DNA of 64,000 nucleotides from Torpedo marmorata (lineage: Eukaryota), in NCBI GenBank assembly GCA_977017645.1, contig OZ360249.1, positions 10,540,001-10,604,000 on the forward strand, read 5' to 3'. The notes below the pieces were generated by a model. It ran no database searches, was not told the DNA's origin, and worked only from the letters and a program-made list of their open reading frames with translations. Position numbers and translations under genes: made by a program. Shown here piece after piece: positions 1 through 64,000 of the stretch. Every line of letters begins with the position of its first letter. Positions within the stretch are counted from its first letter, which is position 1.

Positions 1-32
1 TCAACCGATAAAGATTAAATTTAATTTTTTTT

Positions 33-1148
33 AAATTTAGACATACAGCACGGTAACAGGCCATTTTGGCCAACGAGTCTATGCCGCCCAATTTGCACCA
101 AATTAACCTACACCCCCGGTACGTTTCGAACAGTGGGAGGAAACCGGAGCCCCTGGTAAAATCCACGCAGACACAAGGAGAACATACTGTTATGGACCAT
201 GACTGACCATTTAGACTGCGGACGGTCAGCAGGAAGGATGAAGTCTTTTGGAGAACACACTGGGGCCAGGTACTGAAAGAGTTAACTTGCCCAGGACCTG
301 GTGTACCCAGAGAGAGAGAGACCAGAGAGACAGGCTGTGGAAAAGATACTTTGTTGCACTTTTGAAAAAGCAGGTGCAAACCTCTGCAAAAAGCATTCAG
401 ATTCAGTTGTTTGGAATTGCAAAGGCTGGAGAACACAGCAAAATCCAGGCTCGTGCATCCCAGGGGAAAAGGCTGGGAGAATAGCACATGGCCTCCTGTA
501 TCAGCAAAATCCTGAGTTAAAACAACTTTTGTGAAGAACAGGCGTGTGATCAGCGAGACCAGCTGTGAGATCACGCCTCAATCGGTGGTATACTGATTTG
601 GAGTCGCAATCCTCGTGTATCTACCAAAAGGGAAAGTCATCAGAGAAGAAAAGCAGGCCAAGCATTCGTAAGCTTAAACAGTCATTATTTCTCTCTCCAA
701 CGGTCATTAAGAAGTCCTTCGTGCCAGCACACAGAGCTGAATTTGGACCCTGAACATAGAGAGTTGATTTTTGTGGACTGTATCTTTGGGACTGACTTAT
801 TTTATGACTAACCTGGGGGTTTTGGGGAAGGTTTTTCCATTGTTACATGAGGGTTGGGCACAGACTGTAATGGTCTGGACTTTACACACACACACACACA
901 AACATTTTAGATAAGAATAGTGTTTATAGACGTTTATAGTGGGGTTAATTGTTGTGAAATTATATGTTTAATTGTCTTTAATAAATATAAATTTCAATTT
1001 TACCCCTTTTGCATTGCGTCTTCTGTTGTTGCTGGTTTGAATTTGTAACAATACAAACTCCTTACAGACAGTGCGGGATTCGAACCCCGGTCCTGATCTC
1101 TGGCGCTCTAAAGGCGTTGCGCTAACCGCTCCGCCAACCGTGCCACCC
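33..1148 (-). mobile_element. HE1/V-SINE-like tRNA SINE split by a solo LTR (33-187 and 1055-1148)
   Basis: tRNA-like head (GGTTGGCGGAGCGG...GGTTCGAATCC on - strand), central domain and CR1-like tail; the halves join across the LTR. Confidence 0.85.
188..1050 (+). mobile_element. solo LTR, family 1 (Gypsy/ERV-like)
   Basis: TGTTA...TAACA termini, 4-bp TSD ATAC, AATAAA near the 3' end, second copy at 9343-10206. Confidence 0.85.
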
Positions 1149-2278
1149 TTAAATTGTACAATGGACTCCTTTTACTCAGAAGCTCGATGAATTATTTTAA
1201 CAACTGAAGCACACCCACTTATAGACCTGGACTAGAAACAAGGCCATGCAGATGAGGACCATGTACACGTTAGAAACCTAAAATCTATGGCGTCATGAGG
1301 AACAGCGAGTCTTTGTATAATCGGTTAGTACTTTGAAAGCCGCGAGTTCTGATGCAGGATCCTCACCCAAAACACCAGCTTGTTTTTGTCTTCCAGATGG
1401 CACACGAGTATGCTGAATCAATCACACTTCTCTCCAGAGCACAATGCAACTTTTGTTTGCTGAAGCAAAGCCTGTTTACTGCAGCCTATTAGACACTGCA
1501 AACAAAATCCAATCCACACAAACTGACTGAAGGTTAAAAAAAAATCCCCATGTACAACCTTGTTCCATGGAGCACAAATTGGAATCTAAATGAATTCTAT
1601 TGAAATAAATTAAAGAGATTTGAAGAAAGCAAATCTAATCTGTACATATAATCCCTGCAAAAGCATCAAGTGATTTCAATAGTCATTTAAGGTCATGTAC
1701 ATTAGATTCTAGTAAGTGCATGAACAGTTTTGTTCCAAAATAACTGTAGATAACCCAATCCTGAAGTCAAGGCATTAAGCCTGAGTGCTGTTATTCATTA
1801 GTTCACGAGCTCCCAGCAGAGCTGGCATTTACTGCCAACCTCCAATCATCCATGCACTGAGGAGGGAGTGAAGCAGTCAAGCACATTGGTGAGCTGGAGT
1901 CACCAATAGACCAGACCAAGGATAGCTCTCCACTAGCTGAATATTTGCTCCCATCTTCACCAAGGTTTTAGGTGTTACAGGTACTTCAAAGAACATTTAC
2001 TTTTACAATTTTAAACTTGCATTTTTTTTACCCATTATTCTATTCTTATTTATTTTAATTTTTAAAATTTATTTTCCTCTATTGTTTTGCCAATTGCTTG
2101 AGGCTGTCAGTTGCTTGAATTCCGTATACCAGGGGTTTTACTTTACAAGGGACCCACCAAATGTGGGGTAGAAATTAGAACTTCTTCCACCTGCTTTCTA
2201 AATGAAAAGTAAGACAAGAAAGGACCAACGTTGCAAGATTCCTGCATCATGAGCAGCAATCATTTATAAAGTACATTA

Positions 2279-4147
2279 CACTGAACAACAATATTTTTCT
2301 GAAGGTTTGCTTCCCAAAAAAAAATTGGGGATTATGATAGACAACTTCAAGATGAACACAAAGATAATTTCAGATTTGCTGTATCTCGTAGGAATTTGGA
2401 GAAACATTAAATTAACTTTTATTGAATTTAGCATATTTAATCGCATGACGATGCTGACACATTGTGTTAGTTCAACTGACCTAAAAATGTTTTGCCGTTG
2501 ATTTTCATTTGTACTCAGCATCTGATGCCTCTCGTGTCAGTGTCCAACAATAGTCGACCAGCATTGATGGATTCCAGTTGCCCTGATACCGCTTTTCCAT
2601 GGTCGCAATGTCTTGGTGAAACCTTTCACCATGTTCGTCACTGACTGCACCAAGATCAGCAGGGAAGAAGTCCAAGTGCGAATGCAGAAAATGAATTTTC
2701 AATGACATGTTGCACTTCATGTTTTCTAAGCTTGAAGCACGTTGTTAATCAGCTGGATGTAGTTTGGGGCTCTGTCGTTGCCAAGAAAATTCTCACCAAC
2801 ATTTTCAAATGCCTTCCAAACATGCCCAGGCCTAAGACAACCTTTGCACAGCACCTGCACTGAGTGCATGCCCAGGCATGCTTGGACTGACCAAAATCGC
2901 TTGCTTTGTGGGCAATATACTAATAGACAAAATATGTCAGAAAATCACAAAAATAGGTTACATCTGAAAAAGGGTACGTGGTTCAAACGCTAGGTATTCA
3001 TGGTGAAGTAGTGAACTGGATTCGACAATGGTTGGACGGGAGAAGCCAGAGAGTAGTGGTGAATGATTGCTTATCAGATTGGAGGCCTGTGACTAGTGGT
3101 GTGCCTCAGGGATCGGTACTGGGACCATTGTTGTTTGTCATCTATATCAATGATCTGGATGATAATTTGGTAAATTGGATTAGTAAGTTTGTAGATGACA
3201 CTAAGATTGGAGGTGTTGTGGACAGCGAAGAAGGTTTTCAAAGCTTGCAGATCTGGACCAGCTGGTAAAATGGGCTGAAAAATGGCAGATGGAATTTAAT
3301 GCAGACAAGTGTGAGGTGTTGCATTTTGGAAGGACAAACCAAGAAAGGACATACACGGTAAATGGTAGGGCACTGTGGAGTGAGACAGAACAGAGGGATC
3401 TGGGAATACAGATACATAATTCCCAGAAAGTGGCATCACTGGTGGATAGGGTTGTAAAGAAAGCTTTTGGCATATTGGCCTTCATAAATCAAAGTAATGA
3501 GTACAGGAGTTGGAATGTTACGTTAAAGTTGTATAATTTTGGAGTATAGTGCGCAGTTTTGGTCACCTAACTACAGGAAGGATATCAATAAGATAGAGAG
3601 TGCAGAGAAGATTTACTAGGATGTTGCCTGGACTTCAGGGACTGAGTTACAGGGAAAGGTTAAACAGGTTAGGACTTTATTCCCTGGAGTGTAGAAGAAT
3701 GAGGGGTGATTTGATAGAGGTGTTTAAAATTATGAGGATAGACAGAGTAAATGTAGATAGGCTTTTTCCACTGAGGGTGGGTAAGATTCAAACAAGAGGA
3801 CATGGGTTTAAGGGTGAAAGGGGAAAAGTTTAGGGGAACTACTTCACTCAAGAGTGGTGGGAGTATGGAACGAGCTTCCAGCTGAAGTGGTAGATGCAGG
3901 CTCGATTTTAACATTTAAGGGAAATTTGGACAGGTATATGGATGGCAGAAGTATGGAGGGCTATGGACTGAGTGCAGGTCAGTGGGACTAGGCAAGAAAA
4001 GGTGGTTCGGCACAGACTGGAGGGGCCGAAGTGGCCTGTTTCTGTGCTGTAATTGTTCTATGGTTCTACGATAGGAAAATTTTAAGGTGATTTTCGTGAT
4101 CAGCAACCATAAAATACACCCAAACGTGTTCAGGAAGCAAACCAGTG
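2279..4147 (-). mobile_element. internally deleted Chapaev3-like (CMC) DNA transposon interrupted by CR1
   Basis: CACTG...CAGTG termini flanked by TTA/TAA; transposase C-terminal fragment SLKIHFLHSHLDFFPADLGAVSDEHGERFHQDIATMEKRYQG (2505-2720). Confidence 0.7.
2979..4068 (+). mobile_element. CR1 (HER1-like) LINE, 5'-truncated 3' part
   Basis: RT motifs GVPQGSVLGPLLF, SKFVDDTK, MEFNADKCEVLHFG, LSYRERLNRLGLYSLE; tail ggcctgtttctgtgctgtaattgttctatggttcta. Confidence 0.93.
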
Positions 4148-4415
4148 TAATCTCACCACAATGCCACTGTTCTGCAGATAGACTGGTGGTTATTTAAAAA
4201 TCCCCATTACAATGACCAATATTCATCCATCCTTCCCCTAAAATGCCCAATCATCAACTTCATGCTCATTCTTACTGTTGCCTTTTGCTGGATCTTCTCC
4301 AAACAGACCACACTTTCCGTGTATTTCAAAAGCTGTTCAAGCTCCTGTGGGATACCTGAAGAGGCACGTCAGAACTGCAACATTTCACTCGTGAATATGC
4401 AGGGGTCATCTACTG

Positions 4416-4842
4416 CAGCCATTCTCTTTTTTAGGGTCTCTGCTCAAAGCTTGTGGGCCCCCTTCCCAGTGAAGCAGTCAAGTTTTGGTTTCTTCCGTAC
4501 AATTTTTTAAAAAAAATTATGGGTGGCACGGTTAGCATAGCGGTTAGCGCAACGCTGTTACAGCGCCAGTGATCGGGACGGGAGTTCTCCCTGGGGGCTC
4601 CGGTTTCCTCCCACCATTCGAAATATACCGGGGGTTGTAGGTGTAATTGGGCAGCACGGGCCCATGGGCCTGTTACTGTGCTGCATGTCTACATTTTAAA
4701 AAATTCTCAGATCTGATAAATCTGTACTTCAACATTGACTCTCCTACCGATTACATAAAAACCAAAAAATATTTATTACGCGAGGTGAAAAGAAAACAAG
4801 GCTTTTACTTAAATGTGCTGTGGGCCCCATTGAGAATGACTG
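4416..4842. mobile_element. hAT-type MITE containing a SINE insertion (4521-4695)
   Basis: TIR CAGCCATTCTC / GAGAATGACTG; near-identical 8-bp TSD ATCTACTG/ATGTACTG. Confidence 0.75.
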
Positions 4843-5385
4843 ATGTACTGTATTCGGTGCTCCCGTTGTGGGCTTCTTGAAATCGGAGAGACTGGACGCA
4901 GACTGGGAAATCTTTTCGTTGAGCACCTTCGCTCTGTGCGCAGCAATAGCAAGGATCTCCCAGTGGCCAACCATTTCAATTCTGCGCCCCACTCCCACGC
5001 GCTGACATGTCTGTCCATGGCCTCGTACTGTCAAAATAGGGCCACCCATAAAATGGAGGACCACCACCAAATATTCCATCTGGGCACCCTCCAACCGGAA
5101 GGCATTAATATTGACTTCTCTGGTTTCCATTAGGCCACTCTCCTGTCTCCCTCGGTCTCCTTTCCTCAAGCTCCCAACCCCCTTCTATCTCCATTCAGAG
5201 AGCAATCTCCTCCCCCTATCACTTCTCAGCTTTTTTCTCTTGTGCCCTCCCACCCATATCCACCTGTGACCTCTTGTTTGTGAGCCGATGCTCCTCAACC
5301 TGTCCTTCCCCCCACCATTTTATTCGTGTCTGCCTGCTTTTTGCTCATACCTTGAAGGGCTCAGGCCCTAAACACTCTACAATGT

Positions 5386-5945
5386 ATCAGAATCAGAATT
5401 TATTGTCATGAACAAGTCATGAAATTCGGTGTTTTGCGGCAGCATCACAGTGTAATTAACATTCATATTATAACCATCTTACGACATTACTATAAAAAAT
5501 TATAAATAATAGTGCACGAAAAGTAAGGCAGTATCTGGTTCATTGATTATTCAGGAATCTGATGGCAATAGGGAAGAAGCTGTCCTTGTGCCGTTGAGTG
5601 CTCGTCTTTAGGCTCCTGTACCTTTTTCCCGATGGTAGCAGAGTGAAGAGGGCATGGCCTGGGTGGTGGGGGTCTTTGAGGATAGAGGCTGCTTTTTTAA
5701 GACACCGCCTCATGGAGATGTCCTCGATGGAGTGAAGTTTGGTGCCTGTGATGTCACAGGCTGAGTTAACAACCCTCTGGAGTTTACTCTTGTCCTGAGA
5801 GTTGGCGCCTCCATACCAGGCAGTGATGCAACCAGCCAGAATGCTCTCCACGGTACACCTGTAGAATTTTACGAGAGTCTTCGGTGACATACCGAATCTC
5901 CTCAGGCACCTCACAAAGTATAGCCGCTGGCGAGCCTTTGTGATT
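5386..5945 (-). mobile_element. Rex1/Babar LINE 3' fragment
   Basis: ITKARQRLYFVRCLRRFG...FYRCTVESIL...ILKDPHHPGHALFTLLPSGKRYRS; gacaataaa + (ttctga)n tail. Confidence 0.88.
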
Positions 5946-6400
5946 CTTTGTGACATAAAGAACGCTGCATGACCTGCTGAGTTTCTCCAGCATTTATGTG
6001 TAAACCACAATCACAGCGTCTGTAGACTTCTTGTTTAATAGAACTGCAAGTCTTGCTCACAACAAAGCAAATGCATGAAACACTTGAAAAGCAACAGTAT
6101 TTTGGGGGGGGGGGGGGGAGGGGGGTGGAGTGTGGTAGTCACCTTGGTATGTTGTACAAATCACAGATGCACACATTTGAAGTCCAAATCTCTTGTAGAT
6201 AATAAAAGGCAGTTATTGCCAGATAGATTGTGACAAAAAGCAGGACAATTTTTTCCCAAATTACAATAATATTGATTGCACATTTTCTATGCATTTTATC
6301 AATTGCACACTTGCTAGGTGTAATTATTTTAATGGCATCTTCTGCCACTCTGCAAACAAAAACAGCTGCCTTAATTTGCACAGCTGTGCTGTGATGGAAA

Positions 6401-7171
6401 AATGGCGGCGCTGCCGGAGCCGCAGTAGCGGACCCGCGGGGAGCGGAGATGTAGCGCTCCCGCGGGGTCCAGCCGCCCAGTCGAATGCCTTCGGCTCCGC
6501 ACGGGCTTTGAACAGCACGTTGAGGGAGCCGACGGTGTTTTTGTTTGAGATCCCGTGACCACGGGGTCTGCGCCCAAGATGGCAGCGCCTATTAATCGGC
6601 AGCAGCCACGAGGGGCTGCAGACTCCGGGGAAGCGGAGGACTGGAGCAGGGCACCAGAGGACGGGAAGATCACCCCCCGACTGAGAAGGAGAAGCGGAGG
6701 AGACGACCCACGGAACGGTGACCACGGAGGCTGACCAGTGAGGGGCTCTGAAGCTGAAGGACCAGTGCATGCGGAGGCTGTGGGCTGCTGGAGACTGCTG
6801 TCGGGAGACTTGCGCCGGGCTGCGGACTGCTGGAGACTGGCTGGAGTACCAGGTATCGGAACTGGGATGCGAGTGGGTGCCGAGGGCGCCGAAGGGTTCC
6901 TGATCGTGTCGGAGGTTCGGATCTAGAGCTCGGGTTGCCGATAGTTTGGACTGGACTCTGTGTGGCTGCGGAGGCGCTGGAGGTGAATCTACGGACACTC
7001 GGTGACTCTGGGGGGACTCTCTTTTGCTTCTCTTTCTCTAACTGTAAGGAGTGTTAGAGGCGCTTAGGCAGTTTCTGCCGGTGGCGAATCTGTCTGCCTT
7101 GCAGCAGGCAAAAAGAAATTTCATAGTAATAAAACAGTGTCATATTACTATGAAAATAAATTGAATCTTGA
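6401..7171 (+). mobile_element. GC-rich ~800-bp non-autonomous retroelement, copy 1
   Basis: highly similar to 14583-15393, 38218-39001 and 63883-64000; ends aataaa ttgaatcttga. Confidence 0.8.
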
Positions 7172-7335
7172 CCTTGTATTCGTTTTATGTTTCAAGCATC
7201 ATATTGCAAATCAGTCAAAAACAAAGTGATTATGGAAGTTAAAATGGTGCTTTTCTCCAAATTCCTTTAAGCCTAAAAATATCAGAAATTCAGAAACATG
7301 ATTCCGAAGTACAAATGAACTTCGAATCCGATAAA

Positions 7336-7533
7336 GGGCGGCACAGTTAACGTAGCTGTTAGCGCAACGCTGTTAGAGCGCCAGTGATTGGGACCAGGGT
7401 TCGAATACGACGCTGTCTGTAAGGAGTTTGTATGTTCTTCCCGTGTCTGTGGGTTTTCCTCCGGGTGCTCCGGTTTCTTCCCACCGTTCAAAACCGGGGT
7501 TGTAGGTTAATTGGGCGGCACGGGCTTGTGGGA
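7336..7533 (+). mobile_element. HE1/V-SINE-like SINE
   Basis: GGGCGGCACAGTTAACGTAGC...GGTTCGAAT head, ctgtctgtaaggagtttg core. Confidence 0.85.
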
Positions 7534-7744
7534 TGGCTCAAAATGGAAAGAATTGATTTTCAAACCTTTTTTTTTTTTTAAATTGACCCAGCAGAAAATA
7601 GTATTAATAAAAATCCTTCATTTGTGATCCTCACCAGGTATTGAACAGAGAGCTTGGTTGAATAGGTAGGTAGTCAGGTTTTGAGAGGTAGAGAAACAGT
7701 GTGGCAAATTCAGAGTTTACCCAGCGACAGCACAGTTGACGATG

Positions 7745-8226
7745 TTAGACCAAAAGGTAATGGACACAGCCCAGGACATCACAGGCAAAACCCTCCCCAC
7801 TATCGAGAACATCTACAGGGAACGCTGTCATCGGAGAGCAGCAGCAATCATCAAGGATCCACACCACCCAGGACACGCGCTGTTCTCACTGCTGCCATCA
7901 GGAAAGAGGTATAGGTGCCACAAGACTTGCACCACCAGGTTCGGGAACAGCTGCTACCCCTCCACCACAAGACTCAACAAATTCAATCAGGGACTCATTT
8001 AAGGACTCTTACTTGGGCACTTTATTGATTTTTTATTCTCCCTGGATTGCAGTTTGTTTACATTCCTTATCTGTTTACAGTTCTTTATTTGTTTACATGT
8101 ATACGCTGTGTACAGTTTTATTTGTGCTGTCAACAAGTGGTAATTCTGCCTCGCCCTCAGAAAAAAAGAATCTCAGGGTTGTATGTGATGCCATGTATGT
8201 ACTTTGACAATAAATCTGAAATCTGA
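7745..8226 (+). mobile_element. Rex1/Babar LINE 3' fragment (second subfamily)
   Basis: IIKDPHHPGHALFSLLPSGKRYR; gacaataaa + (atctgaa)n tail. Confidence 0.85.
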
Positions 8227-8519
8227 AGGAAACTTGGTGATGGTTAGAGAACAGAGAACCATAGGGTTGGAAGAAATTACAGAAGCCACGGAGAGATTAG
8301 AAAATAAAATCAAATTGTATAAATATCAGTAAACCTAGGTCACCAAACCACAAGGGTAAATGGTGGGCAGAGTTTGCTGCAGGATATTTGACACAAGTTT
8401 TGGAAGTTGAACATATAATCACGTGAAACTTGCAACAAAACATGACACCAGACTAGATTTAACAGGGAGCTACTTCTACGTATTAATTCGATAAGACTGG
8501 AAATGTACTTAAGAGTGGC

Positions 8520-9342
8520 AGCTACCTGCATTCATCCATCACCGATGACACCACGGTTGTCGGCAGAATCACAAACGGCAATGAGGAAGCATACAGGAGG
8601 GAGATAGATCAGCTCGTTAAGTGGTGTCACACCAACAACCTTGCACACAACGTTTGCAAAACCAAGATGATTGTGGACTTCAGGAGGAAGTCGGGAGAAC
8701 ACGATCCAATCCTCATCGAGGGCTCAGTCGTGGAGAGGGTCAAGAACTTCAAATTCCTGGGTGTCAACATCTCTGAGGATCTGTACTGGAGCCTCAATGT
8801 CGATGCAATCACGAAGAAGGCTCGCCAGCGGCTATATTTCGTGAGGTGTTTGAAGAGATTCGATATGTCACCGAAGACTCTCGAAAACTTCTACAGGTGT
8901 ACCGTGGAGAACATTCTGCTGGTTGCATCACTGTCTGGTGCGGAGATGCCAACGCTCAGGACAAGAAAAAACCCTAGGAGGCTGTTAACTCGGCCTGCGA
9001 CATCACGGGCACCAGACTTCATTCCATCGAGGACATCTACAAGAGGCGATGTCTTAAGAAATCAGCCTCTATCCTCAAGGACCCCCACCACCCAGGCTAT
9101 GCCCTCTTCACTCTGCTTCCATCGGGAAAAAGGGACAGGAGCCTAAAGACGAGCACTCAACGGCACAAGGACAGCTTCTTCCCCGCTGCCATCAGATTCC
9201 TGAATAATCAATGAACCAAAGATACGGCCTTACTTTGACTTTTCGTGCACTATTTTTTATTTATTTTTTGTAAGGTGGTTAATATGAATGTTTGCACTGT
9301 AATGCTGCCGCAAAACAAATTTCGTGACTTGTTCATGAAAAT
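8520..9342 (+). mobile_element. Rex1/Babar LINE 3' fragment (tail continues after the LTR at 10211-10226)
   Basis: DDTTVVG, MIVDFRR, VERVKNFKFLGVNI, KKARQRLYF motifs. Confidence 0.88.
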
Positions 9343-10206
9343 TGTTATGGACCATGACTGACCATTTGGACTGCGGACGGTCAGCAGGAAGGATGAAGTC
9401 TTTTGGAGTACACACTGGGACCAGGTACTGAAAGAGTTAACTTGCCCAGGACTTGGTGTACCCAGAGAGAGAGAGAGAGAGAGAGAGCAGAGAGAGAGAC
9501 AGGCTGTGGAAAAGATACTTTGTTGCACTTTTTGCAAAAGCAGGTGCAGACCTCTGCAAAAAGCAGACAGTTGGGAGTTGCAAAGGCTAGAGAACACAGC
9601 CAAATCCAGGCTTGTGCATCCCAGAGAAAAGGCTGGAAGAATAGCACATGGCCTCCTGTCTCAGAGAAATCCTGAGTTAAAAGCAACTTCTGTGGAGAAC
9701 AGGCGTGAGATCAGCGAGACCAGCTGTGAGATCCAAGCACACACCTAAATCAGTGGTATACTGATCTGAATTCGCAATCCTTATGAAAACACAAGAAGGG
9801 AACGTCATCAGAGAAGAAAAACAAGTATTTGTAAGCATAAACAGTCATTGTCTCTCTCCAATGTTCATTCAGAAGTACTTCTACCAGCACACAGAGCTGA
9901 ATTTGAAACCTGAACTTAGAGAGTGAATTTTGTGGACTGTATTATTCTTTTTTTGACTGACTTGTTTTTATGACTGACCTGGGGTTTTTGGGGAAAGTTT
10001 TTCCATTTTTACTTAAGGGTTGGGCACAGACTGTAATGGTCTGGGCTTTACACACACACCTTTTAGATAAGAATAGAGTTTATAGACGTTTATAGTGGGG
10101 TTAATTGTTGTGAAATTATATGTTTAATTGTCTTTAATAAATATAAATTTCAATTTTACCCCTTTTGCATTGCGTCTTCTGTCGTTGCTGGTTTGATTTT
10201 GTAACA
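9343..10206 (+). mobile_element. solo LTR, family 1, second copy
   Basis: TGTTA...TAACA, 4-bp TSD AAAT, inserted in a Rex/Babar 3' tail. Confidence 0.85.
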
Positions 10207-10709
10207 AAATAAATTCTAATTCTGATCTGCCAAGTCCTTTGAGGCAAGGCATGAATGAGGCTTTCCTCAAAAATATTTTTGTTTTAATTACTGGATGTTG
10301 AAATGAATATGCAAAACTCTTAAATACAATGACATATTTATGGTCACTTATGCAAATTACTCTCAAATTGCTCACCTATTTTGTTGCAGCTCCACTTCAT
10401 TTAATGGATTCACCTGACCTGTGGCAAGTGCAACCAGACCTGCAGTATAGAAGTGGAAAACTCCAGGATGCTGTCACTCTGCTACTTATTTCTGCCTGTC
10501 ACCCAACGCCAGGGAGAAGTTAGACAACAGCAGCAATTGGCTGTCTGGAAGTTGCAGACTTCTGTGTTCACATCTGAAACCTGCAGGCAGTTGGGGCAGG
10601 AATTTTCAGCCAATGCTTCTAACTCTACAGGTGTGAGCAACTAAGATATTGCAACCAGTTGGTGAATTTGTGAATATTGCAGAACAGCTTAACCATTGGA
10701 AATTTAAAC

Positions 10710-10914
10710 CAGCCATTCTCAATCTTGCTTTCGGCTATGGCCCTCTTAGGACTCTGCTCAAAGTTTATGGGCACCCTTCCCTGTGAAGCAGTCAAATTTA
10801 GTTGGTTTCTTCCGTACTACTACCGACTGCCTAAAAACCAAAAATATTTTTATTTTAGTCCGCGCCCCCCCCCCCCCCCATTAAATGTACTGTGGCTCCC
10901 GTTGAGAATGGCTG
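10710..10914. mobile_element. hAT-type MITE
   Basis: TIR CAGCCATTCTCAA / TTGAGAATGGCTG with perfect 8-bp TSD ATTTAAAC. Confidence 0.85.
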
Positions 10915-11486
10915 ATTTAAACTATGAAATTGTGAAGTGACAAAACTGTAAGCCATAATTTTCAGTTCCCTCACTTTGTATACGTTCAGGACTCTCTTCC
11001 CCAAATATAGTTGCACAATAGCTGAAAGGTCATGTGTGCCCCAGTGAACCAGGTGTTATACGATGATTCAGATATTACTGCCAGTTACTCTGATATCAGC
11101 AAGCAATGAGCGCTGGTGAAATGGGCTTGCTGCAAGGAACAAGACAGGAAAACATTAACACACACAGTAAGAATGCTTGGTTGGGCATGGAATGGTGCTT
11201 GAAGGAGCCTTCATTTCATGTTTTAATTTGTAAGGAATTGCTGTATAAACAGACCAAATCACTAGTCTCAGCCACCATGACTAAATTAAACGTTATTTGC
11301 CTCAGTAAAACTGGATGGATAAGAAAAACAATTTTGTCCCCAAACACTATAGAGAACCTCTTGAGGATGATATGTAAAATAAAATTACTGAGACTGGTTT
11401 ATTACTGTATTGCTAAATTCCCTAAAACTACGTCAGGAAAGGTCACATAACAGGTGGCTGGGCAAAACCTATCCAAGAAATCAGCC

Positions 11487-11682
11487 CGGTTAGCGTAACG
11501 GTTGGTGTGATGCTATTACAGCGGCAGCGATCTGGGATGGGATCGAATCCAGCACTGTCTGTAAGGAATTTGTACTTTCTCCCCATGTCTTCGTGGGTTT
11601 TCCCCAGGTGCTCTGGTTTCCTACCACCCTCCAAAACGTATGGGGTTGTAGGTTAATTTGGGTGTAATTGGGTGGCAAGGGT
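11487..11682 (+). mobile_element. HE1/V-SINE-like SINE
   Basis: same head and core. Confidence 0.8.
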
Positions 11683-12489
11683 TTAACCCTTTGGATTCTG
11701 GCCATTTTTAACCTTTCATTATACAGTATATACTCTGGAATGGGTCCATGGGTGAACTACAGTTTGAACACCAGTACAAACAAGCTGGTGGTTGGGTATA
11801 AAGCCAGTCCTGGAAAACGGGGACACGGAGTATATATGCTTGTTGGTAGTACCTGAAAACAGGGACACGGAGTCCAAAGAGTTAAATGGCCGAAATTGGC
11901 TGCTACTGTGCTGTAAATAAATAGATAAACTTCCAAAGAGAATATGCAGGAAATAGAATCTTCAAAATATAACAAATTTATTATTGAATCCTCTGTTGTT
12001 AATTTGAGCCCCTCTTTTGTGGAAGGAGTTAAACCTGCCTGCATTTGCACACAATAGCTGGAGAGGTGATCAGTGATCCTAACCAGATGTCCAGTTGACA
12101 ATCTGTCCTCATCCCTGCAAGTTCATTTCAGTGAGCACAAAAGCAGTGGCTCTCATGTAGGAACAGAGCTAACAACAGTCATGGGACGACACAAATAAAG
12201 CATGTTTTCCCTCCTTCCCCACACAGCTTCAACGTTTGTCTTGAAATTGATTAAAAATCAGAAATGCTTCTGAATTGGATTCCTTGAAAATATAAAAATC
12301 AGGTCATCAACTCAAGCTAACAACAAGGATCACATCTGCTCCCACAGTAACTATATACATTACAAACTGACAAATTTAAAAATGAAATTAAATACAAGAG
12401 CTTTAGGAAAAGTCATAAATTCACATTGTGAAGAAATATAGCTGATTAATCCGAGGGATTCTGCTTGCCATGTTGCAAGCCCAGCAAGA

Positions 12490-12610
12490 ATTCTCAGCTA
12501 AATACAGCGGCTCGCTTAACAAGGGAGGCTTTCAGAGGCAGTGCTGACGTCAGTCGAAGAGAGCTCTGCTGCAGGCAGTTTTGTTACTACGCTGAGAGCC
12601 AATCAAATTC
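12490..12610. promoter_or_regulatory. intronic CRE + CCAAT + MEF2-like cluster (alternative promoter/enhancer)
   Basis: CTAAATA ~12498, palindromic TGACGTCA 12545-12552, CCAAT 12599-12603 in non-repetitive sequence. Confidence 0.45.
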
Positions 12611-13890
12611 CAGAGCACAACCTTTGAACTCAGCTACATCACCAGCTTCCTGTACTTCCTAACTACACTATGCAATGCAGTATGTCTGTCTAGTTATGCA
12701 GCGTAAAGCAGAGCCATTTTGTCTCTCTGAAGTTGACTGCAGCTGACTAAAAGCATTCAAAAAGACAGCTATACTATCCTTTTAAACCACTCATCCCTGC
12801 CTTCAACTTTCTCATAATAATCAAATGCATGCACATAAGATTCCAGCTAACCATACAGGTTAATTTATTGGTAGAAAACTAGCAGAAACCCCTTAAAGAA
12901 ATGTTAAAAACATGTTCTTGATAAGTGATTTCTACCTTCATAAAATGGCTGCCAAATAGACTGACAAGATCCCAATGCAAACACATGAAAGCAATAACTA
13001 TTTTGGAACAAAGAACACCAATCCCTAACCATAGACTACCCAAACAAATTGTATTTCCATACTGATAATAAATAACCAATTGTACAATACTCTTAACACT
13101 TATATTTAAACAAGTTTCCCTGAAACAACGTTCTCTTACACAACAGAAATTAAACATTCTATTATTGCTCCATAGACGCTCTTTCTATACACTACCAAAT
13201 GGAAGAAAGTTTGATTTCCATTTACAACTGGAATCTATGCAAGGAAAGCTGGCATTTATTTTAATAAATATTTTATTCCTGCCCACAATTGTACATCATT
13301 CAGTTTTAATTCTCAACCAATTTTATGGCAGTTTTTTTTCCCCCAGCAGATCCTTATTATTAAATGGTTTGACTGCAAAAACATACTGGGCATCATGCTT
13401 CATCTTCAATTCCAAAGCACCTAGAATCCTATTCAAATCGAACTTTTAACTATATTGCTCATGCATCCAACCTCAATGAATCCATATATAAGAGTCTCAA
13501 TATTTCAAAGCCTTCCAAACAATGCAGCAGCACAGCTTACAAAAAGCATGCAACCACTGGTTACTGGTGAGGATAAAATAGAACTTGGGAATTGTCAAAC
13601 CATGCAACAAATGAAATCTGAAATGCCACATTATATAATTCATAAAATATTAACATTGCAACTCAAGTACAACGCATGACCAAATCTCATACAATTCCAC
13701 AAATTCAATAATCCAGATGGTGATAAAAGTTTTTGCCACAAAGCAAACTTGATAAATTTATGGAGGTATTAAAACTGCTTCTGAGGCAAGTTGCACACTT
13801 TGAAAACATCAATGGTCAATAAAATTCCAGAGTCAGAGGAACAGCTAGGTCTAAAATCTCCAATTATTTCATCAACATCGTCATTTGTAC

Positions 13891-14037
13891 CTGACCCCTG
13901 AGAATTTGGGAAAGGATGCAGGGATCTGGGGTAGCCGAGGGCCAACATTTAAAACCCTCTGGTCCACTGCAGTGATGTTATGTTGCAGAAATGACACCTC
14001 ACTAACTACAAGAGCTTGTTGGAGGTTCTGTCTGCAA
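13891..14037 (-). CDS. candidate 147-nt symmetric exon of unidentified gene (CRQNLQQALVVSEVSFLQHNITAVDQRVLNVGPRLPQIPASFPKFSGV)
   Basis: ttttgttttccag acceptor, CAG|gtacaa donor, open in the phase-2 frame left by exon 17869-18137. Confidence 0.4.
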
Positions 14038-14582
14038 CTGGAAAACAAAAACTCCAAGTATTGTACATGGAAGAGAGGTTATTTTTCTTTGACTGACCCA
14101 GCACAACTAGCCAGTGAGCACAAATGAAGTTCCTTTCTGTTGGACAATATGCAAATTTGATCATTTTCACAGATAAATTCCAATCCTCTTGTTAGGCAAT
14201 TTAGAAATCAGCATAATTCAGCAACGTGGCTGGTTCCATTTTTTTGTGCATTCAAACATCTTATCAATTAAAGGAAAATTTTACCTTTAACAATTATGGA
14301 AATTCATGGTAAATCTACCAGCAACTTTCAACATGCAAGCAGTCTTTACACCTTGTGCTCCTCTCAAATGTCATGATGGAAACAGCTTCCTTTAGTGCAT
14401 TTTTCACAAGGAAAATGGCATGGTGTAAAGGTGATTGAAAATTATTCGACTTACCACATATTGAGGAATGAATAGCCTTCACATTAAGTATTCTACAGAC
14501 AGTGAAAGTGGGTTGGTTATGAGGACTTTTTAGATTTTAGACAGACAGCACAGACGGTAAACGTCCCTTTCAGCCCACGAGC

Positions 14583-15393
14583 AATGGCGGCGCTGCCGGA
14601 GTCGCTGTAGCGGCAGCGCTGCCACTGGTGCGGACCCGCAGGGAGCGGCGATACAGCGCTCCCGCGGGGTCCAGCCGCCCAGTCGACTGCCGTCGGTTCT
14701 ACACGGGTGTTAAAGGAGCCAACGGTGGTTTTATTTGAGATCCCGCAACCACGGGGTCTGCGCCCAAGATGCAGCGCCTTTTAACCGGCAGCAGCCACGA
14801 GGGGCTGCAGATTCCAGGGAAGCGGAGGACTAGAGCAGGGCACCAGAGGATGGGAAGATCACCCCCCCGTCTGAGAAGGAGAAGCGGAGGAGACGACCCA
14901 CGGGACGGTGAACACGGCAGCTGACCGGTGAAGGGGCTCTGAGGCTGAAGTACCAGTGCATGCGGCGGGCTGCTGGCGACTCGAGGCGAGGAACCCGCGG
15001 AGGCTGTGGGCTGCTGGAGACTGCTGTCGGGGGATTCACGCCGGGATGCGGACTGCTGGAGGATGGCTCGAACTGGCTGGAGGAGTACCAGGTATCAGAA
15101 CCGGGATGCGAGGGCGACCTGACCGTGTCGGAGGTTCGGATCTGGAGCTCGGGTCGCCGATGGTTTGTTTGGACTGGACTCTGTGTGGCTGCGGAAGCGC
15201 TGGAGGCAAATCTATGGACACTCGGTGACTCTGGGGGGACTCTCTTTTGCTTCTCTTTCTCTGACTATAAGGAATGTTAGAGGCGCTTAGGCAATTTCTG
15301 CCGGTGGCGAATCTGTCTGCCTTGCAGCAGGCAAAAGGAAATTTCATGGAATATGACACTGTTTTATTACTATGACAATAAATTGAATCTTGA
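14583..15393 (+). mobile_element. GC-rich ~800-bp non-autonomous retroelement, copy 2 (inserted in a SINE)
   Basis: splits a minus-strand SINE (14531-14582 / 15394-15575). Confidence 0.8.
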
Positions 15394-17868
15394 GCCCGTG
15401 CCGCCCAATTACACCCAATTGACCTACAACTCCTGGTATGTTTTTGAGGGTGGGAAGAAACCGGAGCCCCCGGGGAAAATCCACGCAGACACGGGGAGAA
15501 CATACAAACTCCTTAGACACCACGAGATTCGAACCCTGGTCCCGATCTGTAACAGCATTGTGCTAACCGTGCCGCGGTTAGCATAGCAGATATTCTGAAT
15601 AATAATGATACCCTGAACAATGACTCTTTGCAACAAGTCACCTGTCCTAATTAGACTAAAGATAGTGAAACACAACTTTCTTTAACCCAAAGCAGCAGCA
15701 GGCAGCAAACATTTTAAGGTGATGTAATGATGACACCAGAACCCAAGGTAAGTAGGGTAATTTTATTTATACTTTTTTTAAAACAAGCATCATCTCAACG
15801 AATGATCATGATTGCACCTGTTTGGAGTGGTGGAACACAGGAAACGTGACTATTGGTGGTGGTCAGTTTTGGAATACCAGCAATTTTGCCCAATCGGAAT
15901 GAATAGATGCTCCCATTCCAAACACAAGTCCACCATGGACAATGATCTTCCCTTCTCTGAGGTGGAAGTGGCACAACTGAAAGGAACCAGCGTTTTCTCG
16001 CAGTTGATCATACATTTCAAATATACCCTGACGAAAACCTTGGAGAACGCAATCATCCAGATGGATGGATGGCCTTTTTCACGCAAATGACACACAAATT
16101 TCAATATTGCTGGTAGTTTGTTTTAAATAGATCATGTCAACTCAAAGGTTTTTCTTTCCATCCAAAAAGCTGACCCTACCAACTCAGAAGCAGAGATGAC
16201 AAAGATGGTTCAATGTTTCAAGTCAGTGGACATCCATAAATCCACAAATGGAATTACATTAAACCCCGTGTCAATTGGGGAGTGAGGGGCAATTCTGTAA
16301 AGTTACGATGAGGACCTTGTCAGTGTGCTGAGTAGGTCCAGAGTGAAAGCTGTCCTACTGGAGGTCCAAAGGGCAAGCTTCACATGGCAGCAATGCAAAA
16401 TTAAACCTCAGGCAAGCACCCAAGGGAATCCACCAAAAGTTACACTCAAAAATTTCCATGGTGGACATGCCTCACTAAAATAAACACGTATTCATATTTA
16501 AATGAAAAACACAAAGTTCAGGTTATTATACATTTCTTAATGTAAATTACTAAACAGTTGTCCAAGTCTACCCTTTTGTAAATTATCTGCAATCTCAATT
16601 AATATGCCTTGAATGGTATATGTGGATGACAGGTGGGAAAATCTTCAATGATTCCATTAAAAACAGTAAATAATAAATGTTGATTTCAAACATCATTTAA
16701 AGCATGTTTAAATTTAAAATATCACATCAAAACTCAATGCAATTCAAATATTGTTAATTTATAGCTATGGTAACTGCCAGATAATTAATTTTATTTTAAA
16801 GATACAAATTTACAGCAAATATTCTGTATCCAGGTTACCATCTTTCCTATTAAAAGTACCACCTGTAGCCAGGTGTCTGGTAGGCAACAATATTCATGGA
16901 CCTGTTAAAAGTTCAACAATTAATGAAAGTTTCAGGATCTTTCAAAGCAAAGCTTCAATTTCTTTGAGAAATCTTTATTTTTGCAGTATAAGTGCATCTT
17001 CTACCCACTGTCTTGAAAGAAAACATATACCTATACATAAAGGACGGTGGGTGTCAAATGTTGCAAAGTAATTAAAATAATTATAAAACTAAGTTTTTAA
17101 AGGCATATTTAAGACAGTAAAATCTTTTCCATAAAGACAAAAGCATTTTAGTGGTACAGAACATGGATGTATAGTAGAAGGAGCCCAAGCATATTGAATG
17201 TACCTTATTATTTCAATACAGGAGATAGAGATACGAGCATGGTAAACTTTTCACCAAATTGTGATAAAAATTTACAAAATACCCCAAGTCATAAAGTGAA
17301 ATGGTGTGGTGGGGGTGAAAATATAGACCAAGCAGCAACTTTCCAACAGGCACTTCTTAATTTATCTATAAATATGAATTTTTTTTCATTCATGCAACTT
17401 TTTGTAGTATATTATTTACTACAATTTACTTCTATGGGTTTACTATGGACACCAAATCCTCAAATTCTCCAACCCGTCTGCATTGTCAGTAAAATGGTGC
17501 ATTGCAGTAACAGCAACCACAAGGTCATCTTACAGCAACATTAACGGAAAGAATATATTCTTTGTATTAATATAAAATAAACGATAAAGAAGGATCGACG
17601 GCCTTGCAATGTATTTCCATTGCTTAATATAGGCCCAAATGGCATATCATAAGTTGGGGAAACTGCGATCAAAAAAACAGGGTGGGGCTTTTAGGAATCT
17701 CAAGGTCATCGATTAAACATTTGGTCGAAAAGGGAAAAATTTGCTTGGTATATCGAGGGGGACAAGCATCGATTGCAAGGTAAACAATGTAGAAACCCCC
17801 AAAATAACAGGACACAGAAAGCTCGAGAGAGAGAGAGAGAGAGGGGGAGGCATACACTGAGCTCGTAC

Positions 17869-18137
17869 CTGGAAGCATTGCTGTGATCTGAGCCGTCGTC
17901 TTCTGGGTTCTTGCCCTGGCTGGACATGGTGGTGGGGCAAGGCAAGTTTGGGGGCTCGGTTTTGTTCTGGGCTACACGTGGATGGGGATTGAGGGAACGC
18001 AGCTCCGCACTGTCAAACTCGCAGCGAGCGAGCAAGTCCACCGGAATCAGCAGCTGCCCGCTGGTCGACTTGCAAAGCCCTGACGCAGCAGCGACATTGT
18101 TTAAGCACTCAACACCATTGTCGCACTCCGACAATCT
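17869..18137 (-). CDS. coding exon of unidentified gene (RLSECDNGVECLNN...TTMSSQGKNPEDDGSDHSNAS)
   Basis: ctgtttttgtgtag acceptor, CCAG|gtacga donor, 269 nt open frame (ORF 17706-18134), GC/CpG-rich, phase 0 to 2; internal Kozak-like ACCACCATG. Confidence 0.65.
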
Positions 18138-18363
18138 CTACACAAAAACAGCCCGGTCAAAAATAAAGAAAAACAACACACGAACAGGTACATTTCTTTC
18201 AAAGCAATGCTATGAAACTGACATGCCCGAAACTTAACGCGTGAAATACAAAGTCTCCCAAAATCTAGACAGTGAATTTTAACTACGCAATCACAGCTCA
18301 ACCAAATTTACATTACATATTTTTTAAAATTAATATATTTTTTATTAATTACTGTAAACATAC

Positions 18364-18372
18364 CTGTTCCAT
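18364..18372 (-). CDS. candidate first coding exon B of unidentified gene (MEQ)
   Basis: ATG GAA CAG|gtatgt donor, phase 0, at the end of a CpG-rich 5'UTR-like stretch (18364-18950). Confidence 0.55.
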
Positions 18373-19215
18373 GTATGGCTGAGGATTCAAGCTAGTTTCC
18401 GCACCGTCGACTAAACTTAGCTAAATCGAAACCGATTCCTTCTCTCTCAAAAGCTCCAAAAAGTCTAAGAGTTGGAAAAAATCATGCCTTGTTCCTTTTG
18501 CTTTCGACCCCGGCTTTTAAAAATATAGGCACAAAAAATAAAAGCGCACAAAGTCGCTCAAAAATGGAGGTGCGCCATGTCTGCAAAGCTCAAAAACAAC
18601 GACATCTGCTTGCCGGAAAAAGGGAAAAAAATTACAAACACACACAGCCAAAAGAAAAATGAGGATAATTAAAAAAAACACAGGGGTATTGGGGTTTCTG
18701 TGCAGCCCCAGGGCTGGAGTGACTCTTGGCTGGGAGTTTTTGCACAGAGAGGAAGCGCGGCTTGGTTTACCGTGGTGGAAGTTGGTGAAAAGTTGCATTA
18801 GGTGTGCTGGAAGTGCAGTGAATCTCACCCAACCACCGCCGCCATAGAGCTTCTTCTCAAGCGCCCAGGCTCCCTTTGATTGACAGCAACGACGCTGCGA
18901 AATAATTGCAACATTTTTTCCTCCCTCCCTCCCCGGACTCAGGTGCTGGACCAAGGCTTCAGACCCACCCCCTTTACCCCACAACACAAGCACTCATGCC
19001 CACTGAGGGTATGTATGCATGCATGCATGCCTTTGGACCCTTTCTCAACCATGGGGACCCCTTCCTCTCACCCCCACCCAACCTTGCTACTTGGGGCTCT
19101 CCAAATCTCTTTTTTTTGTCCTCCCTCCCCCTCCCCCCTCTCTGTTCTTTCAACAATTAAATTACATCCATAATCAGAAAAAAATAGTTCCTCTCGTGGC
19201 CGGAAATGGACTTAC

Positions 19216-19233
19216 AAGGATTGTTTTCTTCAT
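19216..19233 (-). CDS. candidate first coding exon A of unidentified gene (MKKTIL)
   Basis: ATG AAG AAA ACA ATC CTT|gtaagt perfect donor, phase 0, just downstream of the promoter motif cluster. Confidence 0.45.
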
Positions 19234-19249
19234 GAAGATAATATGGAGG

Positions 19250-19345
19250 GGGGAAAAGGAATTTAAACATGGTGGGAGGGAGCAGCTTCTATTTAACTCG
19301 TGATCAAGTCACATGGCGCCCCCTGTTCTTAAAGGATTGGCTGGT
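19250..19345 (-). promoter_or_regulatory. promoter of unidentified gene: TATA/MEF2-like, E-box variant, CTCF-like and CCAAT motifs
   Basis: CTATTTAA 19289-19296, GTCACATG 19308-19315, TGGCGCCCCCTG from 19314, ATTGG 19336-19340. Confidence 0.5.
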
Positions 19346-19388
19346 ACTTTAAATCAATGGCAAAGTCGTCCATGTTTTTCCATTATGT

Positions 19389-20520
19389 CTACTCTAGAAA
19401 TAACTTAGTATTTATTTGTATTCTGATTTCTTTATGCAGCTTCTTCAAGGGGTACTTTTTTCTATTCTCCTCGCCAAAAACGCTGATGAATATTTTTCGT
19501 TTTCCAAAAGTTTTGTAATTCCCTCGAATTTGGGCATAATTGCAGGAAAGGATAAGGAGACTTGAAGCAAATGATTCCAATTGATTGTCCATGATTTAAC
19601 AATCATCAACCTCCCAGTAGAGGACCACTGGGCGGGAGTGTCAAAATAATCTTCATCTTCCATGGTCACATATTTGAAGATAACAGATCGAGTTTCTCAT
19701 GCATGGCATGTTGGTTCCACTCATGGCATTGCCTTTTTACGATGCTAATTGTCCTGTTGGCATAAAGCAGTTTCTCATGTCAGCTGAAGGAACACCTCAT
19801 GTCTGGTACATCCTGAAGAGCTGGTCGAACCAGTCGGTCATATTCAGACCATTCTCCTCCCAATTACATGGCAGATGGACACCAAGCATGGTCAACGAGA
19901 ACACACATGTCCAAGAGAAAAGGGACAAAATGAAAGCCAATCACGGGCACCATTGATGTCTCAAAAAAAATGTTTCCCTATGCAGATCTCAGTTTGGATT
20001 TCTCAAATTTTGTCCATTCTTCCAATGTTGGCCAGCTTCTCATTACATAGAATTTGATAGCACACCAAAGTTTCCGCTGATTCTTTGTCTTCCCAATATT
20101 CAAAGATCAAGTTGATATTTTGGTAGTGATCAAAGAGGGAAGACCATTCACTTCATTAATTCCGTGGAGTTTCCTCGTCAAGCTCATCACGTTCACAGAA
20201 ACTGCTTTCCACAATGAGTCTTCTGTCAAAGCACAACTGAATATTCCAAAAAACTTCTACTTTTCACCTGGACAATCCTTCATGAGCAAAAGGTAAAAAG
20301 CAACAAATTTCCAATGTCTTGAATGCTACCCAATTATAAATCTTTCCAAAAAAAAAAAGCTGTTCCAATGATTGAGGAACATTGATTGGCAACTTCCAAA
20401 TTGATTATGGCCAAATTCAAGAGCACCAAGTCATGTTGCAACAAGCGACAAGTATTTTCCAAAATATCATAATGAAGTAACAACAATTGGCAACATTCTT
20501 TGCAATTTAGAACACATATA
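19389..20520 (-). pseudogene. possible highly degraded hAT-like transposase remnant
   Basis: Interrupted minus-strand translation gives pieces resembling hAT motifs in the right order (LSLVAT*LG, EDSLWKAV, YWEV...FASSLLILSCNYAQIRGNYKTFG); many stops and frameshifts. Confidence 0.3.
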
Positions 20521-22746
20521 GTATATGAATGTACAAAACATCATTTGCATAAATCCTGAAGGACCGAATGGATACAATATTTTCATTTTCTCCTCATTCC
20601 AACACATACATTGTCACTTAAGGTTTGATGCATCTCAAATTCAAATAATTAATATTCTCCATGACAAAAAAAATGTAAAATCCAACTTGAGTTGGTAAAG
20701 TCCAGCAGAAAACCAAAATGACAAAGCACACATCTTCATCAAAAACCAAGGTTGTTACATCAAACACAATCCATTTATAAACCATTCTCACCCATATCCA
20801 TTGAAAACCATTATTCCGATAACATTGCTTTGACCTTAGCAGGATTCAGTAGCATAATATTCCAACAAATTACATTATCAAATTTTTGCCACATTATGTA
20901 CTTCATTGGTCAAACAATTCGAATGGCCGAAAGTTGTGAAACAGAGTAGAAGTTTCAGGTATTTTCAGGTATTCATGCTCAGTTTTTTATTCATTCTATC
21001 TATGCCTTCCACATGATACTCATTGCATTCCCTTCCAGGAAATAAACTTTAACCTGCTCTATCAGTCCCAAATTTGTTTCACAATGTAAGCCCCTGCACT
21101 ATCAGTAATAAACCATTCTCAAAACACGACCAAAGAAATAGAAGAGTAAACCATTGACCCCCTGATGCCTACTCTACTATTCAATAATTCCACGATTGAA
21201 TTTTACCTCCAGACCCCTTTCCTCACTAAACCCTATATCACTTTATCCTTCTATCTAAAAACTCTCGAGCTGCCTTCAATATACTTAGAAAACGAGACTC
21301 CACAGCCCTCATGGTAGTGAATTCCAAAATTTAACCCATTTTCTATTTCATACAAGGCAAATGGTTTCCTGTTTTGAACACGGTCTGTCGCTTAGGCTCT
21401 TGTTAAAAACTGGAATGGCAAGCAGCTGAATTCAGATAATACTCATTCCATATCAACTTAGTTAACACTGAAACCTCCAAACTTATTTCAAGGTAATAAT
21501 GCTTAATTCTCTTGAATCTAACAAAACTGGAGGTACCTGTACTCGAACTGTACAAGTTGAGTTCTTTGAAATAGTAGAGTACAAATTCCTGAAGGTTAAA
21601 ACAATTTAATAAAATCTCCACCTGGAGATACAGAGCATTATGACACTATGGGTCTTAGCAATCTGAAAGTGTTTAAAGTTTCATTAAATGGTGTCTCAAT
21701 TTACTCCTCAAACTAACATCTTTTTAATAAATACAAAAGCAAATGCATAATAGATAATGAGGCACGGTTGCCTCCAAATAGATTCCCAAATCAGTTCTAG
21801 AGTAAGAAGGCATACAAAACGTTATTCAGGTTCTCTCTTTCAAATCTGTTCCCCAATCCAAAGATATTAATTCACATACAGTATTCATATCACCATGGGG
21901 CAAACAATGCAATAGCACTTTATTGTGCAAGAGTCAAACACTCCACTCTAAAAACAGACAATATGCTCAAAAATGTACACATATATGCATAAAAATTAAG
22001 ACTTGAGGCAACTTGCCAACTCCAATTTGAAATGAATCAAACCATCTTCCCTTTCAATCAACACACCCATACTCTCAAGTGGAAGTTAAGCAGAATAGTT
22101 GTGAAAAATTCACGGCACCTTTCCAATTCCACACGTGAGATTTTTAGATTTGGGTAAAATGAATATTTGTTCACATTTTGTGTCCACCATTTGCCAGCAC
22201 ATGTGCTAAACCTAAATAAAAACATGAATTGATCTGATGTTAACAACTGAAAACTGACATAGCACCTTCAAAGACAAAAGAGAAGACCACCAAAAACAGT
22301 CAGGATGTCAGGTTGTTTAGTCAGATTGAACCAATTAATTTTAATTTTTGTCTACAAGGATTTCCAAAATTGTATTTCAATAGTAGTATTCACAAAGATA
22401 CAGACCTATCTTCACAAAAGTAATTTCTCTGTTACAGCCTCACTACCAACCATGTGTTTTAGAGGGTGAAGAGTAAAGAGCAGGAAGTAACCAAGTTACT
22501 ACAACACAGTAAATGGTCATCTAAGTTTGTAATTAGGCAAAATAACTGAAACTAAGTTATTTGTTATTGTGGATGCTTTCAAATAGTTCTACCCAAGTAG
22601 AGATAGAAACTTTCTCATTCTTATTTACTGGCTGAAGATGTAATCCAATGTATTTTTCTGCACCAGCGCCCTACATGACAATATGGGAAACAATTTAGTG
22701 CAATAAGAACAAAATACACAACCAATTAATGGTGAAATAGAACTGG

Positions 22747-22752
22747 TTTATT
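22747..22752 (-). terminator. candidate CTC1 polyadenylation signal AATAAA (another at 21919-21924)
   Basis: tttatt on + strand about 330 nt after the stop codon. Confidence 0.35.
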
Positions 22753-23083
22753 TTCAAACTAATATTCTACACATAAATATTGTTAAAATGAATGATAATA
22801 AAGAAAATATCCATCTTTTGCAGTCTAAAATACTGCATATTTGATTTCATGGAGCTATTGTTGATTACACATTGCTTTGTTGCAGTATATTAGAAACCAG
22901 TCAATTTAAATGAGAACAAAGGTGTTTTCTCCCCTCAGTGGCCTGCGGCGTATCAATGATTTCACAGTTTGCAACACTTTGTAAACATCGACAATCACTT
23001 CTTATTCAATTCATGCGTGGGATTATTTCTTGGTCTACAGCGGCACAAGTCATTGCACTCCAACAACCATGCTATTGGTTCAG

Positions 23084-23220
23084 TCATAGTCCTTTCCCAA
23101 ATGGACAAGCATTCGATAGTCCAACTTCCTTTATGTCCAAACAAGTCAAAGACAAGGTAGGTGCCATCTTGGTGCTATACTGGTGATCTTCACATTTCAA
23201 TATCCTCATTTGAAAGGTTT
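23084..23220 (-). CDS. CTC1: CTC1 last coding exon (ETFQMRILKCEDHQYSTKMAPTLSLTCLDIKEVGLSNACPFGKGL*)
   Basis: tttctctttcttaaaaag acceptor, phase 1, TGA at 23084-23086; resembles the recalled CTC1 C-terminus (LRLSCLSIRE). Confidence 0.85.
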
Positions 23221-26200
23221 CTTTTTAAGAAAGAGAAAATCTTGATGTTCATATATTGGCAATGCAGGGAAAGCACGATTACAAAACCATTATGACAATA
23301 TACAGAAGAACTAAAGAGCATATTTCATATTTTCTGATGCTGCAGGAACTAAATTTATTTTATGGTCTGATTGAACTCTGCTTTTAATTAGCAAATCCAA
23401 AAGAGTTTATACACATCAACTTTCTTTCCATCATTATCAAATAGTCAAACATCTTACCTTTTACAGCAAATTCAGAGTACATTTTCTATATTTAAACCAT
23501 GATTCCATAAATCTTAATGTACATACTTTATAGTTGAATGCCACATTTCCAAAAGCAAAATCCAATGATCACATACAATAACATTTTAATATTCTAACGC
23601 ATTAAAAGGTAGCCACAAACATCTATGTACTTAACCAAATACAAATATTTGAGAAAAATTACATTTCTGACAAAATTGATGCTACGCAAATAGATCAAAT
23701 CAGATTTGAACTCCACCTTAAACAATTGTTTTGTGCTATATCAGAAGCATATAAACAAAGAAAATTGGTATGAGAAAAGCTCATTTCTTCAGATTTATCG
23801 GCTCAGAAATTCATCTGCATCCAAGCAGATCTGAAACAAAGCAGAACTCCGGACTTAATGATAATCTGCAAGCTAGCCCTAGAGACAGCAAAAGGTGATT
23901 GATCGGATATGCAATACCCAAATATTTGGAAAAGGTTACAAGATTGAAAGATTTATTGCGACATGATTTGCCGACTTTATCCATCAATAATGTGCTATCC
24001 AGAATAACATTCAGATATTGATACAATGCCACAGTACAATGGTTTCAATGTGAATTTTAGTTGGCAAATTTCTTAATTTTTTTTGGGAGTGGAGAGATAG
24101 GAATAAACCATGGTGCAGCAGGTAATTAGGGAAAATATTCCCTTTGGTTTATTCCCACTCCAAAGGACAGTTATTTCTCAGAATGCAGCCAAAGTTTCCC
24201 CATAACCAGGGGTAAATAGATACGAAAAACAAATACAGAGCTTGAAAAATCACGAGCATTCAATCATTGTTTGGAGATTGTCCTCCATCACACCAATTCT
24301 ATCGCGAATTGGAGTTACAAAACAATGGGCTTCAATATTTTAGTTATGCTGTTGCTTCAATGTATTATCACGGGACATGGACAATACTGGAAAGGCCAGC
24401 ATTTAATGTCCACTTCTAATTGCCCTGGAATTGAATACTTCAGAAGGCAATCAAGAGTTGAACACATTAACACGTGTCTGGTGTCACGTATATCATGGAC
24501 TATCCAAGGATGGCACATTTCCTTATCTGAAGGAAAATAATGATCCAAATAAGTTTAATGATAGTTCAGCCATCTTATCACCACCATCATCCGCTTTAAT
24601 CAAAACCAGGTTCAATTCATAGAAACAAAGAAAGGAACAGGCCTTCCAACTGTGCTCCACCAATGATGATACAAACTCAGTATAACCTGACCAGCTTTCT
24701 GCACGTCAGCCTTGATTCCTCTAGCCGAAAGAGCAATACCCAACTCCTCTTTAAATACATTCAATAATTTGGATTCAACTGCATCGTGTTGGTGAATTCC
24801 ACATGTTTAATCACTCTTTAGAAGTTTCTCCTCACCTTTGTCTTAAATGGTCTACCCCGTATCCTTGATCCTGCACTTCCAGGTTTTTTAGATTTCTCAG
24901 AGATCTCTCAAACTTCCAACGTCCATTAAATCAGCCTTATTGATTCAATGTCAGTCCTGCCACCCCAGGAATTGACCTAATGAGCTTTCATTAAACTCCC
25001 TTACAACAGGAACATCCTTTCTCAGATGAGACGACCAAAACACACAATTTTCTGATGTTGCATCCTGTTATTACCAAAGTAGATAACCTCATATCCAACG
25101 TTAAATCACATCTGCCATGCAACTGTTCACTCCCTGAACCTGTCCAAATCAACCTGGACTTCATTGAATCCTTTTCAATATTCTCCCTCCTGTCCAACTT
25201 TGTGGCTGCAAACTTGGATATATTACATTTAATTCCCTCATCCAATTCATTCATATAGTCCTGTGAATATCTGGGACCCCAGCACTGATCACTGTGACAC
25301 CATCTGCCACTCAGACTTATTTATTCCAAATCCTTAATATCAATAATAAACAACATTGAACCCAGCACAGATCACTGCAACACACCTCTGGTCACGGGTC
25401 TTCAATTAGAAAAGCAACCGTCCACTACTACCCTCGGACTCCTTCCTTAACACCACTTTTAAATTCAATGGGCCAGCCCCCTTGGATCTCATATAATCTA
25501 ACCTTGCATTCTAACCTACTATATGGGACAGTGTCAAAAGCCTTGCTAAAGTCCATGTCCACCACCCTGCCCTCATCAATTCTCTGTCACTTCTTCAAAC
25601 CTTCAAATTTGCAATAGACGATTTCCCATCTCCAATATGCGCCTGCCTATCCAAATGCTGATAAATCCTGTACCTCAGAATCCCAAGTCACCCATGGCCA
25701 AAGATGATGCAAATATCTCTGCAAGGGCCTCTACAATTTCTTCCCTAGCTTCTCACGGTCTGAGGATGAAGTTGCTGAGGCCCTGATTTCCGGTTTCTGA
25801 TGAAGGGTTTCGGCCCGAAACGTTGACCATCTATTGCCTTTTCTAGATGCTGCCTGACCTGCTAAGTTTCTCCAGCATGTTGTGTTGCTTATGGATCGTT
25901 AAACAAGTTCCATGCAATAAATCATGACACAAGTGTTGACTCCTGAAGCAAGATGTCAGATTGGTGGGTGCAAACAAGAAATTCCACAGCAAAGTGCCAA
26001 GTGCCTTAAACCAATTCTAACTAGGTCAATTATTGGGAGACTCCAAGATGGAGCAAGAAAATACTGAATTATAGCTGCTATCTCTATTCTCACTTTTGGA
26101 ACACATATCCAGGATAACTAATTATTGTCAAGGCTACCGTAAGAACAGCATTGCTGTTGCCTCAACAGCTATCAATTGAACCATCTGCTGCTGCTACTCG

Positions 26201-29200
26201 CTAATTAGCACTTCAAAAAATGGACAGAACCTTTTAAAATAGCTGGATCTGAAAGCTGATAACATTGATCCAACATTGAAAAGGTGGACACATACTAGAC
26301 CCAAAAAAATTCCACATCCCTTATAGTTCTAAAAATGTAGCCTTGGAAGTACCCTTTCATTCAGTACCCCTTGTGAATAAAATCATAGAAATTTGTGGCA
26401 TTAGAGGATTTTCCGCTATTGAGGCTACCCTACGTCCCAGCTCTGTATCTGTAACTTGATAGATCACAGCACATGTTCACCCAAGCACTTTTCTGGATCC
26501 ATATTGACACAAAGGCTAAAGAACAGCCCCATCACTGGTGAAAACATTTTTCCTCATCTACAATTCTTTGACCAATTACCTTCAATCCATGCCAGTTAAT
26601 ATCAACTTCATTAAATCTTCCTTTGGTTTCCTTTGATCCAAACCAAAGAGTCTGGCCATTTTCTTCTAACTTTCTCCAGACTTGACAACATCCAAGCTAA
26701 AAACTTTGAATTCCCTCTGGAAACATTGCATTCTCTCATAATAGCGCCAGAAGAATCTTCCCTACCAACTCAAGGTCTTTACTAAGATCTTGTGTTGGTT
26801 TCTACATTATTCTCGTCCTGAATGCGGAAAAGGCCAACAAACAGGAGAGCATCCAACTCAGACGGCTGAGACGAGCTGAATGAGTACAATGTTCTTTCTT
26901 CCATTAAATTTTATGGACAATACTTTTTCCCCCACAATATTTAGCTCTAACTCTTGTTTACCATTTACTTTTTTCTCATGAATCAAGACAGTTCTTGTTT
27001 GAGATCAAGTAAGCGCAAGATTAACTTTAAAAAGGCTTTCCAATTAAGAGGTCATAGCGACAGATCTTGTGAATACATTTTAGGGAATGAAAGTTATTAA
27101 CATATAGCAGCAAACAAGGGTTAAGAAAACATCAGTTGGGTTGGTTTTCAGGCTTTGTCTTGGATTCAAGTTGCAGAGTTACAAAAGGAAAGGAAATAAT
27201 GATTAGGAAGCCAGATTGGAAATAATGGGAGGAGTTCCAGAAAGCAGAGAAAATGGAGGAAGGCTAAAGTTTTTACAATTATGAACTTCAATGGAATAAA
27301 AACAACTTTTCTTTTCCAGGGAATCAATGGCAAGTAAACACTAATTTAAACAACCCGAGGATACTGGGCCAAAAATAATTTTAGATGGATTACAAAATTG
27401 AGGCAAAGACCATTCTTTCTTTTTGGAAAAAGTGAGCAGAGAAAACTATACCAACAAAAACATCTCAAATGGAAACATCAATTTCAAATCTGTCAAAGCA
27501 CATTTTTGTACTTCCACAATCATAATTATAATGTATTGGTTCAGAGCAAAACAAAATTGACCAACCCACGGGTGGCATGGTTAGTGTAGCGGTTAGCGCA
27601 ATGCTATTACTGCGCCAGCGACCGGGCGGGGTTCAAATCCGGCACTGTCTGTAAGGAGTTTGTACATTCTCTACGGTCTGCGTGGGTTTCCTCCCACCCT
27701 TCAAAATGTATGGGGTTGTAGGTTAATTGGGTGTATTTGAGCGGCACGGGCTCATGGGCAGGAAGGGCCTGTTCCCGTGCTGTATGTCTAATTTTTAAAA
27801 TTTGGGCCTACAGCATACAAGTTCAAAGGAGAATGAATAATGCCATGTCAAATGGAACTGATAATACAGCACTGCTGAAACACTATCTGGGAAATCATGG
27901 GTGTCAAATTTCATACAACTAATAACAGAATGAACAAAGATTGAAAACTTGTTTTGTGAACAAGCAAAATGAAAGCAGCAAACACAAAGTCGATAGTGAA
28001 CAAAGAGGGCATAATTGGTAAAAGTAGGTCTCAGGGTCAACAAGATGACACCTGATCTTGTATCTCAACCCACCCAGTTCCCATACTCAACAGACAAAAT
28101 CAGATCTGTTGAGTGGATTCACTGTCTGTGCATCCACAATTCTCTGAGGTAGAGAATCAATTTTTAAAAATTGTCACGACCCATAGTCAACCTCCAGAGA
28201 AAATAGCCTTGAATCTATCCTCCCTGAGATCACGTCTCATTCTTTTGAGGTGCGAGGAGTACGTTAATTAATCTCTTCAAAAGACAAAACATTTACCTCA
28301 GAATTAATCTTTCTAGCCAATATACTTGGAGCTGACTGCAAGTACGTATGTTAGCAAAGGAAGCCAAAAATGCAGGCCACTTCAATTGTTTCACCAAAAT
28401 CCCATCAATTCTCATCAAATCCTACTTAGCTTTGTCCTCCAACTCTTTTGCAATCAAGATCAATATTCCAAATTGCTTACTGTGGCTGAACATTTACCTT
28501 TAGCATTTCATGAACAACTGCACCAAAAAACCTTCTGCACCTATCCAACTCACATTTTTCATTCATAGTTCGTTTGCCACCACCATGGCTGTTTGCTTAA
28601 TCTGTTCTTGTAGAAATTTCCTGCCTTTCTCACTGCACACAGGCAGAAGAGACTACAGATGTTGAAATCTCAGGAAAACAATGAGAAACTGGAGAGACTC
28701 GGGAGCCTAAGGCAGCATCATGGAAAGAAATGGACAGTCAACGTTTCTGGTTGGGTCCCCTTTTCGACATTTTTTTCTCCTTGCTTTACATCATTGGGCG
28801 AGTGGAATGCAATATACACCCGTTTTTACATTCAAGTCATTAAACAAATTATGAAGTGTGGGACCTCATTAGTAACCTGTAAAAGACCCACATCCCCATT
28901 CTTTGCCTTGCGTCTTTCAACCAAGCCAATAGAAAAAGATGCAAAAATATACATAGAAAGAGATGCAAATGTCAAGAGTGTTTGACGCAGATGAAATGAG
29001 GCCATGCAAAATCACAGTGCCTATTGAGTAAGTGAATATGCTTGCTAGAAAATGAAGTGTAGTACAGAATTAGGCCCTGTGGCCCACAATGTCCGTGCTG
29101 ACCACAATGCCAAATTAAACTAATCCCATCTACCTGTACATGATCCATTATCGCTCCATTCCCTGCACTCTCTTAAACACCACTATCGTATCACTACCCA

Positions 29201-32200
29201 CCTCAGGCAACGTGTTCCAGGCACTCATGTCTCCAAATAACAAGAATGAGGGTTCAAGTTGCAGTGTAGAGATTTGGCAGGAATCCCAGTTAATAATCTA
29301 GAATTCAAATGAGGTGTTGTTGTATTAGAAGGGCTACCTTTCAGAGAAATTGTAATCTGATGCCCTTTACTCTCCCCCAGGTGGACATGAAATATCCCAT
29401 AGCACCATTTTCAAAAATAGGTAATTTATCCCCGTGTCCTATCCTACAGATTGTAGTCACTCAGTTGATTGTTGAGTGTGCACTCAAGGTGGCTGGCAGA
29501 TTCCCTATATTATAACACTGGCTATTGTAATATTACATAGTATTTCAATGACTATAAAGCAATTTAGAACTAGAGGTCATGAACACCATTAATTACCCTT
29601 TCTTCCATTTATATTAAAGAGTGGTTAGAAATAAAAGACCATCTAGTTTACATTAGGGCTTACAGAACACAAGGCGGCCAAAGCCATTTGTTCATGGGGC
29701 AGAGAACAAGGAAGACCAAATCAGGTACATCACAAATAAACTGTCCTATCAAATTTTGCTCTTTCTTAAATCTGAATTTAGGACTCCCCATGGTGTTCTA
29801 CAGAAGTGTTAAGTTATCAAAGGATTTATCTGTGTGGCTTGGAATGACTGGTTTGGGTAAATGCTTAAGATCTAGTGGTGTTACATGAAAGTGACAAGGA
29901 ACCCTACTGATATCTCAACCAACAATACTATGCCAATTAACATAGCCAGAATCAAATGTGACGATTATTATAAGGGTTGAAATTAGGGACAAATTTAAAC
30001 TCAAGAGAAAACAAAATCAAATTAAGACACTAAAGAACAAGCAGTGTTGGTCAGCAAACATAGGGAAGTAACATATGAACAGAACCTCGAACAATATTTG
30101 GACAGTAGAGCTTTGGAGTTTAGTGTTACAGGGTTAAAATTAAGAGGGTAACCAGAAGAGTACCAAAATAGTTGAAACTGGAGACAATGGGAACAAGAAT
30201 GAGGGGTCAGATGTGGATAGATGGAGATGGTAAAGTGCAATATAATGAGATGGCGGATGACAGGAGTTGGATCATAAATACAATGCCATGACAGCAAAGA
30301 ATACAACCAGCCTAAGAATGGAGATGGATTCAGTGCTAAAACAACATCATTTGTAACTTAAACTCAAGACAATGGATTCATTATAAGCAATGTTTAACTG
30401 GATGGCATTTTGGCTTTTTCTTGGGCAACATCACACAGGCAGTGTGACAATGCAGAACAGTTAAGAGTAATGTGGCAAGGGCTTGCTGAGTATCAGCAAT
30501 GACGTGGAACATGCTGGCTATCATATTCAAACAAGAAGTAAATTTAGGTTCATGATGTACTCCAGAGGTAATGATGTGGTGAAAAGACATGTTAGGAGAT
30601 TCTGTGGTTGCGACTGGATAGACAAAAATAAAACCAGGCAAAGACAATCCTACTCTGACATCCAACCAAGGTTAAACACACGAAAGGCTCAATTTTAACA
30701 TTTAAAGAAGAATTTGGACAGGTACATGGATGGGAGAGGTATGGAGGGCTATGGGCTGAGTGCAGGTCAGCGGGACTAGGCAAAAAAAGTTCGGCACAGA
30801 CTAGAGGGGCCGAGGTGGCCTGTTTCTGTGCTGTAATTGTTCTATGGTAGTCTGCAATGCTGGCATCTAAAGCCAAATACAATCTGCTGGAGGAACTTAG
30901 AAGGTCCAGCTGCATCAGTTGGAGAAAAAGAATGGTCAACGTTCTGAAAGTCCTGATGAAGAGTTTCAGCTTGAAACATTGACCATTCTTTTTCTCCCAC
31001 TGATGCTGCTTGATCCGTTCATTAAGTTTCTACAGCAGATTGTCTTTGGCTTTAAACAAATGAAAGGCTGCTGATACATCAAGAATTATCAGGAAGAATT
31101 TCGCACTAGTCTTAAGTAACAGAGTACATAATTTGATACAGTGGAAGCATTTATGTGGCAATAATTTAATGTAGTACAGTAATGCAGAATTCTGTCAGTA
31201 TCAGACAGATACTGGAGTGAAACACAAGTCTGCACACGCAGTGATTTAGTAAAAACGCAATGCTGGAGAAACTCAGCAGGTCACACAGCATTATTTATAT
31301 AAAAAAAGATAAAGATACATAACTAACGTTTCGGGCTTGAGCCCTTCAAGGTATAAGTAAAATGCAGGCAGGCGCTTTAATAAAATGGTTGGGGGGGGAA
31401 AGAGGGGCAGGGGAAGGAAAACGGGGGAGGGGGTGATAGCTGTAAATGGAGAGGGAAGGGGTGGAGAGCTGGAGGAAAGGAGACAGGGATAGGGAAGAGA
31501 AGGGAATGGGGGAGTGGTCTAGCAGAAACCAGAGAGGTCAATGTTAATGCCGTCCGGTTGGAGAGTACCCAGATGGAATATTAGGTGTTGCTCCTCCAAT
31601 TTACAGGTGGCCCTAGTTTGGCAGTGTATGAGGCCATGGACAGATCTGTCAGCACAGGACTGGAGCATAGAATTGAAGTGGTTCGCCAGTGGGAGATCCC
31701 CGTCATTGATGCGAACAGAGCGAAGGTGCTCAGCAAAGTGATCTCCCAGTCTGCATCCAGTCTCTCTGCTGTGGAGAAGACCACAACAGGAGCACCGGAT
31801 GCAGTCGATAACTCCCGCAGATTCACGTGAAGTGTTGCTTCACTTGGAAGGACTGTTTGGGGCTCTGCATGGTGATGAGGGAGGGGGTGTGGGCGCAAGT
31901 GTGGCACCATGCAGTCACAGGGGAAGGTACCAAGGGGTCGATTAGTGGGAAGGGATGAATGGACAAGGGAGTCACAGAGGGAGCAGTCCCTATGGAAGGT
32001 GGAGAGGTGAAAATGTGTTTGCTGGTGGGATCATGTTGTAGGTGACGGAAATTGCAGAGAATAATATACTGGATGTGGAGGTGGTAGGTGAAGACAAGGG
32101 GAATCCTGTTCTTGTCGCAACTAGGGGCACAGGGGGACAGGTGTGCAGGAAATAGAGGAAATGCAGGTAGAGGGGAAGCCATGTTTTTTGGAGGAGGAGG

Positions 32201-35200
32201 ATCTGGAATAGAAGACCTCATCTTGGGAGCAGATGTGAGAGGAATTAAGAGAAAGGAACAGAATCCTTACAGGGGACTGGATGTGAAGAAGTGTAGTTGA
32301 GGTAATTGAGGGAGTAGGTAGGTTTGTAGAAAATATCTGTAGAAAGTTTGTCTCCCAAGATGGAGACAGAGAGATCAAGAAAGGGGAGAGTGTCGCCAAG
32401 ATGCACCAAGCGAATTTGAGGTCGGCGTGAAAGTTAGCAGCAAAGTCAATAAAGTTGACAAGCTAGTCATAAGTGCACGAGGCAGCACCAATGTAGTCGT
32501 CAATGTAGTGGAGGAAGAGTTGAGGAGCTTTGCCTGTGTCGGCTTGTAGCATGGATTGCTCCACAAAGCCAACAAAAAGGGAGGCTTAGCTGGGACTCAT
32601 GGGGGTATACATAGCTACCCTTTTAACTTGGAGAAAGTGAGATTAGTCAAAGGATAAGTTATTGAGGGCGAGAACATTGCTCCACAAAGCCAACAAAAAA
32701 AAGGAGGCTTAGCTGGGACCAATGGGGGTATCCATAGCTACCCCTTTAACTTGGAGAAAGTGAGATTAGTCAAAGGAGAAGTTATTGAGGGCAAGAACAA
32801 GTTCTGCCAGGCAGAAGATGGTGGTGGTGGAGGGTGACTGGTTCAGTCTGTTGTTAAGAAAGAAGGGCTTTGAGACCTCCTGTATGGGGGATGGAGGTGA
32901 GAGATTGGACATCCAGAGTGAAAATGAGGCGGTCAAGTTCAGGGAATTGGAAATGCGAGGTATCATGGATGTAGGTAGGGAGGGACTTGACCGGAAAGGG
33001 GGGGATGAAGTCGAGGTAAGATGATACTAGTTCAGTGGGGCACGAGCATGCGGAAGCAATGGGTCTACCTGGATAATTGGGTTTGAGTACCTTGGATAGA
33101 AGGTAGAACAGGGCAGTGCACAGGGATGGGAAACAATGAAATTGGAGGCCGTGGGAGGGAGATGACCGAAGGTGATAAGGTTAGAGATGGTCCATGCAAC
33201 GGTGGCTTGGTGTTCTTTGGTGGGGTCCTGTTGTAGGGGTAAGAGTAGGTGCCCGAGAGCTGTCGCCTTACCTTGGCAAGGTAGATGTCAGCAGGCCAGA
33301 CGACAACAGCAGCGTCCTTGTCTGCAGGTTTTATAGTGAGGTTGGGATTTGTGCGGAGAGTGGAAGGCAGAGCGTTTCAAGGGGGTGAGATTGAAGAGAG
33401 GGGAGTGGTGAAGTTGAGACAGTTGATGTCTCGGCAGCAATTGGAAATATAAAGATCTAGAGCAGGCTACTAGCCAAGATGAGGTGTCCAAGAGGAAGGC
33501 GGCTTAAGGCAGGAGAAGGAGTCTTCAGCGAGAGGTGGAGGATCATGGTATAAGAAGTGGACAGACGATGAAAGGAAAAGCTCAGCATCGTGGCGTGCAT
33601 GGAACTCATTGAGATGTGGGCGAGGCCTCTACTGAAGACAGAGCGCTGTGTTTCTGAGAGGGGAAGATTGGTGGGGATGGTAAAGACCAAGCAGGGGTCA
33701 GAGAGAGATACTTCCAGCTAAGATGAATTATTAATGCAACCTTCTTTATCTCTGAGCTCTGAGTATCCAGGGCATTTATCTGTCCAAAATCAGCATTTCG
33801 AAATTTTCTTTAATATATTACATACACACAAAATGTAGTATGACTGACAAGTCAGCGCTTATTTCCAATTCCAAAATAGTCTTGACACTCATTAGCAACC
33901 TTGTTGAACTGCTGCACTGCTTGTAGCTTCTGTTGCATAGGCTCTATTTTGACCCAGCAAACAAGAAAATTAGTGACAAATTTCAAAATCTGTAGACTGG
34001 GAGAATTTTCAGAGGGGGTGGGGGGCACATCATTATCTACCTCAAGCCTTGTCTTAAGCAGTGGATTTAGTTGAGAAGATACCATTCAATATCCTAACCA
34101 AGTTGCTACAGTGCATTTTGTGAAAGTGAATGTTCAGGTTGATGAGTGGGATGCAGTTGTTTTGCCCTTAACAGTGAAGATGAAGCTGAAGTGGAGAGTA
34201 CGCATCAACTTCTTGACTTGTGGTTTTTAGATGGTTAAGTCATGGGGAATAAAGAGAGCAAGTTATCCACTGCAGAATACCACACCATTCAAGTTGTTGG
34301 CCCTGTTCAATGATGAAACTTGAAAATTTTGGTGGAAGATTAAGCAATGGTAATCGCACTGTATACCAAGCTGGGGGGTTGGACCCCTTATTGAAGATTG
34401 CCACTGCTTGTTATTTGTGTGCAGCTTCCAGCTACTAAATAGCCAGACTCGAATTTCAAAGTCTTGCTGTATGTGGTTATGCAACCAATATCTGATCACT
34501 GCTATTTGTTGGACAGTGAGCCAATTGGTGGAAGTGTTGCCATCATTGCAAGAGTGACTGACCTTTAAAAATACACAACACATTGCACTTTGAGATGCCC
34601 ACAACTCAAAACACACTATTCTAATTCTGCAGGTTGTGTATTAAGTTTGGGGTAGAGAAAGAAAATATTTTCCACTGAACTTTAATCTACCCAATGTAAT
34701 TTAAATTTCCAGGAAGATTTTAAAAACTTCTGCACCGAGGCTCAAAACATTAAGGAAGTGCAAAGCCAGTCTCATGAATACCAATTTATTCCAAGATTCA
34801 GCTTGGGTGTAAAATGGTCGGCAACATTGCAGACACTTCACCATCAAAAAACAGCCATGTCTAATAAGAGCAAGTCTGAACAACTCATCTTGGCACTCAA
34901 TACATTATCTGCCAAATCTCCGTCCTTCACATCACGACCAACATCATTAGCTGGAAATCAGTCAACCAACTATTGTATGGGTTGTAAGTGACTTGTGTAT
35001 TCTCAGCACAATTCCACTGTATTCGCTTCCTTTGAAGGATAAAGGAAAGCATTTTCTTACTGGCAAGAATAAAATAAAAATTATTGCATTTCATGCAGGG
35101 AAGCTTTCAGCAGCATTCTCAAGCAGAGAAATGTCTTGAAACCTGCCAGCTTGTAGAAAGAAATGGGCAAAAATCGAGACGCTGGAGAAAAAAATAATTG

Positions 35201-38200
35201 AGGAATGAGGGGGAAAAGGGAAAAAATGGCCAGTTTTCTTGTCACAAAAGCAATTGTCTGTGTTTTAACATTATCTGATCGTACGGCATAAAATTGTTAA
35301 TCTTCAAATAGTTGGATAGACCATCTCCACTGAAAATAACAGCTGCACATAAAACATAAGCTTGCAATTTGTTTACATGATTTTCACAAACATGGTTAGC
35401 GGTTAAACCAGCGACCAGGGTTCGAATCCGGCGCTGTCTGTAAGAAGTTTGTACATTCTCCCCATGTCTGCATGGGTTTCCTCTGGGTATTCTGGTTTCC
35501 TCCCACCCCTCAAAACGTTGGGTGTAATTGGGCAGCACGGGCTCAAGGGCCGAAAGGGCCTGTTACAGTGTTGTATGTCTAAATTTAAATTTAAAATCAA
35601 GGGCATCAAATAAATGAACTGTTCAATGAACATTTGAAATGGCCAAATATTATCAATGCTAGCTAGGATTGTGGATTTTAAGGTTTACCATGAAACCTTG
35701 GTCATCAGACACCAAATAACTGCAAACCTATCTCCTTTGTATTGACATTTAAGCACAAACATGTTCAGTCATGAAAGAGCTAAAAACAGGCAAATTTAAA
35801 TAAAGTGCCTGATTATTCATGAGGCAGTCAAACTTCTTCAGGAATGGAGTCAAACACAAAACAGATTAGAAGGTATTTTGCGTACATTTTCCATTTCAAA
35901 TATGCCACACAACTTTTATCTATGGCCTTGATTTTAAAGCAAGGGATTACTGTACTGGATTTTTAGATAAGCCATGTTCCACTGGACACATTTCTAAGAC
36001 CATGGCAGGATTACAGTCCTGAATATCAACTGAATTAAAAAGAATCCTACATTTATTTGTTCTAGTATAATTCTGTAAAAGCCAAACATTTTATGCCACA
36101 ATCACAACAAAATACAATTACAACTCTGCTAAATTTACAACAAACTGGAAAGTGTAGTACAAAAGTCCTATTTGGCTGAACTGGTGAGAAATAATGTTAC
36201 ATATTGAAAAAGTATTGATTTAACAGAGGTCAGCCAAATATAACAATTAACAGAAATACAATTATAATTTTTATAATTTAATTTAGACATACAGCATGGT
36301 AACAGGCCATTACGGCCCATGAGTCCGTACCGCCCAATTTACACCCAATTAATCTACACCCCCGGTACGTTTCGAACTGTGGGAGGAAACTGGAGCCCAC
36401 GGGGAAAACCCACGCAGACACAGGGAGAACGTACAAACTCCTTACAGACAGCGCGGGATTCAAACCCTGGTCCCGATTGCTGGTGCTGTAAAGGGGTTGC
36501 GCTAATCGCTACGCCAACCGTGCCGCCCAAATTAAATGCCAAAATCAAGAGAGATTTACAGACAAAACCAAGTTCAGTTTCTGTTGTTGGCAGCAAGTCA
36601 AACTAATTTTTTTCCACAATCCACCCTGACCCTCTCAAGTTAAATCAAACACCAATGCAGAAGAACGATCACAATGCAACTTACCAGAGTGTCCCAACTT
36701 GGGTTTGCCTCTTGAATCAACCTTGAAGGCAAGCTGGATGGATCTGCAGACAATGGTGCTAGCACAGACTGTTGAAAGGTACTGCATCAAGAGATCTCCA
36801 GTAGTCTCCTCATGCTGCAATTTAGGGAAACAAAGATTAATTCAATTTGCAATGTTCAGATTGTAGCAAAGGCAATTTTATGCCACTCTATTATTTTTTT
36901 TAAATTTAGACAAATAGCACGGTAACAAACCCTTTCAGCCCATGAGTCCGTGACGCCCAATTACACCCAATTGACCTACACTCATTTTGAACAGTGGGAG
37001 GAAATACACGAAGACACAGGGAGAACATACAAACTCCTTACAGACAGTGCCGGATTTGAACCCCAGTCGCTGGCGCTGTAACAACATTGCACTAACCGTG
37101 CCACCCTAACAATATCCTTTTCCTCTGGCAAAATGCCAAGCACTTTGTTCGTAAAACAAGAACGCAAGTGGGAATTCTGATAATTAATTAATCATGGCCA
37201 CATTTATTAGGTTTAAAATAGGAACATGATCCTGTTTAATACTCTATGTGTTGAAAATAAAAAAACAAACCTATTGCCCAATGGATGGTTGGAGAACAAA
37301 GAAAGGTAAGATACAATTTTGTAGCACTTTGCTTTGTCTTTACCCCAGTTTTCAACCTTGTAGCCAAGCACTCTTATTTAATGAGCTAGATACATTTGAA
37401 AGATGGTGGGATAAGGGGACAAAATTGCAAAAACAAGGATTTAGGCAGGAAATGTAGTGGAGTTAAAGTAAAGGCAAGTACAGAAACTTCTCCCAATAAA
37501 AGGATATCACCACCAGAAAAATTGCAGGACTGTAACAAACACAAATTACATGTATTCCATCAATCACATATTATGGCCGCTAAGCTGGATTGACCAGGCC
37601 ATGACCTATCTCCCCCACCGACAGCCTAAATGTAGTAAATGCGAAGTATTTTAGGACATTTGTGAAAAAAAAATGCTGAAGTACAACAGAGAAGTTCTCA
37701 CTCTGACTGTGAACAAAGCAAGAGATGTGTTGTACCCAACAGTGAAAGTCGAGGCTGCTCAAAAATAGTGAGTTCAAGGATCTTAACTTTTATCGATATA
37801 AAACCGAGATTCAACTCACCAATTCATGCCCACTGTGACCCTGGTATTGGAAGCACACATTTCCCCGCTGGCCTACGTGTTGCTGCAATCCTTCCCACTC
37901 TGTTGAGTTGAGTTGCAACAAGTCTGCCACCTGTTTATCTGTACAGTGCACCCATGCCTCTGCTGTTCCATCCTCCACAATAATCCTGCAACAAAACAAT
38001 TCCTACTATTAACCCAATCATCAGCTCAAACCCAGCTTGCAGACAATATATACTATGCCAGAGAAATATGGAATAAATTCAAGTTTTCTTTCCCACAAAC
38101 AAGGGTGATGAGTTTTGTCAAGTGAAGTAAATCAGCAGACATTTGCATTGAGATTTTTCTTCCGAAAATAGCTAGAGAACTAAGGGACTTTTAAAGGGAA

Positions 38201-41200
38201 TTTCGTGATTAAAGAAACGGCAGCGCTGCCGCTGATGCGGACCCGCGGGGAGCGGAGATACAGCGCTCCCGCGGGGTCCAGCCGCCCAGTCGACTGCCGT
38301 CGGTTCTGCACGGGCTTTGAACGGCTCATTAAAGGAGCCGACGGTGGTTTTATTTGCGATCCCGCGACCGCGGGGTCTGCGCCCAAGATGGCAGCGCCTT
38401 TAACAGCCACGAGGGGCTGCAGATTCCGGGGAAGCAGAGGACTGGAGCAGGGCACCAGAGGGCGGGAAGATCACCCCCCATCTGAGAAGGAGAAGCGGAG
38501 GAGACGACCCACAGGACGGTGACCATGGCGGCGGACCAGTGAGGGGCTCTGAGGCTGAAGGATCAGTGCTTGCGGCGGGCTGCTGGCGACTCGAGGCGAG
38601 GAACCCGCGGAGGCTGTGGGCTGCTGGAAACTGCTGTCGGGGGATTCACGCAGGGCTGCGGACTGCTGGAGGCTGGCTCGAACTGGCTGGAGGAGTACCA
38701 GGTATCGGAACCGGGATGCGAGGGGGTGCTGAGGGCGCCCTGACCGTGTTAGAGGTTCGGATCTGGAGCTTGGGTTGCCGATGGTTTGGACTGGACTCTG
38801 TGTGGCTGCGGAGGCGCTGGAGGCGAATCTATGGACACTCGGTGACTTTGGGGGGACTCTCTTTTGCTTCTCTTTCTCTGACTGTAAGAGGCGCTTAGGC
38901 AATTTCTGCCGGTGGCGAATCTGTCTGCCTTGTAGCAGGCAAAAAGAAATTTCATGGAATAGGACACTGTCTTATTACTATGACAATAAATTGAATCTTG
39001 AAATGCCTGGGGAAAAGGCACCTAATATCAACAAACACAGGGCTGACTAGCTGTTCCGTGTTTAGCAAGGTCAAAGGACGAGGAAATGGATACAAAGGAA
39101 GAATTAAATTTAATGTATGCTGTGATAGCAGTAGGGGGCAAATTAGAATTCTGGGTCAGAACTTCAGCAAAAATAAATGCAAGGAAAACTACCCATAAAA
39201 AGTAACACCAATTCCAGTGGACCTTTTCAAGTTTCCCAAACGGTTATTTTCACCAACCTGCACTAGGGGATGGGTTATGCACGTTGGCCCAATCAGCAAT
39301 AGCCATAACCCATAAAAGAAAATCCACATTCGAGAAGACTGCTTGTAATCAAAGCCAACTTTGTGTTGCAAAATAAATATTTTCTACAAGTGTTGCCAGT
39401 AAATGCAGAACACCATGAAGGACTGCTGAGGGAGTGTAAATTAAATAGTAACTGCTCTGAAGTATTACCATACATTTTCCATTTCAACATCTTGATTGTC
39501 AATAGCCTCTCACAGATACAAATTTATTCATACACTTTAAAGGCAATTGGTGCAAACACTTCTGCAAATCCACTTTTTTGTTCTTAATTTGGCCACATCT
39601 ACTAAGTAAACACAGCAAGTGGCTTGTTGTTATAAACTGCATCCCAAATCAAATAGAGACGAGACCAAGAGTTTTTCAAATTTTTATTAAGAAATGCAAA
39701 TTGATGAGAATGGCACCAGTTTGAAGAGGGGAAAGGAAAATCAGAGTAAATCAAAAAGCAATGATTCGCAGTTGTTAAACACTGGTATTACAACCCAAAA
39801 ACCGCCTTGTTAGTCTTCAAAAATCTGAAAGTCAATGATCCAGAAGTTCAAAGGTGTTCTAATGAAGAGGGGTAGTGCCTCAATTTCAATGAATGAGACA
39901 AGAAAGCAGTTTGCGGGATTAAGAATTTGCAACTGGAAAATATCAGAAAACCAAATTTAGTCAGAATGCAAAAATTATGCATTTGGGAAATAAAATCTGA
40001 AAATTGATGGGGGAGGAAAGCCATTCTCTATGATAGACAAACTACGAAAGAGGGTCAAAAGGAGCCAGGTGGGAGTAAGAGGTAGGAAAAGAAAGCAATT
40101 GATATTGAAAAGAAATCCAAATCCAAGCCTATGGTTTATACTGTGAAGCACAATTTTTATACCCAAACCAAGATGCGACAGTGGAAGGAACTCTGAACAT
40201 TTTTGTGACGTGTCAGTCCCACGTTCCACCCATTCTAAATTTTATTTGGGTGCTGAGATATTCAATGCTGTTTGGGGGAAAAAAAACAAACACACTGTAT
40301 CAATATTCTGGGTTTGGTTACTTTACAATCAGTTGAAAAGTTTTGTGTGCGTACAAACTGCAGTAATCTGAAACAGAAAACTGTGCCCACGAAGGTGAAC
40401 TTCAGATTTTGAAAGATATTGCTAGTCTTCTGTGATCCGCACAACACATTGGGGACTGAACAGCCACGAATCAAAGAATAAACTTGCAGTGGTCATTTTA
40501 AAATCAGTTACCAAATGCTTGACGCTTACTTCGATTTTGCATGAAATACACAATCTGCAGACAGGCAGGGTCCAGAGCTTCTTGTACACCTTCCCTAAAT
40601 AAAATCAAATGAAATGTGCTATCATTAAAATATCAAATAAATTCCCCAAGTGTAAATTTCGCTTTGAATTTTAATTACTCAATCTTTTATTTTTAACAAT
40701 TCTGTATCCTTTGTTATTGAAGTAGTCGGATTGAAATGTTTCCAAGTTGTTGGAAATGTGTGTTTAACATTCCTTTTCCTTCCACATTCACCTGCACAGG
40801 ATTATACAGTAAAAACCCTGGTATCCAGAATTCAAGCAACCGGCAAAAAAAGAGGAAAATAAATTTCAAAAATTAATAAAAGATAAAAAAATTTCGCAAG
40901 TTTAAAATTGTAAAAGTAAATGTTCTCTGAAGTAACATAAACCTTTGGTGAAGATGGGAACAAATATTCAGCCAGCGGAGTGCCTTGGTCATGCTTTGCT
41001 CGGAGCAGCTGTTTGAATAAAGTTGCGTGAAACAGCAACGGCGTCGCCCAGGATGAAGAGCTAGTTGATGTCGCTCGCCGTTAGGGTGACTCTCTTAAAG
41101 TGTCTCCTTATCCCTGCTTAGTGAGAATCGCCCTGGTCAGAGGCTTTATTTCTAAACTTGGGGGAGGGGAGGTTAATTATCTATGTTATTGTTCGTCTTT

Positions 41201-44200
41201 CGGGCGGCTCCGTGGAGGGGGAGGAACCTGCAGATGCAGTGCCTGTTAAATGTTTTCAAAGAATGTGACTGAAAATAAAGTAAAATGCTTTAAGGTTTAT
41301 ATATTCATGTAAGTGAAGTTTGTTCAATGTAAGTGCAGTATAGTATTTTTGTCTTTTAAACTGTTTATTCTTAATGTAGGTGTATTAGTTAGGCATTGTA
41401 AGAGCAAGTCTCAAGCAACTGGGAAAGACACTTATCCGGCATCTATCAATCCCCATAGGTGCCGGATTCCAGGGGTTTTACTGTATTCAGAAAACTGATA
41501 GAGATCTGCCTTGTTACTCTTTAATATCTGAAATTTACTTTGAATTCTTCTTCAGTACAAGAGTAGTTTATCATCACACTTACTGAGATAGTGAAAATCG
41601 TAGTTAGTGTGCTATTCAGAAATCGCATAAAAAGTTACCCGTCTCTGGAAATCTGGCAACAGCCTGAACAACAGAAGAGAAACTTTCCCAGTGCACAAGA
41701 TACAGCAAAACCCCTGATATCCAGCACCTATGGGGATTGGCAGATGCCAGATAAGTGTATTTTCTGGTTGCTTGACACTTACTTACAATGCCTTTCTAAA
41801 ACTTATTGGCTGCCTCATGATCTGCTGATTTCTGCTCGCCAGACAAGTCTAATCTACAGATTTTTTTTGCCAGTTGCTTGAGGCTGCCAGTTGCTTGAAT
41901 TCCAGATACCAGGGGCTTTACTGTATTAACATTTCAGATGAATATCCTTTCTACTTCAGTAAAGTTAGAATTTCTTCTTGGGCGAGACCTAATGTTCATT
42001 TTACTAAAAGAGCTGTGTCCTTGCAATGATCCTATCTTTTCCAATGATAAAAATTGAAACAAACCTGTTTAAAAATACTGCTGCAACGAGTGCACACCCA
42101 CTGCAGTTGAAGGCACTGAACATTAACCACATGACAGCAAACAATGCCCTGCAGGGAGTTCTCCTGTCCGGAGATTAAATTTCCAAGATGGACCCAGGGC
42201 CTCTCTGCAATTGCTGTACTGCTTGATGAGCTAGAGCAGATATAAAGAAAAAAATCCATGGTCTAAAAATATAAAATTAAATCAAAAGTCAACATCAAAA
42301 TGTAACCAGTTAAATCACTTCCCCAAACATTACCATTGCTGATCATCTGAAATGTATTGTACAATTGCTAAATCTGACTGTTAACCAGGATATCTTTAAA
42401 ATAGTTGTTAAATTTTAATTTCTGACCACAGCAGTAAAGTTAAATTTTATTCATTTTAATTTGATGTCACTTTCTTTCTGCACAGCCACATTAGATTTAA
42501 ACTAACTTTGGTTTATTTGTGTATAATTGCAGCAGCTGACAGATCACATCATTGGCAGTGACTTTGCCCCTCTCGGAGGTCAATCCAGAGGGTCCATAAT
42601 AGTGGCAGAGAGGATCACTGGAGACTCCTTAACCACCCCCCCCTCCCCCCATCGACATGATCTACCGGGATCGTTGTTGAAGAAGGCACGCAAAATCGTT
42701 GAGGACCCCTACCACCCTACACACATCTTTCTGCTACTTGTTACGAACTAACAAACCTTGCTAGTACTAACAAAGGAACAGCAATGGAAAATTCACCAAT
42801 GGTAAATTAAAAATAATAGTTTTTATTAAACTATTAATAACATAACATTTCTTACTTATCTCTAAACTTAACTCTAACTTAAACCCCACTATGCGCAAAT
42901 GTAAATGTGTGTTAAAGTCCAAAATATTTCGGTTTAAACTTGGTTCTGAAAGTCAATTTTAATGTCCAGTTTCCAACTTTTGTTGAACTTCAGGATCCCT
43001 TTAAATTGTGATTCAGAATTAATTATAAAGCAAGAGTGAAGCATCCGATGTATTTCAAACTCATGTCTTTTGATGAGTTGTCTTTCAGAGATAGTCTTCA
43101 TACGAGTGTTTTCACAAGTTTCCCCCTATCTTGTTTGGGTTACGGAACTGTGATCTTCAAGATGATTTCTTTCTTAATCAGGAGTGGTCTTACTTATTTT
43201 AAAAGCCACTTATGTTGTGTATCTCCTATTATAAGGATGACACAATACAGAACAGCATCTCTATCTATTTCAGAGATCACTGCTCCAGATTCTGTCTTTC
43301 CAGAAAGTCAAATTTCTTAAAACTGATCTCTTCGTCTGAGTTCGATAATATATTTCTGGCACATCTCTCATATCACATGGTATGTGACATCATTTCAGTC
43401 TTTGAAGTTAATAATGTCCTCTTCACACTTATATGCAAAAGCATCTCTTCACTTAAGACTCCATGATGTCTAAGCCACATGGACACAGATTGAACTTGCG
43501 TTTACACAGATGCTTCCGAGTCAACAACTATTGTCTTTCAGTATCTCAAAAACCATAAAATCTTTTCATCCCTCTACTCCATGTGCAAACAGCAGACTTT
43601 TCGTCTCTGCAAATGGCCATCTGCCATCTCAAAGAACCATGTGTTTAAAATGCAAATGTGTTGTCTTTGTGCCCCTGAAACCACCCAAAACTAACTTACT
43701 AAGCCATTTCTAGATGAAATATATTTTTAACATTAAACTAAAGATTAATATTACCACAGACCCATTACATACTCCCATCAGGAAAGAGATTCAGTAGTGA
43801 AAATGCTGAACGGCCAAAGGAACTGCTCACATTAACCACCTAAGACTCTCATATCTACAAAACAATATTTATTTATTTGTATATATGAATATTTGGCCTG
43901 CATATGTATTGTTTGTCTGTTTGTGTGTTATATCTGGTTGTGTTGTCTGCATGTTTTACACCGAGGATCAGAGAATGGTGTTTTGTCGTGTTGTGCAATC
44001 AGATGATAAACTTGATTTGACTTAATCTTGACTTGAACACTGTAGCTGTGACAATTATTCAACTTCTCCCACTTCTCACTGCGTACAGAGCAGAGGAACT
44101 GGGATAAAGTGTGACAGTGGTGTCATTTTGCCGTTTCCTGGGTGTTCAGCAATTTTGCCGTTTCCTGGGTGTTCAGCAATTTTGCCGTTTCCTGGGTGTT

Positions 44201-47200
44201 CAGCAATTAGTATGAACTTGGGCTTGTGTTGAAAATTGATTGAGAAATTGCCGTTCTTAGAAACCTAGCAGACCCACAATTTACTCTGCACAATGCATTC
44301 TGCACCATGTCCATTTTCAACCAATTCCAAAATGTCCGTCGCAAGTTGAAAAGATGGTAAAATATGAAAAATATTACTTCTAAAAATTAACACCTAGTAC
44401 AGATATTATTCATTTAAAATTAATAATTTGTCACAAAAAATTTCGAATAAGTACGGCACATGGAAAATTTATTGTTTAAGGGCGGCACGGTTAGCGTAGC
44501 GGTTAGTGCAACGCTGTTACAGCGCCAGCGATCGGGACAGGGGTTCGAACCAACGCTGTCTGTCAGGAGTTTGTATGTTCTCCCCATGACTGCGTGGGTT
44601 TCCCCGGGGGCTCCAGTTCCATTCCACCGTTCGAAATGTACCAGGGGTTGTAGGTCAATTGGGCGGCACGGGCTCGTGTGCCGAATGGGCCTGTTACCGT
44701 GCTGTATGTCTAAATTTAATTTAATTTTTTTTAATTAAATTTAACATTTTAAATTTAAATTTAAAGTCTAAAAGCGATCAATAGTTGAATACTACCATGA
44801 TGCACAGGTTCTTCTAACTTGGTACATTGAGCTTTCAAACTAAGTAAATAAAATGTGAAGAATCATACCAACCTTTTCGCCTCCAAAGAACACTGAAGGA
44901 CAGAGGCACTGCTCGAAGGCACAAATCTGCAGTAAACGTTGTTGTGCCTGAAACGCAATTTGAACAGATTAAACTGAGATGGAATTCTTCTTTTAAAACC
45001 TTTGCAACTTTAGGTTAAAATAATCAGATTTGAGAAGTCTCTCAAAAATATAATTGAATACATGATACAGGATGGCATAGGTCAATCAACTGAAAAAAAA
45101 TCCATTCTCAGCAACAAAGGATGCCAAGAACATTCAGCAAGTCAATTGTGTGAAGAAATAAAGAGCGGTTGGCATGAAACAGTAACCCTTCCCACCTTTC
45201 CTTTGCCACTGACAGGAAAGTGCTGTCAACGCTCAGTTTTTATTTCAAACCTGCAGCTATTTTCTTTTAGTATTCTTTTAATTCCAAAGCTAAATGCCCC
45301 TGAATGAAGCAGTGAATTAACCAGCTCTTGGGACCTGGTTCCAATTGATTCAAGATGATAAAAATGTAAACTATGTCAAGAGTCCCATGTGAAATTAATT
45401 TGGATTGAGTGGGTAAAAAGTTATTTCAGTAGGGAGTTTAAGCTTTTGAACTGAGAAAGGTGAACTCAAATGCCGTCTAAATGGTCACAAATTAGGAATC
45501 ACTGAGGATATATTTGGGAATACATGACCAATAATCACTTAAAACCTTCAGACGAGTATAAAAAAAATCTACACAAATTAACTACAGCAAAACCCCTGGT
45601 ATTGGGCACCTATGGGGATTGGTAGATGCCGGATAAATGAATTTTCTGGTTGCTTGCGATTGCATGTTGCATGATTGGCTAACGGCGAGGCGCGCTAATT
45701 TTAAACCCTTATTTTTTACCTATTTATTTTCCTTTTTTTTTTTGCTGGTTGCTTGAGTTCTGGATAACAGTGGTCTTACTGTATTAGTCTCTCACCTTAA
45801 TGGGTTTGCATTACAAAAGTAGTTATGCTTCAGTGTCGACCCATAGATAAATGCATTCAACTGTGAGCACTGCACATACAGGGAATTTGGAAGGGTGCAA
45901 CACATTTGCCACAATTATGCTGGTATCGAGCACGTTAGGTTACGAAGACTACCGGGAGTTACATACATTTAGTTTATATTCCTGGAGTATAAATTAATTA
46001 ATGTAGGATTTAATTCAGGCTTTTGTGATGATAAAGTGAGTCAACAGAGGGTAATTAGTTCTTTAGATGGACAAGAGGAAATCCAATCTTAAAAACTGTG
46101 CCGAAGTCACAAAACACACTATTGGAAATTTAGAGCTCAATTGCAAAATTGGTGGGACAATTGCCATACTCATAACCAGTTGATAGATCTGTAAAACAAA
46201 CTGTCAAGCAAGCTGGGTCAAGGTAAGCAAATCAAAACAGGACAACAAAAATGCCATTTTTTGTTCAAAAATGGAAAGCTGACCTGGATACAATTCTTTC
46301 CAAATCATAAAATGCCACAATAGATCCTGGCAAGACCCCAATGGTATAGCTTAATTGTAAGAGATCTATATAGACATCCAAAGCCACGGCTCTATTTTGA
46401 ATGGCACCAACAGAGAATTTCAGACACCAGTCACGAGGAACCAATACATCTATAAACAAGAGGCAAAAAGTGTCAAATGCAACAAAACCTACTCTCTTTG
46501 ACATTTCAGAAAATATCCTAAATGTATTCAGCTTAAAAGTGTCCTGACAAACTTCTACAGAGCACAAAAAAAGTTAAATTCTCCACCCTAAAAATCCTTT
46601 CACTTTGAGTAAAAAAATATTTTCCCATGTTCTGAGAAATCATTCTTAGCATCTTTGGTTCACCTTATCTGGGAATGAGATGAGAAATTCTAGACAAACT
46701 CTGCAACCAGCTATTGTCATACAACATTCCTCCAATATATTGCAGCAAAAAAACCTAACAGGACATTAATTTCATGAATAATGTAAATCTCTGGTACAGC
46801 TTGTAATTTTACTGTATTCTTACCTTTTGTATCAATATCAGTTATAAGTGCTGGAAAGTTGGGCCTTCTTTTAGGTTCAAAGCACATTCTTTCCAAAATA
46901 ATTCCAGTGAAAGAGACAAGCGATGCTGGGAAACTGGTAGACAATCCAAATACAAGACTCCAATTGAGGACATTATAAAATGTGCTTTTCTAAAACAGAG
47001 CCAATTCCCCCTTTTGGATTTCATAATAAATTAGATTTTAAGTATTTGTTTCTAAGCTTGGAGAGAAGTTCAAGTAGAAAAATTAACATATGGATTTGTA
47101 AAAATATAGTGAACAGCATCATTGCATCATGTAAGGAATGTCCAATACAAGACTTGATAGGATTCCTACTCCATTTGCTGCCCAGTATTCTTACTAAACG

Positions 47201-50200
47201 TGCACACAGGGACAATGGAGTGGTGTAGTGACTAAATGCTTAAGCTTGCACGGGCAAATGGCAATTTGAGTTCTGAAATTTACTAAAACACGTAGGACCC
47301 AAAATTATGAGATGGGAGACGGAAAAGCAACCAAAGATGCAGGGAAACAGTAATATTCCATTTTCACTTCTGTGCTTACCTGTCAGAGAGTACATCTTGA
47401 ATTGTACTTGGTTGAGGTATTTCTGAGGACAATTTTTCAAGATAAGCGGGTATATTTATTTGTTTTTTCAAAATCTGCAATTTAAAATATTTTACCAATA
47501 AACAAACTGTTTTCATTGTGAAACATTTTTTAAATAAACCAAGGTCCATAAAGATAATGCAATATCTAAAATAGTGACAAATATGAAACCAACATTATCA
47601 TTAACAATGAAAAAAATAACTCATCTTTTATTTCCCAATGCCAAAGTAATCTTCCCTCACTTGTCACTGCACAACACAGAAACATTACCCAATTATCAAT
47701 ATACATTACATATAACTGCAACCTTCCTGATGTTCCACAACTCATTTACAAATTAACAAAATCCTTCAATGGTTAAAAAAGTTACACTGGGAACCTGATA
47801 TCCCAGGTTTTTATTTGATGTGACTAGCTTACTGGGGATCGCTGTAAACAGGAGAACGTGGAGATATACTGAAACTTCCAGTCTGGTTGAACAACAAGAC
47901 AGCGTGGGCAATTCAATCTCTGCAGAGTCTTCAATGGTACACAGGAAGAGTGCTGTTCAAAACAGAATGTGCCCTGAATAAAACAAGAGATATTAATCAT
48001 ATTTTCTTGAAGCGAAAAATACAACTTTCTCAAGCATTGATTGCTGCCGAGTTAAAATCCAAACGTAATCTTTATGGGCTAGCTTTGGCTTGCAAGCACG
48101 TCACCACAAGTACGAACTTCTCTGAGCTGGGACGTGGAGAGCAACACTGTCTGCCCGAAGCATCTGGGAATCACAGCAATGAGGCTCATGCAGCAGTAGA
48201 GCAACGAACTGCTAGCTGGAGACACGGTGCCCCAAATACACCACCAAAAGCACTACCCACAGGTTTACTATCATAGTTGTCAGACTTTTTAGGACAGTTA
48301 AAAAATTAAAAATAAAGTGAAATGCTAAGCTTTAAAAAACAAAATCAACAACTCAACCAAAATTTTAAAAAGAATTTGCAAACAAAACACCCACAATTTA
48401 AAAAGGCATTCTTTTTGCCTTTCTTCCCACAGCCCTGCAATCTTTATTGAAATCAAAGGGATGCGAGACTTTCCCCCAGGTTTAACCCTGTGCCAGGAAG
48501 TATTTTCTAGTGTAAATGCTGGTGATGCCTCGTAGGTTGTTCTGACTCTGGACTCTCCAGAGATACATGGGCAAATGTGGCAGCCTCTTTCATTCAACAA
48601 TTTTGTAACTTCAACTATAAAATAAGTTGCTGACATTTAAACAATCAAATACAAGTGGTTTATTTCTGAAGAGCCAACATTTACCAACAAAATTCCTTTA
48701 TTCACCGCAGTAAGTTCAAACGCAACCACTATATAAAAACTATTTATTAAGGGGTTTGCCTCCCACGATCAGTTGTAGGTTCTCTTACCATCTGTTTTGG
48801 TCCAATGACTCTGTACACTCCCCCTTGACTTATCAAATGGTACCACCGCACCGCTTCAGCCATGAATTCCAACTGCACCTGCAATGACATCGTAAGTATA
48901 ATTAAACACTATCTATTTCCATCACCCTAGCAAGTGCAAATAGACCAGTGCTTCCTACTTCCTTGTCTCAATTTCATTCAAATACTGTAAATATCAAAAA
49001 TTTTCTGCAGCATCAAAAGTAAATATTGAATGAACTACAGCTTCAGAAGCAGTCATTTGAAAATGTTCAGCTTTCATATTATACAGAATGCATGCAAAAA
49101 AAACAATGGCAAGAAATCGAGACAAAACCACAGGAACAAATCCTGATTGACAAAATCTGAAGATTCGATCCCACCAAACATTCATATCCAAATGGTGGAA
49201 CTATATCGACTGCTCTCAAATGGCTGATAAGTGACAGGTTTGCAATTAGCATTCTGGTTATCTAATTGCTCTTAACACCTGCATACACAATCAAGTTTTA
49301 ACACTTTAATAGCATGGGAGAAGGGGAAAAAGAGGTCAAAATGAAGCCATATGGATAATAACTTTCCCACTCCTAACCAAAATTAGGATCAACGCAATTA
49401 CCAAAATAAGTTTTGCCAAATTCTGGGTTAAATTTGGCAACACCACCAGTAATGTAAACAAGGCAGCTGCGTGATGTAATGGATTCTCGGTTCTTGCTAA
49501 AGGGCAAACGCATCTTACAGCAACTTCCAAGTGTCCTAAATTATGTAGAAATGACTGAACAATGTTGCACAGATAAAAGAGGGAAGTACTGAGGGTGCAG
49601 CTCATTTCAAATGTTTTCAAAACTTACAAATATAATCAATGTGTATTTGTTCAGACCAAAATAAAATTTGAGTTAACAAATTATTTTCTGATCAAATGAT
49701 TGTGTTGGATCCCAAAATAAAACTGTCTATTTAATCCAAATTAATGAAAATTAAAATGGGAATTCCAAACATGAACAATCGTGCCCGCAGGAAAAAGAAT
49801 CTCAGGGTTGTATGTGATGTAATGTATGTACTCTGACAATAAATCTGAAATCTGAATCTGTGACATTTCAACCTTCTCAAGTTTATCCACGTTATTTGGG
49901 AATTAGTTGTGTTGATTGCCAAGCAAAGTAAAATAGAGAAAATCAGACTGAAGCATGTAGATCCAACAATCTGGTTTTCTTGACAATGTGCAGCACATTT
50001 CAATCCCAGACACACAAAAACCAAGTTTGATCACCTGCTTCCATAAAACTGATACAATGGCATTTCTCAAAATGTCATCCAATAAGCTACTATTCCTCAA
50101 AAACACTTCTTTAGAAGAGACCTCAACCTTCAAATGTCCTCTAAATCCTTTAAATGCTGCAATCTGGATGGTAATGTTTGCAGTAAGATTTCTCTGCATA

Positions 50201-53200
50201 AACCCCAAACTACAAGTCATCCATTAACTACACTTGGGGTTTAAACAGAAGTCAAACCCAGAGAAGCAAGCAACACCTCATCTCCAATGCAGGTCAGCAA
50301 TAAATTCGTAAGTTCATTGTTTGATACAATTCTTACATTAACAGAAAACATTACACAAACATGCAATTTAATCAACATCACTAGATTTAAGTCAATTTGC
50401 GAGTGTACTTATCTGTGACTACATTCAAGAAACTGTTCAAAATAAACATTTAAACAAATTTTAATCCACACATTCACCAATCATCTGAAAGATTTCCTTT
50501 GTATTCATTCCAATTATTTTAAGAAATTATTTCTTCAAGAGAAACAGTATGAACCACATAACCCCCATCAAGAGATGTACTGCCAGCCATTTTGTTTGGT
50601 GATAGTTTTATCAATTTGCTGGAAGCCTTACTAAAAAAAAACTACCCATTTAACTGAGTATGATTAACTGTGTATAATTTTTGACAATATGCTATCTTTG
50701 TTCACCTTACCAACATACTCTTTAAAAAAAAAAATAGGCCTGTATGCTGGACAAAACAGAAAGTACGAAAGCACTTTAGATACCTGCAGCTTGCATTTTG
50801 TCATATAATTCAACTGGAGATCTGTTGCAAATTTCACATTTATCCTATATGACATTTGAAGAATATTACATTTGTAAAAATATCTAAAGCTCCATTTTAA
50901 TTCTCAAAACCATTTTTGAATTTAATAATCATGTTACTTTTACTACAAGAAATAATTTATACAGATTGAACATTTCCTATCAGATTTGGTGTTTGGAAGT
51001 CATTTTTCCATTGTATTATGGGTGACAAAATACAATAACAAACTGTGCCACATTATTTTGTCTTACATTGAATATATACTGACAACAGAAACATTCACCT
51101 GCCTGTCATCTCTTCCTCCTCCTCGGTAACTTCAAGGAGAATGCGTCAAGTGACTAATGCCCAAAAAAAACTAAAATAGCAATATTAGAAAAGCTAGTTA
51201 TTCAAAAATCTGATAATCTCATTTCAGATTTGAATGCATTTCTTCTTCAGGTATTTTAGAAAAAAAGACTGAAACATTTAGATTTTGGAAATGAACTCCA
51301 AATATTCTTGCATCTGAAATTTCAGATGGATAGAGGTTAACCAGAAGAAACTCTAAACTAGTCACTGCACCAAATACTATTTTATTCTACATTCAAAGCA
51401 TTTACATGATATGAATTTAATTAAGCCTGCATGTGAACATAGGATAATTGATTAATTTTTACTCAAATTTATCTCAGCTTTTGCATATAATAATTTTGTT
51501 TAAGTTACTTGTCCTTTATTCTAATTGCTATTCTAATGTCTGGAGTTGAACCTTAACAGCTTCCACACTTGCATTAAATTTATGATCATAGGAGATGTGA
51601 TATTACGAGCAAAAAGAAATCGGAATCATTTTACTATTAAGTTAAGCTGATAGTTCAGATGTTTTAAAACTTTCAAAACTACCATTTTAAAAAAATGCAT
51701 GTACAGGGAAATTTGCACACAATTCTACATTCATTAGACGGTTTTCTTTACTAATGGCAAATATAATGGGCAGTATATTTTTCCATCTTTGATTTACCCG
51801 AGAATGCAAGAGTTAATTTTGCACCTTTTACATTAGAACCCACCAAACGAACAATGAAGACATATGAGGCATATTGCAGTTGCTGGCAAAAGCTTAACAA
51901 AACCTGCATCTAGGAGAAATATACAAGTAAACATGATGATTCCATATGTGTGGTTTTGTTCACTGCCTCAACCTTTTCCAAGAGGAAGCATGAATTTGGT
52001 AATAAAATGGCGTTCTCAAAGCTAGTCGTCTTCACTGTAAAGACGAGACGAAGCTGAAGCTACTTCCGGGCACCCATAAATTGGCGGGAAATGTCATACG
52101 AACCATATGAAAATAATTCATCCAAAGACTAAAAAAAATTATTTTGGTCAAAACTGTTGATACTGTGATCTTAATCTATGCATCCCAGGTCTTAAATTCA
52201 ACCAGAAAATATCAAACGCTTGATTCAACATTTGCTAGCCAATTAAAACTGAATTAACAGAAACTGTATCACAAAATAAGTAATTAAAAAGGTTGACTGC
52301 AAAATGTTTATTTTCCTGCTGCACCTTTGATTGTTAAACAATGTTAGCAAATTCACAAATTGGTTTCAAAATGCTGGGGAAAAAAATCATTTTTAATAGA
52401 GGATTTCTCGATATGAAAAAGTGACAGCTGTGATATTTCAGTCCGTACCATAAGATTTTGATGCACTAATGTGAAAACACACAAGGGGTTTCAATGTGGC
52501 AGTTCAGGAAATACTGCAATGGTTTTGATGGCTGATTTGCACAAATTTACAAAATATTCTTAATAAACTTTATCAATTTATCACTATAATATTTTATAAT
52601 GCCAATTTGTAAACAAAACTGCATGTTGACTGATGCAAATGATTGATTCTGAAGTTTCATATTACCCATTTTTTTTCTATAGACGATTATGTTTAGGAAG
52701 AGAAAAGTTGGAACTTTTGAAATAAAAAAAATAATCAGTCCACCACAAGACAAATTAGTGTTTCTTCTGTAAACAAAAAATGATGAGCACAATAGAATGA
52801 AGCTGAACAACTCTTTCAAAGTAAAATCAAGGTTAGAGGAAGCTAATTTTTGGTCAGCTCAGTTTATATTTAATTTGGCACATCTTAAACTCTAAAGATT
52901 CTGAAGTGAAATCTTGAAGAATCAATAAATGCTTGAACAGTTGTATGTTTGTTCTTATTTTCAGTATTCTGACCATCAAAATGACTTCAGGCATGGAGAC
53001 CACCTTTTTAATGAGCTGTTATCAGCAGTCAGCTTCTGTTTATATCTACCAGACAAAACTGTTAACCAATTTCTCAGGAGTTAAATGTGTTTACTGTATA
53101 CATTTAGGGGTATTTATACTAAGGCAGTGTTCAATGCAGCTGAAATTCATAACTTCTCAGGATAGTTTCCTAACTAAAAATCATTTCTGAAGAGTTTTAT

Positions 53201-56200
53201 GACTCAAATCAGAAGCTTCAGTTTTATAACAACTTTGTAAAGAAAAGTTGAAAATTTCACCATCAAGGAGGGAAAAATGTACTTTCACCATTCGAAAACC
53301 CAACTAGAGGTTATGCAGAATAGTTAAGCTGACTGATGAAAAACACCACTTCAACCCACCAAAACGTCAAGATGGAAGCCAAATGCAAAATTGTAAAAAA
53401 ACATGAAAAGGATTGATTAAATCATGTGTCACCCCCAGCACAAAGAGTTAACAAAGCCAACACCCAAACAAAGACATCTTTTGATAACTCGTGGATCACC
53501 TTAGATTTGCTTGTATTGAGGAAACAACTTAATCGATCACAACCTAGGCAATACTTGTTCACAACCATAACCTTGTAAACTAACACACAAAAGGTCACCA
53601 GTAACAAGAATTCCTCTATTAACCTTGTGCTACATATTTGTCGTTTGATTAAGACTATTAACATTTGGAGGCTTGACCTCTGTGCAGTTGTGCAAAGCCA
53701 AAAAAAAAAATCGAGTTTTATTAGAGGAAAAGTATCTCAAGGGTTAATATTGTCGTTTATTTTTAATTTAGATTTATCCAAATATGGACTGCAAATGTAC
53801 CATCAGAAGTTTGTGTTAAATTCACTTACAATTCAGAGATCAGAACACAGTGCAGTACCAGCCATGGCTGCTATAATTAGGCAGTTTTAATTGTGCTGCA
53901 TCACAGCAGCAGTTCTCAAGGACAAAGTTCAATTAAAACAGTACTTACTTGTGTACGGGTGTCGTATTCGGAACAAAGAGTGGGGTCTGCCTCCAATTCT
54001 GGCAATCCCTCGATGCTTCCCTCGTCGTTCCACTGTCTGGGGCTTCCTAGACTGAAGGCAGAAGCGTGGAAAGCCAGTCCCAGCCCTGCCTTGGTCCTCT
54101 TGCCGAGAGCCTCGCCAGGGCCATTAGTATGCTCAGAGGCTTCGTTTCTGCCATATTGACAGTTCCTGAGCATCAAGGCATCTTTGTGAGTTACTACTAA
54201 CAAGAGGGTGACGCAGCCCAGGCCGCAGTTCCCGGCTTTCCTCTTGCCTCTGCCCGCCGCCCGCGGCCCGGCGCCGGTACCTGCTCCTCGCTGCCGCCCC
54301 TTCGCGCTCGGGGAGCCTGCAGCTTTCCTGCAACTCCATGATGGGTGTGAACAGACAGCTCCACTTTCACCAACATGGCCTTCTTGCAGCACAACTTCCT
54401 CCAGCAGAGGCATTTTGGGAAGAGAAGGGCCGCCCCGCCGCTGATTGGCTGCGGCGCTGGTGACCTCATCGCTTCTGCACGGCCGCCTGCAGCTGCTGGT
54501 CCGGCCGCTTGCACCAGCGGCTGTTGGCGGCGCCGGGCTGGGTCCTGCTGGGCTCGGAACTGCTGAGCTCGCCCCCTTCCTCAGCACTTGCACATCATCA
54601 CCCGCACAAAACTGAACGTAGACCCTGTTAGAAAACAGCATTTAAAAAAAAAACAAACGTAAAATCATCAGCCAGGTGCAAAGAGATGGTCCTGATATAT
54701 TGTGCATGCTTTATTTTTTTTTTTGCTTTGCAGAGGATTTGCATTGCAACCGGTTGGTAAATGGAACAGCAACAAAAGCCGAGCTCTTGCGGCTGAAACC
54801 GAAGTGCGCTCAGCAACCACAAGAACATCTGCTGCAGTGAGCCACCCCTCCCTCCACGCTTCCTGCCCCAGCCAATCCCCTGCCCCAGCAAATTCCCCCA
54901 GGCTTCGCAAATGACGTACTTTGCAGATAATAGCCACTAAATATGCCCTCCTTTCCGAAGCAAGCATGGCGAGCAAGGACTTTTGTCCGCGCTGCAGCTT
55001 CTAGGCTGCGCAGACGTTCATATTGGTATTTTTTTTAAATTTTGCAAATGATGCTGCTTTTAATTGCAAAAAAATCCCTCTCCTTGTTCGAGTCTCACTG
55101 CATTCATTTTCAACCCTGCAGCTGCCGAATGCCTTTCTAAATCCTTTCCCGTCATTCCTCCTAAAGGCAACAAAAGCCCTGCCACGTCGACAACCTAATG
55201 GAAAAATACTGCAGAGCTTTTCCCAGAGAAACAAAATCACCCTGCCGTCTCCGCCTTGTTTGTCTTGGGTTAGGGAAGGGGAAATGGTTTTACTTCAACT
55301 ACAATGCTTATTCTGACGAGGATCCCCTGTTGATTTAATTTTGCATTTAAACAAAAACTGACGTAAACGTGGTTACAATTATTTTTGACCACTTTTCGAT
55401 TTGTGTGGACTGACTCTGTATATGAACAAATCAACAAATACCTTAATGAAAGGCTCAAGCCCGAAACGTTGGTCATGTATCTTTATCTTTGCTATATAAT
55501 GTACACTGTTTGACCTGCTGAGTTTCTCCAGCATTGTGTTTTTACTTTAACAAATACCTGCTTTGATTATACAATTAAACTTGTATTTAATTTGTTGATT
55601 TATAATGTCATATATCAACACTTTGAATTGTATATGATATAGGTAGCATAATTAGTAAATTTGCAGATGACAAAATTAGTGTATAGTGAAGAAGATTATC
55701 TGATTTACGACAAGATCTATATTATCTGGGGAAAGGCAGGTGGAATTTCAGTGCAGCGATGCATTTTGGTAGTTCAATCACAACCGGACTTGCACAGTAA
55801 ATGACAATGTCCCGAGAAATATTCTAGAACACGAGGGGTACAAGTATATTAGTTCCCTGAAAGTCGTGATACAGGTAGACAAGGTAGTGAATAAGGCATA
55901 TGGCATGCTTATCTTCATTCGATGGGGCATTGAGTACAAGACTTAGGATGTCATGTTGCAGCTGTATGGATCAGCCATTCTCAACCAACAGGCTGCGACT
56001 GTTTTTCCTGCGAAAAAAGCTGGGGGATGACCTTATGGAGGTTTATAAAATTATGAGGCGCATAGATATGGTGAATAGTGGCAATCTTTTTGCCAGGGGG
56101 AATCTTAAACTAGAGGAATTGGGTTTAAGGTGAGAGGGGAAATATTTAACCTGAACAGCAAGATTTTCCACTCAGAGAATTGTGAGAACGAGCAACAATC

Positions 56201-59200
56201 TGCCAGAGGAAGTGGAGGAGGCAAGTACAATTACACTTCTTCAAGACATTTGGACAAGTCCATGGTTAGGAGAGGTTGAGAGGGGTAAAGGCCAGATGGA
56301 GGCAAGTGGAACTAGTTTAGGGAGGCACCTTGGTTGACATGGACGAATTGGGCCGAAGGGCCTGTTCCCATGCCGTAGTTCTCTATGAGAAGAACTCTAC
56401 TGCAATTGATTTTCTTATACACCCCCTGTAGTAACTGATTTTAGTCACTGAAGATTCACGGCGACATTGTGCAACATTCAGCAAAGAATAGAATATTGCT
56501 GAACTGGTTGGGGTGATGGATCAGACGTGTGGAAGAGGGACAGGTGCAGGCGGGAAGTCAGCAACCAAAATAATTTGAAGCAGAGGCTGGAATGGAAAGG
56601 GACACTGTTGAAAAAGAAAACAGAGACATCACAGAAAGACGAACCAGGAGAGAGTTAAATGCTGTGCTATAATTTCCCCCTTTTTAAAGTTTTTGATGTC
56701 CTCAAATGATTATTGTGGCTAAGAAATACTGAACAATTCAGAGGAAATTCTCATGCACCTCAGATCTGTACTTATTGCTTGACAGCTAGGCTTTTCCAAA
56801 CTTTCACTCATCATGTGCACAAGTCAAAAAAAGTTACTCAAAAATCATGGCACTGAAGGGTTAATTTATACATGACCGACACAAGACGGGGGATATATTG
56901 TGAGCCAGTCTTCCCTGTCATCTCCCAGATTATGTCCAATGACGTGGTGTCCCCCTGACCAATGTTGTGTTCATGCTGCCATAGGTTCTTACGTTGTTCG
57001 TTTTTACTCACATTGCACTTCTGCTTATTTACATGTGGGAAATGGTGGGCAAGGTTGTTGGATGCATTTTCCTGTGACCATTGCAGGAAAAGGTTTTAAT
57101 GGCTTTGACAGATCTTTTCACTATTCCCCTCATGCTTTGACAATGTGCCTTGGCTCTCTTCATATCAGCCCCATCACATCATACATACGAACATGAGAAA
57201 TATGAGCAGGATTAGGCCATCTGGCCCGTCGAGCTTGCTCCTCCATTCAATAAGATCACGGCTGATCTAGCTACGTACTCAGTTCCACCTGCCTGCTCTT
57301 TCCCCATAACCCTTAATGCCCCTACTATACAAAAATCTAGCTATGTCTTAAATATATTTAATGAGGCAGCCTCTACTGCTTCCTTACAGGACCTTCAGCC
57401 ACTACCCACATCAAGCATTCATCTACACCTATCCATTTTTCTCTCACACATTGGAGGCGGCACAGTTGGCATAGTGGTTTGTGCAACGCCGTTACAATGC
57501 CAGCAATCGGGATTGGGGTTCGAATCCCGCGGTGTCTGTAAGGAGTTTATACGTTCTCCCCATGTCTGCGTGGGTTTCCTCCTGGGGCTCCAGTTTCCTC
57601 CCACCGTTCGAAATGTACCAGTGTTGTGGGTTAATTGGGTGGTACGGGCTCATGGGCCGAAATGGCCTGTTACCGTGCTAATTGTCTAAATAAAATTTAA
57701 ATATCAATCATCCCCAGACTCTCACAAGATATAAAAAACACAAAAGCTGGAGAACTCAGCAGGTCAAACAGTGTATTTTATGTAGCAAAGGTAGAAAAAC
57801 ATAACCGACGTTTCAGGCTTGAGCCCTTCATCACAAGATATAGTAGAAGTAGGCCTATTGCCCCATTGAGTCTACTCCATCGAGTCTCTCCCCAATTCTC
57901 CTACCACCAACCTAGACTAGGGGCAGTTAACAATGGCAAATTAACCCAACCAGGATGTCTTTGGAATCTGGGAGGAAAATGGAGTATCTGAGGAGAAAAC
58001 CTTAGTCATAGAGAATCTGATAACTCCATGAAGACAGCACCTAAGCCTAAATCTCCGGAGCTTTGAGGCAGTAGCACTCTCCTCTGTACCATCCAAGATT
58101 ATGGACAACAACATAAATGTTGTGGTTGCGCTGTTCTCTAGCAGCTGAATAATACAGAAACCTAATAACCGCGATGTCACTGTACTTAAGTTTATGTTAC
58201 TTCTAGTAGCCGAAGGCCTGGACTTTTCATCTGGAAGCACGAGTTCAAGTTCTAACATGGCATGCAGGGAAATTGAATTCAAGTAATTAAATAATAAATC
58301 TTGAATAAAAGTTGTCAAGTAATTAAATAATAAATCTTGAATAAAAGTTGTCAGATTTTTATTAATTGAACTGGCCAAAGCAAAATAGTAAAAACACACC
58401 GAAATGCTGGAGGAACTCAGCTGGTCTTTCAGTGTCCATAAAAAGCAAAGATATATTGCCGGCGTTTCAGGCCTGAGGCCTTCTTCAAGTTCCAAGCATT
58501 TTGGTGTGTTTTTACGACAATCACAGCGTCTGCAGACTTTCATGTTTTAAAGCAAAATAGTGTCTGCTAATGTTCTTCAAAAAGACAATTTCCACCTTAA
58601 TCCAATCGCCAAAAAGACTCCAAGCCAATCAAAATGAGGTGATCTCTTAACTGCTTCACATTCCATGAACAAATAATAATACAGTAAAACCCCCCGTATC
58701 TGGCACCTACGAGGATTGGTAGATGCCGGATAAGTGAATTTTCCGTTTGCTCAAAATTGTGTGTTGTGTGGATTGACGAACTAACCGCAAGGGGGTGCCA
58801 ATTTTAAATTTTCGTATTTTTTTACCTATTTATTTTCCGCGATCTTTTTGCCGGTTGCTTGAATTCCTAATAATGGGGATTTTACTGTATTCCTTTTTGT
58901 TTATGAGAACTCAAATCTCATGACCCAAACGAGGTCCTGCAACTTCATCATGGGTTTGTTGACTTTTTATTTCACTTACTGAAACTTACTTACCGTATAT
59001 TTCGGCGTATAAGTCGAGTCTTGAAACCCTCAAAAATCTCTCAAAAAACGGGGGTTGACTTATACGCCGGATATACTTTTGAGACCTTAAAATCAGCTCA
59101 AAAACCAATCCACGCCGATTCGGCGTATAAGTCGACCCATGAAAAACCGATTCGGCGTATAGGTCGATGCTGGAAGCACCTCCCCACCGCCAGCGCCGCC

Positions 59201-62200
59201 ATAACCCACCCAGACATTCTACAATTGTAGAGCCTGAGCTCCCCGCTCCTGCTCGGGAGAACGAGCTCCCCGCTCCTGCTCGGGAGAATGAGCTCCCCGC
59301 TCCTGCTCAGGAGAACGAGCTCCCCGCTCCTGCTCGGGAGAAAGACGTCCTCACTCCTGCTCGGGAAAAGACGTCGCCGCACCTGCATCTTCCCGGCCAG
59401 AAGCAAAGGTTTTTTTTAAACTTTTTTTTTTAAACTTGCTTAATTTACAGCTTTGTTACTTGGCGATTGGGGTGTTGTAACAAATTTTGGGCTGTTGCTG
59501 GGAGGCCCGGACATCCTGAAAATTGGGGGTCGACTTATCTGCCGGTCGACTTATACGCCGAAATATATGGTATATCCATAATATTAAGACTATGATCAGT
59601 TGTTTGATAAACAGAACCTTTTTCAAATCTTGGCATAAAAGACACAGATTGTCCAGGTCATAGATGTATCGAGTTGATATCAAGGGATGGGAACCAAAAC
59701 ATTATCGAAGTAGATACAAGATCCTGGGACTGTTTCCATTTTAGAAATAGCTAAGGTGAGAATAAGCAGAAATCTTTGATGTTGCATTGATTTTTTGACA
59801 AAAGGCTATTTTCACCAGTTGGGTAGAGTTAGTGATATTATCATCAATTAACACTGGGTTGGAAGAGACATATCTTTATGCAGTGCGTTGCAGTGTATAA
59901 ATATTTGTGGAAGCTGCAGAGGTAATGGGAAATGTGAGGTTCTGAGCAACTCAACCTAACCGCTGGCACACTCAAGCTGAGCTGCAGCCATCATTTAAGC
60001 AGTGCACTTCCATGGTCCATCATCCTCATTTTATCACTCATCAATAGACCCAATGAAGCCAAGACTGGGTAAGCGGGAATCTTATTAAATCGTGAAGCAG
60101 GGTCCAATTGATCTAATCCCGCTCCTGTTCCTATCTGTGATGGCTGAGCAACAATCAGAAGGAGACAATGTTGCAATTTTGCTTTTTCTGTGCCCAGGAC
60201 TACCAAGACCAATTTTTAAAATTAAAGATATTCTAATACTGTATGAAAAAAGAGAATAATTAGAAATTTGTAAATTGAAGGTGCTTTCAGATTTAGCCTT
60301 AGATTATCACAATTATAATTTAGACTTGAAAAGATACCACAATGCAGTTGGTGGAATTCTCTCCAGATGTTTATTGATATAACACCACGGAATAAACCAT
60401 TTAAAAAAAAAATTAGTTTGCAAGGTCATCTTTAAACTCCACTCAGTTTGAGAGATATTAAATCTCAGCATAATAAATGCAAGACCATTCCAGGAGATAC
60501 TCAATTTGAACTTAATAGGAGAAGATCAAGCAGAAACTCTCATTCATATTAAGGTACATAAGCTAGGCTTTAATTCATTTTTTTAACTAAACATCAGAAG
60601 GGAAACTGGATGATCTCTACAAATCATATAAATCTTCCTTTCATTGTGGTAACCTTAATGCATATATTGTATGATTCGATCAGTCACTGACCTTTGCTAA
60701 ATTTTAAACATCAAGACCACAAGGTTCTCGACCAGTTATGTTTACTGTCAGACAATTTATATTCTGGTTGTTATAACTTGGTTCTCAAGGGCACAGGGAT
60801 GTAAAAATCATGTTACAATAGGATTAAGAGCTTGTAAGATTGGACTTAATATTCTGAACTTCATTATTTAAATTTACTGCACACTGACCTGGTGTGTTTC
60901 TTCTTTACAAATCGAGGATCGTCAAGGTGTTTGAAGGATGGGAAATCACTGTGCATAAACCGTTCCAAAACCAGCTGGAATTTCTGCAGCTGTACCAAAC
61001 AATCTGTAACAGAGACAAATGTGAATTCCAGACATACTAGAGACAAAAAAATTCAAAACACGGAACCGATTACAGAAAGTAGTGAAAACAGGAAATCCAA
61101 CCAAAGATTTACATTTTAAAAAACAGCCTAAAACATTGGTTGAGAAGCAGCAAGTGATTATCATTTTTATAGATGTTGATGCATGAGTGGCAGTTCACAT
61201 CCTTCTTTTCCAAAGTATGTTTATTGAGCATCAAAGACAACTTCGTACACATTATACAGATGTACATTGTGCTCCTATTTTCTCTTTTTTCAAAAAACAG
61301 AAAAACCAACACACTTACACTAATGTTCACATACACCCTCAGATACACGCCCAAGCCCCCCTCTCGCTGACCACCTTGGCACCTTTGTTGACAGTATCAT
61401 CGGTGTATTACTGATAGTACTGGTACAACTGTCTCACAGTTAGTCTTTTACTCCGAAAGCACTCGTAATTCAGAGAAATAACGCATAGAGAGTTGCCATT
61501 CATGGACAAATTTTCCGGTAGACCCTCTTAATGCGTATTTGATTTTCTCCAGTTTAATAAAGAAACTGATATACTTAATCCAACAGAGGCATTGGGAAGA
61601 GAGGGAGAACGGGGAGTAGGCTAGCAGAAACCAGAGAAGTCGATGTTAATGCCATCCGGTTGGAGAGTGCCCAGATGGAAAATTAGGTGTTGCTCCTCAA
61701 ACTTAAGGGTGGTCTTGGTTTGGCAGTACGAGGCCATGAACAGACATGTCAGCGCAGAAGTGGGGAGCAGAATTGAAATGGTTGGCCACTGGGAGATTCC
61801 TGTCATTGATGCGGACAGAGCGAAGGTGCTCAGCGAAGCAATCTCCCAGTCTGTGTCCAATCTCTCCAATGCAGAGAAGGCCACAACGGGAGCACCGAAT
61901 GTAGTAGGTGATTCCCGCAGATTCACAAGTGAAGTGAATCACAGAAGTGAATCACCATTCACAGAGTCATCCCCCTCCCCTTGTTTGCTGGTGTGCCCTC
62001 CCTCCCTTATCCACCTATTACCTCCTGCCTGTGGGACTATGCTCCACCCCCTGCCCCTCCCTCCACCATTTTGTTCGGGCACCTGCCGACATTTTGCTCA
62101 TATCTTGATTAAATGCTCAAGCCCAAAATGTTGGTTATGTATCTTTATCCTTGCTATACACTGTTTGACCTGCTGAGTTTCTCCAGCATTGTGTTTTTAC

Positions 62201-62563
62201 TTAGATCCCAGGTGGAGAGTTCTGTGCTCCCTTCAACACCCTTGGACCCTGGTTCCCCACATTCCCTTCAACACCCTTGTTCAATAATAATAGCAACAGT
62301 TTAATTTAAATAAGTGGATGAGAGAAACACTTTCAGCACATTTTTTAATTAAACATTACTTTGTAATAATTATTAAATAAATAACATGAGCTACACATAG
62401 AATTGCTGTCACTTTAAGCTAAGTTCTTACCAAGAAACGTGGTGTCACTAAATGCAGTTTCACTTATTTCACAGTTCTGCACAACACAGTCCAGTGAACC
62501 TGATGCATCCACAAGTTGCAAACGACCTGTCACTGAATTAGCCTGCAACACTCCATTCAATAT
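23084..62563 (-). CDS. CTC1: CST complex subunit CTC1, 3' part of gene (14 coding exons in window; 5' exons beyond 64000)
   Basis: Spliced translation resembles recalled vertebrate CTC1 segments (GRLQLVDASGSLDC, CLVQLQKFQLVLER, VRWYHLI..GGVYRVI, LDVYID..GVLPGS, HNNVYC, CHVVNVQCLQLQWVCTRC, IVEDGTAEA, LSLTCLDIKE). All introns are GT-AG, phases are consistent, and the exon sum is 2265 nt = 754 aa + TGA. Confidence 0.93.
24640..25730 (-). mobile_element. old CR1 LINE fragments
   Basis: MNELDEGIKCNISKFAATKL; reverse-strand GVLQ*SVLG and MDFSKAFD-like remnants. Confidence 0.7.
25792..25890 (+). ncRNA. Penelope-associated minimal hammerhead-ribozyme-like motif plus repeat tail
   Basis: CTGATGA(25797-25803)-AGGG TTTCGG CCC-GAAAC GTT GACC, followed by gatgctgcctgacctgct..gtttctccagc. 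Confidence 0.55.
27570..27792 (+). mobile_element. HE1/V-SINE-like SINE
   Basis: head, core and ggcctgttcccgtgctgtatgtcta tail. Confidence 0.85.
29245..29575 (+). mobile_element. ancient Deu-domain-like SINE remnant
   Basis: degenerate match to the recalled Deu core (…ctttcagag…ctctcccccaggtggacatgaaatatcccatagcaccattt…). Confidence 0.4.
30688..30848 (+). mobile_element. CR1 3' end fragment
   Basis: near-identical to 3900-4065. Confidence 0.85.
31215..33700 (-). mobile_element. Penelope-like retroelement (degraded RT + GIY-YIG)
   Basis: YIDDYIG motif ~32486-32510, GVAM.TP..PS motif, CIRCSRCG/HFNS GIY-YIG at 31540-31850, hammerhead-like motif ~31325-31352. Confidence 0.85.
35393..35585 (+). 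mobile_element. HE1/V-SINE-like SINE
   Basis: head, core and tail. Confidence 0.8.
36279..36528 (-). mobile_element. HE1/V-SINE-like SINE, full length
   Basis: reverse complement of the consensus seen elsewhere in the window. Confidence 0.88.
36685..36814 (-). CDS. CTC1: CTC1 penultimate exon (HEETTGDLLMQYLSTVCASTIVCRSIQLAFKVD...GHS)
   Basis: gcag acceptor, G|gtaagt donor, 130 nt, phase 0 to 1. Confidence 0.9.
36903..37107 (-). mobile_element. HE1/V-SINE-like SINE
   Basis: reverse complement, internally deleted. Confidence 0.8.
37820..37985 (-). CDS. CTC1: CTC1 exon (KIIVEDGTAEAWVHCTDKQVADLLQL...GHEL)
   Basis: gcag acceptor, gtgagt donor, 166 nt, phase 2 to 0; hallmark VEDGTAEA motif. Confidence 0.93.
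38218..39001 (+). mobile_element. GC-rich ~800-bp non-autonomous retroelement, copy 3 (slightly 5'-truncated)
   Basis: same body and tail; lies in a CTC1 intron. Confidence 0.8.
40530..40594 (-). CDS. CTC1: CTC1 exon (GRCTRSSGPCLSADCVFHAKS)
   Basis: tttag acceptor, gtaagc donor, 65 nt, phase 0 to 2. Confidence 0.88.
40807..41483. mobile_element. Tc1/mariner (Tigger-like) MITE, long version
   Basis: TA|CAGTAAAAACCCTGG...CCAGGGGTTTTACTG|TA. Confidence 0.85.
41703..41923. mobile_element. Tc1/mariner MITE, short version
   Basis: same TIRs, TA TSD. Confidence 0.8.
42065..42230 (-). CDS. CTC1: CTC1 exon (SSSSSTAIAERPWVHLGNL...CHVVNVQCLQLQWVCTRCSSIFKQ; first CxxC of Zn ribbon)
   Basis: ctctag acceptor, CAG|gtttgt donor, 166 nt, phase 2 to 0. 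Confidence 0.9.
42739..43769 (-). mobile_element. solo LTR, family 2, inserted in a Rex/Babar fragment (42540-42738 / 43774-44035)
   Basis: TGTTA...TTACA termini, 4-bp TSD TACT; the flanks rejoin as KIVEDPYHPTH..LLPSG. Confidence 0.8.
44125..44205. repeat. perfect 27-bp tandem repeat x3
   Basis: attttgccgtttcctgggtgttcagca x3. Confidence 0.95.
44480..44714 (+). mobile_element. HE1/V-SINE-like SINE, full length
   Basis: GGGCGGCACGGTTAGCGTAGCGG A box, GGTTCGAACC B box, CR1-like tail. Confidence 0.88.
44873..44947 (-). CDS. CTC1: CTC1 exon (RHNNVYCRFVPSSSASVLQCSLEAK)
   Basis: ttcag acceptor, AG|gttggt donor, 75 nt, phase 2 to 2. Confidence 0.85.
45585..45781. mobile_element. Tc1/mariner MITE, short version
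   Basis: same TIRs, TA TSD. Confidence 0.78.
46284..46449 (-). CDS. CTC1: CTC1 exon (DVLVPRDWCLKFSVG...LDVYIDLLQLSYTIGVLPGSIVAFYDLERIVS)
   Basis: atag acceptor, AG|gtcagc donor, 166 nt, phase 1 to 2. Confidence 0.9.
46824..46933 (-). CDS. CTC1: CTC1 exon (SFPASLVSFTGIILERMCFEP...DTK)
   Basis: ccag acceptor, G|gtaag donor, 110 nt, phase 2 to 1. Confidence 0.87.
47380..47474 (-). CDS. CTC1: CTC1 exon (ILKKQINIPAYLEKLSSEIPQPSTIQDVLSD)
   Basis: gcag acceptor, AG|gtaagc donor, 95 nt, phase 0 to 2; needed to keep the frame into the next exon. Confidence 0.82.
47833..47973 (-). CDS. CTC1: CTC1 exon (GTFCFEQHSSCVPLKTLQRLNCPRCLVVQPDWKF...SP)
   Basis: ttcag acceptor, gtaagc donor, 141 nt, phase 0 to 0. 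Confidence 0.85.
48789..48878 (-). CDS. CTC1: CTC1 exon (VQLEFMAEAVRWYHLISQGGVYRVIGPKQM)
   Basis: gcag acceptor, gtaag donor, 90 nt, phase 0 to 0. Confidence 0.9.
49780..49860 (+). mobile_element. Rex/Babar 3' tail fragment
   Basis: matches 8150-8226. Confidence 0.8.
53949..54624 (-). CDS. CTC1: CTC1 large exon (RVYVQFCAGDD...LLLVVTHKDALMLRNC...EYDTRTQ) with GC-rich low-complexity segment
   Basis: ORF 53916-54641; aacag acceptor, CAA|gtaagt donor, 676 nt, phase 2 to 0. Confidence 0.88.
54200..55370. promoter_or_regulatory. intragenic CpG island overlapping CTC1 exon, with promoter motifs
   Basis: High CpG density; GC box ~54430, ATTGG 54444-54448, TGACCTCA 54461-54468, CCAAT 54872-54876, TGACGT 54912-54917, TGACGTAA 55359-55366. 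Confidence 0.5.
55640..56385 (+). mobile_element. degraded CR1 LINE 3' part
   Basis: ISKFADDK-like start, GDDLMEVYKIMR, gggccgaagggcctgtt tail. Confidence 0.75.
57456..57690 (+). mobile_element. HE1/V-SINE-like SINE, full length
   Basis: A/B boxes, core, tail. Confidence 0.88.
58280..58351. repeat. 36-bp tandem duplication inside an old SINE remnant
   Basis: caagtaattaaataataaatcttgaataaaagttgt x2. Confidence 0.9.
58682..58887. mobile_element. Tc1/mariner MITE, short version (partial further copy ~1980-2141)
   Basis: same TIRs, TA TSD. Confidence 0.78.
58993..59570. mobile_element. pogo/Tigger-like MITE with internal 27-bp minisatellite
   Basis: TA|CCGTATATTTCGGCGTATAAGTCGA...TCGACTTATACGCCGAAATATATGG|TA; gagctccccgctcctgctcgggagaac about x5 at 59236-59375. 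Confidence 0.85.
60889..61003 (-). CDS. CTC1: CTC1 exon (DCLVQLQKFQLVLERFMHSDFPSFKHLDDPRFVKKKHT)
   Basis: acag acceptor, AG|gtcagt donor, 115 nt, phase 1 to 2. Confidence 0.9.
61600..62200. mobile_element. Penelope-like fragments: GIY-YIG on - strand (61621-61930), then tail on + strand (61950-62200)
   Basis: HFTCESAGITYYIRCSRCGLLCIGEIGHRLGDCFAEHLRSVR; ttgacctgctgagtttctccagc tail. Confidence 0.8.
62431..62563 (-). CDS. CTC1: CTC1 exon (ILNGVLQANSVTGRLQLVDASGSLDCVVQ...TTFL)
   Basis: tttccag acceptor, G|gtaag donor, 133 nt, phase 0 to 1. Confidence 0.9.
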
Positions 62564-62837
62564 CTGGAAATAGATAAATTGAACCAAGTTAACCATTCTT
62601 CATTGGTGCATAATTTTCAGCTGAGCAATGGGCAAAATTTATGTCAAAATCTTTCCAATCTATTTTCCCTTGAATTAATATAAAGGCATGCTATCTTTTT
62701 AAAGCAATTAACACTCCCTGAACATAGGTGTGCCCCAGAGGCAAGTTAACCTTATTTTAAAAGCTGTTACCAAATATTTTTATGGCATAATTTAAACTGA
62801 CCTTCCGATGCCCCAGAAACACCAAATTAGTTTAATT

Positions 62838-63063
62838 CGGCCATTCTCAACATTTTTTTCCAGCTATGGCCCTCCTTGGGCTCTGCTCAGTTTATGGGCC
62901 CCCTTCCCTGTGAAGCAGTCAAGTTTTGGTTTCTTCCGTACTTTTCTCCCACCAACTACATAAAAAAAACCATTTAAAATATTTATGTTTGGTAAGGTGA
63001 AAGAAAACAAGGCTTTTACTTAAATGTGCTGTAGCGCCGAAGGGCCACCGTTGAGAATGGCTG
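62838..63063. mobile_element. hAT-type MITE, third copy
   Basis: same TIRs and body as 10710-10914; TSD degraded. Confidence 0.75.
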
Positions 63064-63882
63064 GAATTAATGTGTGTGAACCAGATGGTGAGGCTGTGGG
63101 GGAGAAGCAGGAAGTAAAGTTTTGCAAAGTATTGCTGGGGCAAAGAACACTGCAGAATTGTTACTTTATGTTTATCCAGCGCAGTCGATTTCTCACCGCA
63201 GTTTCAATGAAACAAACAGGTGGGCTTCTGAGACTTTCATACTACATTTTTGTGTGAGAATCAAGTAGGAGGCATGGTTTCAAGGCCATTTCAATGTTGG
63301 ACCTGATGCCCAGTTGAAAATGAAGAGGAAATCACACCATAATTTGTCAGATGTCTCGTTTACAAAAATAACATTGTAATTCCATCAAAAGCAAGGTCTC
63401 CCCAAATGATAATTAGAAAAGGAGCAGTTTTCTGTTCTCTCCTGAGCTACCCTTTCCTCAAGACTTTTATTTCTTTCAATCTTCATAATATGGAATTACA
63501 GAATGATATTGCACAGATGGCAGTCTTTATGATGATGGTTCCTACACTGACTGTCCACTCGTCCCAATCTAGTAACATGTTCAAATAATCTACTGGAATT
63601 CCTTGATCACGTGATAAGTAGAAAAGATAAGAGTACCAATATTTGGATTTTCAGAAGCCTTTGAAGATAACACCCAAGAGTTTGGACAAGACACAGAATT
63701 GGAGGATATGCTGATTTGGATTTAGAAATGACTCTGATAGAAAGGAAACAAGAATAAGCAAATCTTTCTCAAATTGGCAGAGTTGATGGTTGGGCAATCT
63801 ATTTTCCCTTGAGTTAAAGGCATGGTACCTTTTTAAAATGAATGTGCAGTGATTAACACTCCTTGATCAAAGATCCACTGTA

Positions 63883-64000
63883 ACGGCAGCTGGTGCGGAC
63901 CCGCGGGGAGCGGAGATACAGCTCTCCCAAGGGGTCCAACCGCCCAGTCAACTGCCGTCAGCTCCGCACGGGCTTTGAACGGCCCGTTAAAGGAGCCGAC
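63883..64000 (+). mobile_element. GC-rich retroelement, copy 4 (cut by window end)
   Basis: gcggacccgcggggagcggagatacagc...ggggtcca head. Confidence 0.75.

What the first reader, a model, noticed from the sequence alone, without database searches (positions are those of the whole stretch)
14583..15393. ~800-bp GC-rich non-autonomous retroelement with a multi-hairpin, non-tRNA head and a Rex/Babar-like tail (4 copies)
Seen: near-identical copies at 6401, 14583, 38218 and 63883. The first ~230 nt is a chain of back-to-back stems: TGGCGGCGCTGCCG/CGGCAGCGCTGCCA (14585-14624), GGACCCGCGGGGAGCG/CGCTCCCGCGGGGTCC, CCGTCGGCTCC/GGAGCCGACGG, AGATCCCGC/GCGGGGTCT and GCAGCC/GGCTGC. It starts with a YY1-like AATGGCGGC. 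I see no Pol III A/B boxes and no RT ORF. Its tail (tctgcct.gc.gcagg.aaaa.gaa...tgacaataaa + short repeat) resembles the Rex/Babar tail at 8142-8226. One copy sits inside a SINE, so it was active after that SINE inserted. All copies are antisense to the host genes. Inference: a SINE-like parasite of Rex/Babar LINEs built on a structured RNA of unknown origin, possibly Pol II-driven or carrying a 5' ribozyme.
Basis: partly seen in the sequence, partly recalled or inferred. Interest (0 to 1): 0.7.

Follow-up and report, generated by a model that had tools for sequence, protein, structure and literature searches.

The report
Protein-free retroposon mimicking both LINE ends
An 845-base repeat with no recognisable protein gene, present in an estimated 200,000 copies, begins with the same short start motif as this genome's LINE retrotransposons and ends in a tail like one LINE family's, so it likely borrows that LINE's copying enzyme and is likely read by RNA polymerase II rather than the polymerase III used by ordinary SINEs.

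Summary
Real, but ordinary in mechanism. The four window copies (81-89% identical, not near-identical) belong to an ORF-less ~845-nt family of about 217,000 copies (~2% of a 630-kb sample) in three age classes. It has a fixed 5' end, a folded ~225-nt head, no regular target duplication, and a tail of two hairpins + AATAAA + (ATCTTGA)n. The young class's tail matches LINE family B, the family of window 7742-8226 (0 of 1000 shuffles), and the two are of similar age. Main addition here: full-length copies of four EN-RT LINE groups start at the same A-rich ATGGCG motif, which in the intact ones opens the ORF. The motif is therefore shared with the LINEs, but the head is not a 5' UTR of any LINE found. 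No Rfam family, Pol III boxes, HDV-like or hammerhead ribozyme was found. Stem conservation is modest (two lineage-level compensatory pairs). Best reading: a likely Pol II-transcribed parasite of Rex/Babar-type LINEs, closest to the GC-rich-headed bird SINEs. Head origin is unresolved, and Dfam/Repbase could not be searched. This scan has reported the same family before on other DNA of this genome.

The parts
14583..15393 (+). Full-length copy of the young class (92% to the 845-nt consensus)
14583..14591 (+). 5' start motif AATGGCGGC; same position and core (A-rich + ATGGCG) as the 5' ends of LINE groups A, A-old, B and F; YY1-like (label recalled)
14585..14624 (+). Head hairpin 1 (13-14 bp), nearly invariant across the three classes
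14632..14672 (+). Head hairpin 2 (inner part differs by indels between classes)
14690..14725 (+). Head hairpin 3 (12 nt deleted in this copy); carries both lineage-level two-sided pair changes
14738..14759 (+). Hairpin 4 (weak in the old class)
14765..14778 (+). Second start-like motif (consensus CAAGATGGC, one G lost here); in the old class it extends to about 22 of 25 nt alike with the 5' terminus of LINE F
14791..14808 (+). Hairpin 5
14809..15281 (+). GC-rich body without excess folding, with short internal duplications and a pyrimidine tract near its end
15282..15315 (+). Sub-terminal segment, also present in the tail of a 5S-headed SINE; weak post-hoc likeness to the 5' ends of LINEs A and B
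15316..15334 (+). Tail hairpin SL1
15344..15375 (+). Tail hairpin SL2; pairing kept across classes
15377..15393 (+). AATAAA and terminal (ATCTTGA)n repeat
15394..15575 (-). 5' part of the host SINE; its 3' part lies at about 14545-14582
6401..7171 (+). Copy with internal deletions and an inverted SL2 interior
38218..39002 (+). Copy lacking the first ~28 nt
63883..64000 (+). Copy that runs on past the window into L031
7742..8226 (+). 5'-truncated LINE family B fragment (RT C-terminus + tail), the best candidate partner family

Best explanation
[quoted passage not shown] Shown: fixed 5' end, start motif shared with four LINE groups, folded head, two-hairpin tail similar to family B's, terminal microsatellite, 5'-truncated copies, no regular target duplication, three successive classes. 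Inferred: (1) the ATGGCG motif fixes the transcription start, as a YY1-type site is recalled to do for human L1; (2) the LINE protein binds the tail hairpins and primes reverse transcription at the repeat; (3) the head hairpins act in the RNA, for example by stabilising it or holding ribosomes off the 5' AUG. The origin of the head is not established.
For: Copy number: 22 copies in 63 x 10 kb, about 217,000 genome-wide. Defined ends in 30 of 30 best loci, and 7 of 9 sampled young copies intact at the 5' end. Tail vs family B: z 8.2, 0 of 1000 (young) and 8 of 1000 (old), with the AATAAA anchor excluded; same SL1/A-rich linker/SL2 fold. Pairwise mismatch is 5.5% for the young class and 5.8% for B, against 1.7% for A. 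LINE 5' ends all start A-rich + ATGGCG. No sense A/B boxes in the head and 3-4 T4 runs in each consensus. Class-level changes break fewer pairs than simulated: head 5 vs 10.5, tail 3 vs 12.5. TSD of 6 nt or more in only 4 of 53 copies. Contigs of four coded organisms lie along the element, and 376 in run X6 stop at its 5' end.
Against: No LINE with the element's own (ATCTTGA)n end was found: 0 of 30 exclusion-pattern loci read out of 136, and none seen among 100 such tails in 1.23 Mb. B ends in a different repeat, so the partner is inferred. The mid class shows no significant tail match to B (218 of 1000). Covariation by pair count is not significant (19 vs 15.6, 54 of 500), and the structure was derived from the same consensuses. 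The age sets were best-hit selections. No transcript or start-site data were obtained. The Rex/Babar and YY1 labels are recalled, not tested by tree or binding data.
Confidence: 0.72

Rival explanations
1. Simple internal-deletion (bipartite) derivative of one LINE: head and body are the 5' UTR of an extinct or unsampled Rex/Babar-type family.
For: Starts at the LINE start motif. About 22 of 25 nt match to LINE F's 5' end at consensus nt ~203 (0 of 200 shuffles). Bipartite derivatives are a known class (PMC5786205, section 23 read).
Against: The four LINE groups whose 5' ends were read have essentially no 5' UTR: the frame is open for at least 90 codons from the first ATG in A and F. No credible alignment of the element to their 5' 400-640 nt; the best are gap-ridden. 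That paper lists only RTE, Ingi, Vingi and R2 as sources. Families C, D, E and G were not read at their 5' ends.
Confidence: 0.15
2. Self-cleaving element: the head is a 5' ribozyme that releases the RNA from read-through host transcripts.
For: Strong folding, mostly full-length copies, and ribozymes are reported in six other LINE clades.
Against: No Rfam match. 0 strict HDV-like cores in three consensuses on both strands, and relaxed cores at shuffle level (2 vs 1.3, descriptor without a positive control). No hammerhead core in the head. The fold is serial hairpins, and the start motif is shared with LINEs whose heads lack this fold.
Confidence: 0.05
3. A Pol III SINE with a highly diverged small-RNA head, or one driven by an upstream type-3 promoter at a master locus.
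For: Length and tail are SINE-like. A 5S-headed SINE shares the last ~120 nt.
Against: No A/B boxes in the sense head and T4 runs at about nt 165 in all classes. No Rfam similarity even at E up to 10, apart from chance-level bacterial hits. Several classes expanded in turn, all with the same start.
Confidence: 0.08

Closest known systems
BuceSINE and ManaSINE2 (bird SINEs with GC-rich heads, mobilised by AviRTE; PMC4844689 passages; PMC7245038 passages)
   Same: GC-rich head of unknown origin, no Pol III RNA gene, LINE-derived tail
   Different: The partner here is of the Rex/Babar type, not RTE; a bipartite tail is only weakly indicated; the head starts at the LINEs' own start motif; 845 nt long
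ORF-less bipartite non-autonomous LINEs (RIME, NARTc, Bov-A, Vingi and R2 derivatives; PMC5786205 part 1 and section 23)
   Same: No ORF, LINE-like 5' terminus and 3' tail, probable Pol II transcription
   Different: No parent LINE carrying the head was found; 5' homology is limited to short motifs
SINE/LINE pairs with Rex1 or RSg-1 tails: SINE2-5_NV with Rex1-24_NV; SlmI, HpaI and OS-SINE1 with RSg-1 (table in PMC3747384, passages)
   Same: Non-autonomous passengers sharing a tail with a LINE of this kind
   Different: Those have tRNA or 5S heads with Pol III promoters
HE1 V-SINE of sharks and rays (same table)
   Same: SINE-like element of the presumed host group (host group inferred, not tested)
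   Different: tRNA head and HER1 partner; a different element. The SINE interrupted at 15393 resembles it (recalled)

Membership tests
SINE (SINE1/2/3, SINEU) | Head derived from tRNA, 7SL, 5S or snRNA | tested here: not met
   Rfam: 0 hits at gathering score in the window; only chance-level bacterial families at E up to 10
SINE (SINE1/2/3, SINEU) | Internal Pol III promoter, no internal terminators | tested here: not met
   No sense A/B box in the head; 3-4 T4 runs per consensus
SINE (SINE1/2/3, SINEU) | 3' tail shared with a LINE | tested here: met
   Young class vs family B, 0 of 1000 shuffles; mid class not significant
Non-autonomous non-LTR retroposon | No RT ORF, many dispersed copies, fixed 3' end with simple repeat, 5'-truncated copies | tested here: met
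Bipartite non-autonomous LINE | 5' part homologous to the 5' end of an autonomous LINE | tested here: inconclusive
   Only short motifs shared with A, A-old, B and F; four other tail families not read at their 5' ends
Bipartite non-autonomous LINE | 3' end identical in kind to the parent LINE, including the terminal repeat | tested here: not met
   No RT-linked (ATCTTGA)n tail among the loci read
GC-rich-headed SINEs (BuceSINE/ManaSINE2 type) | GC-rich head of unknown origin | tested here: met
   60-62% GC, 63-72 CpG per consensus
GC-rich-headed SINEs (BuceSINE/ManaSINE2 type) | Bipartite tail from an RTE LINE | tested here: not met
   The tail matches a non-RTE-type LINE of this genome; its bipartite nature is weak
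Ribozyme-headed retroelements (HDV-like, hammerhead) | Ribozyme core at the 5' end | tested here: not met
   the descriptor had no positive control
Rex/Babar clade (partner LINEs) | AP endonuclease upstream of RT; conserved 3' UTR followed by an oligonucleotide repeat (PMC6274825 passages) | tested here: met
   Exo_endo_phos_2 (below its curated cutoff), RVT_1 and PF09004 in family A; tails
Rex/Babar clade (partner LINEs) | Placement in the Rex1 clade of an RT tree | not testable with these tools
   No reference Rex1 RT set held; PDB hits only R2 and L1 at E about 1e-10; clade label recalled
A family already in Dfam or Repbase | Match to a deposited consensus | not testable with these tools
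   Neither library is offered

The most novel reading that the evidence does not exclude
The element is a mosaic of Rex/Babar LINE termini. A ~125-nt mini-LINE module (LINE 5' hairpin joined to LINE 3' tail) acts as an exchangeable landing tail for different heads: 5S rRNA in one SINE, a Pol II head here. The head itself carries the LINE start motif twice, once as a relic family-F 5' end. That would be a bipartite derivative outside the RTE/Ingi/Vingi/R2 clades and a Pol II 'SINE' that succeeded by copying its host LINE's start signal.
Probability: 0.2. Interest if true: 0.65.

Novelty: new variant of a known kind. Interest (0 to 1): 0.42.

Why it matters
If the reading holds, about 2% of a 6.2-Gb vertebrate genome consists of a passenger that needs no Pol III RNA gene. 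It spreads some 200,000 CpG-rich promoter-like cassettes and poly(A) signals, many inside introns. It also offers a direct test of how Rex/Babar-type LINEs, which here have almost no 5' UTR, set their transcription start and recognise their RNA, since the LINEs and the passenger share only a ~10-nt start motif and a two-hairpin tail. The mechanism itself (tail parasitism of a stringent LINE) is well known.

Tried and rejected
Rfam at gathering score and at E up to 10: nothing relevant. HDV-like descriptor, hammerhead core and A/B boxes: negative. ORF or ORF1-like coding: no long frame in the copy or the consensuses. Autonomous LINE sharing the head: none among 30 family-A, 30 FTETWL-pattern, 30 family-B and 30 EN-motif loci. 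Autonomous LINE sharing the exact tail: none in 30 of 136 pattern matches (23 element copies, 7 tail-only truncations; one has an RT hit ~750 nt upstream across unrelated DNA). Whole-element alignments to LINE A's 5' region beat 100 shuffles for the young class but are gap-ridden low-complexity alignments and were rejected. Target-site duplications: 4 of 53 scored copies (of 80 full-length) at 6 nt or more vs 1.9% in controls, partly overlapping the tail repeat; rejected as a regular feature. LTR reading: no TG...CA ends. Internal motif as an alternative start: sampled 5' break points do not cluster at nt 203 (small sample). Expression: no RNA holder listed, and all runs laid were contigs; no evidence either way. 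Host genes: not identified. Literature: nine answered searches plus one search found no description of this family; supplements were not opened and Repbase Reports are not held. The L1-YY1 paper was not held.

Full report
Observation. The four copies exist at the stated places, and the fourth continues beyond the window. They are 80.6-88.8% identical pairwise counting gaps, so 'near-identical' is too strong. The listed stems are a composite of different copies. The first 230 nt of the 14583 copy fold at z -4.2, with 0 of 200 shuffles as stable. The copy splits a minus-strand SINE whose two halves rejoin colinearly. Two minus-strand exon-like stretches with GT donors make three copies plausibly antisense; the genes were not identified.

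Family. A search of the 6.2-Gb own genome gave 10,325 candidates, of which 40 were scored. Thirty loci gave an 845-nt consensus with a fixed start and an AATAAA + (ATCTTGA)n end. In 63 stretches of 10 kb taken at round coordinates on large contigs there were 27 hits. I dropped three that are tails of a different, 5S-headed SINE and merged two pairs that look from their coordinates like interrupted copies. That leaves 22 copies: about 217,000 genome-wide (Poisson 95% 136,000-329,000; my arithmetic) and 2.1% of the sampled bases. Seven of nine young copies reach the 5' end. Searches seeded with diverged copies gave a mid and an old class. Copies lie about 4% (young) and 11% (mid, old) from their group consensus, and all classes keep the same start. 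Contigs from runs of four coded organisms lie along the element; 376 contigs of one run stop at its 5' end with A-rich loose ends. Target duplications are not regular: 4 of 53 copies scored, against 1.9% in controls.

Tail and partner. I collected tails of seven LINE-like families from the loci. With the AATAAA anchor excluded, the young tail matches family B, the family of window 7742-8226, at z 8.2 (0 of 1000). The old tail matches B weakly (8 of 1000) and the mid tail not at all (218 of 1000). B and all three classes fold into the same hairpin, A-rich linker, hairpin layout. Pairwise mismatch is 5.8% for B and 5.5% for the young class, against 1.7% for family A (best-hit sets, so rough). 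One young copy sits directly against a 5'-truncated B copy in opposite orientation. Against this, no LINE with the element's own terminal repeat was found. Of 136 genome-wide matches of the tail hairpin with a non-consensus upstream, the 30 read were 23 element copies and 7 tail-only truncations. Of 100 such tails in 1.23 Mb, 93 had element sequence upstream and the other 7 were short or interrupted on reading. The partner is therefore inferred.

5' ends. Family A is a single EN-RT ORF of about 1,030-1,130 aa in many copies. 21 of 30 loci share a boundary about 560-640 nt upstream of the EN motif, and the six printed begin at ATGGCGCC. Family F (10 of 17 loci) and an older A group begin at AAGATGG. 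Seven family-B heads begin A-rich + ATGGC. In A and F the frame is open for at least 90 codons from that ATG, so these LINEs have almost no 5' UTR. The element starts at the same motif but shows no credible further homology to these regions. Two short likenesses remain. The internal motif at about nt 203 of the old class continues like F's 5' end (0 of 200 shuffles, anchored and whole-element). A 12-nt block just upstream of SL1 resembles A's 5' end (0-21 of 1000 in the mid and old classes within a 60-nt region chosen after seeing it; not significant against the whole element or in the young class). Both are leads only. Families C, D, E and G were not read at their 5' ends.

Structure. Excess folding is confined to the first ~225-300 nt and the tail; the body folds like shuffles. 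On 41 of 80 full-length copies, 86.7% of cells pair under the young-class structure. Pairs with two-sided change number 19 against 15.6 shuffled (54 of 500), not significant; most are CpG double decay. Two pairs in hairpin 3 change on both sides between classes (CG 22 / AU 15 and AU 23 / GC 13). At the level of class consensuses, substitutions broke 5 head pairs against 10.5 simulated (P 0.007) and 3 tail pairs against 12.5 (P 0.0001), with 2 two-sided head changes against 0.15. The structure was derived from the same consensuses, so these values lean favourable. I read this as modest support for selection on the head fold and good support for the tail fold.

Promoter and ribozyme. Rfam has no match. 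There are no sense A/B boxes in the head, and each consensus has three or four T4 runs, the first near nt 165; by established knowledge these would terminate Pol III. My HDV-like descriptor found 0 strict cores and shuffle-level relaxed cores; it had no positive control. No hammerhead core lies in the head. No run on record as RNA was listed, so transcription is untested.

Mechanism. Shown: anatomy, copy number, shared start motif, tail similarity, nesting. Inferred: Pol II initiation set by the start motif (YY1 label and its role in L1 recalled; the paper was not held), recognition of the tail hairpins by a family-B-type EN-RT protein, and target-primed reverse transcription without a duplication. 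The role of the head fold is a guess. Confidence 0.72.

Known relatives. Kojima 2018 (PMC5786205; part 1 of 5, passages and section 23 read) lists ORF-less bipartite LINEs only for RTE, Ingi, Vingi and R2, and calls them very likely Pol II-transcribed. Suh et al. 2016 (PMC4844689, passages) describe BuceSINE and ManaSINE2 with GC-rich heads on RTE tails; PMC7245038 (passages) repeats this. Ohshima 2013 (PMC3747384, passages) tabulates Rex1- and RSg-1-tailed SINEs with tRNA or 5S heads. PMC6274825, PMC3381678 and PMC3472496 were read as passages only, and no supplements were opened. Searches found no description of this family, but Dfam and Repbase could not be searched. The element works like a stringent-tail SINE but fails SINE membership on head and promoter. 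The Rex/Babar label for the LINEs and the cartilaginous-fish host are recalled or inferred, not tested by a tree. Earlier AI notes of this scan describe the same family elsewhere in this genome and similar ones in two other genomes; they are not independent evidence. They led me to check the 5S-headed SINE.

Verdict. A real, very abundant non-autonomous retroposon; a new variant of a known kind; interest 0.42.

Noticed in passing
window 7122-7155; also L167: The interior of tail hairpin SL2 is inverted in place relative to consensus, as expected from template switching within a hairpin.
   Followed up: partly
L286:4696-4934 (-), L274:4326-4443, L305:1259-1384: A 5S rRNA-headed SINE (Rfam 5S, 28.8 bits, below gathering, E 0.0004) whose last ~120 nt resemble the old-class tail; 3 copies in the 630-kb sample.
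   Followed up: partly
L103, L111, L118, L125, L126, L129 (family A); L191-L219 (family F); L364, L368, L371 (family B): Full-length LINEs begin at an A-rich ATGGCG whose ATG opens the ORF in A and F, leaving almost no 5' UTR. Many family-A copies have ORFs over 1,000 aa and up to 99% identity, suggesting recent activity.
   Followed up: partly
window 188-1060 and 9343-10216: Two copies (86% alike) of an ~870-nt repeat with TGT...ACA ends resembling a solo LTR; the second interrupts a family-A tail.
   Followed up: no
L263, L268 (G000 C1083 and C78): A 57-nt unit from the body of the old class is expanded into tandem arrays of 10 to 20 units.
   Followed up: no
old-class copies L245, L247, L266: One old subgroup has a different tail interior and ends in (ACCTTGA)n, suggesting tail exchange.
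   Followed up: partly
G000 C80 (L332) and C664 (L333, L334): Multi-kb segments are repeated at 98% identity, and 12 EN-motif matches cluster on C80 between 13.7 and 16.1 Mb; a tandem or segmental array.
   Followed up: no
window 17870-18140 (-) and 53949-54185 (-): Exon-like stretches with GT donors beside CpG islands; genes not identified.
   Followed up: partly
L046:199-324: Head-to-head arrangement of two family-B tails forming a palindrome.
   Followed up: no
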